From Candidatus Peribacteraceae bacterium (GTDB lineage Bacteria; Patescibacteriota; Gracilibacteria; Peribacterales; Peribacteraceae), in the NCBI GenBank assembly GCA_035547395.1, contig DASZVA010000010.1, positions 8,178-72,177 on the forward strand: a DNA stretch of 64,000 nt. The letters are read 5' to 3'. The notes below the pieces were generated by a model. It saw nothing but the letters and a program-made list of their open reading frames with translations, ran no database searches and was not told where the DNA came from. Of this stretch, positions 1 to 64,000 are shown piece after piece. Positions within the stretch are counted from its first letter, which is position 1; each line of letters begins with the position of its first letter. The translations under genes were made by a program, and so were the position numbers.

Positions 1-1
1 C

Positions 2-1108
2 AACGATGGGAATATTGTCGTCGGAACGGGAAGCATTCTTGATGATGTGATTTCCCTCTCCGCCTCCGCTCCTGCTGCGGTGGGAGGTTCGCTCTCGGTC
101 ACCCTCAACGATCCCGATCAGAACCTCGACGGCACGGTAAGAGACACGGCAGTTGTCACCGTCACGGATCCCGACGGCGACAGCGAAAATCTCACGCTCA
201 CCGAAACATCCAACGACTCCGGCATCTTCACTGCTTCTCTCCCCGTTACCCACGGCACCATCACCCATAACGACGGCAATCTCGAGAATCTCGAACACCA
301 GAATTTCTTCACAACCGTCACGTACACCGATCCGCATGACAGTGCGGACACCGCCACCGTCCAGTCCGCATCCATCGCCGACACGCAATTGGGAGCATCC
401 GTCGGCGCGACGAGCGGAGGCGGCGGCGCCACCCGCGGCAGCACGACGACCGTGCAGCAGATCATCCAATCCGTCCAGCAGTCCTCCGCACACACCCAAT
501 CATCATCGCAACCTGCCACTCCGCAGCATCCCACGCTGCAGGTTTCTCTCACGGGCCAGACCCTCACCTTCCGGGATATTCCCGCAACCGCCTGGTTCGC
601 TTCTCCTATCTCGACTCTCATCCAAGCCGGCATCGCGCAGGGCTACACGGACAGCAAAGGCAATCTTCTCGGACTCTTCGGTCCCAGTGATCCCGTCACC
701 TTCGCGCAAGTCGCCAAGATGATTCTGCTCACTGCCAAGAAAGATATTTCTCCTGCACCATCCGGACAGCCATGGTTTGCCCCCTACATTGCGGAGGCGC
801 ATGCCCTCCATCTGTCCGCCTTCACCTCGTCTCTGGATGTGAATACCGCTGCACCCAGAGGCGCTGTCATCCAGTCGCTGCTCGAAGCGCTCCATGTTCC
901 GTTGAATCATGCCGCCTCGATCTACACGGACGTACCCGAGTCCTCTCCGTACAGTGATGCCATCACCACCGCGACGCAGCTCGGCATCATCGAAGGAGAC
1001 ACCGATGCAAACGGAAACCCCACCCACACCTTCCGTCCCTTGGATCCCATCAACAGAGCGGAGGTCGCCAAGATTCTCTCCTTTATACTGAGTCATCCGG
1101 TGAAGTAA
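2..1108 (+). CDS. S-layer homology (SLH) domain surface protein, 5'-truncated by window edge
   Basis: Frame is open from base 2. Ig-like Thr/Asp-rich region and low-complexity linker, then SLH motifs (FRDIPATAWF...GIAQGY; YTDVP...LGIIEG...FRPLDPINRAEVAKI). Confidence 0.85.
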   Translation, partial: NDGNIVVGTGSILDDVISLSASAPAAVGGSLSVTLNDPDQNLDGTVRDTAVVTVTDPDGDSENLTLTETSNDSGIFTASLPVTHGTITHNDGNLENLEHQNFFTTVTYTDPHDSADTATVQSASIADTQLGASVGATSGGGGATRGSTTTVQQIIQSVQQSSAHTQSSSQPATPQHPTLQVSLTGQTLTFRDIPATAWFASPISTLIQAGIAQGYTDSKGNLLGLFGPSDPVTFAQVAKMILLTAKKDISPAPSGQPWFAPYIAEAHALHLSAFTSSLDVNTAAPRGAVIQSLLEALHVPLNHAASIYTDVPESSPYSDAITTATQLGIIEGDTDANGNPTHTFRPLDPINRAEVAKILSFILSHPVK

Positions 1109-1224
1109 AGGTTGAGTATGTTTGGTAAGTTTTGTGAGTTTAGTATGTTTGGAGGTTTTTCATTGCAACGTACGAAACCTACAGAACCTACGGTACTTAC
1201 TAAACCCCAAATTTTTCTCTACAC

Positions 1225-1254
1225 GAAAATCCCCGCGCAGTCGCGGGGATTTTC
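1225..1254. terminator. Bidirectional intrinsic terminator
   Basis: GAAAATCCCCGCG-cagt-CGCGGGGATTTTC perfect stem between convergent genes. Confidence 0.8.
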
Positions 1255-1284
1255 TACCTACCCATTCTTGTCGATCGCGATGGA

Positions 1285-2004
1285 TTAGTAGATGGCGCCG
1301 AAGTGCTCCACCCAGTAATTGCCGGACCGGCCGATGCCGATTTCCTTATAGGTCTTGCTGAGGATCGCGGCCTTGTGCTCGGGAGAGTTCATCCAGTCAT
1401 GCATCACCTGTTCCGGAGACGTCTGACCGACGGCGATGTTCTCGCCGTAGTAGTAGTTGCGGCCGTCCGGCTGATAGTAGCCCGACGCGTGCATGCGGTC
1501 ATTGAGCGTCTGACCGTCCGGCGCGACGTGCGAGAAGAAATTTTCGGAATTCATCTTCTGTGCATACGCCTGTGCGGAATTTTGAAGAATGTTGTTGTAC
1601 GTATACGCAGGAAGACCCGCCTGGGCGCGTGCCTGGTTCACCAGTTGGAACACCTTTTGTCTGTCCTGATCGAGCGAGCTTGAGCCCGACGGCGCGGTCA
1701 CGATCTGCTGCGGCGCGCTCGAGACGGAGGATGAGGATGAGTGCGTCACCTGCTGCACGGGCGCCTGGAACGATGACGAAGGCGACGACGTGATCTCGCT
1801 TCCAAACAGCGACATGTTGACGTTCGGCGTCGCGAGCGTGCGGTTGAGCTGCGCGAAGAAGCTCTGCAGATTGAAGGATTCGAAACCTGGCATGTTCATC
1901 TGCACGGGCGACTGCGCTGCGGCGGATCCGACAGTGGCGCTGCCGAGGGCGATGCTTGCCAGCAATCCCGAGACGGTGATTCCGGTGAATCGTTTCCAAC
2001 TCAT
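1285..2004 (-). CDS. Secreted CAP/SCP-domain protein
   Basis: Signal peptide (MSWKRF...AAAQ), Ser-rich linker, CAP motifs LVNQAR, FFSH, GENIA, WMNSPEH, EIGIG. ATG at 2004 follows a pyrimidine-rich leader. Confidence 0.9.
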   Translation of the reverse strand: MSWKRFTGITVSGLLASIALGSATVGSAAAQSPVQMNMPGFESFNLQSFFAQLNRTLATPNVNMSLFGSEITSSPSSSFQAPVQQVTHSSSSSVSSAPQQIVTAPSGSSSLDQDRQKVFQLVNQARAQAGLPAYTYNNILQNSAQAYAQKMNSENFFSHVAPDGQTLNDRMHASGYYQPDGRNYYYGENIAVGQTSPEQVMHDWMNSPEHKAAILSKTYKEIGIGRSGNYWVEHFGAIY

Positions 2005-2479
2005 AGAGTGCGGGGGAAAAAATAGGAGGGAATGATGGGGTGGGAAACGCGGTCGACGCGCGGTCCCCGGCGTGAACGTCGTGGCCACGACGCGACACGG
2101 AGGCGACCCTGATACGAGCACGTCAAATGCCGGTCAATGCAAATGCAAGACTTTTTTTAAAAAGTGATATACCTCACGCATTCAGTGACAGAATGACAAG
2201 AATGTGGTTGTTCACTTTTCTCATGTGTTCGTCGCTGAGAGACGCGACGTCCAGAAGATGAGAAAAAGTAAAATTGTTCCGGGTGGCGGAAGTGTGGTGG
2301 AGCAGGTGTTGCGTTATTAATTACTGGTTTTTAGTTATTGGTTGGATAACAAAAAATAGGCTCAAACCAATAACCAGTAACAAATAACCAATAACTCCAC
2401 CAAAATTCCCCTTTACCTTCCGCTTTTCCCTCAGTAGGATAGCGGCCCGACCTTCGTACAAAGGTTTCGATTCGTTTAT

Positions 2480-2929
2480 ATGTTGCATTCTCTTCGTCCC
2501 GCATCGGGTTCCCGCAAGTCCAAGAAGCGCGTCGCGCGCGGTAATTCCGCAGGCGGCGGCACGACCGCCGGCCGCGGTACCAAGGGCCAGCAGGCGCGCA
2601 CCGGCAAAGGACGCAGATTCGGATTCGAAGGAGGACAGGTGCCGCTCATCCGCCGCCAGCCAAAGCTCGGCGGGTTCACCAGTCCGCGCCGCAAGGAATA
2701 TGAAGTGCTGACGCTGTCGAGTCTGGAAAAGAAATTGGACGCCGGCAGCTATACGCTCTCTGACCTCGTGTCGAAGCGCATTGTGCGCAAGGGCAAGCTG
2801 GTGAAGGTGCTCGCAACCGGCAAGGTCAGCAAGAAATATGAGATCCAGGCGCATGCCGCATCGAAGGCGGCAAAAAAAGCAATTCAAGATGCAGGAGGTT
2901 CAATTATGATTGTGAAGTCCGAATCTTGA
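2480..2929 (+). CDS. rplO: 50S ribosomal protein L15
   Basis: RG..G.T.GRG.KGQ.AR and FEGGQ.PL.RR.PK motifs; directly upstream of secY. Confidence 0.97.
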   Translation: MLHSLRPASGSRKSKKRVARGNSAGGGTTAGRGTKGQQARTGKGRRFGFEGGQVPLIRRQPKLGGFTSPRRKEYEVLTLSSLEKKLDAGSYTLSDLVSKRIVRKGKLVKVLATGKVSKKYEIQAHAASKAAKKAIQDAGGSIMIVKSES

Positions 2930-2983
2930 ATTTAGAATTCCGGTATCGAAATTCATGATTCAATATTCGAGATTCCACCCCTC

Positions 2984-4264
2984 ATGTTCACGTATCTCCA
3001 TCAGCTCTGGCACACCAAGGAACTCCGCAAAAGGATTCTGATCACGCTCGGTATCCTGCTTGTCTATCGCATCCTCGCAAATACGCCGGTGCCGGGTACG
3101 GACCCGGTTGCGCTTTCGCAATTCCTGGGAAGCCAGGGCGCGGGCGGACTGCTCGGCGTCTTCGCCTCGCTCACCGGTGGTGCCGTGAACAATTTCTCGG
3201 TGGCGATGCTGGGTCTGTCTCCGTACATCAACGCATCCATCATCATTCAGCTCTGTTCCGTCATCTTCCCGAAACTCGAAGCACTCAGCAAAGAAGGACA
3301 GCAGGGACAACAGGTACTCAACCGCTACACGCGCTGGCTCAGCTTCCCGCTCTGTTTCATTCAGAGCTACGGATTTTTGGTGCTCATCGGCCGCGGCGGC
3401 GCAAATCTGATCGATCTCAGCTTCCCGTCGGTGCTCATGCCGATGCTGTTTGTCACGGCCGGCTCCATCTTCCTGATGTGGCTCGGTGAAATCATTTCAG
3501 AGAAGGGAATCGGCAACGGCATCTCGATGATCATCTTTACCGGTATCGTCGCAAACATCCCGTCGCGCATCAGCGCCATGTATCTGGGAGGCACCGGCGG
3601 CAACAGCGGACCGCTCGTCATTTTTGCGATTCTTGCCGTCGCGATGCTCATCGCCGTCGTGCTCTTCACCGATGCGCACCGCCTGATCCCGATTACGTAC
3701 GCCAACCAGGGCGCAGGCCGCGGAGTTGCCGGCGGACTCCCGATTCGTCTGAATCAGGCGGGAATGATCCCGATTCTGTTTGCCATCTCGCTCATCACGC
3801 TGCCCGCGATTCTCGCGCAGTTCCTGCAGACCGCTCCGCGCTTCCAGGGATTCGTGAGCGCGATCCAGACGTACTTCAACGCCCAGAATCCGAGCTACGG
3901 ATACGTCGTCGCGTATTTCCTCCTCGTTCTCGTGTTCACGTTCTTCTACGTGTCTGTCACCTTCAAGCCCAAAGATCTCGCCGAGCAGATCCAGAAGCGC
4001 GGCGGATTTATTCCCGGTATGCGGCCCGGCAAACAGACGGCCGATATGCTCGCAAAGACGTCGAATCGCTTGAACCTGTGGGGCGGAGTCTTCCTCGGCA
4101 TCGTCGCGATCGTGCCGATTCTCTTTACCAAGTACACGTCGCTCGGAAGCCAGAACCTGATCGTCTCGGGTTCGGGACTCATCATCATGGTCGGCGTCGT
4201 GATGGAGCTCATCCGCCAGGTGAACGCGCAGATGCTCGCGCACGATTACGACAAACTGGTGTAA
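2984..4264 (+). CDS. secY: Preprotein translocase subunit SecY
   Basis: About 10 TM segments; PYINASII, GIGNGIS and IPGMRPG motifs. Confidence 0.98.
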   Translation: MFTYLHQLWHTKELRKRILITLGILLVYRILANTPVPGTDPVALSQFLGSQGAGGLLGVFASLTGGAVNNFSVAMLGLSPYINASIIIQLCSVIFPKLEALSKEGQQGQQVLNRYTRWLSFPLCFIQSYGFLVLIGRGGANLIDLSFPSVLMPMLFVTAGSIFLMWLGEIISEKGIGNGISMIIFTGIVANIPSRISAMYLGGTGGNSGPLVIFAILAVAMLIAVVLFTDAHRLIPITYANQGAGRGVAGGLPIRLNQAGMIPILFAISLITLPAILAQFLQTAPRFQGFVSAIQTYFNAQNPSYGYVVAYFLLVLVFTFFYVSVTFKPKDLAEQIQKRGGFIPGMRPGKQTADMLAKTSNRLNLWGGVFLGIVAIVPILFTKYTSLGSQNLIVSGSGLIIMVGVVMELIRQVNAQMLAHDYDKLV

Positions 4265-4280
4265 TTCTATGTTGGGTAGC

Positions 4281-4306
4281 GCACCCATTCTTGGGTGCAT
4301 TTTTTT
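4281..4306 (+). terminator. Intrinsic terminator after secY
   Basis: GCACCCA-ttct-TGGGTGC followed by a T-tract. Confidence 0.75.
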
Positions 4307-4375
4307 GATAGTGCGGCCAAGAGTGGCCGCTCTGGATTCTATCGTTTTCATGCGCTATTCTCTGCGCCCCTTCCC

Positions 4376-4951
4376 ATGAATTTTCTCATGGACCTCGTTC
4401 TCTTTGGTATTCAAGGATCGGGCAAAGGAACGCAAGCGAAGAAACTCGCGGAAGAATTCAACTATTCGATTTTCGAGACGGGAGCGGAACTGCGTAAGAT
4501 CGCCGCATCCGGCACGGAGCTCGGCAACATCATCAAGTCCTACATCGACGCCGGCAATCTCGCGCCGCTCGACATCGTCATGGAAGTCGTGAAGCAGGCG
4601 ATCCTCGCGAAACCCGCGGATCAGAAATTGCTCTTCGACGGCATTCCGCGCGATCTGGAACAGATGAAGAGTTTCAACACCATCATGCGGGAAGTCGGAC
4701 GTGATTTCCGCTGCGTGCAGTTAACCCTCGATGACGACACTGCATTCAAGCGCATTCAGGGCCGTGCGTTGCAGGAGGGAAGAGCGGATGACGCGAATGA
4801 AGAAGCGATCCGCCGCCGCATGAATATTTTCAAGGAGCGCACGCTTCCCGTCATCGAATCCTATCGCACGGACGGAAATATGACGGATATCGACGGCGGA
4901 CGATCGATCGATGAGGTATACGAAGATCTCAAATCCGTTGTAGCAGCATAA
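4376..4951 (+). CDS. adk: Adenylate kinase (short, LID-less type)
   Basis: P-loop GIQGSGKGTQA, DGIPR, GRADD; secY-adk-map synteny. Start is 4376 or 4388. Confidence 0.93.
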   Translation: MNFLMDLVLFGIQGSGKGTQAKKLAEEFNYSIFETGAELRKIAASGTELGNIIKSYIDAGNLAPLDIVMEVVKQAILAKPADQKLLFDGIPRDLEQMKSFNTIMREVGRDFRCVQLTLDDDTAFKRIQGRALQEGRADDANEEAIRRRMNIFKERTLPVIESYRTDGNMTDIDGGRSIDEVYEDLKSVVAA

Positions 4952-5063
4952 GGACTGGCGTTCGCGAACAAAAAGGATAGCCTTTATATCCAGTCTTCGG
5001 ATTGGATTCGGTATTTGCACAGCAACGGTTCATGGTAACAATACTCGGTCAAAAAGGAGGGTG

Positions 5064-5657
5064 ATGATGGTAGAAACAATGGAAATCTTGCCGGATGACA
5101 TAACGGAATATCTGCCGCAGTCGGGAGAAATGAGGTATTCCTTCGTTCTCAAGAGAAAGGAAAGCGGGCATGTGAGGCATGTGCGATCGGACGGTTTCTT
5201 CAAAAGTTCCGAATTCAGCATGCACGTCTATGCATGGGCGGCATCGCCCAGTGGGAATGTGATTGCCATCGCTTTGCAAAACGGCATCGTTCATGTTGTG
5301 TACCGTATGGCTCCAGATGCAGAACTGAACAGCCATTGGGACACTTTATGCACAGGACTTTATTTCCCGGCAGGAGTGTTCATCAATGATAAAGCGACGA
5401 TTATCGGGGTCTGGTCTGATTGCAACCTGCATATTTGGGCAAAAGGATATGACAATCTCTGGTACAAAGAGCGGGTGAATGGCAGCCGTCTCTATGGCAG
5501 TGATACGGTTATGAGCGACGGATATTACTATTTTGAACACAAAGAACATGGCGAAATTGCCGTCATGGATAGCACCGGCAAGGAGCGCTATCGATGGAAA
5601 CGCCATCGCTCTTTCTTTCGTTTCTACTGGAATCGCATGGAGGTGACTGATCACTGA
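5064..5657 (+). CDS. Hypothetical beta-rich protein inserted between adk and map
   Basis: About 197-aa ORF with AGGAGG SD upstream, lower GC than its neighbours, followed by a terminator. Confidence 0.65.
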   Translation: MMVETMEILPDDITEYLPQSGEMRYSFVLKRKESGHVRHVRSDGFFKSSEFSMHVYAWAASPSGNVIAIALQNGIVHVVYRMAPDAELNSHWDTLCTGLYFPAGVFINDKATIIGVWSDCNLHIWAKGYDNLWYKERVNGSRLYGSDTVMSDGYYYFEHKEHGEIAVMDSTGKERYRWKRHRSFFRFYWNRMEVTDH

Positions 5658-5690
5658 TTTACATAAAAAGAACTGTGTGCAAAAACTACA

Positions 5691-5720
5691 TTCCGGCCGG
5701 GTTTCCGGCCGGGATTTTTT
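5691..5720 (+). terminator. Intrinsic terminator
   Basis: TTCCGGCCGG-gttt-CCGGCCGGGA followed by T6. Confidence 0.75.
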
Positions 5721-5746
5721 ATAGTCGATCCTGTATAGTTTTCATC

Positions 5747-6493
5747 ATGTCCAATTTCCAAATTTTCAACGACGCTGAAATCGCTTCGTTCCGCACAGGC
5801 GGAATGATTCTTCGTCAGTGTCTGGAGATGCTGCGGCCGCAGGTGAAAGAGGGAATCCGCATGATCGACCTCGATCGACTCGCCGAGGAATTCATCCGCG
5901 ATCACGGGGGGCTTCCCGCCTTCAAAGGCTATCACGATTTTCCGGCGACACTCTGCACGTCGGTCAATGAAGAGTGCGTTCACGGCATTCCGGGCGAACG
6001 CGTGCTCAAGAACGGCGATATTGTCTCACTCGACTGCGGCGTGATTTACGACGATCTCTACACCGACGCCTGCATCTCGGTCGGCGTCGGCCATATCAGC
6101 CGCGAGGCACAGAATCTTCTCAGTGTCACAGCCGATGCACTCGATCAGGCGGTGCAGGTTCTCAAGCCCGGCGTGCGCGTGGGCGATCTCTCTTCCGCGA
6201 TCCAGAAAGTCGTCGAACGCGCGGGTTACGTGCCGGTCCGCTCACTGACCGGTCACGGGCTCGGCCACACGCTGCATCAATTCCCCGACATTCCGAACTT
6301 CGGTCGGGCGGGGACCGGTCCGGTTTTTCCGGTTCATACGGTCGTTGCGGTCGAACCGATCGTCAGTATTTCGGCGCGGGATGTGCGCGGCATGAATGAC
6401 GGATGGACGCTCGTGACCGAAGACGGCTCTCTGTCGGCTCATTTCGAACATACGCTGCTCACGACGGAGAACGGCTGCGAAATCATTGCCTGA
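5747..6493 (+). CDS. map: Methionine aminopeptidase type I
   Basis: CTSVNE..VHGIP, D.G...D, GHGLG..H, EP and SAHFEHT metal-ligand motifs. Confidence 0.97.
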   Translation: MSNFQIFNDAEIASFRTGGMILRQCLEMLRPQVKEGIRMIDLDRLAEEFIRDHGGLPAFKGYHDFPATLCTSVNEECVHGIPGERVLKNGDIVSLDCGVIYDDLYTDACISVGVGHISREAQNLLSVTADALDQAVQVLKPGVRVGDLSSAIQKVVERAGYVPVRSLTGHGLGHTLHQFPDIPNFGRAGTGPVFPVHTVVAVEPIVSISARDVRGMNDGWTLVTEDGSLSAHFEHTLLTTENGCEIIA

Positions 6494-6639
6494 GCGGTAT
6501 TGTATATATAAAACATTTTATAAATATTGCAATACAAATTACCTAATCTTGCCAAAAATCCAGTTTCTGAGCTTGATAACGAGGAGTTCGGTCTGTAGGA
6601 TTTCTCGGCCTTTTTGGTTCATTTCTTTTGCTTGTATCT

Positions 6640-6942
6640 GTGTCTAAGGACGTTATCGAACTCGTCGGAATAGTGGAAGAAACCTTTCCGAATGCCACCT
6701 TCCGCGTTAAGATTTTGAGTCCGCAAGCGAAAGACCACGAACTACTTTGCCATTTGGCAGGACGTATGCGAGTGAATCGCGTGCACATCCTTCCCGGTGA
6801 CAGGGTGCGAGTGGAAATGACGCCGTACGATTTGCAAAAAGGTCGTATCACGTACCGCTTCCGATCCGACCAGGTGATCGAAGGCATCACTTCCGCTCCT
6901 GCCAATCCCCCCACTACTCCTCCTTCAGAACAGTCATCATGA
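6640..6942 (+). CDS. infA: Translation initiation factor IF-1 (Pro-rich C-terminal extension)
   Basis: KDVIE..G...E..PNA.FRV...[20 protein letters not shown]; GTG start. Confidence 0.95.
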
Positions 6943-7070
6943 AAGTCCGCGCCTCCGTCAAAAAGATCTGTAAAGACTGCTTCGTCTACCTGCGCCGCAA
7001 CGGCCAGGGCAAGCGCGTCGTCCGCGTGGGCTGCAAAGTGAACCCCAAGCACAAGCAGCGCCAAGGATAA
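6939..7070 (+). CDS. rpmJ: 50S ribosomal protein L36 (43 aa, not in ORF track)
   Basis: Manual translation [43 protein letters not shown]; ATGA overlap with infA. Confidence 0.95.
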
Positions 7071-7164
7071 TCGAGCGGTGAGCCATAAGCGGTGAGCGAT
7101 TAGCACCGCACTTCATTTCTTCCAATCATTCTCTTCGTCTCCTAGCCCTAACCCTAACCCTACC

Positions 7165-7545
7165 ATGGTCCGTCTCTCCGGTGTCGTTCTCCCAGGCAAC
7201 AAGCGCATGGAAATCGCGCTCACGGCCATCAAAGGAATCGGCCGTCCCATGTCCCGCCGCATTCTCGATGAGCTCAAGATCGATCCTGATCTGAAAGCCG
7301 AGAAGCTGAATGAAGAACAGGAGGCCAGGCTACGCGGCCGTATCGAGAAGGAAGTCACCGAAGGCGAACTCGTCCGCAAAGTGTCTCTCGATGTGAAGCG
7401 CCTGCAGGATATCGGCACGTGGAGAGGCATGCGTCACAGAAAGAAGCTGCCCGTCCGCGGCCAGACGTCGCGCAGAAACGCCCGAACCAAGCGCGGTAAG
7501 AAGAAGACGGGTCTGTCCGGCCGCACGACGCTGACCAAGACCTAA
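7165..7545 (+). CDS. rpsM: 30S ribosomal protein S13
   Basis: ALT.I.GIG and RG.RH...LPVRGQ...NART motifs. Confidence 0.97.
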
Positions 7546-7588
7546 ACCATTTTCCTTTTGCAATTTTTCATTTTCAATTTTCCTCACT

Positions 7589-7981
7589 ATGTCTCCCGCA
7601 GCCACCAAAGTCCGCAAGAAGAAGGTCAAGCGCACCGTCAAGAATGCACGCGTGTGCATTCACGCCGGCGAGAACAACACGATCGTGACGATCACGGACC
7701 TCGACGGAAACGTGCTGTCGTGGGCGAGCTCGGGTTCCTCCGGATTCGAAGGAACGCGCAAGTCGACGCCGTACTCCGCAAAAGTCGCGGCCGAGAACGC
7801 GGTTGCCAAAGCGGCCAGCTTCGGCATCGAGTCGGTGACGGTGGAGGTGAAGGGTCTCGGACCCGGACGCGAACAGTCGATCCGCGGACTGCAGGGTGCA
7901 GGTCTCAACCTCGACGCGATCGTCGACGTGACGCCGATTCCGCACGGCGGATGCCGACCGGCCCGCAAGCGCCGCGTCTAA
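7589..7981 (+). CDS. rpsK: 30S ribosomal protein S11
   Basis: [15 protein letters not shown] and [10 protein letters not shown] motifs. Confidence 0.98.
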
Positions 7982-8057
7982 GAGCGATCAGCTGCCAGCG
8001 TGCAGCGATCAGTCTTTCTTCCACTAGTCACTCATCACTTATCACTTACCACTCCTC

Positions 8058-8675
8058 ATGAAGTACAACGGACCCAAAGCACGGCGCGTACGCAGACTCG
8101 GCATCAATCTCTACGGTTCCGACAAGTACGATAAAATTCTGCAGAAAAAGCCGTACGGTCCGGGCAAGGGTCCCAAGACCCGCGCCGGCCGCGATTCCGA
8201 ATACGCGAAGCAGCTGAAGGAAAAACAGAAGGCGCGCGGCATCTACGGTATCAGCGAAAAGCAGTTCCTGCGTCTGTTCAGCGAGGCGAACAAGTCCAAA
8301 GGCCGCACGGGCGATCAGATGAAGCAGCTCCTCGAGCAGCGTCTGGACAACCTCATCTATCGCGCGGGCTTCGCCATGACGCGTCTGCAATCCCGCCAGT
8401 TCGCCGGCCACGGACTTTTCCTGGTCGACGGCCACCGCGTGACGTCCCCCTCGTACCGCGTGATGCCCGGACAGGTCGTATCGGTTCGCCCGAAAGCGAA
8501 AGATTCTCCGGTCTTTGCGGCGATCCGCGAGCGCCATGAGAAGTACACGGCGCCCAAGTGGCTCAAGGTCGATGCCTCCGCCCTTCAGGCCGAGGTCGTC
8601 TCCGTTCCCGAGGCAGCCGACGCCGAGCAGGCGATCGACATGCGCCTCGTGGTCGAATTCTACTCACGCACGTAA
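8058..8675 (+). CDS. rpsD: 30S ribosomal protein S4
   Basis: SEY..QL.EKQK, LLE.RLDN..YR.GFA, VVEFYSR. Confidence 0.97.
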   Translation: MKYNGPKARRVRRLGINLYGSDKYDKILQKKPYGPGKGPKTRAGRDSEYAKQLKEKQKARGIYGISEKQFLRLFSEANKSKGRTGDQMKQLLEQRLDNLIYRAGFAMTRLQSRQFAGHGLFLVDGHRVTSPSYRVMPGQVVSVRPKAKDSPVFAAIRERHEKYTAPKWLKVDASALQAEVVSVPEAADAEQAIDMRLVVEFYSRT

Positions 8676-8721
8676 TTGTTTCCCCCGGGAAACCCCCTCT
8701 TTTTTCTCTTCCTTCCCTCCT

Positions 8722-9720
8722 ATGCACATTATTCAGGAAGAAATCGGATTGCCAGTCTTCGGGTCCAGCAAGGGCTCCACGGGCGACGATTCGCACAAAG
8801 TCTTCACCATTTCGCCGCTTCCTCCTGGATACGCGATGACACTCGGAAACGCGCTTCGCCGCGTGCTTCTGTCGAGTCTGCCCGGTGCGGCGGTGTCCTC
8901 CATCCGCATCAGCGGCGTCCAGCATGAGTACACGACGGTGAAAGGCGTGACGGAATCGGTGGTCGACATCATGCTCAACCTCAAGCAGCTCAAACTGCGC
9001 AAGCACAGCAAGGATCCCGAGACGATCACGCTCGAGGCCAAGGGCCCCCGGGAGATTACGGCCAAGGATCTCAAGGTGACGTCCGACATCGAAGTGCTCA
9101 ACCCCGATCTGCACATCCTGACGCTTGAAAAAGGAGGTTCCATCGACATGCAGATTACGGTGGAGAAGGGAGTCGGTTTCGAGCCGGCCGCAGAACGCAA
9201 CAAGAAGCACCATGAACCGGGTCTCATCTACATCGACGCCGTCTACTCTCCGGTGGAAAAGGTCCGCTTTGATGTCGAAGCCGCCCGCGTCGGTCAGCGC
9301 ACGAACCTCGAGAAACTCGTCATGGAAGTCATGACGAACGGCTCGCTGACAGCCGAAGAGGCGATGCAGTTTGCATCCCAGATGCTCCAGAGTTACTTCA
9401 AGTACTTCGGCTCCGATCAGAAGACAGTCGAGCCCGAGTTCATGGCCGATTTCTCCCGCGCGTCCACGGCACAGGTCGAGGAAGTCGGCACGGCCGCGAT
9501 GCCGGTGAAAGAGAGCTACACGCCGATCGAAATTCTCAACCTTTCGCCGCGCACGCTTAATGCGCTCATCAATGCCGGCGTCGGTTCCATCGAACAGCTC
9601 ACCAAGTGCACGGAATCGATCCTCTCTAACTTCCGCGGATTCGGCGCCAAGGCGCTCGACGAGGTCAAAGACACGCTTGCCACCCGCGGCCTCGCGCTGG
9701 CGAATGAATCCGAAGAATAA
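8722..9720 (+). CDS. rpoA: RNA polymerase subunit alpha
   Basis: TLGNALRRVLLSS, DA.YSPV.KV, ARVGQRT and alpha-CTD (LSPRT.NAL). Confidence 0.98.
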   Translation: MHIIQEEIGLPVFGSSKGSTGDDSHKVFTISPLPPGYAMTLGNALRRVLLSSLPGAAVSSIRISGVQHEYTTVKGVTESVVDIMLNLKQLKLRKHSKDPETITLEAKGPREITAKDLKVTSDIEVLNPDLHILTLEKGGSIDMQITVEKGVGFEPAAERNKKHHEPGLIYIDAVYSPVEKVRFDVEAARVGQRTNLEKLVMEVMTNGSLTAEEAMQFASQMLQSYFKYFGSDQKTVEPEFMADFSRASTAQVEEVGTAAMPVKESYTPIEILNLSPRTLNALINAGVGSIEQLTKCTESILSNFRGFGAKALDEVKDTLATRGLALANESEE

Positions 9721-9844
9721 GGATTCAGAAGATCCAGACGACTCAGGGATCCAGACGAGCGAAAAGAATTGACACTGAAGCCCAAAAACCTGAGAATGCC
9801 CGCCCCGACTCTACTCACTACGAACTACTCACTACTTACTCGCA

Positions 9845-10306
9845 ATGCGCCATCGCAAGTCCCGCCTCCGGCTCACGCAGAAACCCGACCACGCCCGGCT
9901 TCTGCAGCGCAATCTCGTGACGTCGCTTCTGCTCTACGAAGCGATCCGCACGACGCGCCAGCGCGCCAAGGTGGTGCAGCCGATCGTCGACCGCCTGATC
10001 ACGACCGCCAAGAAGCAAACGCCGCACGTTGCGATCCGCAGTCTGAATGCGGTGCTGCTCGACAAGAATGCGAGCCGCAAGGTGATGGAGGTGCTCACGG
10101 ACCGTTACAAGAACCGCGTGTCGGGATTTACGACCATCAAAGCCGTCGGCGCCCGCAAGGGTGACGGAGCGCAGCTCGTCGATCTCTCGCTCATTGATGC
10201 GGTCACGACATCATCGGCAGCTCCGGCAGAAAAGCCGAAGGCAGCCGCCAAGCCCAAGAAAACAACCGCGAAGAAATCTGCATCCTCCGACTCCTCCGAG
10301 AAATGA
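9845..10306 (+). CDS. rplQ: 50S ribosomal protein L17
   Basis: MRHRK...RNL..SL..YE.I.TT..RAK, R.GD.A; Lys/Ala-rich tail. Confidence 0.96.
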   Translation: MRHRKSRLRLTQKPDHARLLQRNLVTSLLLYEAIRTTRQRAKVVQPIVDRLITTAKKQTPHVAIRSLNAVLLDKNASRKVMEVLTDRYKNRVSGFTTIKAVGARKGDGAQLVDLSLIDAVTTSSAAPAEKPKAAAKPKKTTAKKSASSDSSEK

Positions 10307-10734
10307 AAACCACGACCGTGAAACCAGAGGCACCGAAATGGCATCTCATCGATGCCAAGGGCGAAACGATCGGTAAAGTTGCCGTGAAGGCCGCCTCCGT
10401 TCTGCGCGGCAAGCACAAGGCGACGTTCTCGCCGCATCAGCTGTGCGGTGACCACGTGGTCATCGTCAACGCCGCCGAGGTGAAGCTGCCGCCCAAGAAA
10501 GGACTGCGCAAAACGTACTACCGCCATACCGGTTTCGTGGGAAACATGAAGATCGCGTCTCTGACGCACATGATGGAGAAGAAGCCGACGTTCGCGATCG
10601 AGAACGCCGTCAAAGGAATGCTCGAAGCAAACAGACTGCGTCGCGACATGCTGAAGCGTCTGCATGTGTACGCTGACGGCCAGCATCCGTATGAAGCCCA
10701 AAAGCCCGCTCCTTTGTCCGTCTCCCGCTCCTAA
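10303..10734 (+). CDS. rplM: 50S ribosomal protein L13
   Basis: W.LIDA, LRGKHK, GD.V.IVNA, AVKGML. Confidence 0.97.
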   Translation: MKTTTVKPEAPKWHLIDAKGETIGKVAVKAASVLRGKHKATFSPHQLCGDHVVIVNAAEVKLPPKKGLRKTYYRHTGFVGNMKIASLTHMMEKKPTFAIENAVKGMLEANRLRRDMLKRLHVYADGQHPYEAQKPAPLSVSRS

Positions 10735-10739
10735 GCATC

Positions 10740-11135
10740 ATGGCAACCCGTTCGTATTTCTACAGCGTCGGCAAGAGAAAGACCGCCGTCGCGCGCGTCC
10801 GGCTTTTCCAGGACGGCTCCGGAGAGGTGAAGGTGAATGACCAGCCGCTCAAGGCATACTTTGCCGGTACGCAGATCGAGAACGCCATTGCCCCTCTGCT
10901 TCTCACCAACAACAAGACATCCATCGATATCGAGGCAATCGTCGAAGGCGGCGGCAAGTCCGCGCAATCAGACGCCATCCGCCACGGTATCAGCCGCGCG
11001 CTGCTTCTGCTCAACCCGGAACTCCGCGGTGAGCTCAAGCATGCCGGATTTCTGCGCCGCGACAGCCGCACCAAGGAACGCAAGAAGCCGGGTCTGCACC
11101 GCGCACGCCGCGCACCGCAGTTCAGCAAGCGCTAA
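10740..11135 (+). CDS. rpsI: 30S ribosomal protein S9
   Basis: G.RKTA.ARV, GGG...Q..AIRHG, ERKK.GL..AR..PQFSKR. Confidence 0.98.
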   Translation: MATRSYFYSVGKRKTAVARVRLFQDGSGEVKVNDQPLKAYFAGTQIENAIAPLLLTNNKTSIDIEAIVEGGGKSAQSDAIRHGISRALLLLNPELRGELKHAGFLRRDSRTKERKKPGLHRARRAPQFSKR

Positions 11136-11457
11136 ATTAGGAGTCAAAGGACAACCTACGGTTTTCCTTTGGCTAGAAATCCTTTCCCTATAAGGAGTCG
11201 CTTAATCGTGGGGCCCGCAAGACCCACGATACGCGACGATATTTTGAAATTATAAATATGATTGAAAAACCATAAGCTGTAGCGACATCGCCTAATTCCA
11301 TTTTGAGAAATCTCAATTGAAGTAATGCATCCATGGTTAACTTACAGCTGCTGAGTTCTTGAGCGCGATGTCCCCCGCGGTTTGTCAGGAGGGTAACGGG
11401 GGTGTCGGGGGTGCTAGGGAACCGGACAAGGTTCCCTGCACCCCTGACGAAAATAAA

Positions 11458-11482
11458 AGAAAACCCCGCTGTGTGCGGGGTC
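11458..11482 (-). terminator. Intrinsic terminator for the 11541-11897 gene
   Basis: Minus strand reads GACCCCGC-acaca-GCGGGGTTTTCTTTT. Confidence 0.7.
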
Positions 11483-11540
11483 GTGTGTGTTTGTGTGCCG
11501 TGAGGAGTGATCCGCCTTCGCCGAGGCTTCGGCGGATGAA

Positions 11541-11897
11541 TTACACCAGCTGCATCTTCACGAAGTAGAGGCTCTGGCCTTCAGGGGTATCGAGGACAAA
11601 TTTGGCGTCGAGCGTGGTCAGCTGCACAATCGTCTGACACATGCGCAGAAGCATCCGGGGAGGGAGTCCGACGCCGGATTCCAGACAGGCGGCACACAGG
11701 CCGGCGGCGTCCTTGGATCGCAGATATGATTCACCCTTCGCGTGAATCACATTACAGAGCGACTCCTGCACCTGCAGAATGTAGCGCTCCACATAGCTTT
11801 CGAGCGTCTCGACCGGCAGGTCCTGGACTTCCGGCAGTGCCTCGATGATGTCGAGGTCTTTGTGGATCGCATGGGCGATGCAGGTCTCGATGGACAT
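11541..11897 (-). CDS. Hypothetical protein
   Basis: 118-aa ORF from ATG 11897 with host-like codon usage; upstream TATACT -10 box. Confidence 0.7.
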   Translation of the reverse strand: MSIETCIAHAIHKDLDIIEALPEVQDLPVETLESYVERYILQVQESLCNVIHAKGESYLRSKDAAGLCAACLESGVGLPPRMLLRMCQTIVQLTTLDAKFVLDTPEGQSLYFVKMQLV

Positions 11898-11995
11898 AAT
11901 GGATGTTGGTATGTGTTTGTGAAATCTCCTCAGTATAGCAAATTTGCACGGATTCTTCAAGGGTCTTGAAGCGGTCGGGATTACAATGAAAGGCC

Positions 11996-12685
11996 ATGCT
12001 CTCCATTCGCTCCGTCCATCCATGGGTGATTCCCCCGCGGGAGGCGATTGCCCTGCAAAAACGCCTCAGTCAGGAAGTGCTCCAAATTCCGCTGCCACGT
12101 GACAATCCTGCCCGTTTTATCGCGGGACTGGATGTTTCCTCCACCCGGTTTGATCCGCTGCTCACGGCCGGAGTGGTCGTCTGGGATCGATTGATGAACA
12201 GGGTCATTGAGACGGCTTCCGCCCAAGCCGATGCGACATATCCGTACATTCCGGGACTTCTGTCGTTCCGTGAAATCCCGGTGCTCGTGCAGGCAATTGA
12301 AAAACTGAATACGGTTCCGGATATTTTCTTTGTCGACGGGCAGGGCAGAGCGCATCCGCGGCGCATCGGCATTGCGACGCACATCGGCATTCTGCTCGAT
12401 CGGCCGACGGTCGGCGTCGGCAAAAGCCGGCTCTGCGGGGCTCATGAAGAAGTGGGCGACGGCATCGGCGATGCAGCTCCGCTCATCGATCAGGATGAAA
12501 CCATCGGTATGGTGATACGCACCAAGAAGCGCAGTAACCCGCTCTACATCTCGGTCGGGCATCGCATCGACCTCTCATCATCCGTACGTCTCGTGATGGA
12601 ATCGCTGCGCGGCTATCGGTTGCCGGAGCCTACACGCCTCGTGCATAACTATGTGAATGATGTTCGAACAGGAGTGATGGTGTAA
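11996..12685 (+). CDS. nfi: Endonuclease V
   Basis: AGLDVS, PYIPGLLSFRE, DGQG.AHPRR.G.A.H, YRLPEPTR. Confidence 0.96.
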   Translation: MLSIRSVHPWVIPPREAIALQKRLSQEVLQIPLPRDNPARFIAGLDVSSTRFDPLLTAGVVVWDRLMNRVIETASAQADATYPYIPGLLSFREIPVLVQAIEKLNTVPDIFFVDGQGRAHPRRIGIATHIGILLDRPTVGVGKSRLCGAHEEVGDGIGDAAPLIDQDETIGMVIRTKKRSNPLYISVGHRIDLSSSVRLVMESLRGYRLPEPTRLVHNYVNDVRTGVMV

Positions 12686-12787
12686 TACAATGTAAGGTAA
12701 AATGAGCGAATGTAGAATGTAAAGTGAAAGAAAATTCCTTCATTCTACATTTTTAATTTTTAAATTTTTCATTTAGTTCTTGTTTAT

Positions 12788-13303
12788 ATGAGCTTCATCA
12801 GAATTGCCATATTTATTTGTTCACTCGTCTGCATTCCGTTGGCATCGGCTCACAGTGACCAGCCGTCATACGAAAAACAGATCGGTCCGTACCTGCTTGA
12901 TATCGGCTACAGTCAGGCGCCGGTGCCGGGTCAGCCTGTCAGATTTGATTTTGACCTTTACACGAACACGGGGGCGGACGTGAACTACGCTTCCTTCAAT
13001 GACATTACATTTTCGATTACGAAAGACGGACAACTGATCGTCTCACAGACAATTCAAAACACCCAGCCGAACGTGCCGACCTACACATACACGTTCCCGA
13101 CGGAAGGTGTCTACGCCGTTGCCGTGACGTATGAGCGGGGGAAAGACGCGCCGCTCTCAACGTCCTTCGATCTGCGCGTGAGCAATGTATCGGGATGGAT
13201 CGGAATCCTCGACAGTGTCTCGCATCAAATCGCAACAATCTTCCTGGCGATCGTCGCAATCGTCGTCTTCACGATCATGATCCTGCAGCGCAGGAAATCA
13301 TAA
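12788..13303 (+). CDS. Secreted, membrane-anchored protein (Ig-like domain with C-terminal TM)
   Basis: Signal peptide ending ASA-H, beta-rich core (YTFP.EG.Y), C-terminal TM plus basic tail. Confidence 0.75.
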   Translation: MSFIRIAIFICSLVCIPLASAHSDQPSYEKQIGPYLLDIGYSQAPVPGQPVRFDFDLYTNTGADVNYASFNDITFSITKDGQLIVSQTIQNTQPNVPTYTYTFPTEGVYAVAVTYERGKDAPLSTSFDLRVSNVSGWIGILDSVSHQIATIFLAIVAIVVFTIMILQRRKS

Positions 13304-13663
13304 GTAGCTGCTCACTTTGCTGATGATGCCGTCGAGCTTGAGTTCGTGTTTGACCAGATAGTCCTTCACGCCGTACGTCCGGCTTTTTTCAATATAGGCG
13401 TCCGTGCGGTAATTGGTGAGGATCACCACTGGAATCGATAATTTGTTCTTTTTGAGATGTTCGAGGACCGTGAAGCCGTCGCCGCCCGGCATGCGGATAT
13501 CGAGGACGATCAGATCCGGCACCGATTCCTCGATGGACGTGATTGTCGTTTCGCCCGTTGCGGTACTGCGAATCACCGCATCGGAGTTTTTCTGTTCCAT
13601 GCCGAGGCTCACGATCTGCATGATCATCGGGTCATCATCCGCGATCAGAATGGTCTTTGGCAT
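13298..13663 (-). CDS. Single-domain response regulator (receiver)
   Basis: ILIADDD, PDLIVLDIRMP, ILTN, YLVK; no output domain. Confidence 0.92.
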   Translation of the reverse strand: MPKTILIADDDPMIMQIVSLGMEQKNSDAVIRSTATGETTITSIEESVPDLIVLDIRMPGGDGFTVLEHLKKNKLSIPVVILTNYRTDAYIEKSRTYGVKDYLVKHELKLDGIISKVSSYL

Positions 13664-13810
13664 AGGATATGTGTGTACGATAACATTATAGCATTTTTTA
13701 TATATTTAGCAAATTGCTCCAAAATACGTAGGCAATGCATGTTTTGGTCCGTCAGCATTCAGGAAGTGATTGACTCGTCTGTTGAATACGGTACAAAGAA
13801 AAGAGGCATC

Positions 13811-16132
13811 ATGGATGATTCCAGCACACGACGGCCGGCTCCGGGTATCTCGCCGCGCGAGGTGCGGATCCTGGTCAAAGACGTGCTCGATGAGCGGCCG
13901 CTGATCGTCGTGTCCAACCGTGAGCCGTACGAACACAGTCGGGAGAAGGATCGCATCGTGACGAAAAAAACCGTCGGTGGACTCGTCTCGGCGCTCGATC
14001 CGCTTTTGCAGGAATTGCATGCGACGTGGGTTGCCTGGGGCAGCGGCAATGCGGACGCGGAGACAGTCGACGAACACGACGGCGTGATGGTGCCTCCGGA
14101 TGATCCTTCCTATCGCCTGCGCCGCGTGTGGCTCAGCGATGAGGAGGTGCGGCTTTTCTACGAAGGACATGCCAATCAGACGTTGTGGCCGCTGTGTCAT
14201 CTGGAAACCGAAAAAGTCCGTTACTTCCGCCAGGAGTGGGACAGTTATCAGGCGATCAACAGACGGTTCGCCGAAGCGGCGGTGCAGGAATTGAAAGGAA
14301 GGCCGGGCGTCGTGTGGTTTCATGATTATCAATTCGCGACGGCACCGTCGATGCTGCGTCATCTGCAACCCGATTCGTTTATCCTTCAGTTCTGGCACAT
14401 CCCCTGGCCGCCGTGGGAAATCTTTCGCCAGCATCCCCAGCGCAGGGCGATTCTGGAGGGCATGCTCGGCTGCGATCTGATCGGCATGCACATCGATCTG
14501 TACTGCGAGAACTTTCTCGACTGCGTGCGCAGGGAACTCAACGTGCCCGTTGATTTTGAGCGGGGATTCATCGTGATCGACGACCGCACGGTGCGCGTGC
14601 GCGCGTTTCCGATCAGCGTGGATGCAGAGCAGCTTGACGAGCTTGCACGGTCCGCCGCCGTGGAGCGCAGCCTGGAAAAAGATCGCATAAAGTACGCGCC
14701 GGCCGGTCAAAAAATCGGCCTGGGGGTCGAGCGCGGCGATTACACGAAGGGGATTTTGCTGCGCCTGAAGGCGCTTGAGCAGTTGTTTTCGCTCTATCCG
14801 GAGTATCGCGAGCGGTTCACATTTATTCAGGTGACGCCGCAGTCGCGCGAACAGATTCCCGCCTACGCCGCATTCCAGCGGGAAATGAGCCGCGCCATCC
14901 AACACATCAACGCCCTGTACGGCACGGCATCCTGGCAGCCAATCGTCCACATCCGCACGGCGAAGTCGACATTCGAACTGTCGTCGCTGTTTCGCCTGGC
15001 GGATGTCGCGGTCGTCAGCGCGCGGCAGGACGGCATGAATCTGGTCGCCAAGGAATTCATCGCATCGCGCTGCGACGAACGGGGGACACTCATTCTCAGT
15101 GAATTCGCGGGCGCGTCCGAAGAAATGCCGCAGGCGCTCATCATCAACCCCTACGACGTCGAGACGTTCGCGCACACGATGCATCGGGCGCTCACCATGA
15201 GCGACGCCGAACAGACCCGGCGCATGCGCCAGCTGCGGCACTATCTTTTTCAGAACACGATCTTCGACTGGATCGAAACGATTTTTTCCGAAGTGGCGGA
15301 GCTCAAGCATCAGGGGGAAGCGGGGGAGCCGCTGATGCTTCTGGATCATTTGGAGGATATCAAAGAAGCGATGGACCGCTTTCCGCACGTGGAACTCTTT
15401 TGCGATTATGACGGCGTGCTCTCGCCGATCGCGTCGCGGCCGTGGGACGCACATCTCGACGATCAGGTGCGCGAGTATCTGACAAAGCTGCGCGACAGTG
15501 CGTCGGTGCACGTGAGCGTCATCAGTGGACGATCACTTGATGATCTGATGGATCTGGTGAAAGTCGAGCGCCTCACCTACGCCGGCAATCACGGACTCGA
15601 GATCAGCGGCCCGAGAGTCGAGCGCATCCACGAAGACGCGGAACATCTTCATCAGCTTATGCAGACCGTGTACGACGCGATGCGCGAAGCGATGCGCCCG
15701 TTTGCGGGTGTCATCGTGGAGGACAAGCAGCTGGGCGTCGCGCTGCATTACCGTCTCGCCGATCCGCAGATCGTTTCGGACGTGATCAACGTGTTCTATC
15801 GGGTGCTGGAACAATTCAACGGCGAGAATCTGCTGCGCGCGACGACGGGCAAATCCGTGCTCGAGGTGCGTCCGAACATCGCGTGGGACAAAGGCCGCGC
15901 GGTGCTGTGGCTGCTGCGCATGATCCATGGAGCCAACTGGCGCGAGGACGTGCTGCCGTTTTATCTCGGCGATGATGTCACGGACGAAGACGCCTTCCGC
16001 GCGCTGCGGCACAAAGGCATCACCGTGCTGGTAGGTCCCGTTCCGCCCCGCGGCACCGCGGCCCAGTACCGCCTTGAACACACCAGCGACGTCACCGCAT
16101 TCCTTGAATGGATGACGCAGGCGAGAGAATAA
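13811..16132 (+). CDS. otsA: Bifunctional trehalose-6-phosphate synthase/phosphatase (OtsA-OtsB fusion)
   Basis: GT20 motifs (VVSNR.P, GGLVSAL, HDY, FWHIPWP, DGMNLVAKE, LSEFAGA) plus a HAD domain (DYDGVL, DKG, GDDVTDEDAF). Start uncertain (13739 or 13811). Confidence 0.93.
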   Translation: MDDSSTRRPAPGISPREVRILVKDVLDERPLIVVSNREPYEHSREKDRIVTKKTVGGLVSALDPLLQELHATWVAWGSGNADAETVDEHDGVMVPPDDPSYRLRRVWLSDEEVRLFYEGHANQTLWPLCHLETEKVRYFRQEWDSYQAINRRFAEAAVQELKGRPGVVWFHDYQFATAPSMLRHLQPDSFILQFWHIPWPPWEIFRQHPQRRAILEGMLGCDLIGMHIDLYCENFLDCVRRELNVPVDFERGFIVIDDRTVRVRAFPISVDAEQLDELARSAAVERSLEKDRIKYAPAGQKIGLGVERGDYTKGILLRLKALEQLFSLYPEYRERFTFIQVTPQSREQIPAYAAFQREMSRAIQHINALYGTASWQPIVHIRTAKSTFELSSLFRLADVAVVSARQDGMNLVAKEFIASRCDERGTLILSEFAGASEEMPQALIINPYDVETFAHTMHRALTMSDAEQTRRMRQLRHYLFQNTIFDWIETIFSEVAELKHQGEAGEPLMLLDHLEDIKEAMDRFPHVELFCDYDGVLSPIASRPWDAHLDDQVREYLTKLRDSASVHVSVISGRSLDDLMDLVKVERLTYAGNHGLEISGPRVERIHEDAEHLHQLMQTVYDAMREAMRPFAGVIVEDKQLGVALHYRLADPQIVSDVINVFYRVLEQFNGENLLRATTGKSVLEVRPNIAWDKGRAVLWLLRMIHGANWREDVLPFYLGDDVTDEDAFRALRHKGITVLVGPVPPRGTAAQYRLEHTSDVTAFLEWMTQARE

Positions 16133-16148
16133 GAGGTACAATTTGCGT

Positions 16149-16655
16149 ATGGAGTTGATCGAACCATCCTTGTCATATGCAGCGAGCTTTGAAGAAGGCA
16201 TCGAAGAATTTCACAGTGATCATGTGCCCGGCTTTCTCAATAACGGTGAACCGCTGACGGATGTTGCTGCCTATATCGAACTGACAAAAAAGCAGGCGCG
16301 AGGGGAAGCGTTGCCCGAAGGATGGGTGCCGGCAACGACCTTATGGCTCATTGATCATGATGAGTTCATCGGCAATGTGAACATTCGTCATCGCATGACG
16401 GATACACTCGCAAAGCGCGGCGGCCATATCGGTTACGCCATCCGTCCGTCGATGCAGGGCAAAGGCTACGGCACTGAAATGCTCCGACTGGCCCTCATCG
16501 AAGCACAGAAGCTCGGCATCGACCGGGTGCTCATTACGTGCAGCAAAAACAATCCCGCCTCACGCCGCGTCATCGAAAAAAACGGCGGCGTATTGCAGGA
16601 TGAGATCGACGTGGACGGTGAACCGGTGCTGCGGTTTTGGATTGATAATCGATAA
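16149..16655 (+). CDS. GNAT family N-acetyltransferase
   Basis: GHIGYAIRPS..GKGYGT, N.AS.RVIEKNGG. Confidence 0.9.
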   Translation: MELIEPSLSYAASFEEGIEEFHSDHVPGFLNNGEPLTDVAAYIELTKKQARGEALPEGWVPATTLWLIDHDEFIGNVNIRHRMTDTLAKRGGHIGYAIRPSMQGKGYGTEMLRLALIEAQKLGIDRVLITCSKNNPASRRVIEKNGGVLQDEIDVDGEPVLRFWIDNR

Positions 16656-16661
16656 TGTCGA

Positions 16662-17006
16662 TTAGGAATGCAGAGGTACGTCAGTCGTATCTGAACGTTT
16701 GAACACGGTTTTTCCTGTTCGTATTATTTTGTATACCGCTTTGCAATTCGGATCCGGATCCGCGATGAATGCATCCGTACTCATCCAGTCCTTTTCATCC
16801 GTGACGCGTTGTTTGGCAGCAAGAAGCGGCAGCAATGCTCCAATGGCATATAACGAAAATCCCTGTTTTTCAGGAATGAAAATATCTTCACCGATCACTT
16901 CAAAATAGTCACCGACCTGATGCTTGCCGATAATCTTTCCGCTTTTTTCCGAAATTTCGATTCGCAAGTTATAGAGCTCGAATGTTGCTTCGGATGAGGA
17001 TTCCAT
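16662..17006 (-). CDS. TIGR04076-like conserved protein
   Basis: FELY.L..., GDYFE, FS.YA...LLPLL.AKQR....DWM.TD..IA.PDP pattern, recognised from memory. Confidence 0.7.
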   Translation of the reverse strand: MESSSEATFELYNLRIEISEKSGKIIGKHQVGDYFEVIGEDIFIPEKQGFSLYAIGALLPLLAAKQRVTDEKDWMSTDAFIADPDPNCKAVYKIIRTGKTVFKRSDTTDVPLHS

Positions 17007-17054
17007 GATGTGAGTGTGCACGATATATGTTTGTTTTGAAAGAAGTAGAGCTCC

Positions 17055-17146
17055 GAACCGGTGACCCTAGGTTTACGATACCCATGCGCTGCGCGCAGAT
17101 GTATTTTTTGCGACTCGCGTAAACGCTCGTCGAACAGCTGAGCTAA
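17055..17146 (-). pseudogene. Degenerate partial copy of tRNA-Thr with insertion in the D-loop
   Basis: 30/36 nt identical to the adjacent tRNA (D/anticodon/T region), then about 45 nt of insert, then CTGAGCTAA. No acceptor stem. Confidence 0.65.
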
Positions 17147-17153
17147 ATTTTAA

Positions 17154-17228
17154 TGGAGCCACCTCGGGGATTTGAACCCCGGACCCTCGGTTTACGATAC
17201 CGATGCTCTACCACTGAGCTAAGGTGGC
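17154..17228 (-). tRNA. tRNA-Thr(CGT)
   Basis: GCCACCT acceptor stem, anticodon arm TCGGT-ATCGTAA-ACCGA, GGTTCAAATCC T-loop, encoded CCA. Confidence 0.96.
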
Positions 17229-17352
17229 ACGACTGTTCTACTGCGAAAAAGAACGGACTTTTGGGCTCCCATTGTGGGTGTTTTGGGTTTCCGAGGCAAG
17301 AGATTTCGAACGGGGGATTTTGAAGGACAGTTCGGGCTTCTAGGCTGGGTGT

Positions 17353-18435
17353 ATGACGCAAGATACGGCACTTCTCTTCTGGTGGCTCGGGATTCTGACC
17401 AAACGGCGCTACGACGTGCTCAAGCAGGTTTTTGGCAATCTCGATGAAGTCATTCCCGTGCTGAGCATGGACATTCTGCGCGAACTGAAATTGCGGCAGA
17501 AAACGGCGGAGGAAACCATGGCGCGGATTCAGCTTCTTAACATCGATCGCTACAAAGCCGAGATGCAGAAGCATCGTGTCGGTCTGATCTCCATTGAAGA
17601 TCGCCTCTATCCGTCCGCGCTGCGCGAGATCGCCGATCCTCCGGTGTTCCTGTCGTACCGCGGTGATCTGTCGATACTGGATCAACCGCTCCTCGGCATC
17701 GTCGGCACGCGCGAGATCAGCAGTTATGGCAGGAGAGTAGTGGAGACGTTCGTGCCGTCACTTGTGCGTGCGAATCTCATCACCGTGAGCGGGCTCGCAC
17801 TCGGCGTCGATGCCGCGGTCGCGCAGCAGACGATCAAGGCGGGCGGCAAGACGGTTGCGGTTCTCGGCGGCGGCCTTTCCTCCATCTATCCGCACACCAA
17901 TCGAAAACTGGCCGAAGATATCGTTCGCCACGGAGGATTATTGCTCAGTGAATTTCCGCTCGAAATGAAACCCGACAAATACACATTCCCCTCGCGTAAC
18001 CGGATCATCGCAGGTGTAAGCCTCGGCACGCTCGTCTGCGAGGCGCCGGTCGAGAGCGGATCGATCATCACAGCGGATCTCGCGCTCGATTACAACCGCT
18101 CTGTCTTTGCGGTGCCGGGTTCCATCTTCGACGAGCAGTACAGCGGATGTCATGAGATCATTTCTCAAGGACACGCTCGGCTCGTGGTCCGGCCGGACGA
18201 CGTGCTCCGGGAACTCGGAATGATTCCGTCGGTGCGCGAAGAATCGATGTCCTTCACGCCGGCAAACGCCGATGAATCGATGCTCTTCACGGTGCTCAGC
18301 GGCATGCCGCAGACAATCGATGATCTGGTGGAGAAGACGGGACTGCCCGCGTCGTACGTCTCCGTCACGCTCACCATGCTCGAGCTCAAGGACGTCGTGC
18401 AGAATATCGGCGGCGGACAATGGGTGCGGCGCTGA
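17353..18435 (+). CDS. dprA: DNA-processing protein DprA
   Basis: YP..LREI.DPP, IVGTR, VSGLALGVD, FP.RNRII.G, SGS.ITA; C-terminal wHTH. Confidence 0.96.
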   Translation: MTQDTALLFWWLGILTKRRYDVLKQVFGNLDEVIPVLSMDILRELKLRQKTAEETMARIQLLNIDRYKAEMQKHRVGLISIEDRLYPSALREIADPPVFLSYRGDLSILDQPLLGIVGTREISSYGRRVVETFVPSLVRANLITVSGLALGVDAAVAQQTIKAGGKTVAVLGGGLSSIYPHTNRKLAEDIVRHGGLLLSEFPLEMKPDKYTFPSRNRIIAGVSLGTLVCEAPVESGSIITADLALDYNRSVFAVPGSIFDEQYSGCHEIISQGHARLVVRPDDVLRELGMIPSVREESMSFTPANADESMLFTVLSGMPQTIDDLVEKTGLPASYVSVTLTMLELKDVVQNIGGGQWVRR

Positions 18436-18492
18436 CATTGCCTGAAGGATCGGGACGCGCGTACAGTGTGAATCAACCTTCCCCTCTCTCCC

Positions 18493-19269
18493 GTGTCCTC
18501 CCAACCCAAACGTTTCGGTGAAATATTCTCCGTCACATGGGCGTTCTTTCGAGCGAACATGCAGCCCATTTTGATCGGCGCGATCGTGTTCGCGATCGTT
18601 GTCGGCGTGCTGCAATTTCCCGCCGCCGCGTACCGGACGGGTGATACGCCGAACGCGTGGAGCGTCCTGCTGTCTTTGATCGCGACGATCATCACGCTTG
18701 TCAGCTACGTCTATTACCTGCTCATTGCGACGAAGAAAAAGATCGAGGTCGGATCGCTGTTTCAGGAGGCGCTGCAACGCTGCGTTCCTTTCATCGGTCT
18801 GTCGATCTGGGTCCTGCTGCGCACCTTTTCGTGGATTGCCATCATTGGATTCATTTTGCTCGGCGTCGGAAACGCGATGCACAACGACCTGCTGCTCCCG
18901 ATCGGAATGCTCCTGTCGCTGGTCGGCATCGTCTGCGCGATCGTGCTCGGTCCGCGCTACGCCTGTGCGCCCGCAGTCTGGGCGATGGAAAACAAGGGCG
19001 TTTTCGCATCCGCCAATCGCAGCATGGAGGTGACGCGCGGCTACTGGGGCAAGGTGCTCGGCAACATCATCCTGCTGTCGGTGCTCTGCTCAATCGTCAT
19101 CGCCGTCATCGGAGCGATTCTGTCGCCGCTCTCGCTCGTGAGTGCGCCGGCGCTCGACGTCGTCATCGGATTTCTGAGCCAGCTGTATCAGGCGTTCTTC
19201 TCGATCTTCCTGGTGCAGCTGACACTCACGCTCACGGCAAACCCGCGGGCAAAGACGGCCAAGGCATGA
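18493..19269 (+). CDS. Integral membrane protein (about 6 TM)
   Basis: Multiple hydrophobic helices; E..G...S..RS...TRG.W motif typical of GDPD-membrane-domain-like proteins. Confidence 0.75.
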   Translation: MSSQPKRFGEIFSVTWAFFRANMQPILIGAIVFAIVVGVLQFPAAAYRTGDTPNAWSVLLSLIATIITLVSYVYYLLIATKKKIEVGSLFQEALQRCVPFIGLSIWVLLRTFSWIAIIGFILLGVGNAMHNDLLLPIGMLLSLVGIVCAIVLGPRYACAPAVWAMENKGVFASANRSMEVTRGYWGKVLGNIILLSVLCSIVIAVIGAILSPLSLVSAPALDVVIGFLSQLYQAFFSIFLVQLTLTLTANPRAKTAKA

Positions 19270-20025
19270 TCACTTCTTGAGATTTGCGAGCCCCTCGAGC
19301 GCCTTGAGCGCTTCGATCGGCACCATCCAGATCGTCGTGTTCGACTGATCGGAACTTAAGTCATTGATGCTCTGCAGCGTGCGCAGATGCAGTGCGCCCG
19401 GCACCTTGGCGAGCATCTCGGCCGCCTTGGCCATGTTGGCCGCCGCGCCCACTTCGCCTTCGGAGTTGATGATCACCGCCTGCTTCTCGCGCTCCGCCTC
19501 GGCCACTTTGGCGATCGTGCGCTTGAGGGAATCCGGCAGCACGATGTCGCGCAGTTCCATCGACTGCACATCCACGCCCCACTGCTCCGACACTTTATCC
19601 ACCGCCTGCTTGATGTTCTCGCTCACCTGCTGCTTGTTTGCGAGAAGTTCATTCAGCTGCACTTCGCCGACGGCATTGCGCATGGTCGTCTGGGCCAGCT
19701 GCGAGACCGCGTTGAAGAAATCCTCCACCTCGATCACGGCCTTGCCCGGGTCCTTCACGCGGAAATAGATGACGGCGTTGATGCTGATCGGAATGTTGTC
19801 CTTGGTGATCGCTTCCTGATTCGGCACGTCGACCGCCTTGATGCGCACGTCCACCTTGGTCATCGTTTGAAACACGGGAATGATGACGTGCCAGCCGGGA
19901 TTCCAGATCTTGCTGTATTTTCCCATAAAGAAGATGACGCCGCGTTCATATTGATTGACCTGGCGGATGCAGCTGAAAACCAGAATCAGAACGATGATGC
20001 CGATGAGGGTGAGCGTAAAGTACAT
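19270..20025 (-). CDS. SPFH/stomatin (slipin) family protein
   Basis: N-terminal TM, YERGV, Q..ITKDN, QLAQTT.R, AEAERE, AL.LR.LQ. Confidence 0.93.
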   Translation of the reverse strand: MYFTLTLIGIIVLILVFSCIRQVNQYERGVIFFMGKYSKIWNPGWHVIIPVFQTMTKVDVRIKAVDVPNQEAITKDNIPISINAVIYFRVKDPGKAVIEVEDFFNAVSQLAQTTMRNAVGEVQLNELLANKQQVSENIKQAVDKVSEQWGVDVQSMELRDIVLPDSLKRTIAKVAEAEREKQAVIINSEGEVGAAANMAKAAEMLAKVPGALHLRTLQSINDLSSDQSNTTIWMVPIEALKALEGLANLKK

Positions 20026-20036
20026 GCGGGAAGGGG

Positions 20037-20738
20037 TTAGTGGACAAGATGAACGATCTGACGGAATTCCTTGGGGTCCAGCGACGCGCCGCCGACCAGC
20101 AGGCCGTCGACGTCGGGTTCCTTGAGAAAACCGGCAGCATTATCAGGCTTCACGGATCCGCCGTATAGAATGCGGGTGCCCTCTTTTTTGTCTTCCGGAA
20201 GCAGCGAACGGATGTTGGCATGCATTTCCTGCACATCGGATTCAGCCGGACAGCTGCCGGTGCCGATCGCCCACACGGGTTCGTACGCAATGATCGAAGG
20301 AAGGATGCTCATCGCTTCCAGCTGCCGCTTCACGACGTCGAATTGCTGCTTGAGCTCTCGTTCGTCGGCGCTCTCCCCGATGCAGAGGATCGGCTGCAGT
20401 CCGGCATCCATCGCGGCTTTCACTTGCAGGGCAACGAATGCATCGCTCTCCTGATGATGCGATCTGCGTTCCGAATGTCCGCAGAGCACATATGTGCAGC
20501 CGTGCTGCGCGAGCAGTTCCATGCTGATGTCGCCGGTGTAGGTGCCCGTCGGTTCCGGCCGTCCGCACTGCGCACCGACCACGAGGAATTTTTCCACACA
20601 CGTGCGGATATCCAGAAACGTCGGGAACACCACGATCTCCACGCCGTCCTGTTTGCGGTACGGCGACTCGTCGCTGTCCCAGCCTTGCGGAGGAGCGTTC
20701 ATTTTCCAGTTTGCTGCGATCAAAGGAGTGCGGTTCAT
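20037..20738 (-). CDS. tpiA: Triosephosphate isomerase
   Basis: ANWKMN, GHSERR, AYEPVWAIGTG, LYGGSV, LVGGASL. Confidence 0.97.
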   Translation of the reverse strand: MNRTPLIAANWKMNAPPQGWDSDESPYRKQDGVEIVVFPTFLDIRTCVEKFLVVGAQCGRPEPTGTYTGDISMELLAQHGCTYVLCGHSERRSHHQESDAFVALQVKAAMDAGLQPILCIGESADERELKQQFDVVKRQLEAMSILPSIIAYEPVWAIGTGSCPAESDVQEMHANIRSLLPEDKKEGTRILYGGSVKPDNAAGFLKEPDVDGLLVGGASLDPKEFRQIVHLVH

Positions 20739-20811
20739 GATTCGAGTCTAGCATTTGGCTTTTCTAGGTACAGATGAATCGTTTTTTATACTTTCCGGCG
20801 GACCTGTTATG

Positions 20812-20980
20812 TTTCCACTTTCTTTGTCGCGACAAAGAAAGTGGAGAAAGAAAACGCGACCCAGCTTCGCTGAGTACCCCGGCCGATCAAAGACCCGCTC
20901 CGCCCGACCTGCTGCTTACCGTCGCTCGGTCCAGGGCTTCCCTTCGCGACGGTTCGCTTGTTTTTCTGACGAAAAACAAA
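20812..20980. repeat. Palindromic intergenic repeat (REP/MITE-like), copy 1
   Basis: TTCCA(C)TTTCTTTGTC..GACAAAGAAA(G)TGGAGAAAGAAAACGC head shared with the 62949 copy; ends CTGACGAAAA. Confidence 0.7.
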
Positions 20981-21085
20981 AAGCAGGTCTTCCCCAACAC
21001 CCCCCTGATCGGCGCGACCTTCCGTAATCATGCGTGTGACATGGAATTTTCTTTTTCCTTCTTCTCCTAGTACGATTTCCCCGAT

Positions 21086-21529
21086 ATGCCCTCCACCCGC
21101 GTCGTCCTCGCAGCCGATCATGCCGGTTTTCCGCTCAAGGAAGACGTCAAAAAATATCTGACAGAGAAGGGGATGGACGTCGTTGACGTGGGAACCTTCA
21201 GCACGGATCCCGTCGATTATCCGGCGGTCATGCGCCATGGATCCGCCGCCGTTCTCGAGTACGGCTGTCCGGGGATCATCTTCGGCAAGAGCGGCAACGG
21301 CGAAGCGATGGCGGCCAACAAAGTCCGCGGCATCCGCGCGGCGCTTTGCTACAGCGAAGAGACCGCACGCCTTGCCCGCGCACACAATGACGCGAATATC
21401 ATGAGTCTCGGTGCCGCGTTCACGCCGCCTGATCTCGCACATCGACTCGTCGATATTTTTTTGGAAACGCCTTTTGACGGCGGCAGACATCAGGCAAGAG
21501 TCGATGATCTCGATACACCTCTCTCATGA
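21086..21529 (+). CDS. rpiB: Ribose-5-phosphate isomerase B
   Basis: ADHAG, VDYP, G.G..MAANK..GIRAA, AR.HNDAN, F.GGRH..R. The usual catalytic CGTG reads GKSG here. Confidence 0.9.
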   Translation: MPSTRVVLAADHAGFPLKEDVKKYLTEKGMDVVDVGTFSTDPVDYPAVMRHGSAAVLEYGCPGIIFGKSGNGEAMAANKVRGIRAALCYSEETARLARAHNDANIMSLGAAFTPPDLAHRLVDIFLETPFDGGRHQARVDDLDTPLS

Positions 21530-22164
21530 AAACACTGATCACTCCCTCCATTCTCTCGGCCGATCTCGCGCATCTGCAGGATGAAGTTGCGACGATTGAA
21601 AAATACGCCGACTGGATTCAGATCGATGTCATGGACGGGCATTTCGTGCCCAATCTCAGCTTTGGCGCGCCGGTGGTCGCACATCTCAAAACAGCGCTGC
21701 CGCTTGACGTGCATCTGATGGTCGAGAATCCCGAGGATCGGATTGAGGAATTCCTGGAACTGAATGTGAAAAACATCACCTTTCATGCGGAAGCGGTGGA
21801 AGAGACGGATTCACGAAGAGCCCTGATCAAAGCCATTCGCGACGGCAACGCGACTGCCGGCATCGCGCTCAATCCGGCGACACCCGTGGAGATCATCGAT
21901 GATGTCGTGGAGGATGTCGATCTGGTGCTGATCATGTCCGTGCACCCGGGATTTGGCGGACAGGCGTTTATTCCGTCGGTGCTGGAGAAAGTCCGGACGC
22001 TTCGGGAGCGATTCCCCGATCTCATGATCCAGATCGACGGCGGCATCAATGACGAGACAGCCTCGCTCGCACGTGAAGCCGGCTGCAATAATCTGGTCGC
22101 CGGCAGTTTCGTCTTCGGCGCGCGCGACCGCGCGAAAGCCATCCGCCTTCTGCGCGGCATATGA
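21526..22164 (+). CDS. rpe: Ribulose-phosphate 3-epimerase
   Basis: PSILSAD, DVMDGHFVPN, DVHLM, MSV.PGFGGQ, IDGG. Confidence 0.96.
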   Translation: MKTLITPSILSADLAHLQDEVATIEKYADWIQIDVMDGHFVPNLSFGAPVVAHLKTALPLDVHLMVENPEDRIEEFLELNVKNITFHAEAVEETDSRRALIKAIRDGNATAGIALNPATPVEIIDDVVEDVDLVLIMSVHPGFGGQAFIPSVLEKVRTLRERFPDLMIQIDGGINDETASLAREAGCNNLVAGSFVFGARDRAKAIRLLRGI

Positions 22165-22646
22165 GCGTCTCCTTCGTCATCGGCAGATTTCTCGCACTGC
22201 TGATCATCGGGCTCTGCGGCATTGCCGCGTGTCTCTGGATGATCTCAACGTTTCTGTCGTCTGCTCCATCCGACAATCCGCGGCTGCACCCGCTCACGCT
22301 CGTGTCGCCGGGCGGCCGGGACACGACGCTGCAGGTGGAGTGGGCGACGACGGAAGCACAGCGCGAGCGGGGACTCATGAACCGCGCGACGGTCGATCAC
22401 GGCATGCTCTTTATTTTTGATACGGAGCAGCAGCTCACGTTCTGGATGAAGAACACGCTCGTGCCGCTTGATGTGATGTTCTTTGACGATCGCGGGGATT
22501 TTGTCTCATCCGCGCAGATGACGCCGTGCACGGCCGATCCCTGTGCGCTGTACGCATCCGCGTCTCCCGCCAAGTACGCGCTCGAGATGCCCGCGGGCTT
22601 TGTGACCCAGGCAGATCTCGGTAAAGGATGGACGATGAGGCCGTAG
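22161..22646 (+). CDS. DUF192 family protein
   Basis: N-terminal TM, R..GLM.R, GMLF.F, FWMKNT..PLD..F. Confidence 0.9.
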   Translation: MSVSFVIGRFLALLIIGLCGIAACLWMISTFLSSAPSDNPRLHPLTLVSPGGRDTTLQVEWATTEAQRERGLMNRATVDHGMLFIFDTEQQLTFWMKNTLVPLDVMFFDDRGDFVSSAQMTPCTADPCALYASASPAKYALEMPAGFVTQADLGKGWTMRP

Positions 22647-22775
22647 GAATCGAATGGAACATTTTTTCGTTTGTATGTTTTTCGCATATAACGAAGAAAC
22701 GAATCAACGAGAAAACACGCTCTCCTTGCAGTCGCCTCTGCAACATCCTATCCTCATGTCCGTCCCCCCTTTTCC

Positions 22776-23183
22776 ATGAAATTCAAACGATTGCTCCCGC
22801 TTCTCCTGATCGTCCTCGTGGTTCTCGTCGTCGTCCTCGATCAGCAGCGCAGAGCCGCGCAAGCGGAGGTGCAGCAACTCTCACTCAAGCTCGGTCAGCA
22901 GGGGAATAGCGCGCAGAATCAGGAGCAGGCCAATCAGATCATCGCCAAAGTGAAGCAGCATATGGATCTGGATACATCCGTGCAGCCGACGGTTGCGGCC
23001 ATCGTCGATGTCGACAAGCTCCGCAAGCAAAACTCGTTCTATAATCAGGCGAAGAACGGCGATTTCCTGATCGTCACTCCGACGCGCGCGATTCTTTACG
23101 ACGAACAGGCCGACAAGGTCATTGACGTGGTGCCCGTTCAGATTCAACAGAATACGTCTGCCGCGGTGACGGCAGGCCAGTGA
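22776..23183 (+). CDS. Membrane-anchored conserved hypothetical protein
   Basis: N-terminal TM plus coiled coil, PTVA.I.D...L.....F...A.NGD.L......AILY; pattern common in CPR. Confidence 0.75.
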   Translation: MKFKRLLPLLLIVLVVLVVVLDQQRRAAQAEVQQLSLKLGQQGNSAQNQEQANQIIAKVKQHMDLDTSVQPTVAAIVDVDKLRKQNSFYNQAKNGDFLIVTPTRAILYDEQADKVIDVVPVQIQQNTSAAVTAGQ

Positions 23184-23293
23184 GCGAAACGGGAGGCGGA
23201 AAATGAAAAGTTTTCTTTTCAAATACCCGAAAAATCGAGATATTTGTGGGCTTCTTACGTGACGACTAAGCCACTATTCGCTACTCTGCGTCC

Positions 23294-25234
23294 ATAGCAC
23301 GAACACCACGTCGATCACCGGGCAACAAACCGCAATGGATTTTGAGCGCGATCCTCTTCGTTGCTCTGCTGTTTTTGTCCTTCTATTACATCACGTCTCC
23401 GTCCCGGGACTCGGAGGCGCAGTTTGCCGACGCCCCGGTCGTGCCGCTCAGCACCATCACGCAGGGCTACAAAAATCACAGCTACTCGCAGATCATCGTG
23501 CGCGACAACAAGGTGTTTGCCGAGACGTCGACCGGCGCCACGGTGCAGTCGTACAAAGAAACGCTTGATACGGTCGGGCAGCTTGGATGGAACGATCCTG
23601 CAAATCCCACCAAGGTGACAGTGGAAAATCTGGAGGCGATGAACACGTTCCTCGCCGCATTGCCGGATCTGCTGATCTTCATTCTGATTATCGGCGGCAT
23701 CATCTGGCTCTTCCGCGGCATTGCACGGTCGCAAAGCACGGCGCTCAGCTTCGGGAAATCCCGTGCGCGCGTGGCCGATGCCAAGCAGGTGCGCACGCGG
23801 TTCAAAGACGTCGCGGGCGCGGAGGAGGCAAAGGAAGAGCTTGTTGAGGTCGTCGACTTCCTCAAAAATCCGAAGAAATACATGGAGATCGGCGCCAAGA
23901 TTCCCAAGGGAGTTCTGCTCGTCGGCCCCCCGGGAACGGGTAAGACGCTGCTTGCGCGCGCCGTCGCCGGCGAAGCGGGCGTGCCGTTCTTCTCGATCGC
24001 CGGTTCCGAATTCGTCGAGATGTTCGTGGGAGTCGGCGCGTCGCGCGTGCGCGATCTGTTCGTGCGCGCCAAGCGCAATGCCCCGTGCATCATCTTCATC
24101 GATGAAATCGACGCCGTCGGCCGCCAGCGCGGCGGCGCCGGATTCGGCGGCGGACACGACGAACGCGAGCAGACGCTCAACCAGATCCTCACCGAGATGG
24201 ACGGATTCGAACAGGGGACCAACGTCATCGTCATGGCGGCGACGAACCGTCCTGATGTGCTCGACGTCGCGCTCCTGCGTCCGGGACGTTTCGATCGTCA
24301 GGTGTTCCTCGACAAGCCCGACATCGACGCACGCGAACAGATCCTCAAAGTCCACTCGCGTAACAAAAAACTCGCGAAGGGACTCGATCTCTCCATCGTC
24401 GCGCGCCAGAGCGTGGGGCTCACCGGAGCGGATCTGGAAAACGTCATGAACGAAGCGGCGATCTTTGCCGCCAAGCGGGGTAACGCCGCCATCACGCAAC
24501 AGGATCTCAACGATGCGTTCGAGAAAGTGACCATCGGTCCCGAGAAAAAATCGCGCAAGCTCATGCAGCGCGAAAAGGAAATCACCGCCTATCACGAACT
24601 CGGTCACGCGATCGTCGGATACCTCTGCAAAGAAGCCGACAAGCTGCACAAGATCAGCATCGTCTCGCGCGGATCGGCGCTCGGCATCACGTGGTTTTTG
24701 CCGGAGGAGGACCGCTATACGACCAGCAAGCAGAAATTCCTCGATGACATCTGCGGACTGCTCGGCGGCCGTGCCGCGGAGGAAGTGATTTTCAAGGACA
24801 TCACGACCGGCGCATCCAACGACATCGAGCGCGCGTCGGCGATTGCCCGCAACATGGCGACGCGCTTCGGCATGGACGAAGACCTCGGCCTCGTCGTCTA
24901 CGGCGAGCGCCAGGGATCGGGTGCGCTCGGCACTGATCTGGGCAACAACCGCAACTATTCCGAAGACAGCGCGCGCAAGATCGACACGTTTGCCAAGCAG
25001 ACGCTCGACACCCAGTACAAGCGCGCAGTCGATCTGCTCAAAAAGCACGAGAAGAAACTCCACGAACTCGCCGTGATTCTCCTCAAGCAGGAGACGATGA
25101 CCGTCGAGGAATTCATCGCGATCTTTGAAGACAAGCCGATTGCAAAGAAGATCGAGAAGCGCGAAAAGGTGAAGGCGCCGGAGGATGCATCCACGGAGGA
25201 ATCGGACGATATGGCAGAGTCAGAAGAGGCGTAA
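23294..25234 (+). CDS. ftsH: ATP-dependent zinc metalloprotease FtsH
   Basis: 2 TMs, Walker [30 protein letters not shown]. Start uncertain: TTG 23342 or ATA 23294. Confidence 0.96.
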
Positions 25235-25327
25235 AACATCTCCATCAAGTGATTTAACAGAAGATTGTACAGGATATTTGACAAGCGGATTTTTGATAGT
25301 ATTTTGCTTCGGACTTCCCCCCTTCCC

Positions 25328-25714
25328 ATGAGTACAAACAGCGCAATGGATCAGCAGTACCAGGAGCCCATCGAGGTGACGATTCTTCAAGAATCGTCTG
25401 ACGATGTATTGGATGCAGCCTCTTCACTGGAAACCAGGCGCGCACTGGGGCTTCTTATGGAAATATGGCCCAATGAACTGCCAGCAGATACGGACTCGCT
25501 GACCGCTCTCGCCAAGAAGAGCCGCGCAAAATTAAGCAAACCCGTCGATACGCCGTCGCTGTTGCAAGTCGTGTCCGCAGATGCGGATCTGATGCGGGAA
25601 ACCGCCGTCCGTGAGTTTGTGCTGAATATCCAGCGCCATACTCAAAAGACACGCGAAGGTCTCATGGATGTCGCACGAGAAATTGATGGGCTCTATTCGG
25701 ATATCAAAGTGTAA
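25328..25714 (+). CDS. Hypothetical acidic helical protein
   Basis: 128-aa ORF; TTGACA at 25278 and pyrimidine-rich leader upstream of the ATG. Confidence 0.6.
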   Translation: MSTNSAMDQQYQEPIEVTILQESSDDVLDAASSLETRRALGLLMEIWPNELPADTDSLTALAKKSRAKLSKPVDTPSLLQVVSADADLMRETAVREFVLNIQRHTQKTREGLMDVAREIDGLYSDIKV

Positions 25715-25791
25715 TATCAGTTGCCGAAAGGCTAATCCTTGCTACACTTTGGGCCCTCGCTCCTTTTTATAGTAGTCAAAAACACCACCTT

Positions 25792-25878
25792 GCCCAGGTG
25801 GCGAAATTGGTAGACGCGCACGCTTGAGGGGCGTGTGGGAGTAATCCCATGGAAGTTCGAGTCTTCTCCTGGGCACCA
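25792..25878 (+). tRNA. tRNA-Leu(GAG)
   Basis: GCCCAGG/CCTGGGC acceptor stem, anticodon arm CACGC-TTGAGGG-GCGTG, long variable arm, TTCGA, CCA. Confidence 0.96.
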
Positions 25879-25968
25879 TACTATAAGATGCAGTCTTTTT
25901 ATTAGTGAAATAGGCGGTGTTTCATCGAAAGTTGCCAACACAAAAATTCGTTCTATTCTGTATCGCCA

Positions 25969-27870
25969 ATGGAATCCGTTTCCCTATCCAGCGGCGATGT
26001 ATTATCGGAGCTTCCTTCTCCACGGGAACGATTTGGTAAGCTGCTCGATGTTCCGAATCTCCGCACGCATAACAAATCCGACCGTTTCAAAATAAAAAGC
26101 ATCATTGAAGAGTTGACCGCGGAAACCGGGCTCAAACGTAATGACATCCTGGATCACTATGGTATTAACAGAATTCTCTATTACGATCACATCGATACGA
26201 TTCAGGAATCGGATTTGGAACCCGTTGCAAAGGAACCCGCTCAAAGAGAGAGACGGGAACATAGCAATATTCTCAGTAGAGCAGCCTCTGAACAACTGGC
26301 GATTTATGAACGCGTGGAAACGATGCGCCTGAGCGGATTGTATATTCCCGAGGCATGCGAGAGGGCCGGTATTTACGAGCGACAATATTACAAAATTCAG
26401 AGCAGGTTGCAGGAATTGCGTCATAAGGCGCAAAAGGAAAGAGTTCAATTGAAGGAACAGAAGAAAACAGAGATCGTCCCCAAAAGAAAAAGAATCGAAC
26501 AGAGAGAGATCCGTCTGCGAATGTACGATGCGACAGTCGTACTTTGCATAGCGACACGCCGGAAAATGGCCGACATATCGAGAGATTTGGGGATAACCTA
26601 CAGTGATCTGCGTGCATGGCAGGAAACGCAAAATGTGAAGCCCGTATTTCCTTTTAAAAAAGGACCGCGGCGCGCACTGAAGTCAGCGGAACTTCATCTG
26701 GGACATGAGGCCAGAGTGCGGTTCGTTCATGCGCTGCGACAAATCGAATTTGAGCAACTTGGAACAGCGAAAGATATCGCGGCTGCCCTGGGATATCGTG
26801 AGGAAACGGTGGAAGAATGGTCATCTGTTGTCGGCGACATCGGCAAAAAAGCGAAAGAGAAACGCAGACGGGGCAGCAATATGCTTTCCATGGATGAAGT
26901 TTCCTCGTTGTCGGATCAGCTGCATATGGATGTGAAGTCATTACAGCCGTGGTTGCGGGCTTTTAAACTCAAGGATGTTCACACGCAAATGAGTTTGTCA
27001 GCTCGCTATAATGCAAAGATACATATAGAGCCGCAGGAGTTGATGGATATATGGATGCAAATATGGAACGACCATTCAACGTCCGATATGGAGAACGTAC
27101 TCGTCGAATATTACACCCCCCTGGTTGAAGCCACTGCCGATAAATTTTCTCAAAAAATACCCGACACAGTAACGGTCGAAGAGTTGGTCGTATTTGGAAA
27201 GAAGGGTCTTCTCGATGCCATTCGTAAATTTGATATTTCAAAAAACACCAAATTCGAAACATACGCTCCCAACCGCATTCTCGGAGAAATGAAAGATGGT
27301 TTGCGCAGCATGGATTGGGTGCCTCGATTGGTGAGGGCACAACGGAAAAAAATGGACGCTGCACAGGAGAGATTCAGAACGATGAATAACCGGGAGGCGA
27401 CGGATGAAGAATTGGCCGAAGCGCTTGGGATGACTCTCGAAGCGTTTCATGCAATGAAAAAGGCTTGTGCCGTTCATGAGGTGCGAAGCATCGATGCGAC
27501 TTTCGAATCCCGGGTGGTAAATATCAAAGAATCAATGACCTTGGCGGATACGCTTGCAGCTCGTCCGTCCGAGGGTGATATTGAAAGGCTGCGTGATGAA
27601 GACCGGGAAGAAGTCCTCTGCGCCATTCTGAACATACTTCAACCCATCGAAAAGAAAATCATCATGGGGTACTTCTTTGAAAACAAAACCATGAAGGAGG
27701 TCGCGATAGATGTCGGCTTATCTGAATCAAGAGTGTCTCAGATCATAAATTACGAATTACTTCCTCTTCTTAAATCACGCATTCTTGCACATAAAGATAA
27801 AAATACGACGCTCGGTTACATTGCCCGAGCATTTGATCGTGCTCATCAACAAGACGAAGAGGCTGCATAA
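25969..27870 (+). CDS. FliA/WhiG (sigma-28) family sigma factor with long N-terminal extension
   Basis: C-terminal about 260 aa has region 2 (GLLDAI.KFD....KFETYA..RI.G...D.LR..DWVPR), region 3 (EELAEALG) and region 4 (TMKEVA...GLSESRVSQI). Confidence 0.85.
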   Translation: MESVSLSSGDVLSELPSPRERFGKLLDVPNLRTHNKSDRFKIKSIIEELTAETGLKRNDILDHYGINRILYYDHIDTIQESDLEPVAKEPAQRERREHSNILSRAASEQLAIYERVETMRLSGLYIPEACERAGIYERQYYKIQSRLQELRHKAQKERVQLKEQKKTEIVPKRKRIEQREIRLRMYDATVVLCIATRRKMADISRDLGITYSDLRAWQETQNVKPVFPFKKGPRRALKSAELHLGHEARVRFVHALRQIEFEQLGTAKDIAAALGYREETVEEWSSVVGDIGKKAKEKRRRGSNMLSMDEVSSLSDQLHMDVKSLQPWLRAFKLKDVHTQMSLSARYNAKIHIEPQELMDIWMQIWNDHSTSDMENVLVEYYTPLVEATADKFSQKIPDTVTVEELVVFGKKGLLDAIRKFDISKNTKFETYAPNRILGEMKDGLRSMDWVPRLVRAQRKKMDAAQERFRTMNNREATDEELAEALGMTLEAFHAMKKACAVHEVRSIDATFESRVVNIKESMTLADTLAARPSEGDIERLRDEDREEVLCAILNILQPIEKKIIMGYFFENKTMKEVAIDVGLSESRVSQIINYELLPLLKSRILAHKDKNTTLGYIARAFDRAHQQDEEAA

Positions 27871-27928
27871 TCTATCTCCACAACATGTTTTGTATGTTTT
27901 AAATGTCTGCTCTTCACCAGATCAAACA

Positions 27929-28603
27929 TCAGTCCTCTGAATCCTCGTCCTCTTCATCCCATTTTTTATGGAGATTTGGATTGCCGGGAGTGCGGAAGAT
28001 GAGCTGCATCCATTCTTCGCTGCTTTCCGCATCCCGGATATTCTCCGCAACCGGGCGGTAGCGGTCATACCAGTCGAGGGATCTCTTTGTCTCCGTGCTT
28101 GTTCCCGGCAGCGCCGCGACTTTGTCTCGGGTAAGCGACAGATACACGCTGCAGAATTCCGCGATTTTCTCACACATCATGTGCGTTCTGAGATTAGGGA
28201 TGCCCTCCTGCGAAAAATATTTCGTGGCTATGTCGTTCACTTTCTCCGCCGCACGGCGGAACTCATTTGCGGATGCAAACGTTCTGTGCGTGTCGATCTT
28301 GTGGACGATGCGTTTGGGGGTTACTTTCCTTTCCGCGCGCGGGATTTGCTCGCTCGCAATGGCGGCAGCTTTCTTGACCGCCTCGTCCGCTTGATTCATG
28401 AGCGGCAGATAATGGGCGTACGGTGAAGCCAGGTTGGTATCCCAGTCGACATCCGTATCCAGAAGCTCCTGCAGTAATTGCCTGTATGTCGTGCGGATTG
28501 TTTGCGTGATGTAATGATAATCCGGCGCGTCCGGCGTCGACTTTCCGAAGCGCGAAAGACCGTCGGTCAACGTCGCTGCAATATCCTCGATGGATTTCTT
28601 CAT
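27929..28603 (-). CDS. Hypothetical protein
   Basis: 224-aa ORF, AT-rich upstream region, acidic tail. Confidence 0.65.
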   Translation of the reverse strand: MKKSIEDIAATLTDGLSRFGKSTPDAPDYHYITQTIRTTYRQLLQELLDTDVDWDTNLASPYAHYLPLMNQADEAVKKAAAIASEQIPRAERKVTPKRIVHKIDTHRTFASANEFRRAAEKVNDIATKYFSQEGIPNLRTHMMCEKIAEFCSVYLSLTRDKVAALPGTSTETKRSLDWYDRYRPVAENIRDAESSEEWMQLIFRTPGNPNLHKKWDEEDEDSED

Positions 28604-28695
28604 AATTGAATTATAAATTAAATATAATATTTGTCAATTAACCGGAATGAGCCCAGATTTGGACGCGTCTCCATGATGGCGCTACACTCTGCGCC

Positions 28696-29067
28696 ATGGA
28701 TCGCTTTGAACACACACGCCGCATTCTCGCTGCCATTCTCGTTGTCCTCATCTCCGCTGGATGGATCGTGCCGCTCGGGGCTGCACTCTCGCTTCTGCAG
28801 GCGCTGCTTTTTACGCCGCATTTAAGCAGCGTCGCGAGTTATGATCTGCTCTTCATGGCATTTCGCATGGGGTGGCTGGCGTTCTGGTGGGTGAGTCTGG
28901 CCGTCGTGATCTGGTCCGTCGTTGCCGCGCTCAAGATCGCGAAGCATCCGATTCATGCAAAAACCATGCCGCCGATGATCGCGTTTCAGCGGACGAGCCC
29001 GGTGAAAACGTCGCCAGCGAAATCCAAAGCCGCCGCGAAGAAGCCGACAGCGAAGAAAAAAGCCTGA
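28696..29067 (+). CDS. Small membrane protein
   Basis: 2 TM helices, Lys/Ala tail; TACACT 7 nt before the ATG. Confidence 0.7.
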   Translation: MDRFEHTRRILAAILVVLISAGWIVPLGAALSLLQALLFTPHLSSVASYDLLFMAFRMGWLAFWWVSLAVVIWSVVAALKIAKHPIHAKTMPPMIAFQRTSPVKTSPAKSKAAAKKPTAKKKA

Positions 29068-29553
29068 TCACGTCAGCCCCATCGCCTGTTCGATCGCCAT
29101 GGCGACGGCGCTCGGATGCGGCACGTACGGGATCGGCGTGCCGGATTCGAATTTCAGCGTGCCGAATTGAAAGAGGTACTGCAAAAACGTCTTTTTTTCC
29201 GAGACGACGAATTTCATTTTTTCAAAGGCATACTCATGCATCTCTTCATCGAAAAAAATACGGTGGCGGATCCAGATCACGCGATCAGTCGTCACGATCA
29301 CCTGATTTTCCGCCTGGCTCATGATCGCCATGAAGAACCAGTGATGATCGACGAGGACCAGAAATACGCCGAGCAGAAGCGCGATCTGCGTGACGAGATC
29401 GTACTGAAAGGCGCTGAGCGCCGCGATGTAGAAAAAAAGAATGCTGCCGAGCAGAAGCAGCAGATAGACCGCGACGAGGCGCACGTATTTTACCCAGCTT
29501 TCGTGGGAGATCAGGACGAGTTGTTCGCCGCTATTGGCTGGTACGTCGGGCAT
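29068..29553 (-). CDS. Membrane protein with bacterial PH-like domain
   Basis: 2 TMs, then IVT..RVI......F...., F.FGTL..E pattern. Confidence 0.75.
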   Translation of the reverse strand: MPDVPANSGEQLVLISHESWVKYVRLVAVYLLLLLGSILFFYIAALSAFQYDLVTQIALLLGVFLVLVDHHWFFMAIMSQAENQVIVTTDRVIWIRHRIFFDEEMHEYAFEKMKFVVSEKKTFLQYLFQFGTLKFESGTPIPYVPHPSAVAMAIEQAMGLT

Positions 29554-29841
29554 TTAAAAAACGGCGGGTTGCAGCCAGAACAGAATCGTCGTGAGAACGA
29601 TGACAAAGACGGTCATGATGACGTAGATCCACAGCAAGGTGGTCACGCCCTTCTCCGGTTCCTTTTCGAGCGTGTGCTGGATGGCTCGCGGCAATATCTG
29701 ATGTTTGAGGACGATGCGCCTGTACTGGAAGATGACCAGGAAAAAGACGAGGAGTGACAAACCTTCCATCGCCAGAAAGATGACCGACGAAGTGGTCATG
29801 AGGGGCGAGGCGAAGTGATCGCTAAGGCTGAGCGTCTGCAT
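29554..29841 (-). CDS. Small membrane protein
   Basis: 2 TMs; abuts the downstream gene; TAGAAT upstream. Confidence 0.6.
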   Translation of the reverse strand: MQTLSLSDHFASPLMTTSSVIFLAMEGLSLLVFFLVIFQYRRIVLKHQILPRAIQHTLEKEPEKGVTTLLWIYVIMTVFVIVLTTILFWLQPAVF

Positions 29842-29888
29842 TGCCCGTTATTCTATCACACGGCTTTCCAAAAAGGCATTTAAGTGCC

Positions 29889-30143
29889 TCATACGGCGTA
29901 ATACGTCAGATAACCGATCCAGGCGACCAGAATCAGGTACCAGACGGGCCATCCTTTTGCGGGCGGGAACAGGCGCGAGACGATGCGGAAATGGCGCACG
30001 TACCAGGCGCTCTCAAACCAGATGATCAGGTTGCAGCTGACAGAGTCGACGACCAGCAGCCAGAAAATGATTTCGCGGAAAAGCAGCATGATGCGCCGAC
30101 CGTACCACCGATGGGCATGCGGTTCGAATCTTTGCTCTTGCAC
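29889..30143 (-). CDS. Small membrane protein
   Basis: Hydrophobic 84-aa ORF (start may be the internal Met). Confidence 0.55.
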   Translation of the reverse strand: MQEQRFEPHAHRWYGRRIMLLFREIIFWLLVVDSVSCNLIIWFESAWYVRHFRIVSRLFPPAKGWPVWYLILVAWIGYLTYYAV

Positions 30144-30161
30144 GATGCAGGAAAGTCATCG

Positions 30162-31109
30162 TTACTTTACAGTGACCGTGTACACGCGGACCTGTGCGGG
30201 CGGTACGTTGGTTTCCCACGAGCGGGAATAGGCGAACGTGATATCCGCCGTGCCCGATTTCAACGCGTGAAACGTAAACTGCGCCTGTCCTCCCGCGCCG
30301 AGCGCCGAACTGTTCGGCGCGATATAGGTGCTGGAGTCCAGTGCGAACATCGTTTTGTCATAGGAGGGAGTCCAGCTGAATCCCGTCGTCGGATTGCTGT
30401 CGAGCGTGATCGTGAAAGGAGTCCCGGCTTTGGCGCTCATCGACGTTGTCATTTCGGAGGCGGCTGACCCGGCCGGCGATGCGGTCGGAGTCGGCGCGAA
30501 TTGTACGGTCGACAGAATCTGCTCGAACATGTTCAGGATCGGTTCTTTCTGCAGCGGCTGCGTGTGGCCGGTTCCGCAGTCGGGTCCCAGGTTGCAGCTG
30601 TGGATCGTAAGGGTGAAATGGTGGCACATGCCGTTTTGGATCGTCGTGTAATCATACGTCTGGTACAAGTTTCCCGCCCCGACGTCCGCGCCGCTCTGTG
30701 TCACGTACATCGTGCCTGCGATCGTCTTTTTCGCCGGCGTACCGCTCAACATCACCGACGTGACCGGTTTGCAGGTCTGCTGTTCGCTCGTGAGCTCGAT
30801 GGTACCCTCGAAGTATGCAGTGCCCGTCTGGAAGTCGCTTGGATAGTGCAGCACGGCACCCGTGAGCTGGGTGATGATCGTCTGCTTCTGCGTCTCCAAC
30901 CGGAAAGTCGGCGGATACTGCAGGCTGTAGTTTTGCTCCGGATCGCTGAAGGATTGCCAGCCCGCGAATGAGCTGGCTTGTGCGGAAGACTGTGCGGATG
31001 ACACAGAGCTTTCGCTCGATGACGATCCGCCTCCTCCGCCGGGCGCGACGGTGCAGGCGGCAAGCAGGGACAGGCAGGCGAGTGGAATCAGAAGGGACGG
31101 TGTTTTCAT
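30162..31109 (-). CDS. Lipoprotein with C-terminal chagasin/I42 cysteine-protease inhibitor domain
   Basis: Lipobox LAAC; PsbP-like middle region; I42 motifs NPTTGFSW, GAGG, Y.RSWE. Confidence 0.85.
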   Translation of the reverse strand: MKTPSLLIPLACLSLLAACTVAPGGGGGSSSSESSVSSAQSSAQASSFAGWQSFSDPEQNYSLQYPPTFRLETQKQTIITQLTGAVLHYPSDFQTGTAYFEGTIELTSEQQTCKPVTSVMLSGTPAKKTIAGTMYVTQSGADVGAGNLYQTYDYTTIQNGMCHHFTLTIHSCNLGPDCGTGHTQPLQKEPILNMFEQILSTVQFAPTPTASPAGSAASEMTTSMSAKAGTPFTITLDSNPTTGFSWTPSYDKTMFALDSSTYIAPNSSALGAGGQAQFTFHALKSGTADITFAYSRSWETNVPPAQVRVYTVTVK

Positions 31110-31243
31110 GGATAGGAGAGGAGAAAGATGCCGGATCAATCGTGCAGTATCCTCTTTTTTGACGCGGCGTACATCAAACGGGCTGGATTTTTTACATATC
31201 TGCCGGACAGTAGTGTCTTGTTTCACTCAACCGTAAGCCGTTT

Positions 31244-33679
31244 TCAGGCACCCGCGAGCCGGTATGCGGCGCGCTTCACGATCTCGTTCGCGGGGATCCA
31301 CGCAAGCGCGTAGACCCAGACGAGTCCCGCGAGCGTCCATCCGATCGGCGTCACAAAGACGCCGTAGACGACGATGATCGTGGCGAGGATCTGGGTGGTG
31401 ATGGTGGCTGCCAGCAGAATCCATGCCGGCCGGTTGTCGAACATGCTGTAGCGCGTGCGCGCGTGGAAGATCATCAAGTGTCCCGCGACCGAGAGCTTCA
31501 GATACATCAGCGACTGGATCACGTCCTGGGGCAGATCGAACACGCGCTCGCAGAGATAGAAGAGCAGGAACGACGACGCGACGCCGATGGTGCCGAGTGC
31601 GCTCGAGACGGTGAGAATGACGTGCATGTTCCATCGCTGCGGAGCCGTGCCCACGTTTGCGCGGTCGAACGCGATGGAGAGAATCGCGCCGTCGTTGAGC
31701 AGCGCGAGCAGAATCACCATCACCGCGGTGATCGGATAGAAATGGAAGACCAGAACCGACAGCGTGATGAAGAGCAGCAGACGCGTCGTCTCCGCGATGC
31801 GATAGATCGCATAACTCGTCATGCGCTTGAAGATGCGCCGACTCTCCTTGATCGCTTCGATGATGACGTTCAGACCCGGCTGCAACAGCACAATGTCGGC
31901 GGCGGATCGCGCGGCGTCGGTCGCGCCCGAGACCGCGATGCCGGCGTCGGCCTTGTGCAGCGCGGGCGCGTCGTTGACGCCGTCGCCCGTCATGCCCACC
32001 ACGTGATTGTGCTTCTGCAGCGACTCGACGATGTAGAACTTGTGATCGGGGAACGCCTTGGCGAATCCGTCTGCTTTCTCGATGTCTGCATCCAGCTGAC
32101 CGATTTTGTAATGGCTCGTGTTCTCGAAGACCGATGCGTCGAGGATGTCGCCGCCCAGTTTCAGGCGCCGCGCCGTCTCGCGCGCGATGGGCAATTGATC
32201 GCCCGTGATCATCTTCACATGCACGCCCATGTCGAGCGCTTCCTGAATAACGTTTGCCGCGTCCTCGCGCGGCGGATCAGACAGCGCGATGATGCCGAGG
32301 AAATGCCACGCGCCGCTTGCGTCCGTTTTTGCGACGCCGAGCGCGCGGAATCCCCTGGAAGCCAACTCCTCCTCCACAGCATCCGTCTTTGCCTTGAGCG
32401 CGTCGTCCGGTTTGCACAGCGCCAGAATCACCGGCACGGATCCTTTGCTCACGCTGCACGGCCCGTCGCCGCCCGTGACCGCCGCCTCGGTGCGCTTGTG
32501 CACGGGATCGAACGGCGTGAAGTGCGTGACGGAATATGATGTCGTTCCGTCCCGTAACTCCGCCCGGCGGATGATCGCATTGTCGATCGGATCGTCGTCC
32601 TCCTTGCGCGACGCGAGCGCGGCGAACGTGAGCACGTTTGCTTCATCGATGCTGTCGAACGCGGTGACGCTTTCCACCTGCAGTTTGTTCTGCGTCAGTG
32701 TTCCGGTTTTGTCGCAGCAGAGAATATCCATGCCTGCGAGTTCATGAATGCTTTCCAGACGCGTGACGATGGCATTCTTGGCGGCGAGGAAACGCGCGCC
32801 GAGCGCCATGGTCGTCGTGAGCACGGCGGGCATCGCCGCGGGGATCGCCGCCACCGCCAGAATCAGCGCGTACTGCACGTCCTCCAGAAGCGGCTCTCTG
32901 CGAAAGAGCCCGACGATGACGAGCAGACAGGCGAGCATGCCCGCGAAGGCGATGAGAAAGTCGCCGATGCGCAGCATTTCCTTTTGGAAATGACTGGTGC
33001 CTACCGCATCAGAGACGAGCTGCACCGTGTGTCCGAAATTCGTCCGGAGGCCCGTTGCGACCACGAGTGCGTCGTTTTCCCCTCTGCGGACGATCGAACC
33101 GGAAAAGACAAGATCGTTGCCCGCGTGCGTCACGGGGAGCGATTCACCGGTCAGCATCGACTGGTCGAGTTCGAGTCCGTCGCCCGCAAGCAGTTTGGCG
33201 TCCGCCGGGACGATGTCGCCAAGCCGCAGGCGAATGACGTCGCCCGGCACCAGCTCGCGGCTTTCAAGCGTCGTCCAGCTGCCGTCTCTCTTCACGCGGC
33301 ATTTGAGAGCGAGTGTTTTTTTCAAACTCGCGACGGCGTCCGCCGCGTGGTATTCCTCCCAGAATCCGACGACGGCGTTGAGCAGAAGCAGCACCGTGAT
33401 GATTCCCAGATCCTCCCAGTGGCGCAGGACCGCCGAGAGCACGCAGGCCGTCTCGATCATCCACGGGATCGGTCCCCAGAAGAACGAGAGGAATTTCAGC
33501 AGGGGATTCGTTTTCTTTTCCGTGATCTCATTCCAGCCGTATTGCGCGCGCCGCGCCTGCGCGTCGGCCGATGTTAAACCGTTTTCCGAGGATTGGAATT
33601 CCCGGAATGCATCGTCTTGCGAGAGGGTCGCAAGCCGCTTTTGGGTATTGTGCAGTGAGGGTTTCTGTATGTCAGACAT
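31244..33679 (-). CDS. Plasma-membrane proton-efflux P-type ATPase (P3A)
   Basis: FWGPIPWMIE, LTGES, IP.AMP.V, DKTGTLT, PFDPV.KRT, GDGVNDAPAL, LLNDG. Confidence 0.93.
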   Translation of the reverse strand: MSDIQKPSLHNTQKRLATLSQDDAFREFQSSENGLTSADAQARRAQYGWNEITEKKTNPLLKFLSFFWGPIPWMIETACVLSAVLRHWEDLGIITVLLLLNAVVGFWEEYHAADAVASLKKTLALKCRVKRDGSWTTLESRELVPGDVIRLRLGDIVPADAKLLAGDGLELDQSMLTGESLPVTHAGNDLVFSGSIVRRGENDALVVATGLRTNFGHTVQLVSDAVGTSHFQKEMLRIGDFLIAFAGMLACLLVIVGLFRREPLLEDVQYALILAVAAIPAAMPAVLTTTMALGARFLAAKNAIVTRLESIHELAGMDILCCDKTGTLTQNKLQVESVTAFDSIDEANVLTFAALASRKEDDDPIDNAIIRRAELRDGTTSYSVTHFTPFDPVHKRTEAAVTGGDGPCSVSKGSVPVILALCKPDDALKAKTDAVEEELASRGFRALGVAKTDASGAWHFLGIIALSDPPREDAANVIQEALDMGVHVKMITGDQLPIARETARRLKLGGDILDASVFENTSHYKIGQLDADIEKADGFAKAFPDHKFYIVESLQKHNHVVGMTGDGVNDAPALHKADAGIAVSGATDAARSAADIVLLQPGLNVIIEAIKESRRIFKRMTSYAIYRIAETTRLLLFITLSVLVFHFYPITAVMVILLALLNDGAILSIAFDRANVGTAPQRWNMHVILTVSSALGTIGVASSFLLFYLCERVFDLPQDVIQSLMYLKLSVAGHLMIFHARTRYSMFDNRPAWILLAATITTQILATIIVVYGVFVTPIGWTLAGLVWVYALAWIPANEIVKRAAYRLAGA

Positions 33680-33761
33680 TCCTTTTCTATTATAGCGTTT
33701 CTTCGCATGCGACGCATCCGCCGTTCGCCTCATATTTTGCTTCAGAGAGCCGAATTCTCGG

Positions 33762-34109
33762 TTACAAGAGAAAGTTCCTCAAGATCACCGCCGAATTGTG
33801 CTCTTCATCTTTGGCGGCGTACACAAAGGTCGCGCTTTTGCCGATCGTTTCCTTCAGCTCGGCAACCACTTTTTTGTTTTTCCGCAGTTCGGCCAGATAT
33901 TTTTTGCGGAATGCCGGCCACTTTTTCTCATCGTGCGCGTACCACTGGCGCAGTTCCGTGCTCGGGGCTATGTCTTTCATCCACACGTCGATTTTCGCTT
34001 TGGCCTTGGTGAGTCCGCGCGGCCAGAGCCGCTCAACGAGAATGCGTTTGCTATCGTCCTTCGACGGTTTTTCGTAGACGCGCTTCAGACGAATTGCTGC
34101 TTTGGACAT
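33762..34109 (-). CDS. DUF488/YeaO family protein
   Basis: KRVYE, RILV.RLWPRG, IAPS.ELR.W..H, HN...L. Confidence 0.9.
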   Translation of the reverse strand: MSKAAIRLKRVYEKPSKDDSKRILVERLWPRGLTKAKAKIDVWMKDIAPSTELRQWYAHDEKKWPAFRKKYLAELRKNKKVVAELKETIGKSATFVYAAKDEEHNSAVILRNFLL

Positions 34110-34160
34110 GTCCGCAGTATAGCCCTTGGCGCAAGGGGCGACACCGTGGACACACTCCGG

Positions 34161-34190
34161 GCATTACCATATATCGATATATGGTAATGC
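34161..34190. promoter_or_regulatory. Perfect 30-bp palindrome in a divergent promoter region
   Basis: GCATTACCATATATC|GATATATGGTAATGC. Confidence 0.6.
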
Positions 34191-34298
34191 GCCGCGAATA
34201 CGAGAATCTTTGAAGAGAAGCATTTCATACTCGCACGGCAGACACGACGCACAACTTTTTCATTTTCCATTTTCCGTTTTCAATTTTACACTTCATCC

Positions 34299-35282
34299 AT
34301 GCCATCCATCCTCTTCCTCGACGTCGAAGATCATGACATCGCGCTCGTCCGGGACCATTTTCCCGCCGCTGCGTTCGCCAAGGATCTGTCGAACGAAGAC
34401 GAGGTGATCGACGTCTGCAAAGGGTACGAGATCATCTCCACGTTTGAGACGGCGTTCCCCGCGTCGGTGATCGAAAATCTTCCCGATTTGAAACTTATCG
34501 CGACGCGTTCGGTGGGTTACGATCACATCGATCTGGATGCCTGCAAAGAAAGAGGGGTGACCGTGTGCAACGTGCCGGATTACGGTTCGCACGTGATCGC
34601 CGAACACGTGTTCGCGCTGCTGCTCTCGACCGTCCGCCACATTGCCGAAGGCGAAAAGAGAGTGGAGAGCGGCACGTTTGATTATCGCGGGCTGCGCGGC
34701 ATGGCGCTGAAGGACAAGACGATCGGCATTCTCGGGACGGGCCGGATCGGCGGGCACGTCGCGCATATCGCGCATGGATTCGATATGAAAATACTCGCCA
34801 CCGATCGTTGCCGCGTGATTGAACTCGAGCAGGAGCTGGGCGTGCGCTACGTGCCGTTCGAGGAGCTTCTTACTGAGAGCGACATCCTGACCCTGCACGT
34901 GCCCGCGACCGACGACACGCATCACCTGCTCAACGACAAAGCCTTTATGCGCATGAAAGACGGCGTAATTCTGATCAACACCGCGCGCGGGTCGATCATC
35001 GATTCCAAAGCGCTGCTCAAGGCGCTCGAGTCCGGCAAAGTCCGGTATGCGCTGCTCGACGTGCTGGAGCACGAGCACAATTTCGAAGAGAACAAGGCGC
35101 TCATCAAACACCCGCGCGTCGTCACTACGCCGCACATCGCGTTTTACGCCGACGAGAGCATGAAGAACATGTACGTCGACAGCTTTCAGTCAATCGATGA
35201 ATTTTTGTCCGGCAAGGAACCGCAGCACATCATACATCCGCTCTCGGTCGTCTGCGATCTGCCGGGCGCAAAGGCGTCCTGA
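34299..35282 (+). CDS. D-isomer-specific 2-hydroxyacid (D-lactate-like) dehydrogenase
   Basis: RS.GYDHID, NVP.Y, GILGTGRIG, LH.P, INTARG, LDV.E.E, TPHIAF. Confidence 0.93.
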   Translation: MPSILFLDVEDHDIALVRDHFPAAAFAKDLSNEDEVIDVCKGYEIISTFETAFPASVIENLPDLKLIATRSVGYDHIDLDACKERGVTVCNVPDYGSHVIAEHVFALLLSTVRHIAEGEKRVESGTFDYRGLRGMALKDKTIGILGTGRIGGHVAHIAHGFDMKILATDRCRVIELEQELGVRYVPFEELLTESDILTLHVPATDDTHHLLNDKAFMRMKDGVILINTARGSIIDSKALLKALESGKVRYALLDVLEHEHNFEENKALIKHPRVVTTPHIAFYADESMKNMYVDSFQSIDEFLSGKEPQHIIHPLSVVCDLPGAKAS

Positions 35283-35287
35283 AAGAG

Positions 35288-35656
35288 ATGACCAATATCT
35301 TTGACATGTATTTCGGAATATTGAATAATGCCCGTGAACGCTGGCGAACGGATCGTCACGTCTTTGGTCGTTCTAATATCAGGAGTTACAGAGTGTTAGT
35401 GGTTATTGAATTTCGAGGCAGTAAGCCGCTTGTGACAGAGGGGTTGAAGAATGTGCAGAGACTGCTCGTTGAGCGTCCACCACATTTAATTGCAGCTCTG
35501 GAGCGGCAACTTTCGGTATTTTACCATGATGCGCCCGTCTGTGATCGGGCATACATCAGTGAAAACCTGCGGACACTGCGCAAAGAATACGATGTCCCGG
35601 GTGACTGTCTCGATCAGTGGTCAAATTTGGAACTGGGATTGTATCCAAACAAGTAA
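35288..35656 (+). CDS. Hypothetical protein
   Basis: 122-aa ORF filling an AT-richer gap; no motif recognised. Confidence 0.45.
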   Translation: MTNIFDMYFGILNNARERWRTDRHVFGRSNIRSYRVLVVIEFRGSKPLVTEGLKNVQRLLVERPPHLIAALERQLSVFYHDAPVCDRAYISENLRTLRKEYDVPGDCLDQWSNLELGLYPNK

Positions 35657-35664
35657 GCGCATCG

Positions 35665-37113
35665 TCAGCGTTCACGGCGGTTCCCCTCAGCGGGAGCCGC
35701 CTTTTTCAAATCGCCGCCCTGCCTGTGCCACAGCTCGCGCAGCAATTTGGCGGTCTGTTTCTTTTGGCACGATTTGATGTACGTCGAGAACGCAAGAGGC
35801 CTTTCCCCCGTGAGCATCTCCACAGTGTCTCCGTCGTGCAGGAGCGTCCCCAGGTCGCGCTGCCGTCCGTTGATGCGCACGCCGCGGATTGATTTGGGAT
35901 CGATGTCCCATTGCTGGCAGGCGAGATCAAGCGCCGTCGCCGGTTTGCGGATGTGATAGAAGTGGTTCTGCGGATCGAAGACGAGAATGTCATCCTCGCG
36001 AAAATACGTGCGTAGCACTTTTTCGAATTGCGCCGGCGTTTTTGCCATCGACCGCAGGCTCTCGAGGTTTCGGAACAGGTTCACCCGCGACGTGCCGCTT
36101 CCGAGCGCATATGACAGATCTTTATAGGACGCGTGCGAGGCGACGCCATATTCGCATTCCTCGTGCATTTTTTTCGTGCGGATCTGTATTTCGATCGGCA
36201 GCTGCGTGACGCCGGGCAGCGGATAGACGACGGTATGGATCGAGCGGTAGCCGTTGTCCTTCGGGATGCCGATGTAGTCCTTCAGTTTCCCCGGCATCGC
36301 GTGCATCGACGCGTGCACGATGCCGAGCGCTCGATAACAGTCGTCCACGGACGGCACCAGGATGCGCAGCGCGAGGCGATCAGTGAGCTCGTCGAAGCGG
36401 TATTTTTTGATGACCATTTTCCGGTAGGTGGAATAGACTCCCTTGATGCGCGTATCGATCTTTGCGTCGAGGCAGTGGTCTTGCATTTTTTTCGACAGAT
36501 ATTCCCCCGCATGAGACAGGCAGGCCTGGTCGATTCGCCTGCAGGACGTAAACTGTCGCTGGATCGTGCGCGCGACGTCCGGCTGCAGTTCCAAAAAACA
36601 GATGTCTTCCATCTGCCATCGCCAGCGGTGGAACCCGAGTCTCTCGGCGATCGCGGCGTACATGTGCAGCGTTTCGTGGGCCAGTTCGCGTCTGCGTGTT
36701 TTTGCAAAGCGTTTCAAATGACGGACGTCATTCAAGCGGTGCGCCATGCGCAGGATCATCAGGCGCGGATCGTCGGTGAACGCGCCGATGACCATGTCGA
36801 GATCGTCGGTATTCTCGTCGATGTGCAATTTGCGCAGTTCGTGCATGCGTTTGACCATCGAACGCTCGTCGCTTTTGAGCGGCGAGGCCTGGAGCAGCAG
36901 TTTTCCTTCCGGATGCACGAGCAGATCATGCAGCGCCGCGATGCGCACGAGCGGGGCGTCCGCGGCGACTTCGCGCAAGACATTCGCCACTTCCAGGCAG
37001 TGCAGGGCGTAGGATTCTTTGCTGTTTCTATGGATGTCTCGCAAGTATCGTTTCGCATATGCGACGATATCTCGCAGTTTCGGATCGGCCAGCAGGGAAG
37101 GAGACACGCTCAT
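35665..37113 (-). CDS. RelA/SpoT homologue (HD, synthetase and TGS; C-terminal regulatory domains absent)
   Basis: LHD, RL.D.R, R.K..YS.Y.K, D..A.R, KDYI..PK.NGY.S.HT, EIQIRT, TGS-like ATALD...ING. Start uncertain. Confidence 0.9.
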   Translation of the reverse strand: MSVSPSLLADPKLRDIVAYAKRYLRDIHRNSKESYALHCLEVANVLREVAADAPLVRIAALHDLLVHPEGKLLLQASPLKSDERSMVKRMHELRKLHIDENTDDLDMVIGAFTDDPRLMILRMAHRLNDVRHLKRFAKTRRRELAHETLHMYAAIAERLGFHRWRWQMEDICFLELQPDVARTIQRQFTSCRRIDQACLSHAGEYLSKKMQDHCLDAKIDTRIKGVYSTYRKMVIKKYRFDELTDRLALRILVPSVDDCYRALGIVHASMHAMPGKLKDYIGIPKDNGYRSIHTVVYPLPGVTQLPIEIQIRTKKMHEECEYGVASHASYKDLSYALGSGTSRVNLFRNLESLRSMAKTPAQFEKVLRTYFREDDILVFDPQNHFYHIRKPATALDLACQQWDIDPKSIRGVRINGRQRDLGTLLHDGDTVEMLTGERPLAFSTYIKSCQKKQTAKLLRELWHRQGGDLKKAAPAEGNRRER

Positions 37114-37160
37114 GAATCCGATCATCCGCAGTATACGTTCGACGAATCGCGACCACAAAT

Positions 37161-39347
<2,187 letters not shown>

Positions 39348-39466
39348 TTATCGCGTCCGGCTTCCGGCTTCTAGATTTGCGAGACGGATACATATGGCAT
39401 GGAAAAATCATTTTTTCACCCGTCAATTGCAATCCGCACGCATTCGGGAAAGATACGGCACAACTT

Positions 39467-39706
39467 ATGGCAAAGAACCCCCACGAACAGGCGGAAAAAA
39501 TGTACCAGCAGATTCTGGACCTGCTGGAAGAGATCAGTCTGCTCTACGCAGACGCGGGCGACGAGGGCGAGGAAGACGAGCTCAATGACCGCGACATCGT
39601 CGACATGATGATCGAGGAGGCGATCGAGCGCGGCATGGATGACGAGAGCGTCGAGAAAGTTTTCAAAGCCATCTCGTCGCTTGCACGGAAAGCGCGGGAG
39701 GGTTGA
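39467..39706 (+). CDS. Small acidic hypothetical protein
   Basis: 79-aa ORF MAKNPHEQ..., very Asp/Glu-rich, host-like codon usage. Confidence 0.65.
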   Translation: MAKNPHEQAEKMYQQILDLLEEISLLYADAGDEGEEDELNDRDIVDMMIEEAIERGMDDESVEKVFKAISSLARKAREG

Positions 39707-39771
39707 TTGCGCGATGATGCATGGTTCAACTACGTTCACCATGACACATTTGTCTTCCTTCTCTCCTCCCC

Positions 39772-40806
39772 ATGCCCGCCGCACTTCCCAACTCCATTTT
39801 TCAGAAAGCATTTGAGGCGGGTGCCTCCGATGTGCACGTCGCGGTCGACGCCCCCCTTCTTTTCCGTATCGACGGCAAACTCGTCGCCCAGACCAAGGGC
39901 GACATCACGGCCTCGGACAGCGAGAAATTCGTAAAGGCGGTGCTCTCGGCGGAGGAATTCAAGCGGCTCAACGAGGCCAAGGAAATCGATGTCTCGTACT
40001 CGCTCAGTAACGGCACCAGACTCCGCATCAACTGCCACTTCGAACGCGGCAATCTCGGCCTCGTCGCCCGCGTCATCCCGAACGTCATTCCGTCCCTGGA
40101 CGATATCGACCTCACGCCCATCGCGAGCAGGTTTCTGACGCTCGACGAAGGACTCATTCTCTTCACCGGTCCGACGGGCACGGGAAAATCAACCTCGCTG
40201 GCCGCCATGCTCCAGACCATCAATCAGACGCAGGCACGCAGCATCGTCACCATGGAGGATCCGATCGAATTCCTGTTCCCGAAGGGCATGGGCGTCATCC
40301 GCCAGCGCCAGCTGGGGCAGGACTTCACGTCCTTTGCCGAAGCCCTCAAGCGCGTGCTGCGCCAGGACCCGGACATCGTCATGGTCGGTGAAATGCGCGA
40401 CCCGGAGACGATCTCCGCCGCGCTCACGCTCGCCGAGACCGGTCACCTCATTCTCGCCACGCTCCACACCCCAAACACCATTCAGACCGTCGACCGCATT
40501 ATCGACGTCTTCCCGCCATACCAGCAACCGCAGATCCGATCACAGTTGAGCATGTCACTGAAGGCCGTCGTGTCGCAGCGGCTGCTCGCCAAAGAAGGCG
40601 GCGGACGCATCGCCCAGCGTGAGGTGCTCATCAACACGCCGGCTGCCGCCAACACCATCCGCGACAACCGCCTGCAGGAACTCAAGTCCGTGCTTCAGAC
40701 GGGCGCGGACACGGGTATGATCTCCTTCGAGAAAGACGCCAAGCGCCTCCTGAAAGAAGGACTGATCAGTAAAGAGACGTATGAGCTAGCTCTCCAGGAG
40801 CTGTAA
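39772..40806 (+). CDS. pilT: Type IV pilus retraction ATPase PilT/PilU
   Basis: ASDVH, GPTGTGKST, EDPIE, LRQDPD...VGEMRD, AETGHL..ATLH. Confidence 0.92.
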   Translation: MPAALPNSIFQKAFEAGASDVHVAVDAPLLFRIDGKLVAQTKGDITASDSEKFVKAVLSAEEFKRLNEAKEIDVSYSLSNGTRLRINCHFERGNLGLVARVIPNVIPSLDDIDLTPIASRFLTLDEGLILFTGPTGTGKSTSLAAMLQTINQTQARSIVTMEDPIEFLFPKGMGVIRQRQLGQDFTSFAEALKRVLRQDPDIVMVGEMRDPETISAALTLAETGHLILATLHTPNTIQTVDRIIDVFPPYQQPQIRSQLSMSLKAVVSQRLLAKEGGGRIAQREVLINTPAAANTIRDNRLQELKSVLQTGADTGMISFEKDAKRLLKEGLISKETYELALQEL

Positions 40807-41389
40807 GCACCAGGTCCCGGATCTTGCGCGGCGATCTTCGCGGCAGCAGGAATGCACGGTACTCGTCGCTGTAGTCGAGCAGCGCTGTCTTGAGGGGCTG
40901 CGGGACCGTGCGGATCTTGCGCATGGAGCGGCTGATCTTGGCGTCCCAGAAAGCCTGGAGCTGCACATCCGCGGGGTGCTCGCAGACGATCTCGCCCGTG
41001 CAATTCGGGGCGCCGCAGTCGCAGGGCATGCGGAAGTCCGGCGATTCGTAGAAGAAGCGGTAGTCGATCGTGGCTTCCTCGCCGGGCTGCATGTCGCGCA
41101 CCACGATGTCGAAGTGGTGGCCCGAGTAGAGGATGTTGGCGTTGCAGGAGTGATTGAGGTACACGCTGTCGCCGCACGCAAGAACGACGCTGCCGTCCTT
41201 GCGCGTGTAGTTGTAGAAGAGGATGTGCTCCTGTTCCTCGTGGGTCTTGGCGGCGAGATCTTCGGCGCTGAGCAGATGGCAGTCGGCGCAGTCGAAGTTG
41301 ATGATGGTTCCGGCTGGGATAAATTCTTGGGCGAAGAGACCCTTACCCTTGGTAGGAGTATCTCGGATCTCAAAGAGAGGTGCGATCAT
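40766..41389 (-). CDS. SET domain protein-lysine methyltransferase with post-SET
   Basis: G.GLFA, NHSC.AN, GEE.T.DY, C.CGAPNC.G. Confidence 0.92.
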   Translation of the reverse strand: MIAPLFEIRDTPTKGKGLFAQEFIPAGTIINFDCADCHLLSAEDLAAKTHEEQEHILFYNYTRKDGSVVLACGDSVYLNHSCNANILYSGHHFDIVVRDMQPGEEATIDYRFFYESPDFRMPCDCGAPNCTGEIVCEHPADVQLQAFWDAKISRSMRKIRTVPQPLKTALLDYSDEYRAFLLPRRSPRKIRDLVLTAPGELAHTSLY

Positions 41390-41569
41390 CTCGATGAAAA
41401 AAGAAGAAAGAATGGATGCCGCGGATTGTGGACTTCCTTGCCCCCGTCTGCAAGGTTTTTTTCTGTGACCTTAGCGAAAATTCCAAATTTGGTACGCATG
41501 AGCTTCATAGGTGCAAAATTTTTTTTCCGCATCAGAAAAAATCGAGAAGTTTCGACGTCTGGTGTGCCC

Positions 41570-42184
41570 TCATGCGGGTATCGGTACGAAGATTTTCCGG
41601 GCAAAATTTTTCTGTTTGGAAGCGCCTGCCGGCGGGAGACGGTGGGCGTCGAGCGCATCATTCAGTTGGTCCATGCATCGGAGATAGATCGGCCGCAGGT
41701 TATGTGGCAGGTCGCCTAAGAGTCTCTCTGCCAGAGGCAGATACAAGCCGCGCGTCTCTCGCAGTAATTTCCATTTGCGTTCCTCGGACAGAACATCCGC
41801 CGTCCGGATATTGTGCAACCGGTCGACCAACTTGATCAGAAGCGTGTACGGATAAATCGCGTTTGCCGCACGAATACGGTCCAGATACATCTTCTCGCGG
41901 CGCACGGTCGGGAGGTTGTAGTAGAGATTGTCTTTCGTGAGCACGCGCACGACCGCCGCAATGTCGCTGCCCGCGCATTCGTGCAGCTCCTCGTAGGTGA
42001 CGTCCGTGTCTTCCAGCACATCATGAAGAATGGCGGTGGTGTAAACATTGGGCGGCAGATCCAGACTGATCTCCCACAGCAATTCCAGGACGGCCAGGGG
42101 GTGCTCTATGTAGGGAGTGCCGTCCAGCCGCATCTGTCCCCGATGGGCTTTGGCCGCGAGCCTGATGGCGGAAAAGAGAGTCAT
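41570..42184 (-). CDS. HD-domain (p)ppGpp hydrolase-like protein (small alarmone hydrolase/Mesh1-type)
   Basis: AH.GQ.R..G.PYI.HP, LHDVLEDT, LTK, IKL.DRLHN.R. Confidence 0.85.
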   Translation of the reverse strand: MTLFSAIRLAAKAHRGQMRLDGTPYIEHPLAVLELLWEISLDLPPNVYTTAILHDVLEDTDVTYEELHECAGSDIAAVVRVLTKDNLYYNLPTVRREKMYLDRIRAANAIYPYTLLIKLVDRLHNIRTADVLSEERKWKLLRETRGLYLPLAERLLGDLPHNLRPIYLRCMDQLNDALDAHRLPPAGASKQKNFARKIFVPIPA

Positions 42185-42359
42185 ACCCCCATGCTGCTCC
42201 GGCGTCGGACAGTGCAGTAGATGCCGGGGAGAAGCTAAAATGAACACATACGAGAAAATGGCAGAGGGATGCGGTTTTGGATGTTCTATGAGGCTCAGGA
42301 ACGCCCCGGAAAACATCCGTTGCACCATTGTCCGTATGCCAAGTACACTAAACAATCAC

Positions 42360-44657
42360 ATGGACCAGTTACCCTCCAGTATCGAGGCCTATTTAGAGGA
42401 GGCCGGCTTCTCCGGCACGGAGATCCTGATTCTGAAAAAACTTCTCGAGGAAGACGCTCTCACGATACGGGAACTGGCCGCAAAAACCGGCAAGAGCACC
42501 GGCTCGCTCGATCAGGCGATGAAGAAGCTGTTGAAGAAAGAAATCGTGACGCGCGAAATCATTAACGATACGCCGAAATACCTGCTGCATTCCCTGAGCG
42601 CGGTGAGCGACTGGATGAAGCGGGATATGGAGCAGAAGCAGCGCATGATCGTGCGCAAGTACGAAAATTTCGAAGCGTTTCTGGCGAGCCTGAAGAAAAA
42701 CAAGCAGCGGCCGGAGATGGAATATTTCGAAGGATTGGACGGGCTCAAGCGCGCATATATGCGGCTCTTGGATTGCGGGAAGGTGATGCTGAGCTACGGG
42801 CCGCAGCCGTGGTCCGAAGATGAAGATCCACTCCATGATTTCAAAGCCGAGTTTGCGCGTGAGCGAAAGAAGCGGGGAGTGCTGTCGCGCGTCATCACGC
42901 ATGACACGCCGGTCGGCAGAAAGATGCAGTCACGGGATCCGTTCGAACATCAGGAGACGTTGCTAGTGGATCGTATGAAGCATCCGTTCACATTTGAGCG
43001 CATCATTATCGGCGATACCGTCGCCTGTTTTCAGCTGGAAGAGCAGCGCGCATGTTTCATTTATTATCCCGAACTTGCCGAAGAAGAACGCGTGTTCTTC
43101 GAGAGATTGTGGCATGAGAAAATGACAGAGCGGCACATGGCGCATAATCAGCAACATCACAACGAGCCTTCACCGACGATCATTGATGCGACTCTGTCGA
43201 AAACAAAAGTATGGACGGACTTGCGGCAATTTTTCTTCAGCCGGAGGAGTCTGGTCGTGACGGGCCTGCTTGCGCTGCTCTCCGGAGCGATTACCTATGC
43301 ACTGTATGACGTGGAATCATCATTGAACTTAAAGCGCATCCAGGATGAAGTGAAATCCATAGCAGCGACGGGGGCGCTGCAGTTTAATGCAAAAAATATC
43401 AATCAAATTCATATATTAAGCGATGTTCATACCCCCGCGTATGTGCAAAGTGTTCAAAAATTGAAGTTGATTCGTAGCCAAAATAAGGATGTCAAATATG
43501 CATATATAATGCGACCAACAGGCGTTAAAGATATTTTTGAATTTGTAGCCGATGCGGATTCGCTTGATCCATATGCGAAGAAAGATCTGAATGGTGATGG
43601 AATCGTTGATGATGCAGATGCTACCAGTTATCCAGGCGAAGCTTATGATACTCAGGGTGATGGCACATTTCAGATAGCAATGACAGGAATTCCTTCTGCA
43701 GATCCACATTCATATACGGATCAGTGGGGAACATTTATATCGGGAGGAGCACCCATTCGCGATTCCAGTGGAACAGTCATCGCGGTTCTTGGAATCGATA
43801 TCTATGCCAATAAAGTTGGCTCACTGACATCACAAACATTTTTCCTGTCGCCCGTTCTTTGGTTCTTTATCTTGTTCATTATATTTATTGCCATTCGTTT
43901 GTTTGCATTTGATGCGCCGCTTATTAAAGAGATTCTGCTGGTCCTCAACATGCGAAAAGTAGTATTTGCTGTCAGCATCAGCTTGGGCATATCTCTTCTT
44001 CTGTCGGCGGGGCTTTATGTCTATACGCAGCATCTCAATTTTCAGAGGATGCAAAAGGAAGTAGAAGCGGTTGCTGAGGCTGCAGCTCCACAATTCAATC
44101 CAGCTGATTTAAATGCATTGCAAGTAGAAGCCGATTGGCAAAAGCCCCAATGGGCGAAAGTCGTGAATCAATTGGCACAGGTGAAGAAAAACAATCCTGA
44201 CTTGGTATATGTGTACCTTATTCGCAAGGTAAAAAATGATCCATCAAAGATGGAATTTGTATCTGATGCCGGCTCACTTAACCCATTTGCAAATACAGAT
44301 AACGATCCTACGAATGATGTCGATGCAAATGGTGATGGGGTGATCGATGCATCCGGAGCAGATCTACTTCAGTGGCCGGGACAACCTTATCCAGATCCTC
44401 CAAAAGAAACCTTCATCGCCTATAACAATCCGACTTATTCAGATTTTTATCAGGATTCGTGGGGGAAAGTGGTATCCGGTTATGCGCCTATTAAAAATCA
44501 AAATGGCAATACCATCGCCGTTGTTGCGGCAGATATGAAGGCGGGGGAATTAAGTGAAATTGATAAAGAATCTGTTCAGCTTATTATCATTTTTGTCCTC
44601 TGTTTATCGATGATTCTCATCTTTCTTTTAAATAGAAAGTGGTTCTTTCATGGATAA
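42360..44657 (+). CDS. TrmB-like wHTH regulator fused to two membrane-anchored extracellular Cache/PDC-like domains
   Basis: N-terminal HTH and ..EYFEG..G TrmB-like domain; 4 TMs; duplicated domain ending Y.D.WG...SG.API....G..IAV...D. Confidence 0.8.
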   Translation: MDQLPSSIEAYLEEAGFSGTEILILKKLLEEDALTIRELAAKTGKSTGSLDQAMKKLLKKEIVTREIINDTPKYLLHSLSAVSDWMKRDMEQKQRMIVRKYENFEAFLASLKKNKQRPEMEYFEGLDGLKRAYMRLLDCGKVMLSYGPQPWSEDEDPLHDFKAEFARERKKRGVLSRVITHDTPVGRKMQSRDPFEHQETLLVDRMKHPFTFERIIIGDTVACFQLEEQRACFIYYPELAEEERVFFERLWHEKMTERHMAHNQQHHNEPSPTIIDATLSKTKVWTDLRQFFFSRRSLVVTGLLALLSGAITYALYDVESSLNLKRIQDEVKSIAATGALQFNAKNINQIHILSDVHTPAYVQSVQKLKLIRSQNKDVKYAYIMRPTGVKDIFEFVADADSLDPYAKKDLNGDGIVDDADATSYPGEAYDTQGDGTFQIAMTGIPSADPHSYTDQWGTFISGGAPIRDSSGTVIAVLGIDIYANKVGSLTSQTFFLSPVLWFFILFIIFIAIRLFAFDAPLIKEILLVLNMRKVVFAVSISLGISLLLSAGLYVYTQHLNFQRMQKEVEAVAEAAAPQFNPADLNALQVEADWQKPQWAKVVNQLAQVKKNNPDLVYVYLIRKVKNDPSKMEFVSDAGSLNPFANTDNDPTNDVDANGDGVIDASGADLLQWPGQPYPDPPKETFIAYNNPTYSDFYQDSWGKVVSGYAPIKNQNGNTIAVVAADMKAGELSEIDKESVQLIIIFVLCLSMILIFLLNRKWFFHG

Positions 44658-44674
44658 AGCCGTTTGCTGCTTTT

Positions 44675-45499
44675 TTAGCTTTCTCTAATTTTTCTAAAAA
44701 TACTGCCTAGATATAGGAGGCTAACTGTCATCAACAAATAAGAAGTCTGATACATATAATCGTTAATTCCTCCTACGTACCATGTGCCAGCATTCGCCTC
44801 ATATAGGAATGTAAAATCTGAGAAATACTGGAATATCAAAGCAGCGATTAAAAAGAGAATCGGTTTTTTCATAATTCCGCCTAAAACTCCTCTTGATGCA
44901 ACAAGCACCCAGATTGCAATGGAAACATAAATCGCCTGTCCAAGTGGATAGCCAAAATCTAAGAAGATTTTTGTTACGTTACTAAAGTCAAACTCATATC
45001 CACGTAAAAATAAAGCATAAGATGTAGCTAGAATAATTGTTGGAATTAAAAAAGCCCAAATTTTGTACCGTAGCTCTCTCAATGAAATTCGCGTTCCGCT
45101 AATTTTGGATAGTAAAGCAACGCCATAGATATAAACAATGACACTACCAAAAAAACCAATATCACCGATACCAGGATATGAAGGAGATTCCACTTTATAG
45201 TGATATACATAATAACTACTGTATGTTTGCCCAAAACATTGCAAGAACAAACCCATTGAAAATGCCAAAACTGCACGACCTAGTACGCTTTTATGGCCAC
45301 CCCATTTGTAAGAGATGTAGGTGCCTGCAATAGCACCATAGAATGCAAGAATTTGATAAACAGCTCCCCATAGCTGGCGAGCATCCCTACTTGTGTCGAT
45401 GTCTAGGCTCTTTAAATAAAACCACCAAAATGAAAGCAGTGCAAATATTATTAAGGGGCCGAAGTAAGGATGTTTACCTATCGCTGACTTCTGAACCAT
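44675..45499 (-). CDS. Stand-alone 7-8 TM membrane protein (sensor-like)
   Basis: Entirely hydrophobic; YP.IGD..F and YPL motifs resemble the membrane modules of HK/GGDEF sensors. TACAAT 7 nt before ATG 45499. Confidence 0.75.
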   Translation of the reverse strand: MVQKSAIGKHPYFGPLIIFALLSFWWFYLKSLDIDTSRDARQLWGAVYQILAFYGAIAGTYISYKWGGHKSVLGRAVLAFSMGLFLQCFGQTYSSYYVYHYKVESPSYPGIGDIGFFGSVIVYIYGVALLSKISGTRISLRELRYKIWAFLIPTIILATSYALFLRGYEFDFSNVTKIFLDFGYPLGQAIYVSIAIWVLVASRGVLGGIMKKPILFLIAALIFQYFSDFTFLYEANAGTWYVGGINDYMYQTSYLLMTVSLLYLGSIFRKIRES

Positions 45500-45516
45500 G
45501 GACTGCATTGTAGCAT

Positions 45517-46428
45517 TTAGGCGTTACGGTATGTCAAACAATATTGTTTAAAGAAAAGGGTAGGTCTAAAACGTGATTTTGCATCCCTCAAATTTTGTAA
45601 TCCCAAATCCTGTTCGTAGTTAAATAATTTTTTATCAAATGAGTAAAGAATTTCAGCATTTTTTTTCATTAAATATGAGTTTACACCTATGAACTCCGCA
45701 TCAATTTTTGATGCATGTGCAATAACATGTTCAGATTCAGTAAGTTCGTTTAAGAAAAATGCAATCATTTTATTCTCTACAAAGATGCCGACCCCCAAGA
45801 GCTTAAAATGTTTTGTAGCCGATAACAGTCTCTTCAACATCATTTCTTCATGTGATTCAAATGAATCTTCTTTGCTTAATTTTAATGTTATCCATTTTTC
45901 ATATAAGGAAATAATAGAATCATATATTTTTGGATCTTCTAGATTCAGTATGGCTGCGTTAGCATCTGGATATTGTTTTAAAAAATTAGATATTTGATTA
46001 CGTTTTTTTTGAAATTTTTTGCCTTCCATATTTTTTAATTCCTCAATGCTATATACATAATCAAAATTATCTCTGTCTTCCCTGACTTCAAATTTCTCTT
46101 TATCAGCTAGCAAAGCCGCGTCTTCCGGTATTAATTTTAACTCAGCAGGCAGACCTTCATCTATCGAATGTTTGAGCAAGACATCAATTGTCTCATTTAT
46201 TTTATTTTCACCTAAAAATGAATAAAATGGCTCACCTGATAGATAGTCAATAAATCGTACAACTAAATTTCCATTGAGTTCTGATAATCTTACTTTTCCA
46301 TGAATATCCCAAGACCATAAGCTTACAAAATTAAAGTCCGAATATGGAAGCAATCTTTGTGTGAAGATCTCTGCATCGATCTTATCTGTAGGCTCAATCT
46401 TTTTGAATTTAGGGAATTTCGGTATCAT
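45517..46428 (-). CDS. DUF2156 / aminoacyl-tRNA-dependent transferase (LPG synthase C-terminal-like), no membrane domain
   Basis: SDFNF..LW.W, DRDNFDYVY....L..M.G.K...KRN....F, H..K, N.EQDLG...LR.AK....P. Confidence 0.85.
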   Translation of the reverse strand: MIPKFPKFKKIEPTDKIDAEIFTQRLLPYSDFNFVSLWSWDIHGKVRLSELNGNLVVRFIDYLSGEPFYSFLGENKINETIDVLLKHSIDEGLPAELKLIPEDAALLADKEKFEVREDRDNFDYVYSIEELKNMEGKKFQKKRNQISNFLKQYPDANAAILNLEDPKIYDSIISLYEKWITLKLSKEDSFESHEEMMLKRLLSATKHFKLLGVGIFVENKMIAFFLNELTESEHVIAHASKIDAEFIGVNSYLMKKNAEILYSFDKKLFNYEQDLGLQNLRDAKSRFRPTLFFKQYCLTYRNA

Positions 46429-46446
46429 CTTTGAAAAGTGAATAAT

Positions 46447-47346
46447 CTAATATTGCATTAACCAAATGCCAGAGAACACAATAGTTGCAAATCCGAGCTT
46501 TTTAAATAATCCGCCCAACGATAGGTCTTCCCCGAAAATTTTATGTGTAAATACGTTAAGCAGCAATCCGTAAATAATACCGAAAAATATTTGTGTACTG
46601 CCAATAACACCAACTAACGCAACGGGGCCCAATGAAATTGCATAAAAGCTAAGGAGTTTTGCTGAAATAAATATAATTTCATTAATGAAAATGAATAAGA
46701 GGGCAAATTTTGAAGATCCATGTCTTGTAATCAAAAAAGCCTTTCTTATTGTTGGTGATAGAATAAAGAGAAGCAAGCCACCGACGAATATGCCAGTGCT
46801 TTCATATGGAATGATCTGTTGGAATGAAACATTTAATACAATGAATTTGAATAGTACATTTGCGCATGACCATAAGAAATCAGCAAAAAGTATGAATAGT
46901 AGTGCGACTGACAAATACCTCCTAAAATTATTTTTTCTTATAGAGATGCCAATTATTGAAAATAATATAAGAATGAATCCAAAAATTTGATAGATGGTAA
47001 TTGCCTCATGCAAAAACGAAGTTGATAGGAAAAGCGTTATTACCGGAGTAAATTGCATCAAAATAATGACGGTACTAGTATTCTCAATAGAGAGCGCCCG
47101 AAAGTAAAAAAAGAGACCAAATACTGTTAATACGCCGCTTATTATTAATAAGAGTGCGTCTTGAGGTGGAAGCAGTGGGCAACCAGCAAATATCCAGTAG
47201 GAAATGCCGAATATGAGGCTGATTATTGCACTATAAATTATCAAGCCCCGGTAATCCTTAACCTTGCGAATGAGAATGTATTTATCAATAAAGTTGGTAA
47301 TTGCATATACCGCTGCTGCCAACACTGCATAAAAAATCCATGACAT
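46447..47346 (-). CDS. EamA/DMT family transporter
   Basis: About 10 TMs in two repeats; FYFRAL....S.V......P.....L...FL.E. Confidence 0.88.
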   Translation of the reverse strand: MSWIFYAVLAAAVYAITNFIDKYILIRKVKDYRGLIIYSAIISLIFGISYWIFAGCPLLPPQDALLLIISGVLTVFGLFFYFRALSIENTSTVIILMQFTPVITLFLSTSFLHEAITIYQIFGFILILFSIIGISIRKNNFRRYLSVALLFILFADFLWSCANVLFKFIVLNVSFQQIIPYESTGIFVGGLLLFILSPTIRKAFLITRHGSSKFALLFIFINEIIFISAKLLSFYAISLGPVALVGVIGSTQIFFGIIYGLLLNVFTHKIFGEDLSLGGLFKKLGFATIVFSGIWLMQY

Positions 47347-47506
47347 ATTCCTGCACATTCTGCTGTTTTTTTGTTTGCGAACAAGCTTTTGATATTGTGG
47401 AAGAAGAAAATACGAATATCAAGCAAAGCTGAAAACTTGCAGGTTCATTTAACACGAGTAATATGAACTACGATAAATAATTTTATGAAGCCATTATCCG
47501 CATGAT

Positions 47507-47791
47507 ATGAGCATTTATGATCAAATTGCGGAAAGAATTATAAAGGAACAGGAGCTACTGATAGGCCCAATTGCTTGGTATGAAGCGGGGAAAGTAGAGG
47601 GCTTGGTAGTGAAGGATAACAAAAAGGGAATAGTTGCTGTGAATGCAAAAAATGGTGGAGCTGTCGTTAATAAGTTAGTTGACAGATTTACAAATATATT
47701 TGGTCGTGCTGGTCAAGAAGTGTGCAAAGAGTCAGTTAGCGCTTTAATTGCTGATATGCAACCATCACAAATACCAGCAAGTTTGAAGTAG
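47507..47791 (+). CDS. Small helical hypothetical protein upstream of the kinase
   Basis: 94 aa; IIKEQE..IGP.A....V.GL and LV..F..IFG.....VCK pattern. Confidence 0.75.
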   Translation: MSIYDQIAERIIKEQELLIGPIAWYEAGKVEGLVVKDNKKGIVAVNAKNGGAVVNKLVDRFTNIFGRAGQEVCKESVSALIADMQPSQIPASLK

Positions 47792-47834
47792 TTTGTTTCT
47801 TCAAAAATGGGCTCTTTTATGCTAAAATGAATAG

Positions 47835-49232
47835 ATGTCTAATTTTAACAAAAAAAATAAAGTGGCAAAAAAAGCAGGGCTACCCAGTGACGATAAGCCG
47901 CAAACAATCATGGCGAATTTGTATAAAAAGAATATAGACTTATCAGACAGAAACAAAACGCTATCACTGCTGAGTAAAATTTATGAAATAGGTATTCTTG
48001 CTATAAAACCAGAAGAGCTGGCTTCTCGTATATCGAGAGAGGTTCAATTAAATCTAAATTTTGAGATAGTTAGCATTTATAAATTTGAGGAAGCATCAGA
48101 TTCACTAATTCCACTCAGTTTTTCAATTTCAAATAGAGTAAGCCAATCACTAAAAAATCATGAGCTACTGATAGCCAAAACAATTATTTCGACTATTTCT
48201 AAAGAGCCAGCGCTAAATGAAGTTGTTCATTTAAAAAAACAAAATATTTCAATTGGTGTAAAAAATATATGGGGTGTTCTTTTAGATTCAAAAAAAATTG
48301 AGAAATTTTCGAAGGATTCCAATATAAAAAATACCTTCTTATACCCACTGGTTGTTGAAAATAGAACACTCGGAATGATATTAATATCTCTCAATAGAAA
48401 CTACAAAAGCCTTAGTTCATTCGAGAAAGAATCAATAAAGAATATAATGAATGTCACAGCTCTTGCACTTGAGAAATCATATCTTTACGTAGAACTTGAA
48501 AATGCAAATGATCAGCTCCGCGAGCAGGATCGTCAAAAGGATGAATTATTGAGCATGGTCAGTCATCAATTGGCAACTCCTGTATCAGCTGTGAGATGGA
48601 ACTTAGAGATGATGCTTGATGGAGACACTGGGAAATTAAATAAAGAGCAAGAAGATAGCCTTAAATCTTTGCAAAGTATTTCTGCAGATTTATCTGACCT
48701 GGTCAGCATGATTCTTGATGTTTCCAGAATTCAGCTGGGACGTATAAAAATGGATCCGCAAGAATTGGATTTGGATCAGTTCTTTAAGGAAATATTGAAT
48801 GTCATCATACCCAAGGCCAAGGAGAAAAACGTTAATTTCAATATTTCATTACCAAAACAATTGCCTAAAGCAATGCTCGACAAGCGCTATACGCGTATGA
48901 CTATTGAAAATCTTTTAAGCAATGCTGTTAAATATACCTCGAAAGAAGGCGACGTTGATTTCACGGTGACAATTCAAAATGATTCAATGCATTGCGAAGT
49001 GAAGGACACAGGTGTCGGTATCCCAAAAGCAGATCAGGACAAAATCTTTGGCAAGCAATTCCGTGCTAGCAATGTTAGGAATGCTGTTGATGGTAATGGT
49101 TTTGGTCTTTACATCGCCAAGAGCGCCGTTGAATCACAGGGGGGCAAAATTTGGTTTGATAGCAAAGAAGGAAAAGGAACAACCTTTTTCGTTACTTTGC
49201 CGCTTGGCACCAGAAAGAAGGCGATCAAATAA
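47835..49232 (+). CDS. Cytoplasmic GAF sensor histidine kinase
   Basis: GAF region, H-box SHQLATP, N-box NLLSNAVKY, D.G.GI, G.GFGLYI; no TM. Confidence 0.93.
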   Translation: MSNFNKKNKVAKKAGLPSDDKPQTIMANLYKKNIDLSDRNKTLSLLSKIYEIGILAIKPEELASRISREVQLNLNFEIVSIYKFEEASDSLIPLSFSISNRVSQSLKNHELLIAKTIISTISKEPALNEVVHLKKQNISIGVKNIWGVLLDSKKIEKFSKDSNIKNTFLYPLVVENRTLGMILISLNRNYKSLSSFEKESIKNIMNVTALALEKSYLYVELENANDQLREQDRQKDELLSMVSHQLATPVSAVRWNLEMMLDGDTGKLNKEQEDSLKSLQSISADLSDLVSMILDVSRIQLGRIKMDPQELDLDQFFKEILNVIIPKAKEKNVNFNISLPKQLPKAMLDKRYTRMTIENLLSNAVKYTSKEGDVDFTVTIQNDSMHCEVKDTGVGIPKADQDKIFGKQFRASNVRNAVDGNGFGLYIAKSAVESQGGKIWFDSKEGKGTTFFVTLPLGTRKKAIK

Positions 49233-49272
49233 TCAGCAAAGATCGGGAGGTCATCAAGGAAATAAGATTTTT

Positions 49273-49746
49273 TTAGCTCCTAGTTAAATTTGTTTTCGAT
49301 AATAAATTTGAACCTGTTCCATTTAGTGCTATTACCTTTCTTGCATTAAGATCATCTTCTCTTTGGATGAAATTCGCATTCCACTCCGTGAGTGATAAAT
49401 GCTTATCTAGAAGATCTATAACTTCCTGCCATTCAAAACTTTTGCAGCTATAGATATCCATGTGCAAGTGAGATGGCTTATTTGCCTCCTCAAAATAATG
49501 GCCACTTATATGACTTGTTGTAATAGGTTGAATGAATGACCAACCGGGGGCTCTGAGATCAGCTGCCGGATATATTTGAAGCGGCCCTAATTCTTCCATG
49601 CCCAGAGTCGAAAGTAGGTCATTTATTAAGCTGCGCGTGATTTCATCCATGTTGGATTGATTGAGTGCTTTCTTTAAATATGCATCTAAAATAAACATTT
49701 CGTGCTGGAGAATTAATTCACCCGTTACTGTTTCTGCATCCTGCAT
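49273..49746 (-). CDS. S-adenosylmethionine decarboxylase-like (pyruvoyl-dependent) proenzyme
   Basis: H...LD, G.S....I.TSHIS.H and DIYSCK.F motifs of the prokaryotic AdoMetDC fold. Confidence 0.75.
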   Translation of the reverse strand: MQDAETVTGELILQHEMFILDAYLKKALNQSNMDEITRSLINDLLSTLGMEELGPLQIYPAADLRAPGWSFIQPITTSHISGHYFEEANKPSHLHMDIYSCKSFEWQEVIDLLDKHLSLTEWNANFIQREDDLNARKVIALNGTGSNLLSKTNLTRS

Positions 49747-49791
49747 AAAGAAAAGAATACTCCTAAAAACACGCACAACGTAGTTACTGAT

Positions 49792-49974
49792 TTACTTTTT
49801 GTCAAAAACAGTCCCAGCATAAATAAGCGTATTGGTTCTTTTGCCCGTCTTCGCCGCAAGTTCACGCAGTGTGAGAGCATCTTCTTCTAATAGTTTTTTC
49901 AAAATCAAAATCTCGGTTCCCGAAAATCCGGCCTCTTCGAGATAGACTTCGATACTGGAGGGAAGGGAAGTCAT
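49792..49974 (-). pseudogene. Truncated paralogue of the TrmB-like regulator N-terminus
   Basis: LPSSIE.YLEEAGFSGTEILILKKLLEEDALT.RELAAKTGK is near-identical to the 42360 gene, then diverges and stops. Confidence 0.8.
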
Positions 49975-50043
49975 GTAAACTATACTATACGTTGTCTTTT
50001 GGGCTTAGAAAAGGGGAATTTTTGGGAGCTAGTAATACAGTTC

Positions 50044-50679
50044 TTATTGATTTGTTGGCTTAATATTTAATAAAGAAATTTCCAAATTTCTTTCTCCAGT
50101 TGCTGTTTCATCTCCACTCATATGAATGTCATATATTTTATCGTCATCACCTATGGCGAAATAGTTAGTATTTGAACAATTCGGGCCATATTTGATTACA
50201 CGGATATTATTCTTAGTCACATCGAATTGAGTTGTATATCCCTCATTCCAATTGCCGTTAAAAGCATCTGCTCCTGTGTTAAAGTTCGGACCTTTAATAC
50301 AAACATTTTTTAATAAATCATCTAAAGAATGAAAATTTTTGTTTAAACATATTAAGAATGAAAAATATGAATTTCTTTGAGAAGAAGTAGCATTTGAAAA
50401 TTCAGAAGGTGAAAAAGTGGAAATGATTGAACAAGATCCATTACTAGAGGCAGTTATCTGAGCAGTTGATGGCAATGCAATGCTAAAAGATGTGTTAGGC
50501 ACTTGCTGATATATCCAGTCAGTCGACACTAAAGACAATTCGGCCAATTTAGAAGCAGTGCTGCTTTGTGAACTTGCTCCATTTACACCTTCTGAGCCTA
50601 TATTAAGATTCTTTGCATTATTACATGCACAGAGTAATAATGTCAGGAGTGCAGCCGCTAAACACCTACTTTTTTTCAT
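50044..50679 (-). CDS. Lipoprotein (candidate immunity/partner protein)
   Basis: Lipobox LCAC; AT-rich; starts 2 nt after the stop of the giant gene. Confidence 0.75.
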   Translation of the reverse strand: MKKSRCLAAALLTLLLCACNNAKNLNIGSEGVNGASSQSSTASKLAELSLVSTDWIYQQVPNTSFSIALPSTAQITASSNGSCSIISTFSPSEFSNATSSQRNSYFSFLICLNKNFHSLDDLLKNVCIKGPNFNTGADAFNGNWNEGYTTQFDVTKNNIRVIKYGPNCSNTNYFAIGDDDKIYDIHMSGDETATGERNLEISLLNIKPTNQ

Positions 50680-50681
50680 GA

Positions 50682-53600
50682 TTAACTTTGTGGATTAATT
50701 CTGTAGATAGTAATAGAGTTAAGGATTTGTGCTAAATGATCAAATGTAAAATAATGCAATCTAACAGTATTGTCATCCATTCCACTAACTCTAAGTCCCC
50801 AGTTTGAGTCGTACACCCAAACTCCATTTGCATCTATTCTATCTATTATTGCTGTGTGTGGCGTTTCTTCGGCACCAAGAATTGCATCCATTTGAATAAC
50901 GTCCCCGCTCAATTTATTTTGGAAATAATTTTTAACATCCGCAGTAGATTTAGTTGAATTCACAAATTCTCCTAGTGAAGTTACGTCATTTGAATCGAAC
51001 CATTCGTCATAAACATATTGAATATTTCCGTTTGTATCCATGACATATTTATTTCCGGGAAGAGTAATTTTTCCATTAAATACATTTTCAATTATTGACT
51101 CTGCCCATTGTTTACAAGATTCACCTGATTTTTCAGTTGCCATAAACTCTGTAGGAGAGACTACCTGTAAAGTTGGAAGTATTGTATTGCGTAGATAAGT
51201 CAGTATTTCTTGATTAGGAATCGGCAATTGCTCCATGGCTCCATCGACAGGGACAGTGATTTCTGTAGATTTGTCTCCGACATGTGTCTGCAAACTTTGT
51301 GCATTTTGAGAATCTTCTTTTCCAAACCACGCCGCGATTTTTATTTGTATCGGGCCGTGTGAAAAAGGCATTTGATCATTAATATCTTTGATCGGAATGC
51401 GAATGAATAGCTGGTTATCGATTTCGCTTCCAACTGGAACATCCGAGTACTGTGATCCTTGATACATTATGTATGCGGAAGCATGACCGTACGTCCAATC
51501 AGCCGCAGCCATGTCGAATCGAACACGAATACAGTCTTTGCCATCGGGAGTCATGTCGTAAATATTCGTAACAAATATTTGTGGATCGCTGCCGGGCGCA
51601 TTACTTGCTGCGAATATTTCATTATAGCCCGCTTTCTGGCTAAACAATTCCATTAATTGGGAAGCACGTGTGGAGATTGTACTGTTTTCTACGACCTGCA
51701 TAATTTTGAACCATGGAATATCCGTAATATCGGCAACCTCTTTTGAGTAAGTAATTTGCTGTCCAAGATCCGATGTCCCGTTCAATTTCTGAAGCAATCC
51801 AAGGAAGATTTTGCCAACTATGGTATCCGATCGCACATCAAAATCAGGATGACTGCCAAATGGATCGAACCATTCCTGTACGTCTTTGAACTCATCTGCA
51901 ATCGTCATCGAAGGAGTGGAAGCAGTTATTCCGAAGCCATTAGCGTCTGCCTTTGGTACACCGAATGTGTCTGTTATGAGATTACCAATAGCAGTCTGAA
52001 GGGAGCTCAAACCTGTATTCGCATCAAATCCGGCATTTGTCAGCAATTCAGATTTTTGATTGATGCATCTCAGTATTGTATCTGCATCACTGTTATCCAA
52101 TTCTCCATTAGAAACCGCTGACGCGACACTTGTCCGGATATCATCCTGATGCGCCGTAACATAATCATCCACCGCCTGCTTTTGCGCGGTGTCATCTGCT
52201 AGCTGGTTCAATGCCTGTGTCTGCTGTACTGGATCTGTGACCGTGGCGGTTATTTGTGCGACGCCGATCGCGAGTTCCTGTTTGCGGGCATCGCGCAATG
52301 CGACGATGCGCGGGTCATTTGAATTATTGAGTGTATTGAGGATCTTCGTCGCGAGGCGAATCTGACTCGAATCCATATCAGACGGCGGGGGCGTGTAATT
52401 GTTTCCGCTCGCCACCACCCAATCTCCTTCCGCCGTCTGGCGCAGTCCCTTCTCCCTCAAAAAGTCGTCGTGTTCCCGTTGCGTGAGCACGTCCTGCTCA
52501 GTCTGGATAAGCTGCTGATATTCGTTGTTGTAGAGTCTCTTCGCCGCTTCCATGATCGCGCCGCAGGAAGGAAGCGATATGCCGAGGGAGGAGAGTCCGC
52601 CCAGCTTCATGTAGTCCGATTGATAGATGGCGAGATGGTTCACGTTATTCCAGCGGTCGAGGCATTGCTGAACGGCTTCGAACTGCTGTTGCTGATTGCC
52701 GCCGTGCAGAATCTGGATGATGCCGTTGATGGCCGTTTGCATCACATCGCTCATTGCTTTTTCGTACACGCCGAGGTCGTCCCGCATCGTGTTGACGTAA
52801 TCGTTCATGCCGTTGACGAACATGTCCTGCGCCTGCCCGCGGCTGTAGCTGTGGCCGATTTTGTCCCACATTGCATCGACGGACGCTTCAAAATTTTCCG
52901 GACGGTATTCCGGATGCACCTGCAGTATGCGATTCATGAGATCCTCGCCCCCGCCGATGAAGAAATTATAAGGAGCCGGCAAGGTGGCGGTGTCCCAGTA
53001 CAGACGCGTTTTTTCGATCTGATTGATTTGCACGTCGCCCATGTATGCGCTTGCCACGCTCAAGAAATTGTCGAAGGTCTGCGTGCCTTCGGCCGTGCTT
53101 TGATCGCCGGCATAGAGATTCGATGGATCACACGTAACGGTCTGACTCGATTGATCCCAATGAAACGTCAGCGTGTGGATAATCATGCCGCCCTGTGCGT
53201 TACAAAGCTGCAGTTGATAATCGCCGGTCGGCCTGTTCGCATCGACCGTAATGCGCATGAGCGAAAAGGTGCTGCCACCCGGGCAAGAGCTGAGTGCTGT
53301 GGACAGGAATCCTCCCATATTGGTTTGCACGTAAGCGTTGTCGTGCGGCGTTTGTATATCCAGGAGCATGTTGGGACCGGACGTTTTCACGATCTTCATG
53401 TCGGGTTGGATGGGATCCGTTTCGAGCATTCCTGTTTCCACGTAGTCAAAAGGCAATTGCTGCGTAGAAACGCCGCCATTGTTGTTGTCATAGTTGTAGT
53501 AAGCGTTCACGGATTTAAGTACCTTGCCGGTTGCTGCATCGATCATGTCGAATGTCACGGAACTGCTCCCTCTATTTGCTGCCATTTCCAGTGAAAACGA

Positions 53601-55160
53601 ACAAGTCGTATCCAGACACCCTCCCGCTTGGTTCAATTCGTATACATGTGATTCTCGATCGCCACTGTATCCATAGATGACATTCATGCGGATCAGCGTG
53701 TCGTCGACGGGAGTTGCAAATCGCACATTGAAAATCGTACTTCTGCCGTTGGGCGTAGTATCGATGTACATTTTTGGGTAGAGCGTTTCAGCCTGTTCGC
53801 TTAGTGTCTGCGACACGGTCGTTGCTAGATCACTGGCGAGAGAGGCTGCATTCTGCACATTGTCCTGTGCTGTCAGCTTCTGCACTATTGTCGCTTTCTG
53901 CAGTTCATTCTGTCTCAGCTGCGCTACGGACAGCGTATAGATGGTCTCATCAAGATCCTCTTGTGTATCCGCCTGTGTCTTCAGGAGAGCATCCACTGCT
54001 TTCTGTTTCGCTGCATAGTCGTTGTGTGCGGCGCCGTCAGCATTCTTTGCGGCAGCCTGCGTCGCCTGATCCTTCTCCAGGATATCATCGTCCTTCTTTT
54101 GTTCATCCTGCACTTGTTGCAATGCTTGTTTCGCTTGTGCATCTGCGCGCTCCAGAGCGGGCCTGCTGTACCAGTCTTTGCAATACTGCTGAAAAGCCTG
54201 CGTGTACAAACTCTCCAGTTGGTACATATGATTCAGCGTGTCGCGATAGTCCTGGCTGTTGCGTGGCGTTCTCCATAAATGCATCCACTCTCCGTACAGT
54301 TTCTCGTAAATATTCTGTAAATTGCTACGGTCTGCAACCAGTTGTTCAGGAAGTGAGGTTAGTGCTTTGTCGGCTGTAAGAAGAGCATCCTTTGCCTGCG
54401 CCACGCGTGCCGCGACAGCGTCAGAGGCGGCTTGATCATCCGACATGGCATTGCTTGCCATGTTCAGCGCATCATCCGCTGCTTTCATGTGATCTGATGC
54501 AGTCTGGAGCGCCGCCTGCGCTGCAACGATCTTCGGACCGAGATCGTCGAGTATCTGCTGATCGCTTCCTTGTACATCCGCCAGATTGTGCACCAACGTC
54601 GTTACCTGATCTTCCGTCATGCCCGCGATCTGCTGACTGGTATAGGCGGGTAAGAGAGTGTGCGCGGCATCTCCTGATCCATCCATCACAGCGCGCACTT
54701 CCAGCGATTGCATACCGAGGTGTGTATACGTATTCGCGCGGCGTCTTCGTACCGGCTCCCAGCCCAGCATGGTTTTCATCCGCTGCATAAATGTCGTCGT
54801 GTTTTCCCGGACTCGTTTTTCCGGTCCGGTCTTTCTGGGGGGATCGATCGGGTCGGATGTCCGCACCCGATCCATCTGCACGGTCATTTTCTCTTCCAGT
54901 TGTCTTTTCATTTCATTGCTCAGAGAGGCACTCGCTGCAATGGAGCGGACGATCTCGCGCATCTGTTCGTTTTTCATGCCTCTATGCACACATTGCTCCA
55001 CCCAGCGTTCCCATTCCCGATCATCCGCGAATTGCAAAAATGCCGCATCCATCAAGGACGGCTGGTTCGCCGGACCCGTGTTGATGCTGAGTGCGTCCGC
55101 GGGGACGACGGCGTCGGAAACGGGGATAGAGAGACTGTCGGTCGGTTTGTGCGGAGCCAT
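50682..55160 (-). CDS. 1492-aa protein: coiled-coil N-half, C-terminal CHAP-like amidase/peptidase
   Basis: Long uninterrupted ORF; C-terminal GESCKQWA...GDVIQ...PHTAII...VYDSNW; Ala/Gln coiled coil at about aa 200-440. Confidence 0.8.
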   Translation of the reverse strand: MAPHKPTDSLSIPVSDAVVPADALSINTGPANQPSLMDAAFLQFADDREWERWVEQCVHRGMKNEQMREIVRSIAASASLSNEMKRQLEEKMTVQMDRVRTSDPIDPPRKTGPEKRVRENTTTFMQRMKTMLGWEPVRRRRANTYTHLGMQSLEVRAVMDGSGDAAHTLLPAYTSQQIAGMTEDQVTTLVHNLADVQGSDQQILDDLGPKIVAAQAALQTASDHMKAADDALNMASNAMSDDQAASDAVAARVAQAKDALLTADKALTSLPEQLVADRSNLQNIYEKLYGEWMHLWRTPRNSQDYRDTLNHMYQLESLYTQAFQQYCKDWYSRPALERADAQAKQALQQVQDEQKKDDDILEKDQATQAAAKNADGAAHNDYAAKQKAVDALLKTQADTQEDLDETIYTLSVAQLRQNELQKATIVQKLTAQDNVQNAASLASDLATTVSQTLSEQAETLYPKMYIDTTPNGRSTIFNVRFATPVDDTLIRMNVIYGYSGDRESHVYELNQAGGCLDTTCSFSLEMAANRGSSSVTFDMIDAATGKVLKSVNAYYNYDNNNGGVSTQQLPFDYVETGMLETDPIQPDMKIVKTSGPNMLLDIQTPHDNAYVQTNMGGFLSTALSSCPGGSTFSLMRITVDANRPTGDYQLQLCNAQGGMIIHTLTFHWDQSSQTVTCDPSNLYAGDQSTAEGTQTFDNFLSVASAYMGDVQINQIEKTRLYWDTATLPAPYNFFIGGGEDLMNRILQVHPEYRPENFEASVDAMWDKIGHSYSRGQAQDMFVNGMNDYVNTMRDDLGVYEKAMSDVMQTAINGIIQILHGGNQQQQFEAVQQCLDRWNNVNHLAIYQSDYMKLGGLSSLGISLPSCGAIMEAAKRLYNNEYQQLIQTEQDVLTQREHDDFLREKGLRQTAEGDWVVASGNNYTPPPSDMDSSQIRLATKILNTLNNSNDPRIVALRDARKQELAIGVAQITATVTDPVQQTQALNQLADDTAQKQAVDDYVTAHQDDIRTSVASAVSNGELDNSDADTILRCINQKSELLTNAGFDANTGLSSLQTAIGNLITDTFGVPKADANGFGITASTPSMTIADEFKDVQEWFDPFGSHPDFDVRSDTIVGKIFLGLLQKLNGTSDLGQQITYSKEVADITDIPWFKIMQVVENSTISTRASQLMELFSQKAGYNEIFAASNAPGSDPQIFVTNIYDMTPDGKDCIRVRFDMAAADWTYGHASAYIMYQGSQYSDVPVGSEIDNQLFIRIPIKDINDQMPFSHGPIQIKIAAWFGKEDSQNAQSLQTHVGDKSTEITVPVDGAMEQLPIPNQEILTYLRNTILPTLQVVSPTEFMATEKSGESCKQWAESIIENVFNGKITLPGNKYVMDTNGNIQYVYDEWFDSNDVTSLGEFVNSTKSTADVKNYFQNKLSGDVIQMDAILGAEETPHTAIIDRIDANGVWVYDSNWGLRVSGMDDNTVRLHYFTFDHLAQILNSITIYRINPQS

Positions 55161-55315
55161 GAGAAGTGGTGGAAAGAAACGCCCTCATGATCCGTGCGCT
55201 CCGTGCAGGAGAGTAGATGCCTTTTGGGATCTTCTTTTTCTTACATATTAAAAATGGCTTCTATCAGCCAAAATTTAGTGTTCTATCCGGCTTCAGAACG
55301 CCCTGTCGTCCAATA

Positions 55316-55343
55316 TTGACAAATAAAATATACATTCTATAAT
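55316..55343 (+). promoter_or_regulatory. Consensus sigma-70 promoter
   Basis: TTGACA-16 nt-TATAAT. Confidence 0.75.
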
Positions 55344-55406
55344 ATCAAATAGTCGATCACAGGAGTGATCGGTACGGAACTCTCGTTCATTTACTGGAGG
55401 TGCGTC

Positions 55407-55700
55407 ATGACGCGGAAAATCGTCTGTGCGATGTTTGTGGTGGCGATGATGACTCTGATCCCCGCTATGTATTCCAGGATGGCCGGGGCAGACGCTCCAC
55501 GACCGGACGCGATCGTCGCCAACAGTTGCACCTGCAACGCCTGCGACGGCAATTGCGGCCACGGGTGCTCATGTCCGCTCTGCTCCCGCTCTGTCAGGAA
55601 CGAAGCGGCGCTCATCCGCGCCCGCCGGCTCCTGCAGCGCTACCGCCACTGGCGCATGCAGTGGCGATCGACCACGGGCTTGGAGCAGGCCAGCACCTGA
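55407..55700 (+). CDS. Small secreted Cys-rich (metallothionein-like) protein
   Basis: GGAGG SD; hydrophobic N-terminus; CTCNACDGNCGHGCSCPLC; Arg-rich tail; own promoter and terminator. Confidence 0.7.
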   Translation: MTRKIVCAMFVVAMMTLIPAMYSRMAGADAPRPDAIVANSCTCNACDGNCGHGCSCPLCSRSVRNEAALIRARRLLQRYRHWRMQWRSTTGLEQAST

Positions 55701-55719
55701 CTCCGTCGGTTCCGTTTCC

Positions 55720-55753
55720 GTCCTTCTCCTTGCGGGGAGAGGGACCCTTTTTT
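55720..55753 (+). terminator. Intrinsic terminator
   Basis: GTCCTTCTCC/GGAGAGGGAC stem followed by a T-tract. Confidence 0.7.
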
Positions 55754-55793
55754 ATCTGCATCCGATTCAATAATCAGGTATCATCACCCATCG

Positions 55794-57545
55794 ATGACCA
55801 ACGCAGAAATCGCCGACGTCTTTGAGCAAATTGCAAAGGTGCTCGATCTGCAGGGTGAGAATCCGTTCCGCATCCGCGCGTACGATCGTGCCGCGCAGAC
55901 GATCACGGCACTCAGTGAAGAACTCAAAAATATCTACGCACGCGGCGGACACGATGCGCTGCTGGAGATCCCCGGGATCGGTCAGGATCTCTCGGACAAG
56001 ATTGTCGAACTCCTGAAGACGGGGAAATTGAAATACCTCGCGGAGGTGCAGAAGAAACTCCCCAAAGGACTCTTCGACATCATGGAAGTGCCGGGCATGG
56101 GTCCCAAGAAGACGAAGTTTCTGTGGGAGACGTTCAAGGTGAAGGATTTGAAGGACCTGGAAGCACTCGCAAAATCAGACAAACTCATCGGCCGCAAGGG
56201 CTGGGGGCCGAAATCGATCGAAAATATTCTGACCGGCATCGAGGCGAAGAAAACCCACGGCTCGCGCGTGGCTCTCCCGATCGCGTTTGTCATCGCGGAA
56301 CAGATTGCAAACGAACTGCGCGCGACGAAGCTCTGCACCAAAGTGGAAGTCGCCGGCAGCGTGCGGCGCAGAAAGGAAACCATCGGCGACATCGACATCC
56401 TCGTTGCGAGCAAAAAACCGACGCAGGTGATGGACGTGTTCTGCAATTACGACGACGTGGAAGCGGTGGTCGCGAAGGGGCCGACCAAATCGAGCGTGCG
56501 GCTCAAGAGCGGACTCAATGCCGATCTGCGCGTGGTGGATGAGAACGTGTTCGGCGCGGCATGGCATTACTTCACCGGCAGTAAGGATCACAATGTGCAC
56601 GTGCGCAGGATCGGCTTGGAAAAGGGATTCACGATTTCGGAATATGGCGTCTACAAAGGAACGGCCAAGGAGAAAGGAAAATTGCTCGCGTCGAAAACGG
56701 AGGAGGACGTCTACAAGGCGGTGGGACTTCCTTATATAGAGCCGGAGCTTCGGGAGGATCGCGGCGAGATCGAGGCTGCGTACAAGGGAAAACTTCCGCA
56801 TCTCATCGAACTCACGGACATCAAAGGCGATCTGCATCTGCACAGCAATTTCAGTGATGGATCCGCGACGATGATCGACATGGCCCGGGCCGCCAAGGAA
56901 CTGGGGCATCAGTACATCGCGATCACCGATCACGGATCGCCGATGGGCATGGTGTATGGCATCAAGGAAAAAAATATTAAAGAGTATCTGAAAAAAATTA
57001 ATGAAGCGCGCAAGGCTGTCTCCGGCATTCATATTCTCGCCGGCACGGAAGTCGACATTCTGGAAGACGGCAGTTTGTATCTGCCGGACAAGATCCTCAA
57101 GCAGCTCGACTGGGTGGTGGCGTCGGTCCATGGAAATTTCAAGATGCCGCCTGCCGCGATGACCAAAAGAATTCTGAAGGCGATCGAGAATCCCTACGTC
57201 GACATCATCGCACACCCGACGTCGCGATTACTCCTCAAACGCGAGCCGATCGAATACGACATGGACGCGGTGATGAAAGCGGCAGCGAAGAGGGGAGTCT
57301 TGATGGAGCTCAATGCATCGATCTATCGATTGGATCTCAACGACATTCACTGCAAACGTGCGAAGGAACTCGGCGTGATGCTGAGTATCGATTCCGACGC
57401 GCATCACTTCCGCGAGTACGACTACCGCTTCGGCATCACGCAGGCGCGAAGAGGCTGGATCGAGAAAAAAGACGTCCTCAACACGAAAACGTGGAAGGAA
57501 CTCGAAGTGTTTTTGAAGAAGAGGAAGAAGGGATTCAACGGGTGA
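55794..57545 (+). CDS. polX: DNA polymerase X with PHP 3'-5' exonuclease
   Basis: NPFR.RAY, AGS.RR..ETIGDIDIL, FTGSK.HN, PHP motifs DLH.HS, TDH, AHP, DSDAH. Confidence 0.96.
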   Translation: MTNAEIADVFEQIAKVLDLQGENPFRIRAYDRAAQTITALSEELKNIYARGGHDALLEIPGIGQDLSDKIVELLKTGKLKYLAEVQKKLPKGLFDIMEVPGMGPKKTKFLWETFKVKDLKDLEALAKSDKLIGRKGWGPKSIENILTGIEAKKTHGSRVALPIAFVIAEQIANELRATKLCTKVEVAGSVRRRKETIGDIDILVASKKPTQVMDVFCNYDDVEAVVAKGPTKSSVRLKSGLNADLRVVDENVFGAAWHYFTGSKDHNVHVRRIGLEKGFTISEYGVYKGTAKEKGKLLASKTEEDVYKAVGLPYIEPELREDRGEIEAAYKGKLPHLIELTDIKGDLHLHSNFSDGSATMIDMARAAKELGHQYIAITDHGSPMGMVYGIKEKNIKEYLKKINEARKAVSGIHILAGTEVDILEDGSLYLPDKILKQLDWVVASVHGNFKMPPAAMTKRILKAIENPYVDIIAHPTSRLLLKREPIEYDMDAVMKAAAKRGVLMELNASIYRLDLNDIHCKRAKELGVMLSIDSDAHHFREYDYRFGITQARRGWIEKKDVLNTKTWKELEVFLKKRKKGFNG

Positions 57546-57551
57546 TAGGAA

Positions 57552-57575
57552 AAAGCGGACCCGGAAGTCCGCTTT
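57552..57575. terminator. Bidirectional terminator
   Basis: AAAGCGGAC-ccggaa-GTCCGCTTT between convergent genes. Confidence 0.7.
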
Positions 57576-57585
57576 ATCCGCATTC

Positions 57586-58395
57586 TTAAATCCGCCCCTT
57601 TCTTTTGCCCGACCCGCCGAAGTGGATACCTTGCGACACGATATTTTGAAGCAGCGGGCGGATTTGTTCATGAATGTTCACGATACTGCTGTCTTCCCAC
57701 ACGTCCTCTTCAAGCGCGTTGTAGAGAGGGGCGGAATTGATGACGTTTTCATATGCGTGATCGCTGCCATAAGCAAATGCACGCGAGAAGGTACGAATGA
57801 GTAGTTGATCGACTTCAGCTTCATAACCTTCCCGTACGCCTGAGAGAAACTCGTCCTGCTCTTTCGTGCGGGTCGCTTCGAAGACGCCGATCAATTCCCG
57901 GCCGCGCGCCTGGTGTAGTTCATCGAGACCATGGCGGAACTGGCTGCCTTCTTCATCCGCAAGACGAATCTTTGCGAGAAAGAATTGGAGTGGAGCATCT
58001 CTTTTCTTTCTCTTTGCGATGTGAAACAAATATTTGGAATGCTCCAACTGTCCTGTCCATTCTTTGGGCTTTGCATCCGGATCCGTGACTCCATGGGTCT
58101 CTTTGGTTCCCGCAGCAATGGCAAGACGGTCTGACAGATCGCGGGTGATTTTCACAATCTCCGATCTGCGTTCCTTCGTCGCCTCATTAATGTGATAATC
58201 AATCCAGGATAATTTGGAGAGTTTCTGCTCCAGGAGGAAATCGAATGTATCCAGATACTCGATCAGCTGCGTGCGTGTTTTTTGCTGGATGGCCTCGAGG
58301 ACGGTTGCGTGAAGAAAGGCTATGGTTTCGCACTCCAGAGTATCGAACTGATCGAGGGGAATCGACGAGCCGTAGATGGTGCTGTATGCGTTCAT
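57586..58395 (-). CDS. Hypothetical soluble protein downstream of tandem SAM-I riboswitches
   Basis: 269-aa ORF with no recognisable family, no internal Met and one Cys. Confidence 0.75.
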   Translation of the reverse strand: MNAYSTIYGSSIPLDQFDTLECETIAFLHATVLEAIQQKTRTQLIEYLDTFDFLLEQKLSKLSWIDYHINEATKERRSEIVKITRDLSDRLAIAAGTKETHGVTDPDAKPKEWTGQLEHSKYLFHIAKRKKRDAPLQFFLAKIRLADEEGSQFRHGLDELHQARGRELIGVFEATRTKEQDEFLSGVREGYEAEVDQLLIRTFSRAFAYGSDHAYENVINSAPLYNALEEDVWEDSSIVNIHEQIRPLLQNIVSQGIHFGGSGKRKGRI

Positions 58396-58447
58396 GGGAT
58401 AGGGGGAATGAAAATAAATTCCTCCTATCGGGCGAACATCATGTGAT

Positions 58448-58556
58448 GTATCTGTCCCGATGAGGGCATGGAAGGGGCACTGATCGCCGCGTTGATGGTC
58501 GCGGGAAGTTGCCGGATGAGTCGTCGAGCCATGTCTCTCGTCATCACTCTTGATAC
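58448..58556 (-). ncRNA. SAM-I riboswitch aptamer 2 (gene-proximal, probably translational)
   Basis: Minus strand: GTATC-AAGAG, GATGA-CGAGAGACATGGCTCGACGAC-TCATC, CGGCAAC...AGTGCC, CCTTCC, P4 CCC-TCATC-GGG, AGATAC. Matches the SAM-I consensus. Confidence 0.85.
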
Positions 58557-58586
58557 GATGCTTGAAAGAACGAAGGAGCCGGCGGT

Positions 58587-58607
58587 TTACATGGCGGTCA
58601 TGAGCAT
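58587..58607 (-). CDS. Met-rich leader peptide MLMTAM (uORF)
   Basis: ATG CTC ATG ACC GCC ATG TAA, preceded by the genome's typical pyrimidine-rich initiation region. Confidence 0.65.
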   Translation of the reverse strand: MLMTAM

Positions 58608-58638
58608 GGCGGTGTGGGGAAGGAAATGAAGCGGAATC

Positions 58639-58663
58639 AAAAACGCTCTCCCGGGGAAGAGCG
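58639..58663 (-). terminator. Riboswitch-controlled intrinsic terminator
   Basis: CGCTCTTCCCCGGGAGAGCG-TTTTT; the 5' arm TCTTCCCC is complementary to GGGGAAGA at the aptamer 3' end (antiterminator). Confidence 0.85.
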
Positions 58664-58674
58664 ACTGGTTGCTT

Positions 58675-58775
58675 CTATCTTCCCCCTTTCGGGGCTGGAG
58701 TTCCCACCGTTTCCCTCTCGGGATGGTTGGGGGACGTCTGTAGCGGGCCAGTTCCCTCGACGTCTCTCGTGATAG
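58675..58775 (-). ncRNA. SAM-I riboswitch aptamer 1 (transcriptional)
   Basis: Minus strand: CTATC-ACGAG, GACGTC-GAGGGAACTGGCCC-GACGTC, CCCAACC...GGTGGG, AACTCC, CCCC-GAAA-GGGG, AAGATAG. Confidence 0.92.
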
Positions 58776-58829
58776 CGATGATGTGACATCATGAAAGCAT
58801 GATTTTTCGCATAAATCAAGCAAAATCGT

Positions 58830-58976
58830 TCATTCCTTGCCTCCATCGCAGCACGTCTCGCACAGAACTCCGCATTGCGAACAATGCTTCTTGAGCCTGC
58901 GTTCGATGAGCGCTGCGCCGCAGACCGGACATCGGTCATCGCAAGCATTTTCTTTTATGGTCGCAGGTTCCACCAT
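58830..58976 (-). CDS. Small Cys-rich zinc-finger microprotein (48 aa)
   Basis: MVEPATIKENACDDRCPVCGAALIERRLKKHCSQCGVLCETCCDGGKE; CPxCG and CxxCG knuckles. Confidence 0.65.
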   Translation of the reverse strand: MVEPATIKENACDDRCPVCGAALIERRLKKHCSQCGVLCETCCDGGKE

Positions 58977-59161
58977 GTGCCGATGAGCGAAAGTCCCATC
59001 ACGATGAAGAAGATCGCGACGAGGTAGGCGAGCAGATCCGGCGCGATCAGGATCGCGATGCCGAAGGCGAGGGCGAGAATGCCGCCTGACAAAAACGACG
59101 TGCCGATGATGCGCGAGCCGGTGGTGGACAGTCCCTGGGGTCTGCGGAAGAAGAAGAACAT
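58955..59161 (-). CDS. Small 2-TM membrane protein
   Basis: GI.ILI.P.LLAY.VA..F pattern; TATACT 6 nt before the ATG. Confidence 0.7.
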   Translation of the reverse strand: MFFFFRRPQGLSTTGSRIIGTSFLSGGILALAFGIAILIAPDLLAYLVAIFFIVMGLSLIGTWWNLRP

Positions 59162-59236
59162 GAAAAAAGTATACCATGCGCGAAATGCGTGCAGCGATCT
59201 TGCGTCTGCCCCTAAGCAGAACATACTCTTGACCGG

Positions 59237-60229
59237 ATGCCGACCCTCGACGATCTTCATGAGACCTATGAAGAACTTGCACAGTCACATGTGGACGGCG
59301 TCGCGGGCGTGCGGCTGCTTGGAGACGGCAATGGAAAGACGGTGATCGTCAGCTGCATGACACACGGCAACGAACCCTGCGGCCTCGCGTTCATACGATA
59401 CCTCTTGCTTCATCCGGACGTCGCCGCGCGCATTCGCGGCACATTGATCGTGAGCATCAATAATCTCGAAGGAGCCAGGCGATTTTTTGCGGCCGCCACG
59501 CCCGAAGAACGCAAAAAGGCGCGCGTGCTGGATGCGAACATGAATCGTCTGCCGACGGATGCGCCAAAGAGCGCGTCGACTGCATACGAACTGCAGCGAT
59601 TTGCGCAGCTGTATCCCATCTTTCAACGGGCGGAAGCGGGGCTCGATCTGCACAGCTTTCCCGCGGACGGTCCGCCGATGATCATCGACGTGAAAGGGGA
59701 CGCGTCCGCGATTGAGCGCGTCTCGGATCCGCTGCCGGTCACCGTCTGGGTGAAGGGGATTACGCAGCATCAGGAGGGACATCCGATCGGATGGTTCTAT
59801 GGAGGAGCGGGGAGCGACGTTCCCGTTTTCGAAGTCGAGTGCGGCGTGCATCTGGACCCCGCGGCGTTCGACACGGCGGTGCGTTCAGGGCTGGCATATC
59901 TGGTCGGTCTCGGGATGCTCGACCTGCCGCACGCGACGGAACTCAGGATGCAGGATGTGTTTCATGTGCAAAAGAGTATTCATTTTCCGAATCTCAGTTA
60001 TGAGCTGCTGCGCCTCTATGACAACTTCGACGTGATAGCGGAAGGGGAAATCATCGCTACGGGCGACGACGGCGACATCGTCGCGGACCGCGAATACCGG
60101 GCTCTGTTTGGCAGGCGAACAGTGCGTTTTACACAACAGGAGGAGATCGCGTTTGAAATAACCTGGCTCACTGATCCGCCGGTACATCGCCAGAAGAAGC
60201 AGATCGTGTTCGATGCGCTTGATGTGTGA
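59237..60229 (+). CDS. Succinylglutamate desuccinylase/aspartoacylase (M14-like) family protein
   Basis: HGNE..G, N.NR, LDLHS, E.G.H. Confidence 0.88.
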   Translation: MPTLDDLHETYEELAQSHVDGVAGVRLLGDGNGKTVIVSCMTHGNEPCGLAFIRYLLLHPDVAARIRGTLIVSINNLEGARRFFAAATPEERKKARVLDANMNRLPTDAPKSASTAYELQRFAQLYPIFQRAEAGLDLHSFPADGPPMIIDVKGDASAIERVSDPLPVTVWVKGITQHQEGHPIGWFYGGAGSDVPVFEVECGVHLDPAAFDTAVRSGLAYLVGLGMLDLPHATELRMQDVFHVQKSIHFPNLSYELLRLYDNFDVIAEGEIIATGDDGDIVADREYRALFGRRTVRFTQQEEIAFEITWLTDPPVHRQKKQIVFDALDV

Positions 60230-60644
60230 TGAGCCAAAGGCAGCCAATGACGAGTGGCGGAATAGTGATCATCTGCGCTACCGGCGAGAGTCCGACGTTC
60301 ACGATCGGAATGATCGGCATGGCGTCACTGTATAGCCAGCGGTGATTCACATAGACTGCCCAGAGCTCAAAAGAGATGGCGATCAACGCGCCGAGCATTA
60401 CGGCGATGATCCACGTCGCGGGATGTTGATATGCTTCACGCCGATTGACCCATCCCCAATCACGATGCACGCACGCGAGCGCGAGGTAGATGATGATCAT
60501 GAAGAGCATGTCGCCGGTCGCCGTCGCTTCGATCAATCGCAATTCTTTGTGCCATCCGGCGATGTGCCACACATAGAGCGTCGACTGCGCGTTCTCCCAA
60601 GTGAAATTCAGGATGAAGCTGAGGATCAGATACAAAAACGGCAT
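60168..60644 (-). CDS. Membrane protein
   Basis: LNF.WE.AQ..LY, GD, E..A.....W.Y...MP.....GLSP..Q pattern; about 4 TMs. Confidence 0.75.
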   Translation of the reverse strand: MPFLYLILSFILNFTWENAQSTLYVWHIAGWHKELRLIEATATGDMLFMIIIYLALACVHRDWGWVNRREAYQHPATWIIAVMLGALIAISFELWAVYVNHRWLYSDAMPIIPIVNVGLSPVAQMITIPPLVIGCLWLITHQAHRTRSASSGDVPADQ

Positions 60645-60662
60645 CGATGCGACTCTATCAGC

Positions 60663-61076
60663 TCACAAAAATTTTTTATATTCATGAAAATCTTTCTGAT
60701 ATTCCTGCCCCACCTTCATCACGTTGTGCTTGATGCCGCAGGCGTAGGCTTCCGTCTGATGCGCCGTCGCCGTCATCCACGCAAGTACGCCATTAGCGTA
60801 GCCGCAATAGACGCAGTTGAGCCGCTGCACCCCGTTCAGTTTTTTCAGCTTTCCCCGGTCGACACTCAGATAATCATGCAGGCGGATTTTTGGAATGTCA
60901 TAAATCGAAAACGCGATCAATTGGTACAGCCAACAGAGCGCGTGGCAGACAACGAGCGGGAAGAATGCGAGATAGATCACGAGATTGGCGATCCAGCACA
61001 GCAGAAAAAATTTCGTCCCCAATGTTTTGCCCGGTGCGCCGACAGACAGGTCCATGCGGTACAGTCTACCACGCAT
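60663..61076 (-). CDS. Conserved membrane-associated protein with CxYC motif
   Basis: YQ...F..Y.IP......Y...DR..L..LN....NC.YCGYANG...E.Y.C.IKH. Start uncertain. Confidence 0.7.
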   Translation of the reverse strand: MRGRLYRMDLSVGAPGKTLGTKFFLLCWIANLVIYLAFFPLVVCHALCWLYQLIAFSIYDIPKIRLHDYLSVDRGKLKKLNGVQRLNCVYCGYANGVLAWMTATAHQTEAYACGIKHNVMKVGQEYQKDFHEYKKFL

Positions 61077-61158
61077 CGCATGTTTCTGCGGTATTTACGG
61101 TATTTTTTTACATTGCTCAGGGCGCTCAAACGTCGCATGATGCAGGCCCTCGACGCAT

Positions 61159-62403
61159 ATGAGAACGCACGATCCGTACAAAGCACTGCGCAGCCGCAAC
61201 TATGCGTTCTTTCTGCTTGGCAACGTGCTGGACAGCATCGGCAACCAGATGCAGGTGGTGGCGGTGGGATGGGAGCTCTATCTGCGCACGCATTCTGCGG
61301 CCGTGCTCGGCTTTGCCGGGTTGGTCCAGTTCATTCCGGTACTGCTTCTGGCGCTGCCCGTCGGACATGCGGCGGATCGGTACAACCGAAAGACGATGGT
61401 GCTCATCGCGGAAATCATCACCGCGATCGCGGCTGGCGGGCTCGCAGTGTTCTCCGCGCTGCATGTGGCATTTTACTTCTACTACAGCTGCGTGTTCCTG
61501 CTCGGAGTCAGTCTCTCCATCAACATGACGAGCAGGTCGTCGCTGCTGCCGTCGCTCGTCCCCAAAGACGCGCTGACGAACGCAATCACGTGGAACAGCA
61601 ACGGACGCCAGGTGGCGACCATGGCGGGGCCCGCGATCGGCGGACTTATCATCGCGATTACGGGCGGGTCGTTTTGGGTGTATGTGATCGATGCGCTCAG
61701 CTCGCTCGCGTTCATCCTCCTGCTTCTGCCGCTCAAGATTCCGTATCAAAAACCGCAGCAGAGAGAAAAAATATCGCTGCATTCCCTGCTGGTCGGCGCC
61801 CGTTTCATTTGGGAAACGCCGCTCATTCTGGCCACGATCACGTTGGATCTGTTTGCTGTGCTGCTCGGGGGAGCCACGTCGCTGCTGCCGATATACGCCA
61901 CAGATATCCTGCACGTGGGAGCGCAGGGACTCGGCTGGCTGCGCGCAGCGCCGTCCGTCGGGTCGATGATCATGGCTGTTGCCATTGCGCACCTTCCAGC
62001 CATGCGCCGGGCAGGTCCGACGTTGCTGCTCGCAGTCGGCGGGTTCGGCATCGCGACGATTCTGTTCGGTCTCTCCAAAAATTTCTATCTCTCGATTGCG
62101 ATGCTTATTTTGACGGGCGCGTTCGACACGATCAGCGTCGTCATCCGCAGTTCGCTCGTCCAGATCAGGACGCCCAATCACATGCTGGGACGGGTGTCGG
62201 CTATCAATTCCGTATTCATCGGCTCGTCGAATCAGCTGGGGGAATTCGAATCGGGAACCGTCGCACAATTTTTCGGCGCGGTTGCATCGGCCGTGAGCGG
62301 CGGCATCGGCACGATCATTGTGGTCGCATCGGTCGCTCTCATCTGGCCGCAGGTCAGGCAGCTCACGACGCTCGATCAAGCGGCGGAGACGACAAAGTCG
62401 TGA
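61159..62403 (+). CDS. MFS transporter
   Basis: About 12 TMs; G..ADRY.RK motif A; P..MLGRV. Confidence 0.92.
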   Translation: MRTHDPYKALRSRNYAFFLLGNVLDSIGNQMQVVAVGWELYLRTHSAAVLGFAGLVQFIPVLLLALPVGHAADRYNRKTMVLIAEIITAIAAGGLAVFSALHVAFYFYYSCVFLLGVSLSINMTSRSSLLPSLVPKDALTNAITWNSNGRQVATMAGPAIGGLIIAITGGSFWVYVIDALSSLAFILLLLPLKIPYQKPQQREKISLHSLLVGARFIWETPLILATITLDLFAVLLGGATSLLPIYATDILHVGAQGLGWLRAAPSVGSMIMAVAIAHLPAMRRAGPTLLLAVGGFGIATILFGLSKNFYLSIAMLILTGAFDTISVVIRSSLVQIRTPNHMLGRVSAINSVFIGSSNQLGEFESGTVAQFFGAVASAVSGGIGTIIVVASVALIWPQVRQLTTLDQAAETTKS

Positions 62404-62443
62404 TCCTCATTGCAGTGATCCATGAAAGCAGTACCATGACTCC

Positions 62444-62932
62444 ATGCGATTCTCTTCATCATCTCCTACATTACTCAAGACCGCCGTGTACGCATCGCCG
62501 ATTGGAGCGGTGCTACTCGTGGCATCCGATATAGGACTGCGGGAGATCAGTTTCTTGAGCACAAATTCAGAACAGGAATTTTCGCATGATACAGGACTCG
62601 ATCCGTTTTATGATCAGATAAAAGAGTACTTTGAAGGAAGCCGAAAGCAGTTTGATCTGCCGCTTGATCCGGTGGGAACGGATTTTCAGAAAGCAGTGTG
62701 GACAGCCGCGACGCGCATTCCCTACGGTCAGACCGTTTTTTACGAAGACGTTGCGCGAAGAATCGGGTCCCCGCTCGCCATGCGTGCGGTTGGCACGGCA
62801 CTCAAGATGAATCCGCTCTGGCTGGTCGTTCCATGTCACCGCGTTCTCCCCAAGAGCGGGGGAATGGGCGGTTATGCCGGAGGAGTGGAACGGAAGGAGT
62901 GGTTGCTGAAGCACGAACAACAACATTCTTGA
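62444..62932 (+). CDS. ogt: Methylated-DNA-protein-cysteine methyltransferase
   Basis: GT.FQ..VW, IPYG, RAVG.A...NP, PCHRV, LL.HE. Confidence 0.95.
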   Translation: MRFSSSSPTLLKTAVYASPIGAVLLVASDIGLREISFLSTNSEQEFSHDTGLDPFYDQIKEYFEGSRKQFDLPLDPVGTDFQKAVWTAATRIPYGQTVFYEDVARRIGSPLAMRAVGTALKMNPLWLVVPCHRVLPKSGGMGGYAGGVERKEWLLKHEQQHS

Positions 62933-62948
62933 TGCAATATCGAAGGTC

Positions 62949-63152
62949 TTCCATTTCTTTGTCTCCAGCGACAAAGAAATGGAGAAAGAAAACGCCGCCG
63001 CACGCCAATGTGCCCACTCCGCCCCCCGCCCGTACCGAACGCGGTACGTTCGGGCGGGCGCTCTGTGATTTCCTCGCTTCGGCATCCGCATCGCTTCGTC
63101 ATGTGACGCTGCGCGTCACGAAACAGAGCTTCCCCTTCACCCCTGACGAAAA
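62949..63152. repeat. Palindromic intergenic repeat (REP/MITE-like), copy 2
   Basis: Same head as the 20812 copy; internal GC hairpins; ends CACCCCTGACGAAAA, which also occurs at 11439-11453. Confidence 0.7.
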
Positions 63153-63269
63153 CGTATTGCGGCTTTGAATGAGCCAAAACACCTCTTTTATATTGCTTTT
63201 CGGTGAGTTTGCTTTACTATGCCCCGGTCCACGCCGTCGGGCGCGGTTTTCCGCATTTTTCTGCTACGT

Positions 63270-64000
63270 ATGGAGATTCGAAACATTGCCATCATTGCTC
63301 ACGTCGACCACGGCAAGACGACGCTCGTTGATGCACTGCTCAAGCAGGGCGGGGCGTTTGCCGCGCACGAACAGGTGGGGGAGCTGATCATGGACAGCAA
63401 CGATCAGGAGCGCGAGCGCGGCATTACCATTTATGCCAAAAACACGTCGATCCGTTATAAAGACTGCAAGATCAACATCGTCGATACGCCGGGCCACGCG
63501 GATTTCGGATCGGAAGTGGAGCGCATTTTGCGCACGGTCGACTGCGTGCTGCTGCTCGTCGACGCGCAGGAGGGTCCCATGCCGCAGACGAAATTCGTGC
63601 TCAAGAAATCGCTGGAACTGGGGCTGAAGCCGATTGTCATCATCAACAAGATCGACAAACCCGCGGCGCGCCCGATGCAGGTGGTCGATATGGTTTTTGA
63701 TCTCTTCGTCGCGCTCGGCGCCAATGATCAGCAACTCGATTTCCCGTATCTGTTCGCCATCGCGCGCGAGGGCATTGCGAAGAAAACGCTCGACGATCCG
63801 TCGACCGATCTGACGCCGCTCTTCGAGCTCATCATGAAGCACGTGCCTCCGGCGGAGCAGAATACCGATGCGGTCTTCCGCATGCAGCCGAGCAGCCTCG
63901 GCTATGACAATTACGTCGGGCGCCTGGCGGTGGGCCGCGTGTACGAAGGTATCGCGAGAGTGAATGACAAAGTGTATGTGAAGGATGCGGACGGCAAGAC
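63270..64000 (+). CDS. typA: Translational GTPase TypA/BipA (3'-truncated by window edge)
   Basis: [50 protein letters not shown]. Confidence 0.95.

What the first reader, a model, noticed from the sequence alone, without database searches (positions are those of the whole stretch)
57586..58395. Unknown, methionine-free protein as the sole target of the double SAM switch
Seen: a 269-aa soluble, mostly helical-looking protein with no Met after the initiator and only one Cys. It has no TM or signal peptide and is monocistronic (terminator 57552-57575). Established: SAM-I switches normally control MetK, Met/Cys biosynthesis or Met transport, and sulfur-starvation proteins tend to be depleted in sulfur residues. 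I see no MetK, MetE, ABC-transporter or methyltransferase motifs. Inference: a new Met/SAM-acquisition factor, for example a non-canonical enzyme or a host-directed effector that makes the host supply Met/SAM.
Basis: partly seen in the sequence, partly recalled or inferred. Interest (0 to 1): 0.8.

Follow-up and report, generated by a model that had tools for sequence, protein, structure and literature searches.

The report
Orphan protein behind double SAM switch
In a tiny symbiont-type bacterium that has no gene for making the methyl donor SAM, the place where that gene normally sits is occupied by a fast-evolving protein of unknown family that is still controlled by two SAM-sensing RNA switches.

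Summary
ORF 57586-58395 (-) encodes a soluble 269-aa protein with no internal Met and one Cys. Two full-length SAM-I aptamers precede it. They score 42.9 and 35.3 bits, just under Rfam's 44.4 cut-off, and are the only SAM-I hits in the 1.29-Mb genome.

The organism is a Candidatus Peribacteria (CPR) bacterium. No metK was found in it or in five genomes of the same genus, one of them complete. It keeps the SAM-dependent enzyme TrmD, so it probably imports SAM.

A related Peribacteria genome has SAM-I plus metK in the same place next to polX, with a collinear leader. The orphan therefore sits in the former metK locus.

Between two species of the genus the leader is 80% identical, the protein only 25%. 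That points to selection on SAM control.

The protein belongs to a rare family: 8 homologues among 1.8 billion cluster representatives, and 4 of 200 family genomes. It matches no Pfam, NCBIfam, PHROG or PDB entry. A confident AlphaFold model has no clear structural neighbour.

Lack of Met is not a family trait (0-7 internal Met), and one homologue has no riboswitch.

Most likely it is a protein induced by SAM starvation. Its biochemical activity is unknown.

The parts
57586..58395 (-). Coding sequence of the 269-aa orphan protein ('family A'; P0001). 30.8 kDa, pI 5.6, no internal Met, 1 Cys.
   Evidence: ORF list. 8 homologues at 25-34% identity plus 2 more from genomes. AlphaFold model with 11 sequences: pLDDT 87.4, pTM 0.76. 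Composition.
57552..57575 (-). Hairpin plus U run just after the stop codon, lying between this gene and the convergent polX. Probably a terminator that works in both directions.
   Evidence: Sequence. Fold of 57540-57595 (-) gives -20.9 kcal/mol. Not listed by the consensus scan.
58398..58429 (-). Conserved hairpin ending 2 nt before the ATG. A purine-rich 5' arm containing AGGAGG pairs with the pyrimidine-rich stretch in front of the start codon. Proposed to mask the translation initiation region; it is the expression platform of aptamer 2.
   Evidence: Minimum-free-energy folds. Both arms are present in G001, though the automatic alignment misaligns the 3' arm. This genome shows no Shine-Dalgarno enrichment; regions upstream of start codons are C/U-rich. 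The function is inferred.
58445..58559 (-). SAM-I aptamer 2. It is of the subtype that in this genus also precedes metA and a second orphan family.
   Evidence: RF00162, 35.3 bits, E 3.6e-6, model positions 1-108. Folds to a four-way junction in G000 and G001. Alignment of the subtype.
58587..58607 (-). Six-codon open frame (Met-Leu-Met-Thr-Ala-Met-stop) about where the metK-type leader's ORF begins in relatives. Read as a remnant of the displaced gene's start.
   Evidence: Sequence. Leader alignment with G001, G010 and the metK leader of L040. The remnant reading is inferred.
58611..58630 (-). C/U-rich stretch after terminator 1, shared with the metK leader of L040 and with G001 and G010.
   Evidence: Alignment A6. 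C/U-rich regions upstream of start codons are typical of this genome.
58639..58663 (-). Intrinsic terminator of aptamer 1: an 8-bp stem with 5 G-C pairs, a 4-nt loop and a U5 tail. Its 5' arm can instead pair with 58678-58685 to form an antiterminator.
   Evidence: Terminator scan, stem 58663-58644. Folds: aptamer plus terminator -54.3 kcal/mol, antiterminator alternative -49.1 kcal/mol.
58672..58778 (-). SAM-I aptamer 1, of the type found before metK in Peribacteria.
   Evidence: RF00162, 42.9 bits, E 2.2e-8, model positions 1-108. Fits the consensus of 18 metK-linked aptamers from relatives. Collinear with the metK leader of L040.

Best explanation
The gene encodes a real cytoplasmic protein with both helices and strands, from a small family seen so far only in Peribacteria-type genomes and in metagenomes. 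SAM switches it off at two levels.

- Aptamer 1 is inherited from the ancestral metK leader. It ends transcription at an intrinsic terminator when SAM is bound.
- Aptamer 2 is a second SAM-I subtype that circulates within this genus. It is followed by a hairpin that buries the pyrimidine-rich translation start region.

The organism has no recognisable SAM synthetase but still needs SAM. The protein is therefore made only when the imported or salvaged SAM pool runs low.

Shown here: the aptamers, the terminator, the locus history, the apparent absence of metK, and the conservation of the leader against rapid change in the protein.

Inferred: that SAM is the ligand, that aptamer 2 acts on translation, and that the protein works in obtaining, salvaging or sparing SAM or methionine. 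Its biochemical activity is unknown.
For: 1. Two full-length SAM-I matches lie in tandem before the gene and are the only ones in the genome. Terminator and antiterminator follow aptamer 1. A hairpin masks the start region after aptamer 2.

2. The leader is 80% identical between G000 and G001. The two proteins share 25% identity by BLASTP. The neighbouring PolX is 73% identical.

3. In L040, a Peribacteria genome whose PolX is 68% identical, a SAM-I aptamer (38.5 bits) precedes metK in the same position, converging on polX. The leaders are collinear from upstream of aptamer 1 through the terminator and the C/U-rich stretch.

4. In the family outside this genus, 16 of 16 SAM-I sites examined precede metK (I identified metK from the N-terminal sequence and from coincidence with the PF02773 places).

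5. metK was not found in G000: PF02773, tblastn with a relative's MetK, archaeal PF01941. It was also not found in 5 of 5 other genomes of the genus, including a complete single-contig genome. In the family, 148 of 200 genomes have it. TrmD is present, so SAM is still needed.

6. The protein is real: 8 homologues, conserved motifs, and an AlphaFold model with pLDDT 87.4.

7. Of the 4 genomes among 200 that hold the family, the 3 without metK (G000, G001, G010) have it downstream of a SAM-I aptamer. The one with metK (G186) does not.
Against: - Both aptamers score below Rfam's gathering score. Rfam did not detect aptamer 2 of G001 at E<=1.
- No ligand binding was tested and no RNA data exist.
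- The family is absent from G002-G005 of the same metK-less genus, so it is not required for life without metK.
- In G010 a 59-codon ORF and a terminator-like hairpin lie between the aptamer and the gene.
- The G186 homologue has no riboswitch.
- With only 4 genomes, two of them congeneric, the association with metK loss is not statistically firm.
- The protein's very fast divergence would also fit a function unrelated to metabolism.
- How SAM binding to aptamer 2 changes the hairpin could not be worked out from the folds.
Confidence: 0.55

Rival explanations
1. Regulatory hitch-hiking. A fast-evolving lineage-specific gene, for example one involved in host interaction, defence or a selfish element, landed in the locus when metK was lost. 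It merely inherited the riboswitch, and its function has nothing to do with SAM.
For: - Patchy, rare distribution: 4 of 200 family genomes and 0 of 400 other genomes sampled from the class.
- 25% identity between congeneric species.
- The G186 homologue has no riboswitch and sits next to another orphan.
- G003-G005 lack both metK and this family.
Against: - The leader, including both aptamers, is 80% conserved while the protein drifts.
- A second aptamer of a different subtype was added directly before this gene.
- In the six other metK-less family genomes covered (G006, G016, G018, G022, G023, G034), no SAM-I hit remains, so keeping the riboswitch here looks selected.
- No PHROG or PADLOC family was shared (0 of 11 and 1 of 11 members, weak), and no relatives were found in viral contigs.
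Confidence: 0.25
2. The protein is a non-homologous functional replacement for MetK: a new kind of enzyme that makes or salvages SAM and displaced metK in place.
For: - It occupies the metK position behind the metK-type riboswitch in two genera, both without metK.
- Two species of the genus keep a SAM-I-controlled metA without any known way from Met to SAM.
- A few invariant or nearly invariant polar residues (Asp86, Lys111, Asp147) could form an active site.
Against: - G003-G005 lack both metK and this family.
- G186 has both.
- No nucleotide-binding or other enzyme fold was recognised. The best structural matches are generic helical bundles with Z of 8.8 or less.
- The sequence diverges far faster than core enzymes usually do.
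Confidence: 0.08
3. The aptamers are variants that sense a ligand other than SAM, as the spermidine-sensing SAM-I variants do. The gene would then belong to another pathway.
For: - Both aptamers score below the gathering score.
- SAM-I variants with altered specificity exist (PMC10853860, passages read).
Against: - The low scores are typical of this lineage. Of 28 SAM-I matches in relatives, only 15 pass the cut-off, and several of the 17 metK-linked sites are among those that do not.
- Aptamer 1 fits the metK-linked consensus.
- The aptamer-2 subtype also controls metA.
- By eye, on the alignments, both keep the conserved letters of J1/2 and the P3 internal loop and a compensated P2-loop/J3-4 pseudoknot.
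- The gene is not a polyamine gene.
Confidence: 0.07
4. The ORF is not a functional gene but a chance or decaying open frame in a dead metK locus.
For: No known domain. The single-sequence fold was poor, pLDDT 33.5.
Against: Full-length homologues of similar size have conserved motifs. With 11 sequences the model reaches pLDDT 87.4. The reading frame is intact in G000, G001, G010 and G186.
Confidence: 0.03

Closest known systems
S-box (SAM-I) leader of metK, as found in Peribacteria relatives and classically in Firmicutes
   Same: Aptamer 1, its terminator and antiterminator, and the C/U-rich stretch are collinear with the metK leader of L040. They fit the consensus of 18 metK-linked aptamers. 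The predicted logic is an OFF switch.
   Different: The controlled gene is not metK or any known Met/Cys/SAM gene but an orphan. A second aptamer has been added. metK was not found anywhere in the genome.
Tandem SAM riboswitches, including the two-mechanism SAM-II/SAM-V pairs (Sherlock et al. 2022, PMC9481103; passages read)
   Same: Two complete SAM riboswitches sit in one leader. The first has a terminator. The second appears to act at the translation start. The review counts 164 double SAM-I arrangements, so a tandem by itself is known.
   Different: Here both aptamers are SAM-I but of two different subtypes with different histories. The masked element is a pyrimidine-rich start region, not a Shine-Dalgarno site. 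The target is an orphan gene in an organism that apparently cannot make SAM.
SAM-auxotrophic obligate symbionts that import SAM, such as the Chlamydia trachomatis SAM transporter (PMC3104491; search listing and start of abstract only)
   Same: No metK or SAH hydrolase was found, yet SAM-dependent enzymes remain. Several EamA/DMT-type transporter genes are present.
   Different: In those symbionts, to my recollection, no SAM riboswitch is involved. Here SAM-I riboswitches persist and control soluble orphan proteins, not a transporter.
Sulfur-sparing proteins expressed under sulfur limitation (recalled from general knowledge; no paper read here)
   Same: The G000 and G001 proteins have no internal Met. 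The family as a whole is Met-poor: 31 internal Met against about 68 expected at the genome's 2.19%.
   Different: 4 of 11 members have a normal count of 5-7 Met. Cys is not depleted in G001, which has 5. Other SAM-I-controlled genes of the genus are not Met-poor.
Spermidine-sensing variants of SAM-I (Salvail et al. 2023, PMC10853860; passages read)
   Same: Aptamers resembling SAM-I that score low and are linked to genes outside the classical regulon.
   Different: Those variants carry changes in J1/2 and the P3 internal loop and precede polyamine genes. The aptamers here keep the consensus letters at those places (by eye), and their subtypes also control metK or metA.

Membership tests
SAM-I riboswitch (Rfam RF00162) | Score at or above the curated gathering score of 44.4 bits | tested here: not met
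   42.9 and 35.3 bits. Many aptamers of relatives also fall short: 15 of 28 matches pass. The metK-linked aptamer of L040 scores 38.5 bits.
SAM-I riboswitch (Rfam RF00162) | Full four-way junction P1-P4 with the P2-loop/J3-4 pseudoknot | tested here: met
   Both matches span model positions 1-108. Minimum-free-energy folds give four-way junctions. The pseudoknot partners are complementary in both aptamers with different letters (by eye).
SAM-I riboswitch (Rfam RF00162) | Conserved ligand-contacting nucleotides in J1/2 and the P3 internal loop | tested here: inconclusive
   The consensus letters are kept in the cmscan alignments and in the lineage alignments. I judged this by eye, without a position-by-position map to a solved structure.
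SAM-I riboswitch (Rfam RF00162) | Expression platform with mutually exclusive structures | tested here: met
   For aptamer 1: terminator and an antiterminator alternative at -49.1 against -54.3 kcal/mol. For aptamer 2 only the masking hairpin is seen; the switching partner was not resolved.
SAM-I riboswitch (Rfam RF00162) | Selective binding of SAM | not testable with these tools
   Needs in-line probing, ITC or reporter assays.
S-adenosylmethionine synthetase (MetK; Pfam PF02773 and archaeal PF01941) | Sequence similarity of the protein or the locus to MetK | tested here: not met
   Pfam gives 0 families for the protein. tblastn with a relative's MetK finds nothing at the locus or elsewhere; best E is 0.54. 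PF02773 and PF01941 are not found in the genome.
Any curated protein family (Pfam-A, NCBIfam, PHROGs, PADLOC) | Profile match at E of 0.01 or better shared by family members | tested here: not met
   0 families for P0001. Among 9 or 11 members only single weak hits, at most 1 member each.
Known protein folds (PDB, BFVD) | A structural neighbour covering most of the model | tested here: inconclusive
   Foldseek against PDB and BFVD: 0 matches at E<=0.001. VIA-align best Z is 8.8 over residues 15-96, all generic helical bundles. Residues 117-174 reach Z of about 5 against small phage proteins and a ribosomal protein. The domains were not folded separately.
Sulfur-sparing (Met/Cys-depleted) starvation proteins | Depletion of sulfur amino acids conserved across orthologues | tested here: inconclusive
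   Internal Met counts in the 11 members: 0, 2, 6, 2, 5, 0, 1, 7, 0, 6, 2. Cys ranges from 1 to 5.

The most novel reading that the evidence does not exclude
In a Peribacteria genus without any known SAM synthetase, the orphan protein that displaced metK behind the metK riboswitch supplies SAM by a route unrelated to MetK. It would be a new SAM-forming or SAM-salvaging enzyme. More broadly, the SAM-I regulon of this genus (this family, a second orphan family that looks kinase-like, and metA) would mark an undescribed pathway for obtaining SAM in CPR bacteria.
Probability: 0.08. Interest if true: 0.9.

Novelty: new variant of a known kind. Interest (0 to 1): 0.62.

Why it matters
Unknown genes controlled by riboswitches have repeatedly led to new metabolism, because the ligand names the pathway. 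Here the ligand is SAM and the organism apparently cannot make SAM. The only gene under SAM control belongs to an undescribed family with no recognisable fold, and it sits exactly where metK used to be. That gives a concrete way to test how CPR episymbionts cope with needing outside SAM. It is also a clear case of a riboswitch outliving its original gene and being rewired to new targets. If the protein proves unrelated to SAM, the locus would still show how strongly an inherited regulatory element can be conserved.

Tried and rejected
- Word-indexed protein searches found only the query itself. The profile search found the query plus P0008. A search among longer proteins for fused forms found none.
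With P0001 in genome contigs it found no relatives. With the smaller alignment A5 it found none in metagenome contigs or viral contigs.
- A DNA pattern for aptamer 2 found nothing in metagenome contigs. A shorter pattern across 200 family genomes gave hits in 9 other genomes. The 8 loci kept for those hits held no SAM-I match at E<=1, so I take them as chance. One hit, in G028, was not made a locus and was not checked.
- Because of this, the DNA context of the seven metagenomic homologues P0002-P0008 could not be seen. Whether they follow riboswitches is unknown.
- The ESM Atlas gave only generic helical-bundle look-alikes below useful thresholds. The single-sequence AlphaFold model was unusable, pLDDT 33.5.
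- Sequencing runs: no RNA holder is listed, and 3 DNA runs of one study hold the stretch or part of it. Laying two of them gave only short, low-depth contig pieces.
- hhalign between this family and the second orphan family of the genus gave probability 0.5%, so they are not detectably related.
- No complex prediction was run, because no binding claim is made.
- Paper searches: 'Peribacteria' with 'riboswitch' gave 0 papers. 'Peregrinibacteria' with 'S-adenosylmethionine' gave 2 irrelevant papers. A search with SAM-I riboswitch, metK and Candidate Phyla Radiation listed no paper holding the CPR term among the 12 of 21 shown. The Patescibacteria search listed 12 of 289. I found no description of this arrangement, but supplements were closed and subscription journals are not covered.

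Full report
**What is at the coordinates.** The ORF 57586-58395 on the minus strand encodes 269 residues from an ATG.
- It has no Met after the initiator and a single Cys.
- It is acidic and hydrophilic: pI 5.6, GRAVY -0.51. Its highest 19-residue hydropathy mean is 0.84, so no membrane helix is predicted.
- A hairpin with a U run at 57552-57575 follows the stop codon.
- polX (HHH, polymerase beta and PHP domains) converges from the plus strand. The gene therefore stands alone.

**The two SAM switches.** Rfam at gathering scores reports only a tRNA in the window. In E-value mode two full-length SAM-I matches lie in tandem upstream:
- 58672-58778, 42.9 bits, E 2.2e-8;
- 58445-58559, 35.3 bits, E 3.6e-6. 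The cut-off is 44.4 bits.

They are the only two RF00162 matches at E<=1 in the whole 1.29-Mb, 17-contig, 92%-complete genome. Low scores are a trait of this lineage. Among 61 related genomes, 28 matches were listed and 15 passed the cut-off.

Aptamer 1 is followed by an intrinsic terminator at 58663-58644 plus a U5 tail. An antiterminator alternative exists, at -49.1 against -54.3 kcal/mol for aptamer plus terminator.

Aptamer 2 is followed by a hairpin (58429-58398), not a terminator. Its purine-rich arm pairs with the pyrimidine-rich stretch just before the ATG.

This genome shows no Shine-Dalgarno enrichment. Regions upstream of start codons are C/U-rich and poor in G (598 long ORFs). I therefore read the hairpin as masking the translation start region. 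That reading is an inference, and the folds did not show how SAM binding would toggle it.

**Which organism, and its SAM metabolism.** The closest PolX relatives (63-73% identity) are four records labelled Candidatus Peribacteria. One of them carries the same orthologue as genome G001.

Searches of the window's genome:

| Searched for | Result |
|---|---|
| Bacterial MetK, PF02773 | none |
| MetK by tblastn with a relative's protein | none (best E 0.54) |
| Archaeal MetK, PF01941 | none |
| Homoserine acyltransferase (metA) | none |
| SAH hydrolase | none |
| Radical-SAM domain | none |
| MTA/SAH nucleosidase | none |
| MetE | none |
| TrmD (SAM-dependent) | present, 191 bits |
| EamA/DMT transporter domains | 10 matches, at least five genes |

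None of the five other genomes of the genus has PF02773, and one of them is a complete single-contig genome. In the taxonomic family 148 of 200 genomes do have it. The genus therefore appears unable to make SAM by any known enzyme, although it still needs SAM.

**History of the locus.**
- In the sample of relatives, all 16 SAM-I sites in this family outside the genus precede metK (read together).
- In L040, a Peribacteria genome with PolX 68% identical, a SAM-I aptamer (38.5 bits) precedes metK. That metK converges on polX, with two small ORFs in between.
- I aligned four leaders: the window, G001, G010 and L040 (metK). They are collinear from upstream of aptamer 1 through the terminator and a C/U-rich stretch.
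- Aptamer 1 fits the consensus of 18 metK-linked aptamers.
- After that stretch, about where the downstream ORF begins in G010 and L040, the window has only a six-codon frame (58607-58587) and G001 a three-codon one.
- Aptamer 2 is a different subtype. It aligns with the aptamers that precede metA in G001 and G005 and those that precede a second orphan family in G002 and G004.

The simplest reading has two steps. The orphan gene replaced metK behind the old metK riboswitch. Then a second aptamer of the genus's other subtype was added directly in front of it.

**Selection on the leader.** Between G000 and G001 the 420-nt leader is 80% identical, with long invariant runs in both aptamers. The two proteins share only 25% identity over 256 residues. 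PolX next door is 73% identical.

Rfam did not report aptamer 2 of G001 at E<=1. It does align with that of G000 and folds to the same four-way junction.

In the six other metK-less family genomes covered (G006, G016, G018, G022, G023, G034), no SAM-I match was found. Keeping and duplicating the riboswitch here therefore looks selected.

**The protein family.**
- An exhaustive HMMER search of 1.84 billion cluster representatives found 8 homologues, at E from 1.5e-27 to 6e-4 and 25-34% identity.
- A profile of the family hits 4 of 200 family genomes: G000, G001, G010 and G186. It hits none of 400 other genomes sampled from the class.
- Conserved features are an N-terminal motif, a Thr-Arg-Thr-Gln-Leu stretch, an Asp-Leu-Ser...Ile-Ala-Ala-Gly stretch and a Lys-Pro-Lys-Glu-Trp-Thr-Gly loop. 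Asp86 is invariant, and Lys111 and Asp147 are nearly so.
- No Pfam, NCBIfam, PHROG or PADLOC family is shared. A PDB profile search gives nothing better than E 0.07.
- With 11 sequences AlphaFold2 gives pLDDT 87.4 and pTM 0.76. The model has an N-terminal beta-hairpin, a three-helix bundle (residues 19-95), a three-stranded sheet with one helix (117-173) and long C-terminal helices.
- Foldseek finds nothing at E<=0.001 in PDB or BFVD. VIA-align finds only generic helical bundles, with Z of 8.8 or less. The domains were not folded separately, so I do not claim a new fold.

*Met content.* Internal Met counts in the 11 members are 0, 2, 6, 2, 5, 0, 1, 7, 0, 6 and 2. That is 31 in total, against about 68 expected at this genome's 2.19%.
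- The family is Met-poor on average.
- Both orthologues in this genus have none.
- Four members are ordinary, with 5-7.
- 7 of 617 long ORF proxies in this genome also lack internal Met.

*Riboswitch association.* G000 and G001 have the tandem. In G010 a metK-type aptamer (38.2 bits) lies 435 nt upstream, with a 59-codon ORF and a terminator-like hairpin in between. G186, which has metK, has no SAM-I within 4.8 kb upstream, and its homologue follows another orphan.

The upstream DNA of the seven metagenomic homologues could not be obtained.

**Verdict.** The locus is more interesting than a bare 'unknown gene behind a riboswitch', because it is the former metK locus of a lineage that seems to have no SAM synthetase.

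The best-supported mechanism is a two-level, SAM-repressed switch on a real protein of unknown activity that is made under SAM shortage. Whether that protein acts on SAM or methionine supply is open. The patchy distribution and very fast divergence keep 'inherited regulation of an unrelated gene' as a serious rival. The boldest reading, a replacement for MetK unrelated to it in sequence, is not excluded but is weakened by genus members that lack both genes.

Tandem SAM-I arrangements as such are known: 164 are counted in PMC9481103 (passages read). SAM-I variants with other ligands also exist (PMC10853860, passages read).

Noticed in passing
L029:1634-2458 (+) in G004; L020 in G002: In two other species of the genus the single SAM-I aptamer precedes a different orphan protein of about 220-275 aa. 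It has a Gly-x-Gly-Ala-Gln...Val-Ile-Lys stretch near the N-terminus that looks kinase-like (my reading by eye). It has no Pfam hit. It occurs in 20 of 200 family genomes, including ones with metK. It is unrelated to the family studied here by hhalign, probability 0.5%.
   Followed up: partly
whole genome G000; example regions 58398-58410 and 58611-58630 (-): Regions upstream of start codons are pyrimidine-rich (TTTCC, TTCCC, TCCCC). There is no Shine-Dalgarno enrichment: GGAGG occurs 5 times near starts and 4 times further away, in 598 long ORFs. This suggests translation initiation that does not rely on a Shine-Dalgarno site.
   Followed up: partly
L034:1752-2747 (G001) and L025:1619-2632 (G005): Two species of the metK-less genus keep a SAM-I-controlled homoserine O-acyltransferase, metA, with 386 and 364 bits to PF04204. 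No MetE was found in the four genus members searched (G001-G004) or in the window's own genome; G005 was not searched. It is unclear why methionine biosynthesis should be regulated by SAM when no route from Met to SAM is known.
   Followed up: partly
window 50682-55160 (-): A 1492-aa ORF with no Pfam match. G+C falls from about 0.52-0.55 to 0.32-0.38 towards its 3' end and the next ORF (50000-51500). It may be foreign or a surface or host-interaction protein.
   Followed up: no
window 58830-58975 (-), just upstream of the riboswitch leader: A short Cys-rich open frame with two Cys-x-x-Cys pairs, resembling a zinc ribbon, overlaps the end of a DUF3096 ORF (58955-59260). It may be a small protein gene on the same strand.
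   Followed up: no
L036:2336-2515 (-) in G010: A 59-codon ORF starts where the metK-type leader's ORF should begin. It shares its first codons with the six-codon remnant in the window. It is followed by a G+C-rich hairpin with a U-rich tail, and then by the family member.
   Followed up: partly
L037:39-1082 (+) in G186: A 347-aa orphan with no Pfam hit lies directly upstream of the G186 family member, 25 nt apart on the same strand. The two may form an operon.
   Followed up: no
L011:1793-3040 (oriented to the riboswitch) in G048; L014 in G051; L026 in G058: In other families of the class, SAM-I precedes a 415-aa protein that looks like SAH hydrolase (by eye), and unknown ORFs of 236 and 156 aa.
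   Followed up: no

What the first reader, a model, noticed from the sequence alone, without database searches (positions are those of the whole stretch)
58396..58775. Three-tier SAM/methionine leader: SAM-I riboswitch, Met-rich uORF, second SAM-I riboswitch
Seen, minus strand 5'->3': (1) SAM-I aptamer 58775-58675, whose 3' GGGGAAGA can pair with TCTTCCCC in terminator 58663-58639, the classic SAM-OFF terminator/antiterminator layout. (2) uORF 58607-58587, ATG CTC ATG ACC GCC ATG TAA (3 of 6 codons are Met), stopping about 30 nt before the next aptamer. (3) A second, divergent SAM-I aptamer 58556-58448. (4) Hairpin GATAGGAGGAAT/ATTCCCCCTATC, which buries the initiation region just upstream of ATG 58395. 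Its 5' side (CCCGATAGG) can instead pair with aptamer-2 P4 (CCTCATCGGG), a translational switch. Established: SAM-I consensus (RF00162) and amino-acid-rich leader-peptide attenuation are each known separately. Inference: one mRNA reads SAM twice and Met-tRNA charging once. I do not know this combination as a described architecture, and it is unexpected in a reduced CPR genome.
Basis: partly seen in the sequence, partly recalled or inferred. Interest (0 to 1): 0.92.

Follow-up and report, generated by a model that had tools for sequence, protein, structure and literature searches.

The report
Tandem SAM-I riboswitches before orphan gene
Two S-adenosylmethionine-sensing RNA switches sit one after the other in front of a gene of unknown function in a tiny Peribacteria genome, the first likely stopping transcription and the second likely blocking translation; this double-switch layout is a known kind, and the proposed methionine-sensing mini-gene between them is not supported.

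Summary
The sequence features are real. On the minus strand, two full-length RF00162 (SAM-I) matches lie in tandem (58778..58672, 42.9 bits; 58559..58445, 35.3 bits). Both are below Rfam's gathering score of 44.4. Both fit a lineage alignment whose 28-pair model, pseudoknot included, is 95% paired. Aptamer 1 is followed by an intrinsic terminator. Aptamer 2 is followed by a hairpin that buries the CU-rich initiation region and start codon of a 269-aa orphan gene.

The whole leader recurs before the orthologous gene in two other Peribacteria contigs. The best reading is a "bi-mechanism" homo-tandem SAM OFF switch: transcription first, then translation.

Tandem SAM-I is not new. Sherlock et al. 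2022 list 164 doubles, and SAM-I is common in this family.

The Met-rich uORF idea fails. The orthologous uORFs read MLMTAM, MFP and MILTHH. Only the CU-tract and ATG are conserved, and these resemble the metK start region that follows this riboswitch type in relatives.

One point of interest beyond the finding: the genus lacks metK, so the genome's only SAM-controlled gene is a fast-evolving orphan.

The parts
58791..58819 (-). Promoter-like boxes: TTGATT (58819..58814), a 17-nt spacer ending in TGC, then TTTCAT (58796..58791). The predicted transcript start lies a few nt before P1 of aptamer 1.
   Evidence: Read. The TTGnnn-17-TGC-TTTxAT layout is kept in all three leaders. The consensus scan did not report it. 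This part is inferred.
58672..58778 (-). SAM-I aptamer 1, of the lineage's 'metK-type'.
   Evidence: RF00162, 42.9 bits (GA 44.4), E 2.5e-8. It forms 28/28 model pairs including the CUGG/CCAG pseudoknot. It is 81% identical to G028's metK riboswitch, and 79-85% identical to the top 20 matches.
58639..58663 (-). Intrinsic terminator: an 8-bp stem CGCUCUUC/GGAGAGCG, loop CCCG, then U5. Its 5' arm and loop (UCUUCCCC) can pair instead with GGGGAAGA of P4-3'/J4-1 to form an antiterminator.
   Evidence: The stem shows two compensatory pair changes between G000 and L061.
58608..58632 (-). Conserved CU-rich tract (GCTTCATTTCCTTCCCCACACCGCC). It resembles the tract in front of metK in relatives and in front of genes in this genome.
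   Evidence: Together with the ATG, 22 of 34 ungapped columns are invariant, against 7 of 27 for the rest of the linker. Its start-context score is at the 99.1st percentile of internal ATGs. Relatives' metK leaders are shown.
58587..58607 (-). Mini-uORF ATG CTC ATG ACC GCC ATG TAA (MLMTAM*).
   Evidence: The ATG falls in the same alignment column in 3 of 3 leaders, but the peptides are MLMTAM, MFP and MILTHH. A complete uORF arises in 17-31% of shuffled linkers.
58445..58559 (-). SAM-I aptamer 2, related to the genus's 'metA-type'.
   Evidence: RF00162, 35.3 bits, E 4.1e-6. It forms 25/28 model pairs and has a compensated AUGG/CCAU pseudoknot. It is the most conserved leader segment, with 85 of 106 columns invariant. 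It folds alone into the four-way junction in all three orthologs.
58456..58465 (-). P4-region strand CCUCAUCGGG. It forms the anti-sequestor (ON state) with 58432..58421.
   Evidence: Constrained RNAfold. Equivalent pairings appear in G001 and L061.
58398..58432 (-). Sequestor hairpin. The purine-rich 5' arm GAUAGGAGGAAU (58429..58418) pairs with the CU-rich 3' arm AUUCCCCCUAUC (58409..58398). CCC at 58432..58430 belongs to the anti-sequestor partner.
   Evidence: -13.3 kcal/mol, z = -4.39. Orthologs give z = -3.12 and -3.76. Both arms are invariant in 3 of 3 leaders.
58386..58442 (-). Extended OFF-state helix. An outer stem 58442..58433 / 58394..58386 pairs the U and G of the start codon (58394, 58393).
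   Evidence: MFE folds. I did not check whether this outer stem is conserved in the orthologs.
57586..58395 (-). Controlled gene: a 269-aa lineage-restricted orphan (P0001). It is monocistronic and converges on polX (55794..57545, +).
   Evidence: No Pfam, NCBIfam, PHROG, PADLOC or PDB match. The only relatives are G001's P0004 (25% identity, E 2e-12; profile search) and the cut L061 copy (47% over 51 aa).

Best explanation
This is a 'bi-mechanism' homo-tandem SAM-I riboswitch. Two complete SAM-sensing OFF switches lie in one 5' leader, each with its own expression platform, and control a single orphan gene.

Switch 1 (metK-type aptamer). When SAM is bound, P1 and P4 hold the GGGGAAGA segment. 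The downstream terminator then forms and transcription stops at about 58639. Without SAM, that segment pairs with the terminator's 5' arm and the polymerase reads on.

Switch 2 (metA-type aptamer) acts on transcripts that escape switch 1. With SAM bound, the strand CCCGAUAGGAGG is free to pair with the CU-rich tract next to the AUG. The initiation region and start codon are then buried. Without SAM, that strand pairs back into the P4 region (CCUCAUCGGG) and the start site is open.

This genome shows no Shine-Dalgarno signal. The CU-rich arm is therefore the ribosome landing site, and the 'AGGAGG' arm is the occluding strand, not an SD.

The two switches are not a recent duplication. They belong to two sub-lineages of SAM-I that in relatives sit before metK and before metA.

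The linker's CU-tract and ATG look like a retained metK-type initiation region in a genus that has lost metK. Its mini-ORF may be translated, but it does not read methionine supply.

Shown here: the elements, their conservation and their covariation. Inferred: SAM binding, the direction of switching, and the origin of the linker.
For: Aptamers:
- Two full-length RF00162 matches.
- The lineage alignment of 24 aptamers gives 95.3% paired cells, against 78.2% in shuffles (0 of 500 shuffles reach it) and 36-49% with slid partners. 22 of 28 pairs show changes on both sides, and the pseudoknot is 99% paired with 4 of 4 pairs covarying.
- Aptamer 1 forms 28/28 pairs and aptamer 2 forms 25/28.

Platforms:
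- Terminator, with two compensatory pairs in L061.
- The sequestor hairpin is significant in 3 of 3 leaders.
- The anti-sequestor is found in G000 and G001 and in L061, with exact pairs listed.
- No T-run follows the sequestor.

Conservation:
- The same leader lies before the orthologous gene in G001 (78% column identity) and in L061 (two RF00162 hits of 45.6 and 41.4 bits).
- Meanwhile the protein has diverged to 25% identity, and the neighbouring polX is 73% identical.

Non-SD initiation:
- GGAG occurs in 6 of 220 upstream windows, against 15 of 220 coding controls. TTCC occurs in 51 against 24, and CTCC in 34 against 10.
- The 16S tail reads ...ATCTCCTTA.
- The main ATG's context is at the 94.5th percentile of real starts.

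Two subtypes.

Precedent: terminator-then-RBS tandems and 164 double SAM-I riboswitches (passages of PMC9481103).
Against: - Neither window aptamer reaches Rfam's gathering score.
- cmscan did not report aptamer 2 in G001 at E up to 10. It is seen there only by alignment and folding.
- Aptamer 2 has a short P4 (3 bp) and 3 unpaired cells.
- The sequestor arms are invariant, so they give conservation but no covariation.
- G001's terminator has a poor U-tract (GGUUCUGUGA). The terminator z-scores are modest (-2.39, -1.37, -1.84).
- The OFF fold is only 6.6 kcal/mol better than the ON fold.
- There are no ligand-binding, transcript or expression data, and no RNA run holds the stretch.
- Only three leaders exist, and they are related by descent.
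Confidence: 0.8

Rival explanations
1. The Met-rich uORF is a leader peptide whose translation speed reports Met-tRNA charging, adding a third input to two SAM readings.
For: 3 of the uORF's 6 codons are ATG. Its ATG has a start-like context, at the 99.1st percentile of internal ATGs. The CU-tract and ATG are conserved in 3 of 3 leaders.
Against: - The orthologous uORFs are MFP and MILTHH, and their only Met is the start.
- The uORF lies downstream of terminator 1. Its stop is 30 nt (G000, L061) or 21 nt (G001) before P1 of aptamer 2, so a ribosome on it overlaps none of the alternative helices found.
- A complete uORF arises in 17-31% of shuffled linkers.
Confidence: 0.04
2. The mini-ORF is translated and has a role that does not depend on its codons. 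Examples are loading ribosomes on the long leader to prevent Rho-type termination or decay, or timing the folding of aptamer 2. In this reading it is not a silent relic of the metK start.
For: The CU-tract and ATG are conserved as strongly as the aptamers (22/34 invariant columns, against 7/27 for the rest of the linker). This holds although the three genomes are diverged (orphan protein 25% identical). All three uORFs end in TAA, and two have identical length and identical spacing to aptamer 2. The context is start-like.
Against: There is no direct evidence of translation. The peptide, its length (3 or 6 codons) and the spacing in G001 all differ. Three related sequences cannot separate selection from shared descent. 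The same conservation could reflect an RNA-level role of the CU-tract.
Confidence: 0.3
3. Aptamer 2 is a decayed relic, or has changed ligand as the spermidine-sensing SAM-I variants did. In that case only aptamer 1 senses SAM.
For: It has the lowest score (35.3 bits) and is not reported by cmscan in G001. Its P4 is short. SAM-I variants with a changed ligand exist (abstract and passages of PMC10853860).
Against: - It is the best-conserved leader segment (85/106 invariant columns).
- The pseudoknot is compensated (AUGG/CCAU against CUGG/CCAG).
- The distal P3 differs in sequence but pairs in all three orthologs.
- The cmscan alignment keeps the consensus letters in J1/2 (AGAG) and the P3 internal loop (GCAAC...GUGC). 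Those are the regions said to be altered in the spermidine variants (figure legend).
- Which nucleotides contact SAM is recalled from the literature and was not taken from a call.
Confidence: 0.07
4. Both switches act on transcription ('pseudo-cooperative' tandem). The second hairpin would work as a terminator or through Rho, not by blocking initiation.
For: Most tandem SAM-I pairs are assumed to be pseudo-cooperative. Terminators in this lineage often have poor U-tracts, so the lack of a clean U-run is weak evidence.
Against: The 3' arm of the hairpin is the CU-rich tract directly before the AUG, and the outer helix pairs the start codon itself. The sequence after the hairpin is CCCAUGAACGC, with no U-run. 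The same holds in G001 and L061.
Confidence: 0.08

Closest known systems
Tandem (double) SAM-I riboswitches, Sherlock et al. 2022, RNA Biol 19:1059 (PMC9481103; passages read, supplements not available)
   Same: Two complete SAM-I riboswitches lie in one 5' leader, each with its own expression platform, and both are OFF switches for the same ligand.
   Different: The paper treats the 164 doubles as 'likely pseudo-cooperative' and did not sort them by mechanism. Here the platforms differ (terminator, then start-site occlusion). The two aptamers come from two sub-lineages and are 54.7% identical to each other. The host is a Peribacteria (CPR) genome, and the target is an orphan gene, not a Met/Cys/SAM gene.
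Bi-mechanism SAM-II/SAM-V tandem of 'Candidatus Pelagibacter ubique' (Poiata et al. 2009, as cited in PMC9481103 and the abstract of PMC11508383) and SAM-II/SAM-II doublets
   Same: The first riboswitch ends in an intrinsic terminator and the second controls access to the initiation region. The same ligand is read at two levels, in a small streamlined genome.
   Different: The aptamer classes differ (H-type pseudoknot SAM-II/V against four-way-junction SAM-I). Here the occluded site is a CU-rich, non-SD tract, and the occluding strand looks like an SD.
Classical S-box (SAM-I) leader of Bacillota and the single metK riboswitch of this family
   Same: Aptamer 1, its antiterminator and its terminator follow this design. 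They are 79-85% identical to the best-matching riboswitches of family members (top 20 rows), 16 of which precede a metK-like ORF.
   Different: In this genus metK is gone (0 of 6 genomes). Only a mini-ORF stands where metK's start would be, followed by a second riboswitch.
Amino-acid leader-peptide attenuation (trp, his, leu operons; recalled textbook knowledge)
   Same: A short ORF lies in a leader, and in this one genome it is rich in one codon.
   Different: The codon enrichment is not conserved. The uORF does not overlap alternative terminator/antiterminator helices. The controlled gene is not a methionine biosynthesis gene.

Membership tests
SAM-I riboswitch aptamer (Rfam RF00162) | Score at or above Rfam's gathering threshold (44.4 bits) | tested here: not met
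   Window: 42.9 and 35.3 bits. Ortholog L061: 45.6 bits (met) and 41.4 bits. G001: 41.1 bits for aptamer 1, and aptamer 2 not reported. The scores are sub-threshold, but the E-values are 2.5e-8 and 4.1e-6 for the local search.
SAM-I riboswitch aptamer (Rfam RF00162) | Four-way junction P1-P4, supported by covariation | tested here: met
   The 24 helix pairs are part of a 28-pair model that is 95.3% paired over 24 lineage aptamers, and 22 of the 28 pairs show changes on both sides. Aptamer 1 forms 28/28 and aptamer 2 forms 25/28. The MFE of each isolated aptamer-2 ortholog gives the junction.
SAM-I riboswitch aptamer (Rfam RF00162) | Pseudoknot between the P2 loop and J3/4 | tested here: met
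   Columns 31-34 pair with columns 113-116. This helix is 99% paired, and all 4 pairs show changes on both sides. Aptamer 1 has CUGG/CCAG, aptamer 2 has AUGG/CCAU, and L061 aptamer 1 has CCGA/UCGG.
SAM-I riboswitch aptamer (Rfam RF00162) | Conserved core letters in J1/2, the P3 internal loop and the P1 3' strand | tested here: met
   The cmscan alignments match the upper-case consensus: UAUC, GAG, CAAC, GGUG/GUGCC and AGAUA in both aptamers. There is one A-to-C change in J1/2 of aptamer 1. Which of these letters contact SAM is recalled, not tested.
SAM-I riboswitch aptamer (Rfam RF00162) | Kink-turn in P2 | not tested
   I did not examine it separately. The P2 internal-loop region aligns to the model with lowered posterior probability in aptamer 1.
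SAM-I riboswitch aptamer (Rfam RF00162) | Selective binding of SAM | not testable with these tools
   This needs in-line probing, ITC or equilibrium dialysis.
Bi-mechanism tandem riboswitch (as defined in PMC9481103) | Two complete riboswitches for the same ligand, each with its own expression platform | tested here: met
   That both bind the same ligand is inferred from class membership.
Bi-mechanism tandem riboswitch (as defined in PMC9481103) | The first platform is an intrinsic terminator; the second controls ribosome access | tested here: met
   The terminator with U5 is at 58663..58639. The second hairpin has no U-run and pairs the tract before the AUG and the start codon itself. This is computational only.
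Leader-peptide (ribosome-mediated) attenuation | uORF enriched in codons of the sensed amino acid, conserved among orthologs | tested here: not met
   Met codons: 3 of 6 in G000, 1 of 3 in G001 and 1 of 6 in L061. In the last two the only Met is the start.
Leader-peptide (ribosome-mediated) attenuation | uORF overlaps or abuts the alternative terminator/antiterminator helices | tested here: not met
   The uORF starts 31 nt after the terminator's U-run and ends 30 nt before P1 of aptamer 2. No conserved helix involving it was found.

The most novel reading that the evidence does not exclude
This Peribacteria genus appears to be a SAM auxotroph. I found no MetK of either type, no SAH hydrolase, no Pfs and no radical-SAM enzymes, yet TrmD is present. 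The genus has kept SAM-I riboswitches as sensors of imported SAM. In this genome, the only SAM-controlled gene is a fast-evolving orphan that is switched on, under double lock, only when SAM runs out. That would make the orphan a candidate factor for acquiring SAM or methionine from a host, or for surviving SAM starvation. The conserved, start-like mini-ORF between the two switches would be a translated third element of the leader.
Probability: 0.2. Interest if true: 0.7.

Novelty: new member of a known kind. Interest (0 to 1): 0.4.

Why it matters
As an architecture this is ordinary. Tandem SAM-I riboswitches and terminator-then-translation tandems are both in print.

Three things give it some value:
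- It documents working-looking riboswitches, including a tandem, in Peribacteria/CPR. My three literature searches found nothing on this: 'riboswitch' + 'Peribacteria' gave 0 papers, 'candidate phyla radiation' + 'SAM riboswitch' gave 0, and 'Patescibacteria' + 'riboswitch' gave 8. Of those 8 I read passages of only one, which discusses only synthetic riboswitches.
- It shows start-site occlusion in a lineage without Shine-Dalgarno signals. There, the purine-rich 'SD-like' strand is the repressor arm.
- A riboswitch gives a functional handle on an orphan. A protein under two SAM locks in a metK-less genome is a concrete candidate for SAM-related symbiont biology.

Tried and rejected
- Standard Rfam scan at gathering thresholds: no SAM hit in the window. 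This is why the E-value mode and orthologs were needed.
- Function of the 269-aa protein. Pfam, NCBIfam, PHROGs and PADLOC gave no hits. The PDB profile search gave 0 hits at E up to 1.
- The word-indexed 5.8-billion-cluster search found only the protein itself. With a 3-row profile it found only itself and G001's copy. The search for longer proteins found none (weak evidence by the tool's own note).
- The AlphaFold2 model has mean pLDDT 48.8, so I ran no fold search. The ESM Atlas gave no reliable family; the best feature hits scored 0.92-0.93 with few shared features.
- Synteny test for in-situ replacement of metK. No shared neighbours were found with three metK-bearing relatives (G028, G189, G029) or with G004 and G005 at the riboswitch loci. 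In G002-G005 the polX neighbourhood has no leader or orphan gene. The origin of the fusion therefore stays inferred.
- The idea that the orphans behind the metA-type riboswitch in G004 and G002 belong to the same family as P0001 is rejected (E 4.9 and 0.051).
- Expression: no RNA holder was listed for the stretch, and read laying was not used. This says nothing about expression.
I could not check whether CPR examples or SAM-I/SAM-I bi-mechanism cases are already listed.
Full report
**What is there.**
I read the minus strand of 59000..58200. A scan of the whole window at Rfam gathering thresholds reports only a tRNA. In E-value mode on 801 nt, two full-length RF00162 (SAM-I) matches appear. They lie at 58778..58672 (42.9 bits, E 2.5e-8) and 58559..58445 (35.3 bits, E 4.1e-6), and the gathering score is 44.4. 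These are the only two RF00162-like sites in the 1.29-Mb genome, which has 17 contigs and is 92% complete. The terminator scan finds CGCUCUUC-CCCG-GGAGAGCG followed by UUUUU at 58663..58639.

**The controlled gene.**
ATG 58395 opens a 269-aa ORF (57586..58395, P0001). It converges on polX (55794..57545, +; NF006375, 506 bits), so the unit is monocistronic. P0001 has no Pfam, NCBIfam, PHROG, PADLOC or PDB match. Searches of 5.8 billion clusters find only one relative, the G001 protein P0004. P0001 and P0004 align end to end at 25% identity (E 2e-12). The neighbouring polX is 73% identical, and the RNA leaders share 78% column identity. The protein therefore evolves much faster than its own leader. 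The AlphaFold2 model was too poor to use (pLDDT 48.8).

**Are the aptamers real?**
RF00162-like matches occur in 26 of 61 genomes searched, G000 included, and 15 of them are over the cut-off. I aligned 24 aptamers: 20 of the 26 single sites in relatives, plus both aptamers from G000 and from G001. L013, L018, L025, L026 and L027 were left out because of their long P3 inserts or weak scores. L022's aptamer 1 is included as G001_apt1.

RNAalifold recovers P1-P4, and 16 of its 22 pairs show compensatory changes. With the P2-loop/J3-4 pseudoknot added, the 28-pair model is 95.3% paired. Column shuffles give 78.2% (0 of 500 reach the observed value), and slid partners give 36-49%. The pseudoknot is 99% paired, and all four of its pairs change on both sides. 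By row, aptamer 1 forms 28/28 pairs and aptamer 2 forms 25/28. Two of aptamer 2's three misses are a P4 register shift.

The alignment also shows two sub-types. Aptamer 1 belongs with the riboswitches that precede metK, and is 81% identical to G028's. Aptamer 2 is closest, after its ortholog, to the riboswitches that precede metA in the same genus (64.6% to G005's). The two window aptamers are only 54.7% identical to each other. Their pseudoknots differ by a double change, CUGG/CCAG against AUGG/CCAU.

**Conservation of the whole leader.**
A DNA search of 200 genomes of the family matched 110 of them, G000 included. Nearly all of those matches fall within query positions 1-177, that is aptamer 1 and its terminator. 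One match (G175) covers 92 nt of the aptamer-2 region at 72% identity. Only G001 matches the full 395 nt. cmscan at E up to 0.1 finds a single aptamer at each of the 26 sites in relatives. It also misses G001's aptamer 2 at E up to 10, although that aptamer aligns and folds well.

A pattern scan of metagenome contigs gave one further copy, L061. It holds aptamer 1 (45.6 bits, above the cut-off), aptamer 2 (41.4 bits), and an ORF beginning MTFYTTIYGEHIPLDE, which is 47% identical to P0001 over 51 aa. The same pattern in genome contigs found only G001's own contig, whose title names a Candidatus Peribacteria MAG.

In the three-way alignment, the share of invariant ungapped columns is as follows:

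| Segment | Invariant columns |
|---|---|
| Aptamer 1 | 73/106 |
| Aptamer 2 | 85/106 |
| CU-tract + ATG | 22/34 |
| Rest of the linker | 7/27 |

The terminator stem carries two compensatory pairs between G000 and L061.

**Expression platforms.**
Aptamer 1 has the classical S-box logic. GGGGAAGA in P4-3'/J4-1 can pair with UCUUCCCC of the terminator. For aptamer 2, the MFE fold forms hairpin 58429..58398 plus an outer helix that pairs U58394 and G58393 of the start codon. The hairpin is significantly stable in all three leaders (z = -4.39, -3.12, -3.76).

If the 3' arm and the AUG are kept single-stranded, the 5' arm pairs with 58465..58456 in the P4 region, which breaks P4 and P1. The energies are -46.4 against -53.0 kcal/mol in G000. 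Equivalent pairings appear in G001 and L061. No U-run follows the hairpin. I read this as translational OFF control.

**Which arm is the ribosome site?**
The genome's 16S tail reads ...GGAACATCTCCTTA. GGAG occurs in 6 of 220 well-defined upstream windows, against 15 of 220 coding controls. TTCC occurs in 51 against 24, and CTCC in 34 against 10. Many starts abut a TATACT/TACACT box, which suggests leaderless mRNAs. On a 3-mer log-odds score, the context of the main ATG is at the 94.5th percentile of real starts. The gene itself may be among the 220 training starts, which is a small circularity. So the CU-rich 3' arm is the normal initiation region, and the AGGAGG arm is the occluder.

**The uORF.**
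The three leaders hold MLMTAM*, MFP* and MILTHH*. The ATG is in one alignment column after a conserved CU-tract, and all three stops are TAA. Met enrichment is thus private to G000. A complete uORF arises in 26%, 17% and 31% of shuffled linkers. The context of ATG 58607 is start-like, at the 99.1st percentile of internal ATGs and the 74.5th percentile of real starts.

I examined 18 relatives' loci. One lacked the core motif I used as an anchor. The other 17 gave an ORF containing SESV, and in 16 of these it begins MS..FTSESV like the Pfam-confirmed MetK of L004. In those 16, the same riboswitch and hairpin are followed by a CU-rich tract and the metK ATG, 60-216 nt after P1 (median about 85). 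In G000 the uORF's ATG is about 65 nt after P1. I infer that the uORF start is a retained metK-type initiation region. Whether it still works is open.

**Context.**
The genes downstream of the 26 single riboswitches in relatives are:

| Downstream gene | Number of sites |
|---|---|
| metK (2 by Pfam, the rest by 61-83% BLASTP identity to L004) | 17 |
| ahcY | 1 |
| metA/HTS | 2 |
| P0001 ortholog | 1 |
| Unrelated orphan family (G004, G002) | 2 |
| Unknown | 3 |

metK (PF02773) is found in 24 of 36 other family genomes but in 0 of 6 genomes of this genus, which includes a closed single-contig genome. tblastn of a relative's MetK against G000 gives only E 0.65 and 0.91. An archaeal-type synthetase was not found in the 5 genus genomes tested; G002 was not tested. 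G000 also lacks matches to AdoHcyase, HTS, PNP_UDP_1 and Radical_SAM, while TrmD and several EamA transporters are present. At 92% completeness, absence is not proven for G000 alone. Chlamydia is a precedent for metK-less bacteria that import SAM (abstract of PMC3104491).

**Comparison with what is known.**
Passages of Sherlock et al. [quoted passage not shown] They define 'bi-mechanism' tandems (terminator first, then RBS control) for SAM-II/SAM-V (149 examples) and for many of the 44 SAM-II doublets. They also say that not all tandems were sorted by mechanism. PMC12452182 likewise reports tandem SAM riboswitches (passages). The window's element is therefore a further member of a known kind.

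Its distinctive points are these:
- a CPR host;
- two aptamer sub-lineages in one leader;
- occlusion of a non-SD start site;
- an orphan target gene;
- a genus without metK.

**Verdict.**
Interest is 0.4.

Noticed in passing
whole genome G000 and genus (G001-G005): The genus appears to be a SAM auxotroph. Bacterial metK was found in 0 of 6 genomes, against 24 of 36 other family genomes. No archaeal-type synthetase was found in the 5 genomes tested. In G000 I also found no AdoHcyase, Pfs-type nucleosidase or radical-SAM enzyme, yet TrmD and several EamA/DMT transporters are present.
   Followed up: partly
G000 contig C12 (16S 3' end) and genome-wide start regions: The 16S tail reads ...GGAACATCTCCTTA, so the canonical CCUCC is altered. 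No Shine-Dalgarno enrichment is seen before starts. Many ATGs directly abut a TATACT/TACACT -10-like box, which suggests leaderless mRNAs, and others have CU-rich tracts.
   Followed up: partly
window about 58975..58830 (-): A small Cys-rich ORF ends just upstream of the leader's promoter (...CPVCGAALIERRLKKHCSQCGVLCETCCDGGKE*). It looks zinc-ribbon-like. There is no family match for the longer 152-aa reading.
   Followed up: no
L023 (G004) and L014 (G002), downstream of their metA-type SAM-I riboswitch: A second orphan family (274 and 256 aa, 56% identical to each other, no Pfam, PHROG or PADLOC match) sits behind a SAM-I riboswitch in the same genus. It is unrelated to P0001.
   Followed up: partly
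L036 (G189), L050, L045, L046, L042: metK 5' UTRs of relatives: Odd inserts lie between the riboswitch terminator and the metK start. L036 has a (CCCTAA)6 telomere-like hexamer array. L050 has GAATCAT-type repeats. L042, L045 and L046 have long AT-rich palindromic inserts.
   Followed up: no
window 55794..57545 (+) against 57586..58395 (-), and G001 L051: There is extreme rate heterogeneity between adjacent orthologous genes. PolX is 73% identical, while the riboswitch-controlled orphan is 25% identical and its RNA leader shares 78% column identity.
   Followed up: partly
window 46942..47346 (-) (G000:C10:55119-55523): One of the EamA/DMT transporter genes lies in the window, about 11 kb from the riboswitch. 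No link to the leader was seen.
   Followed up: no
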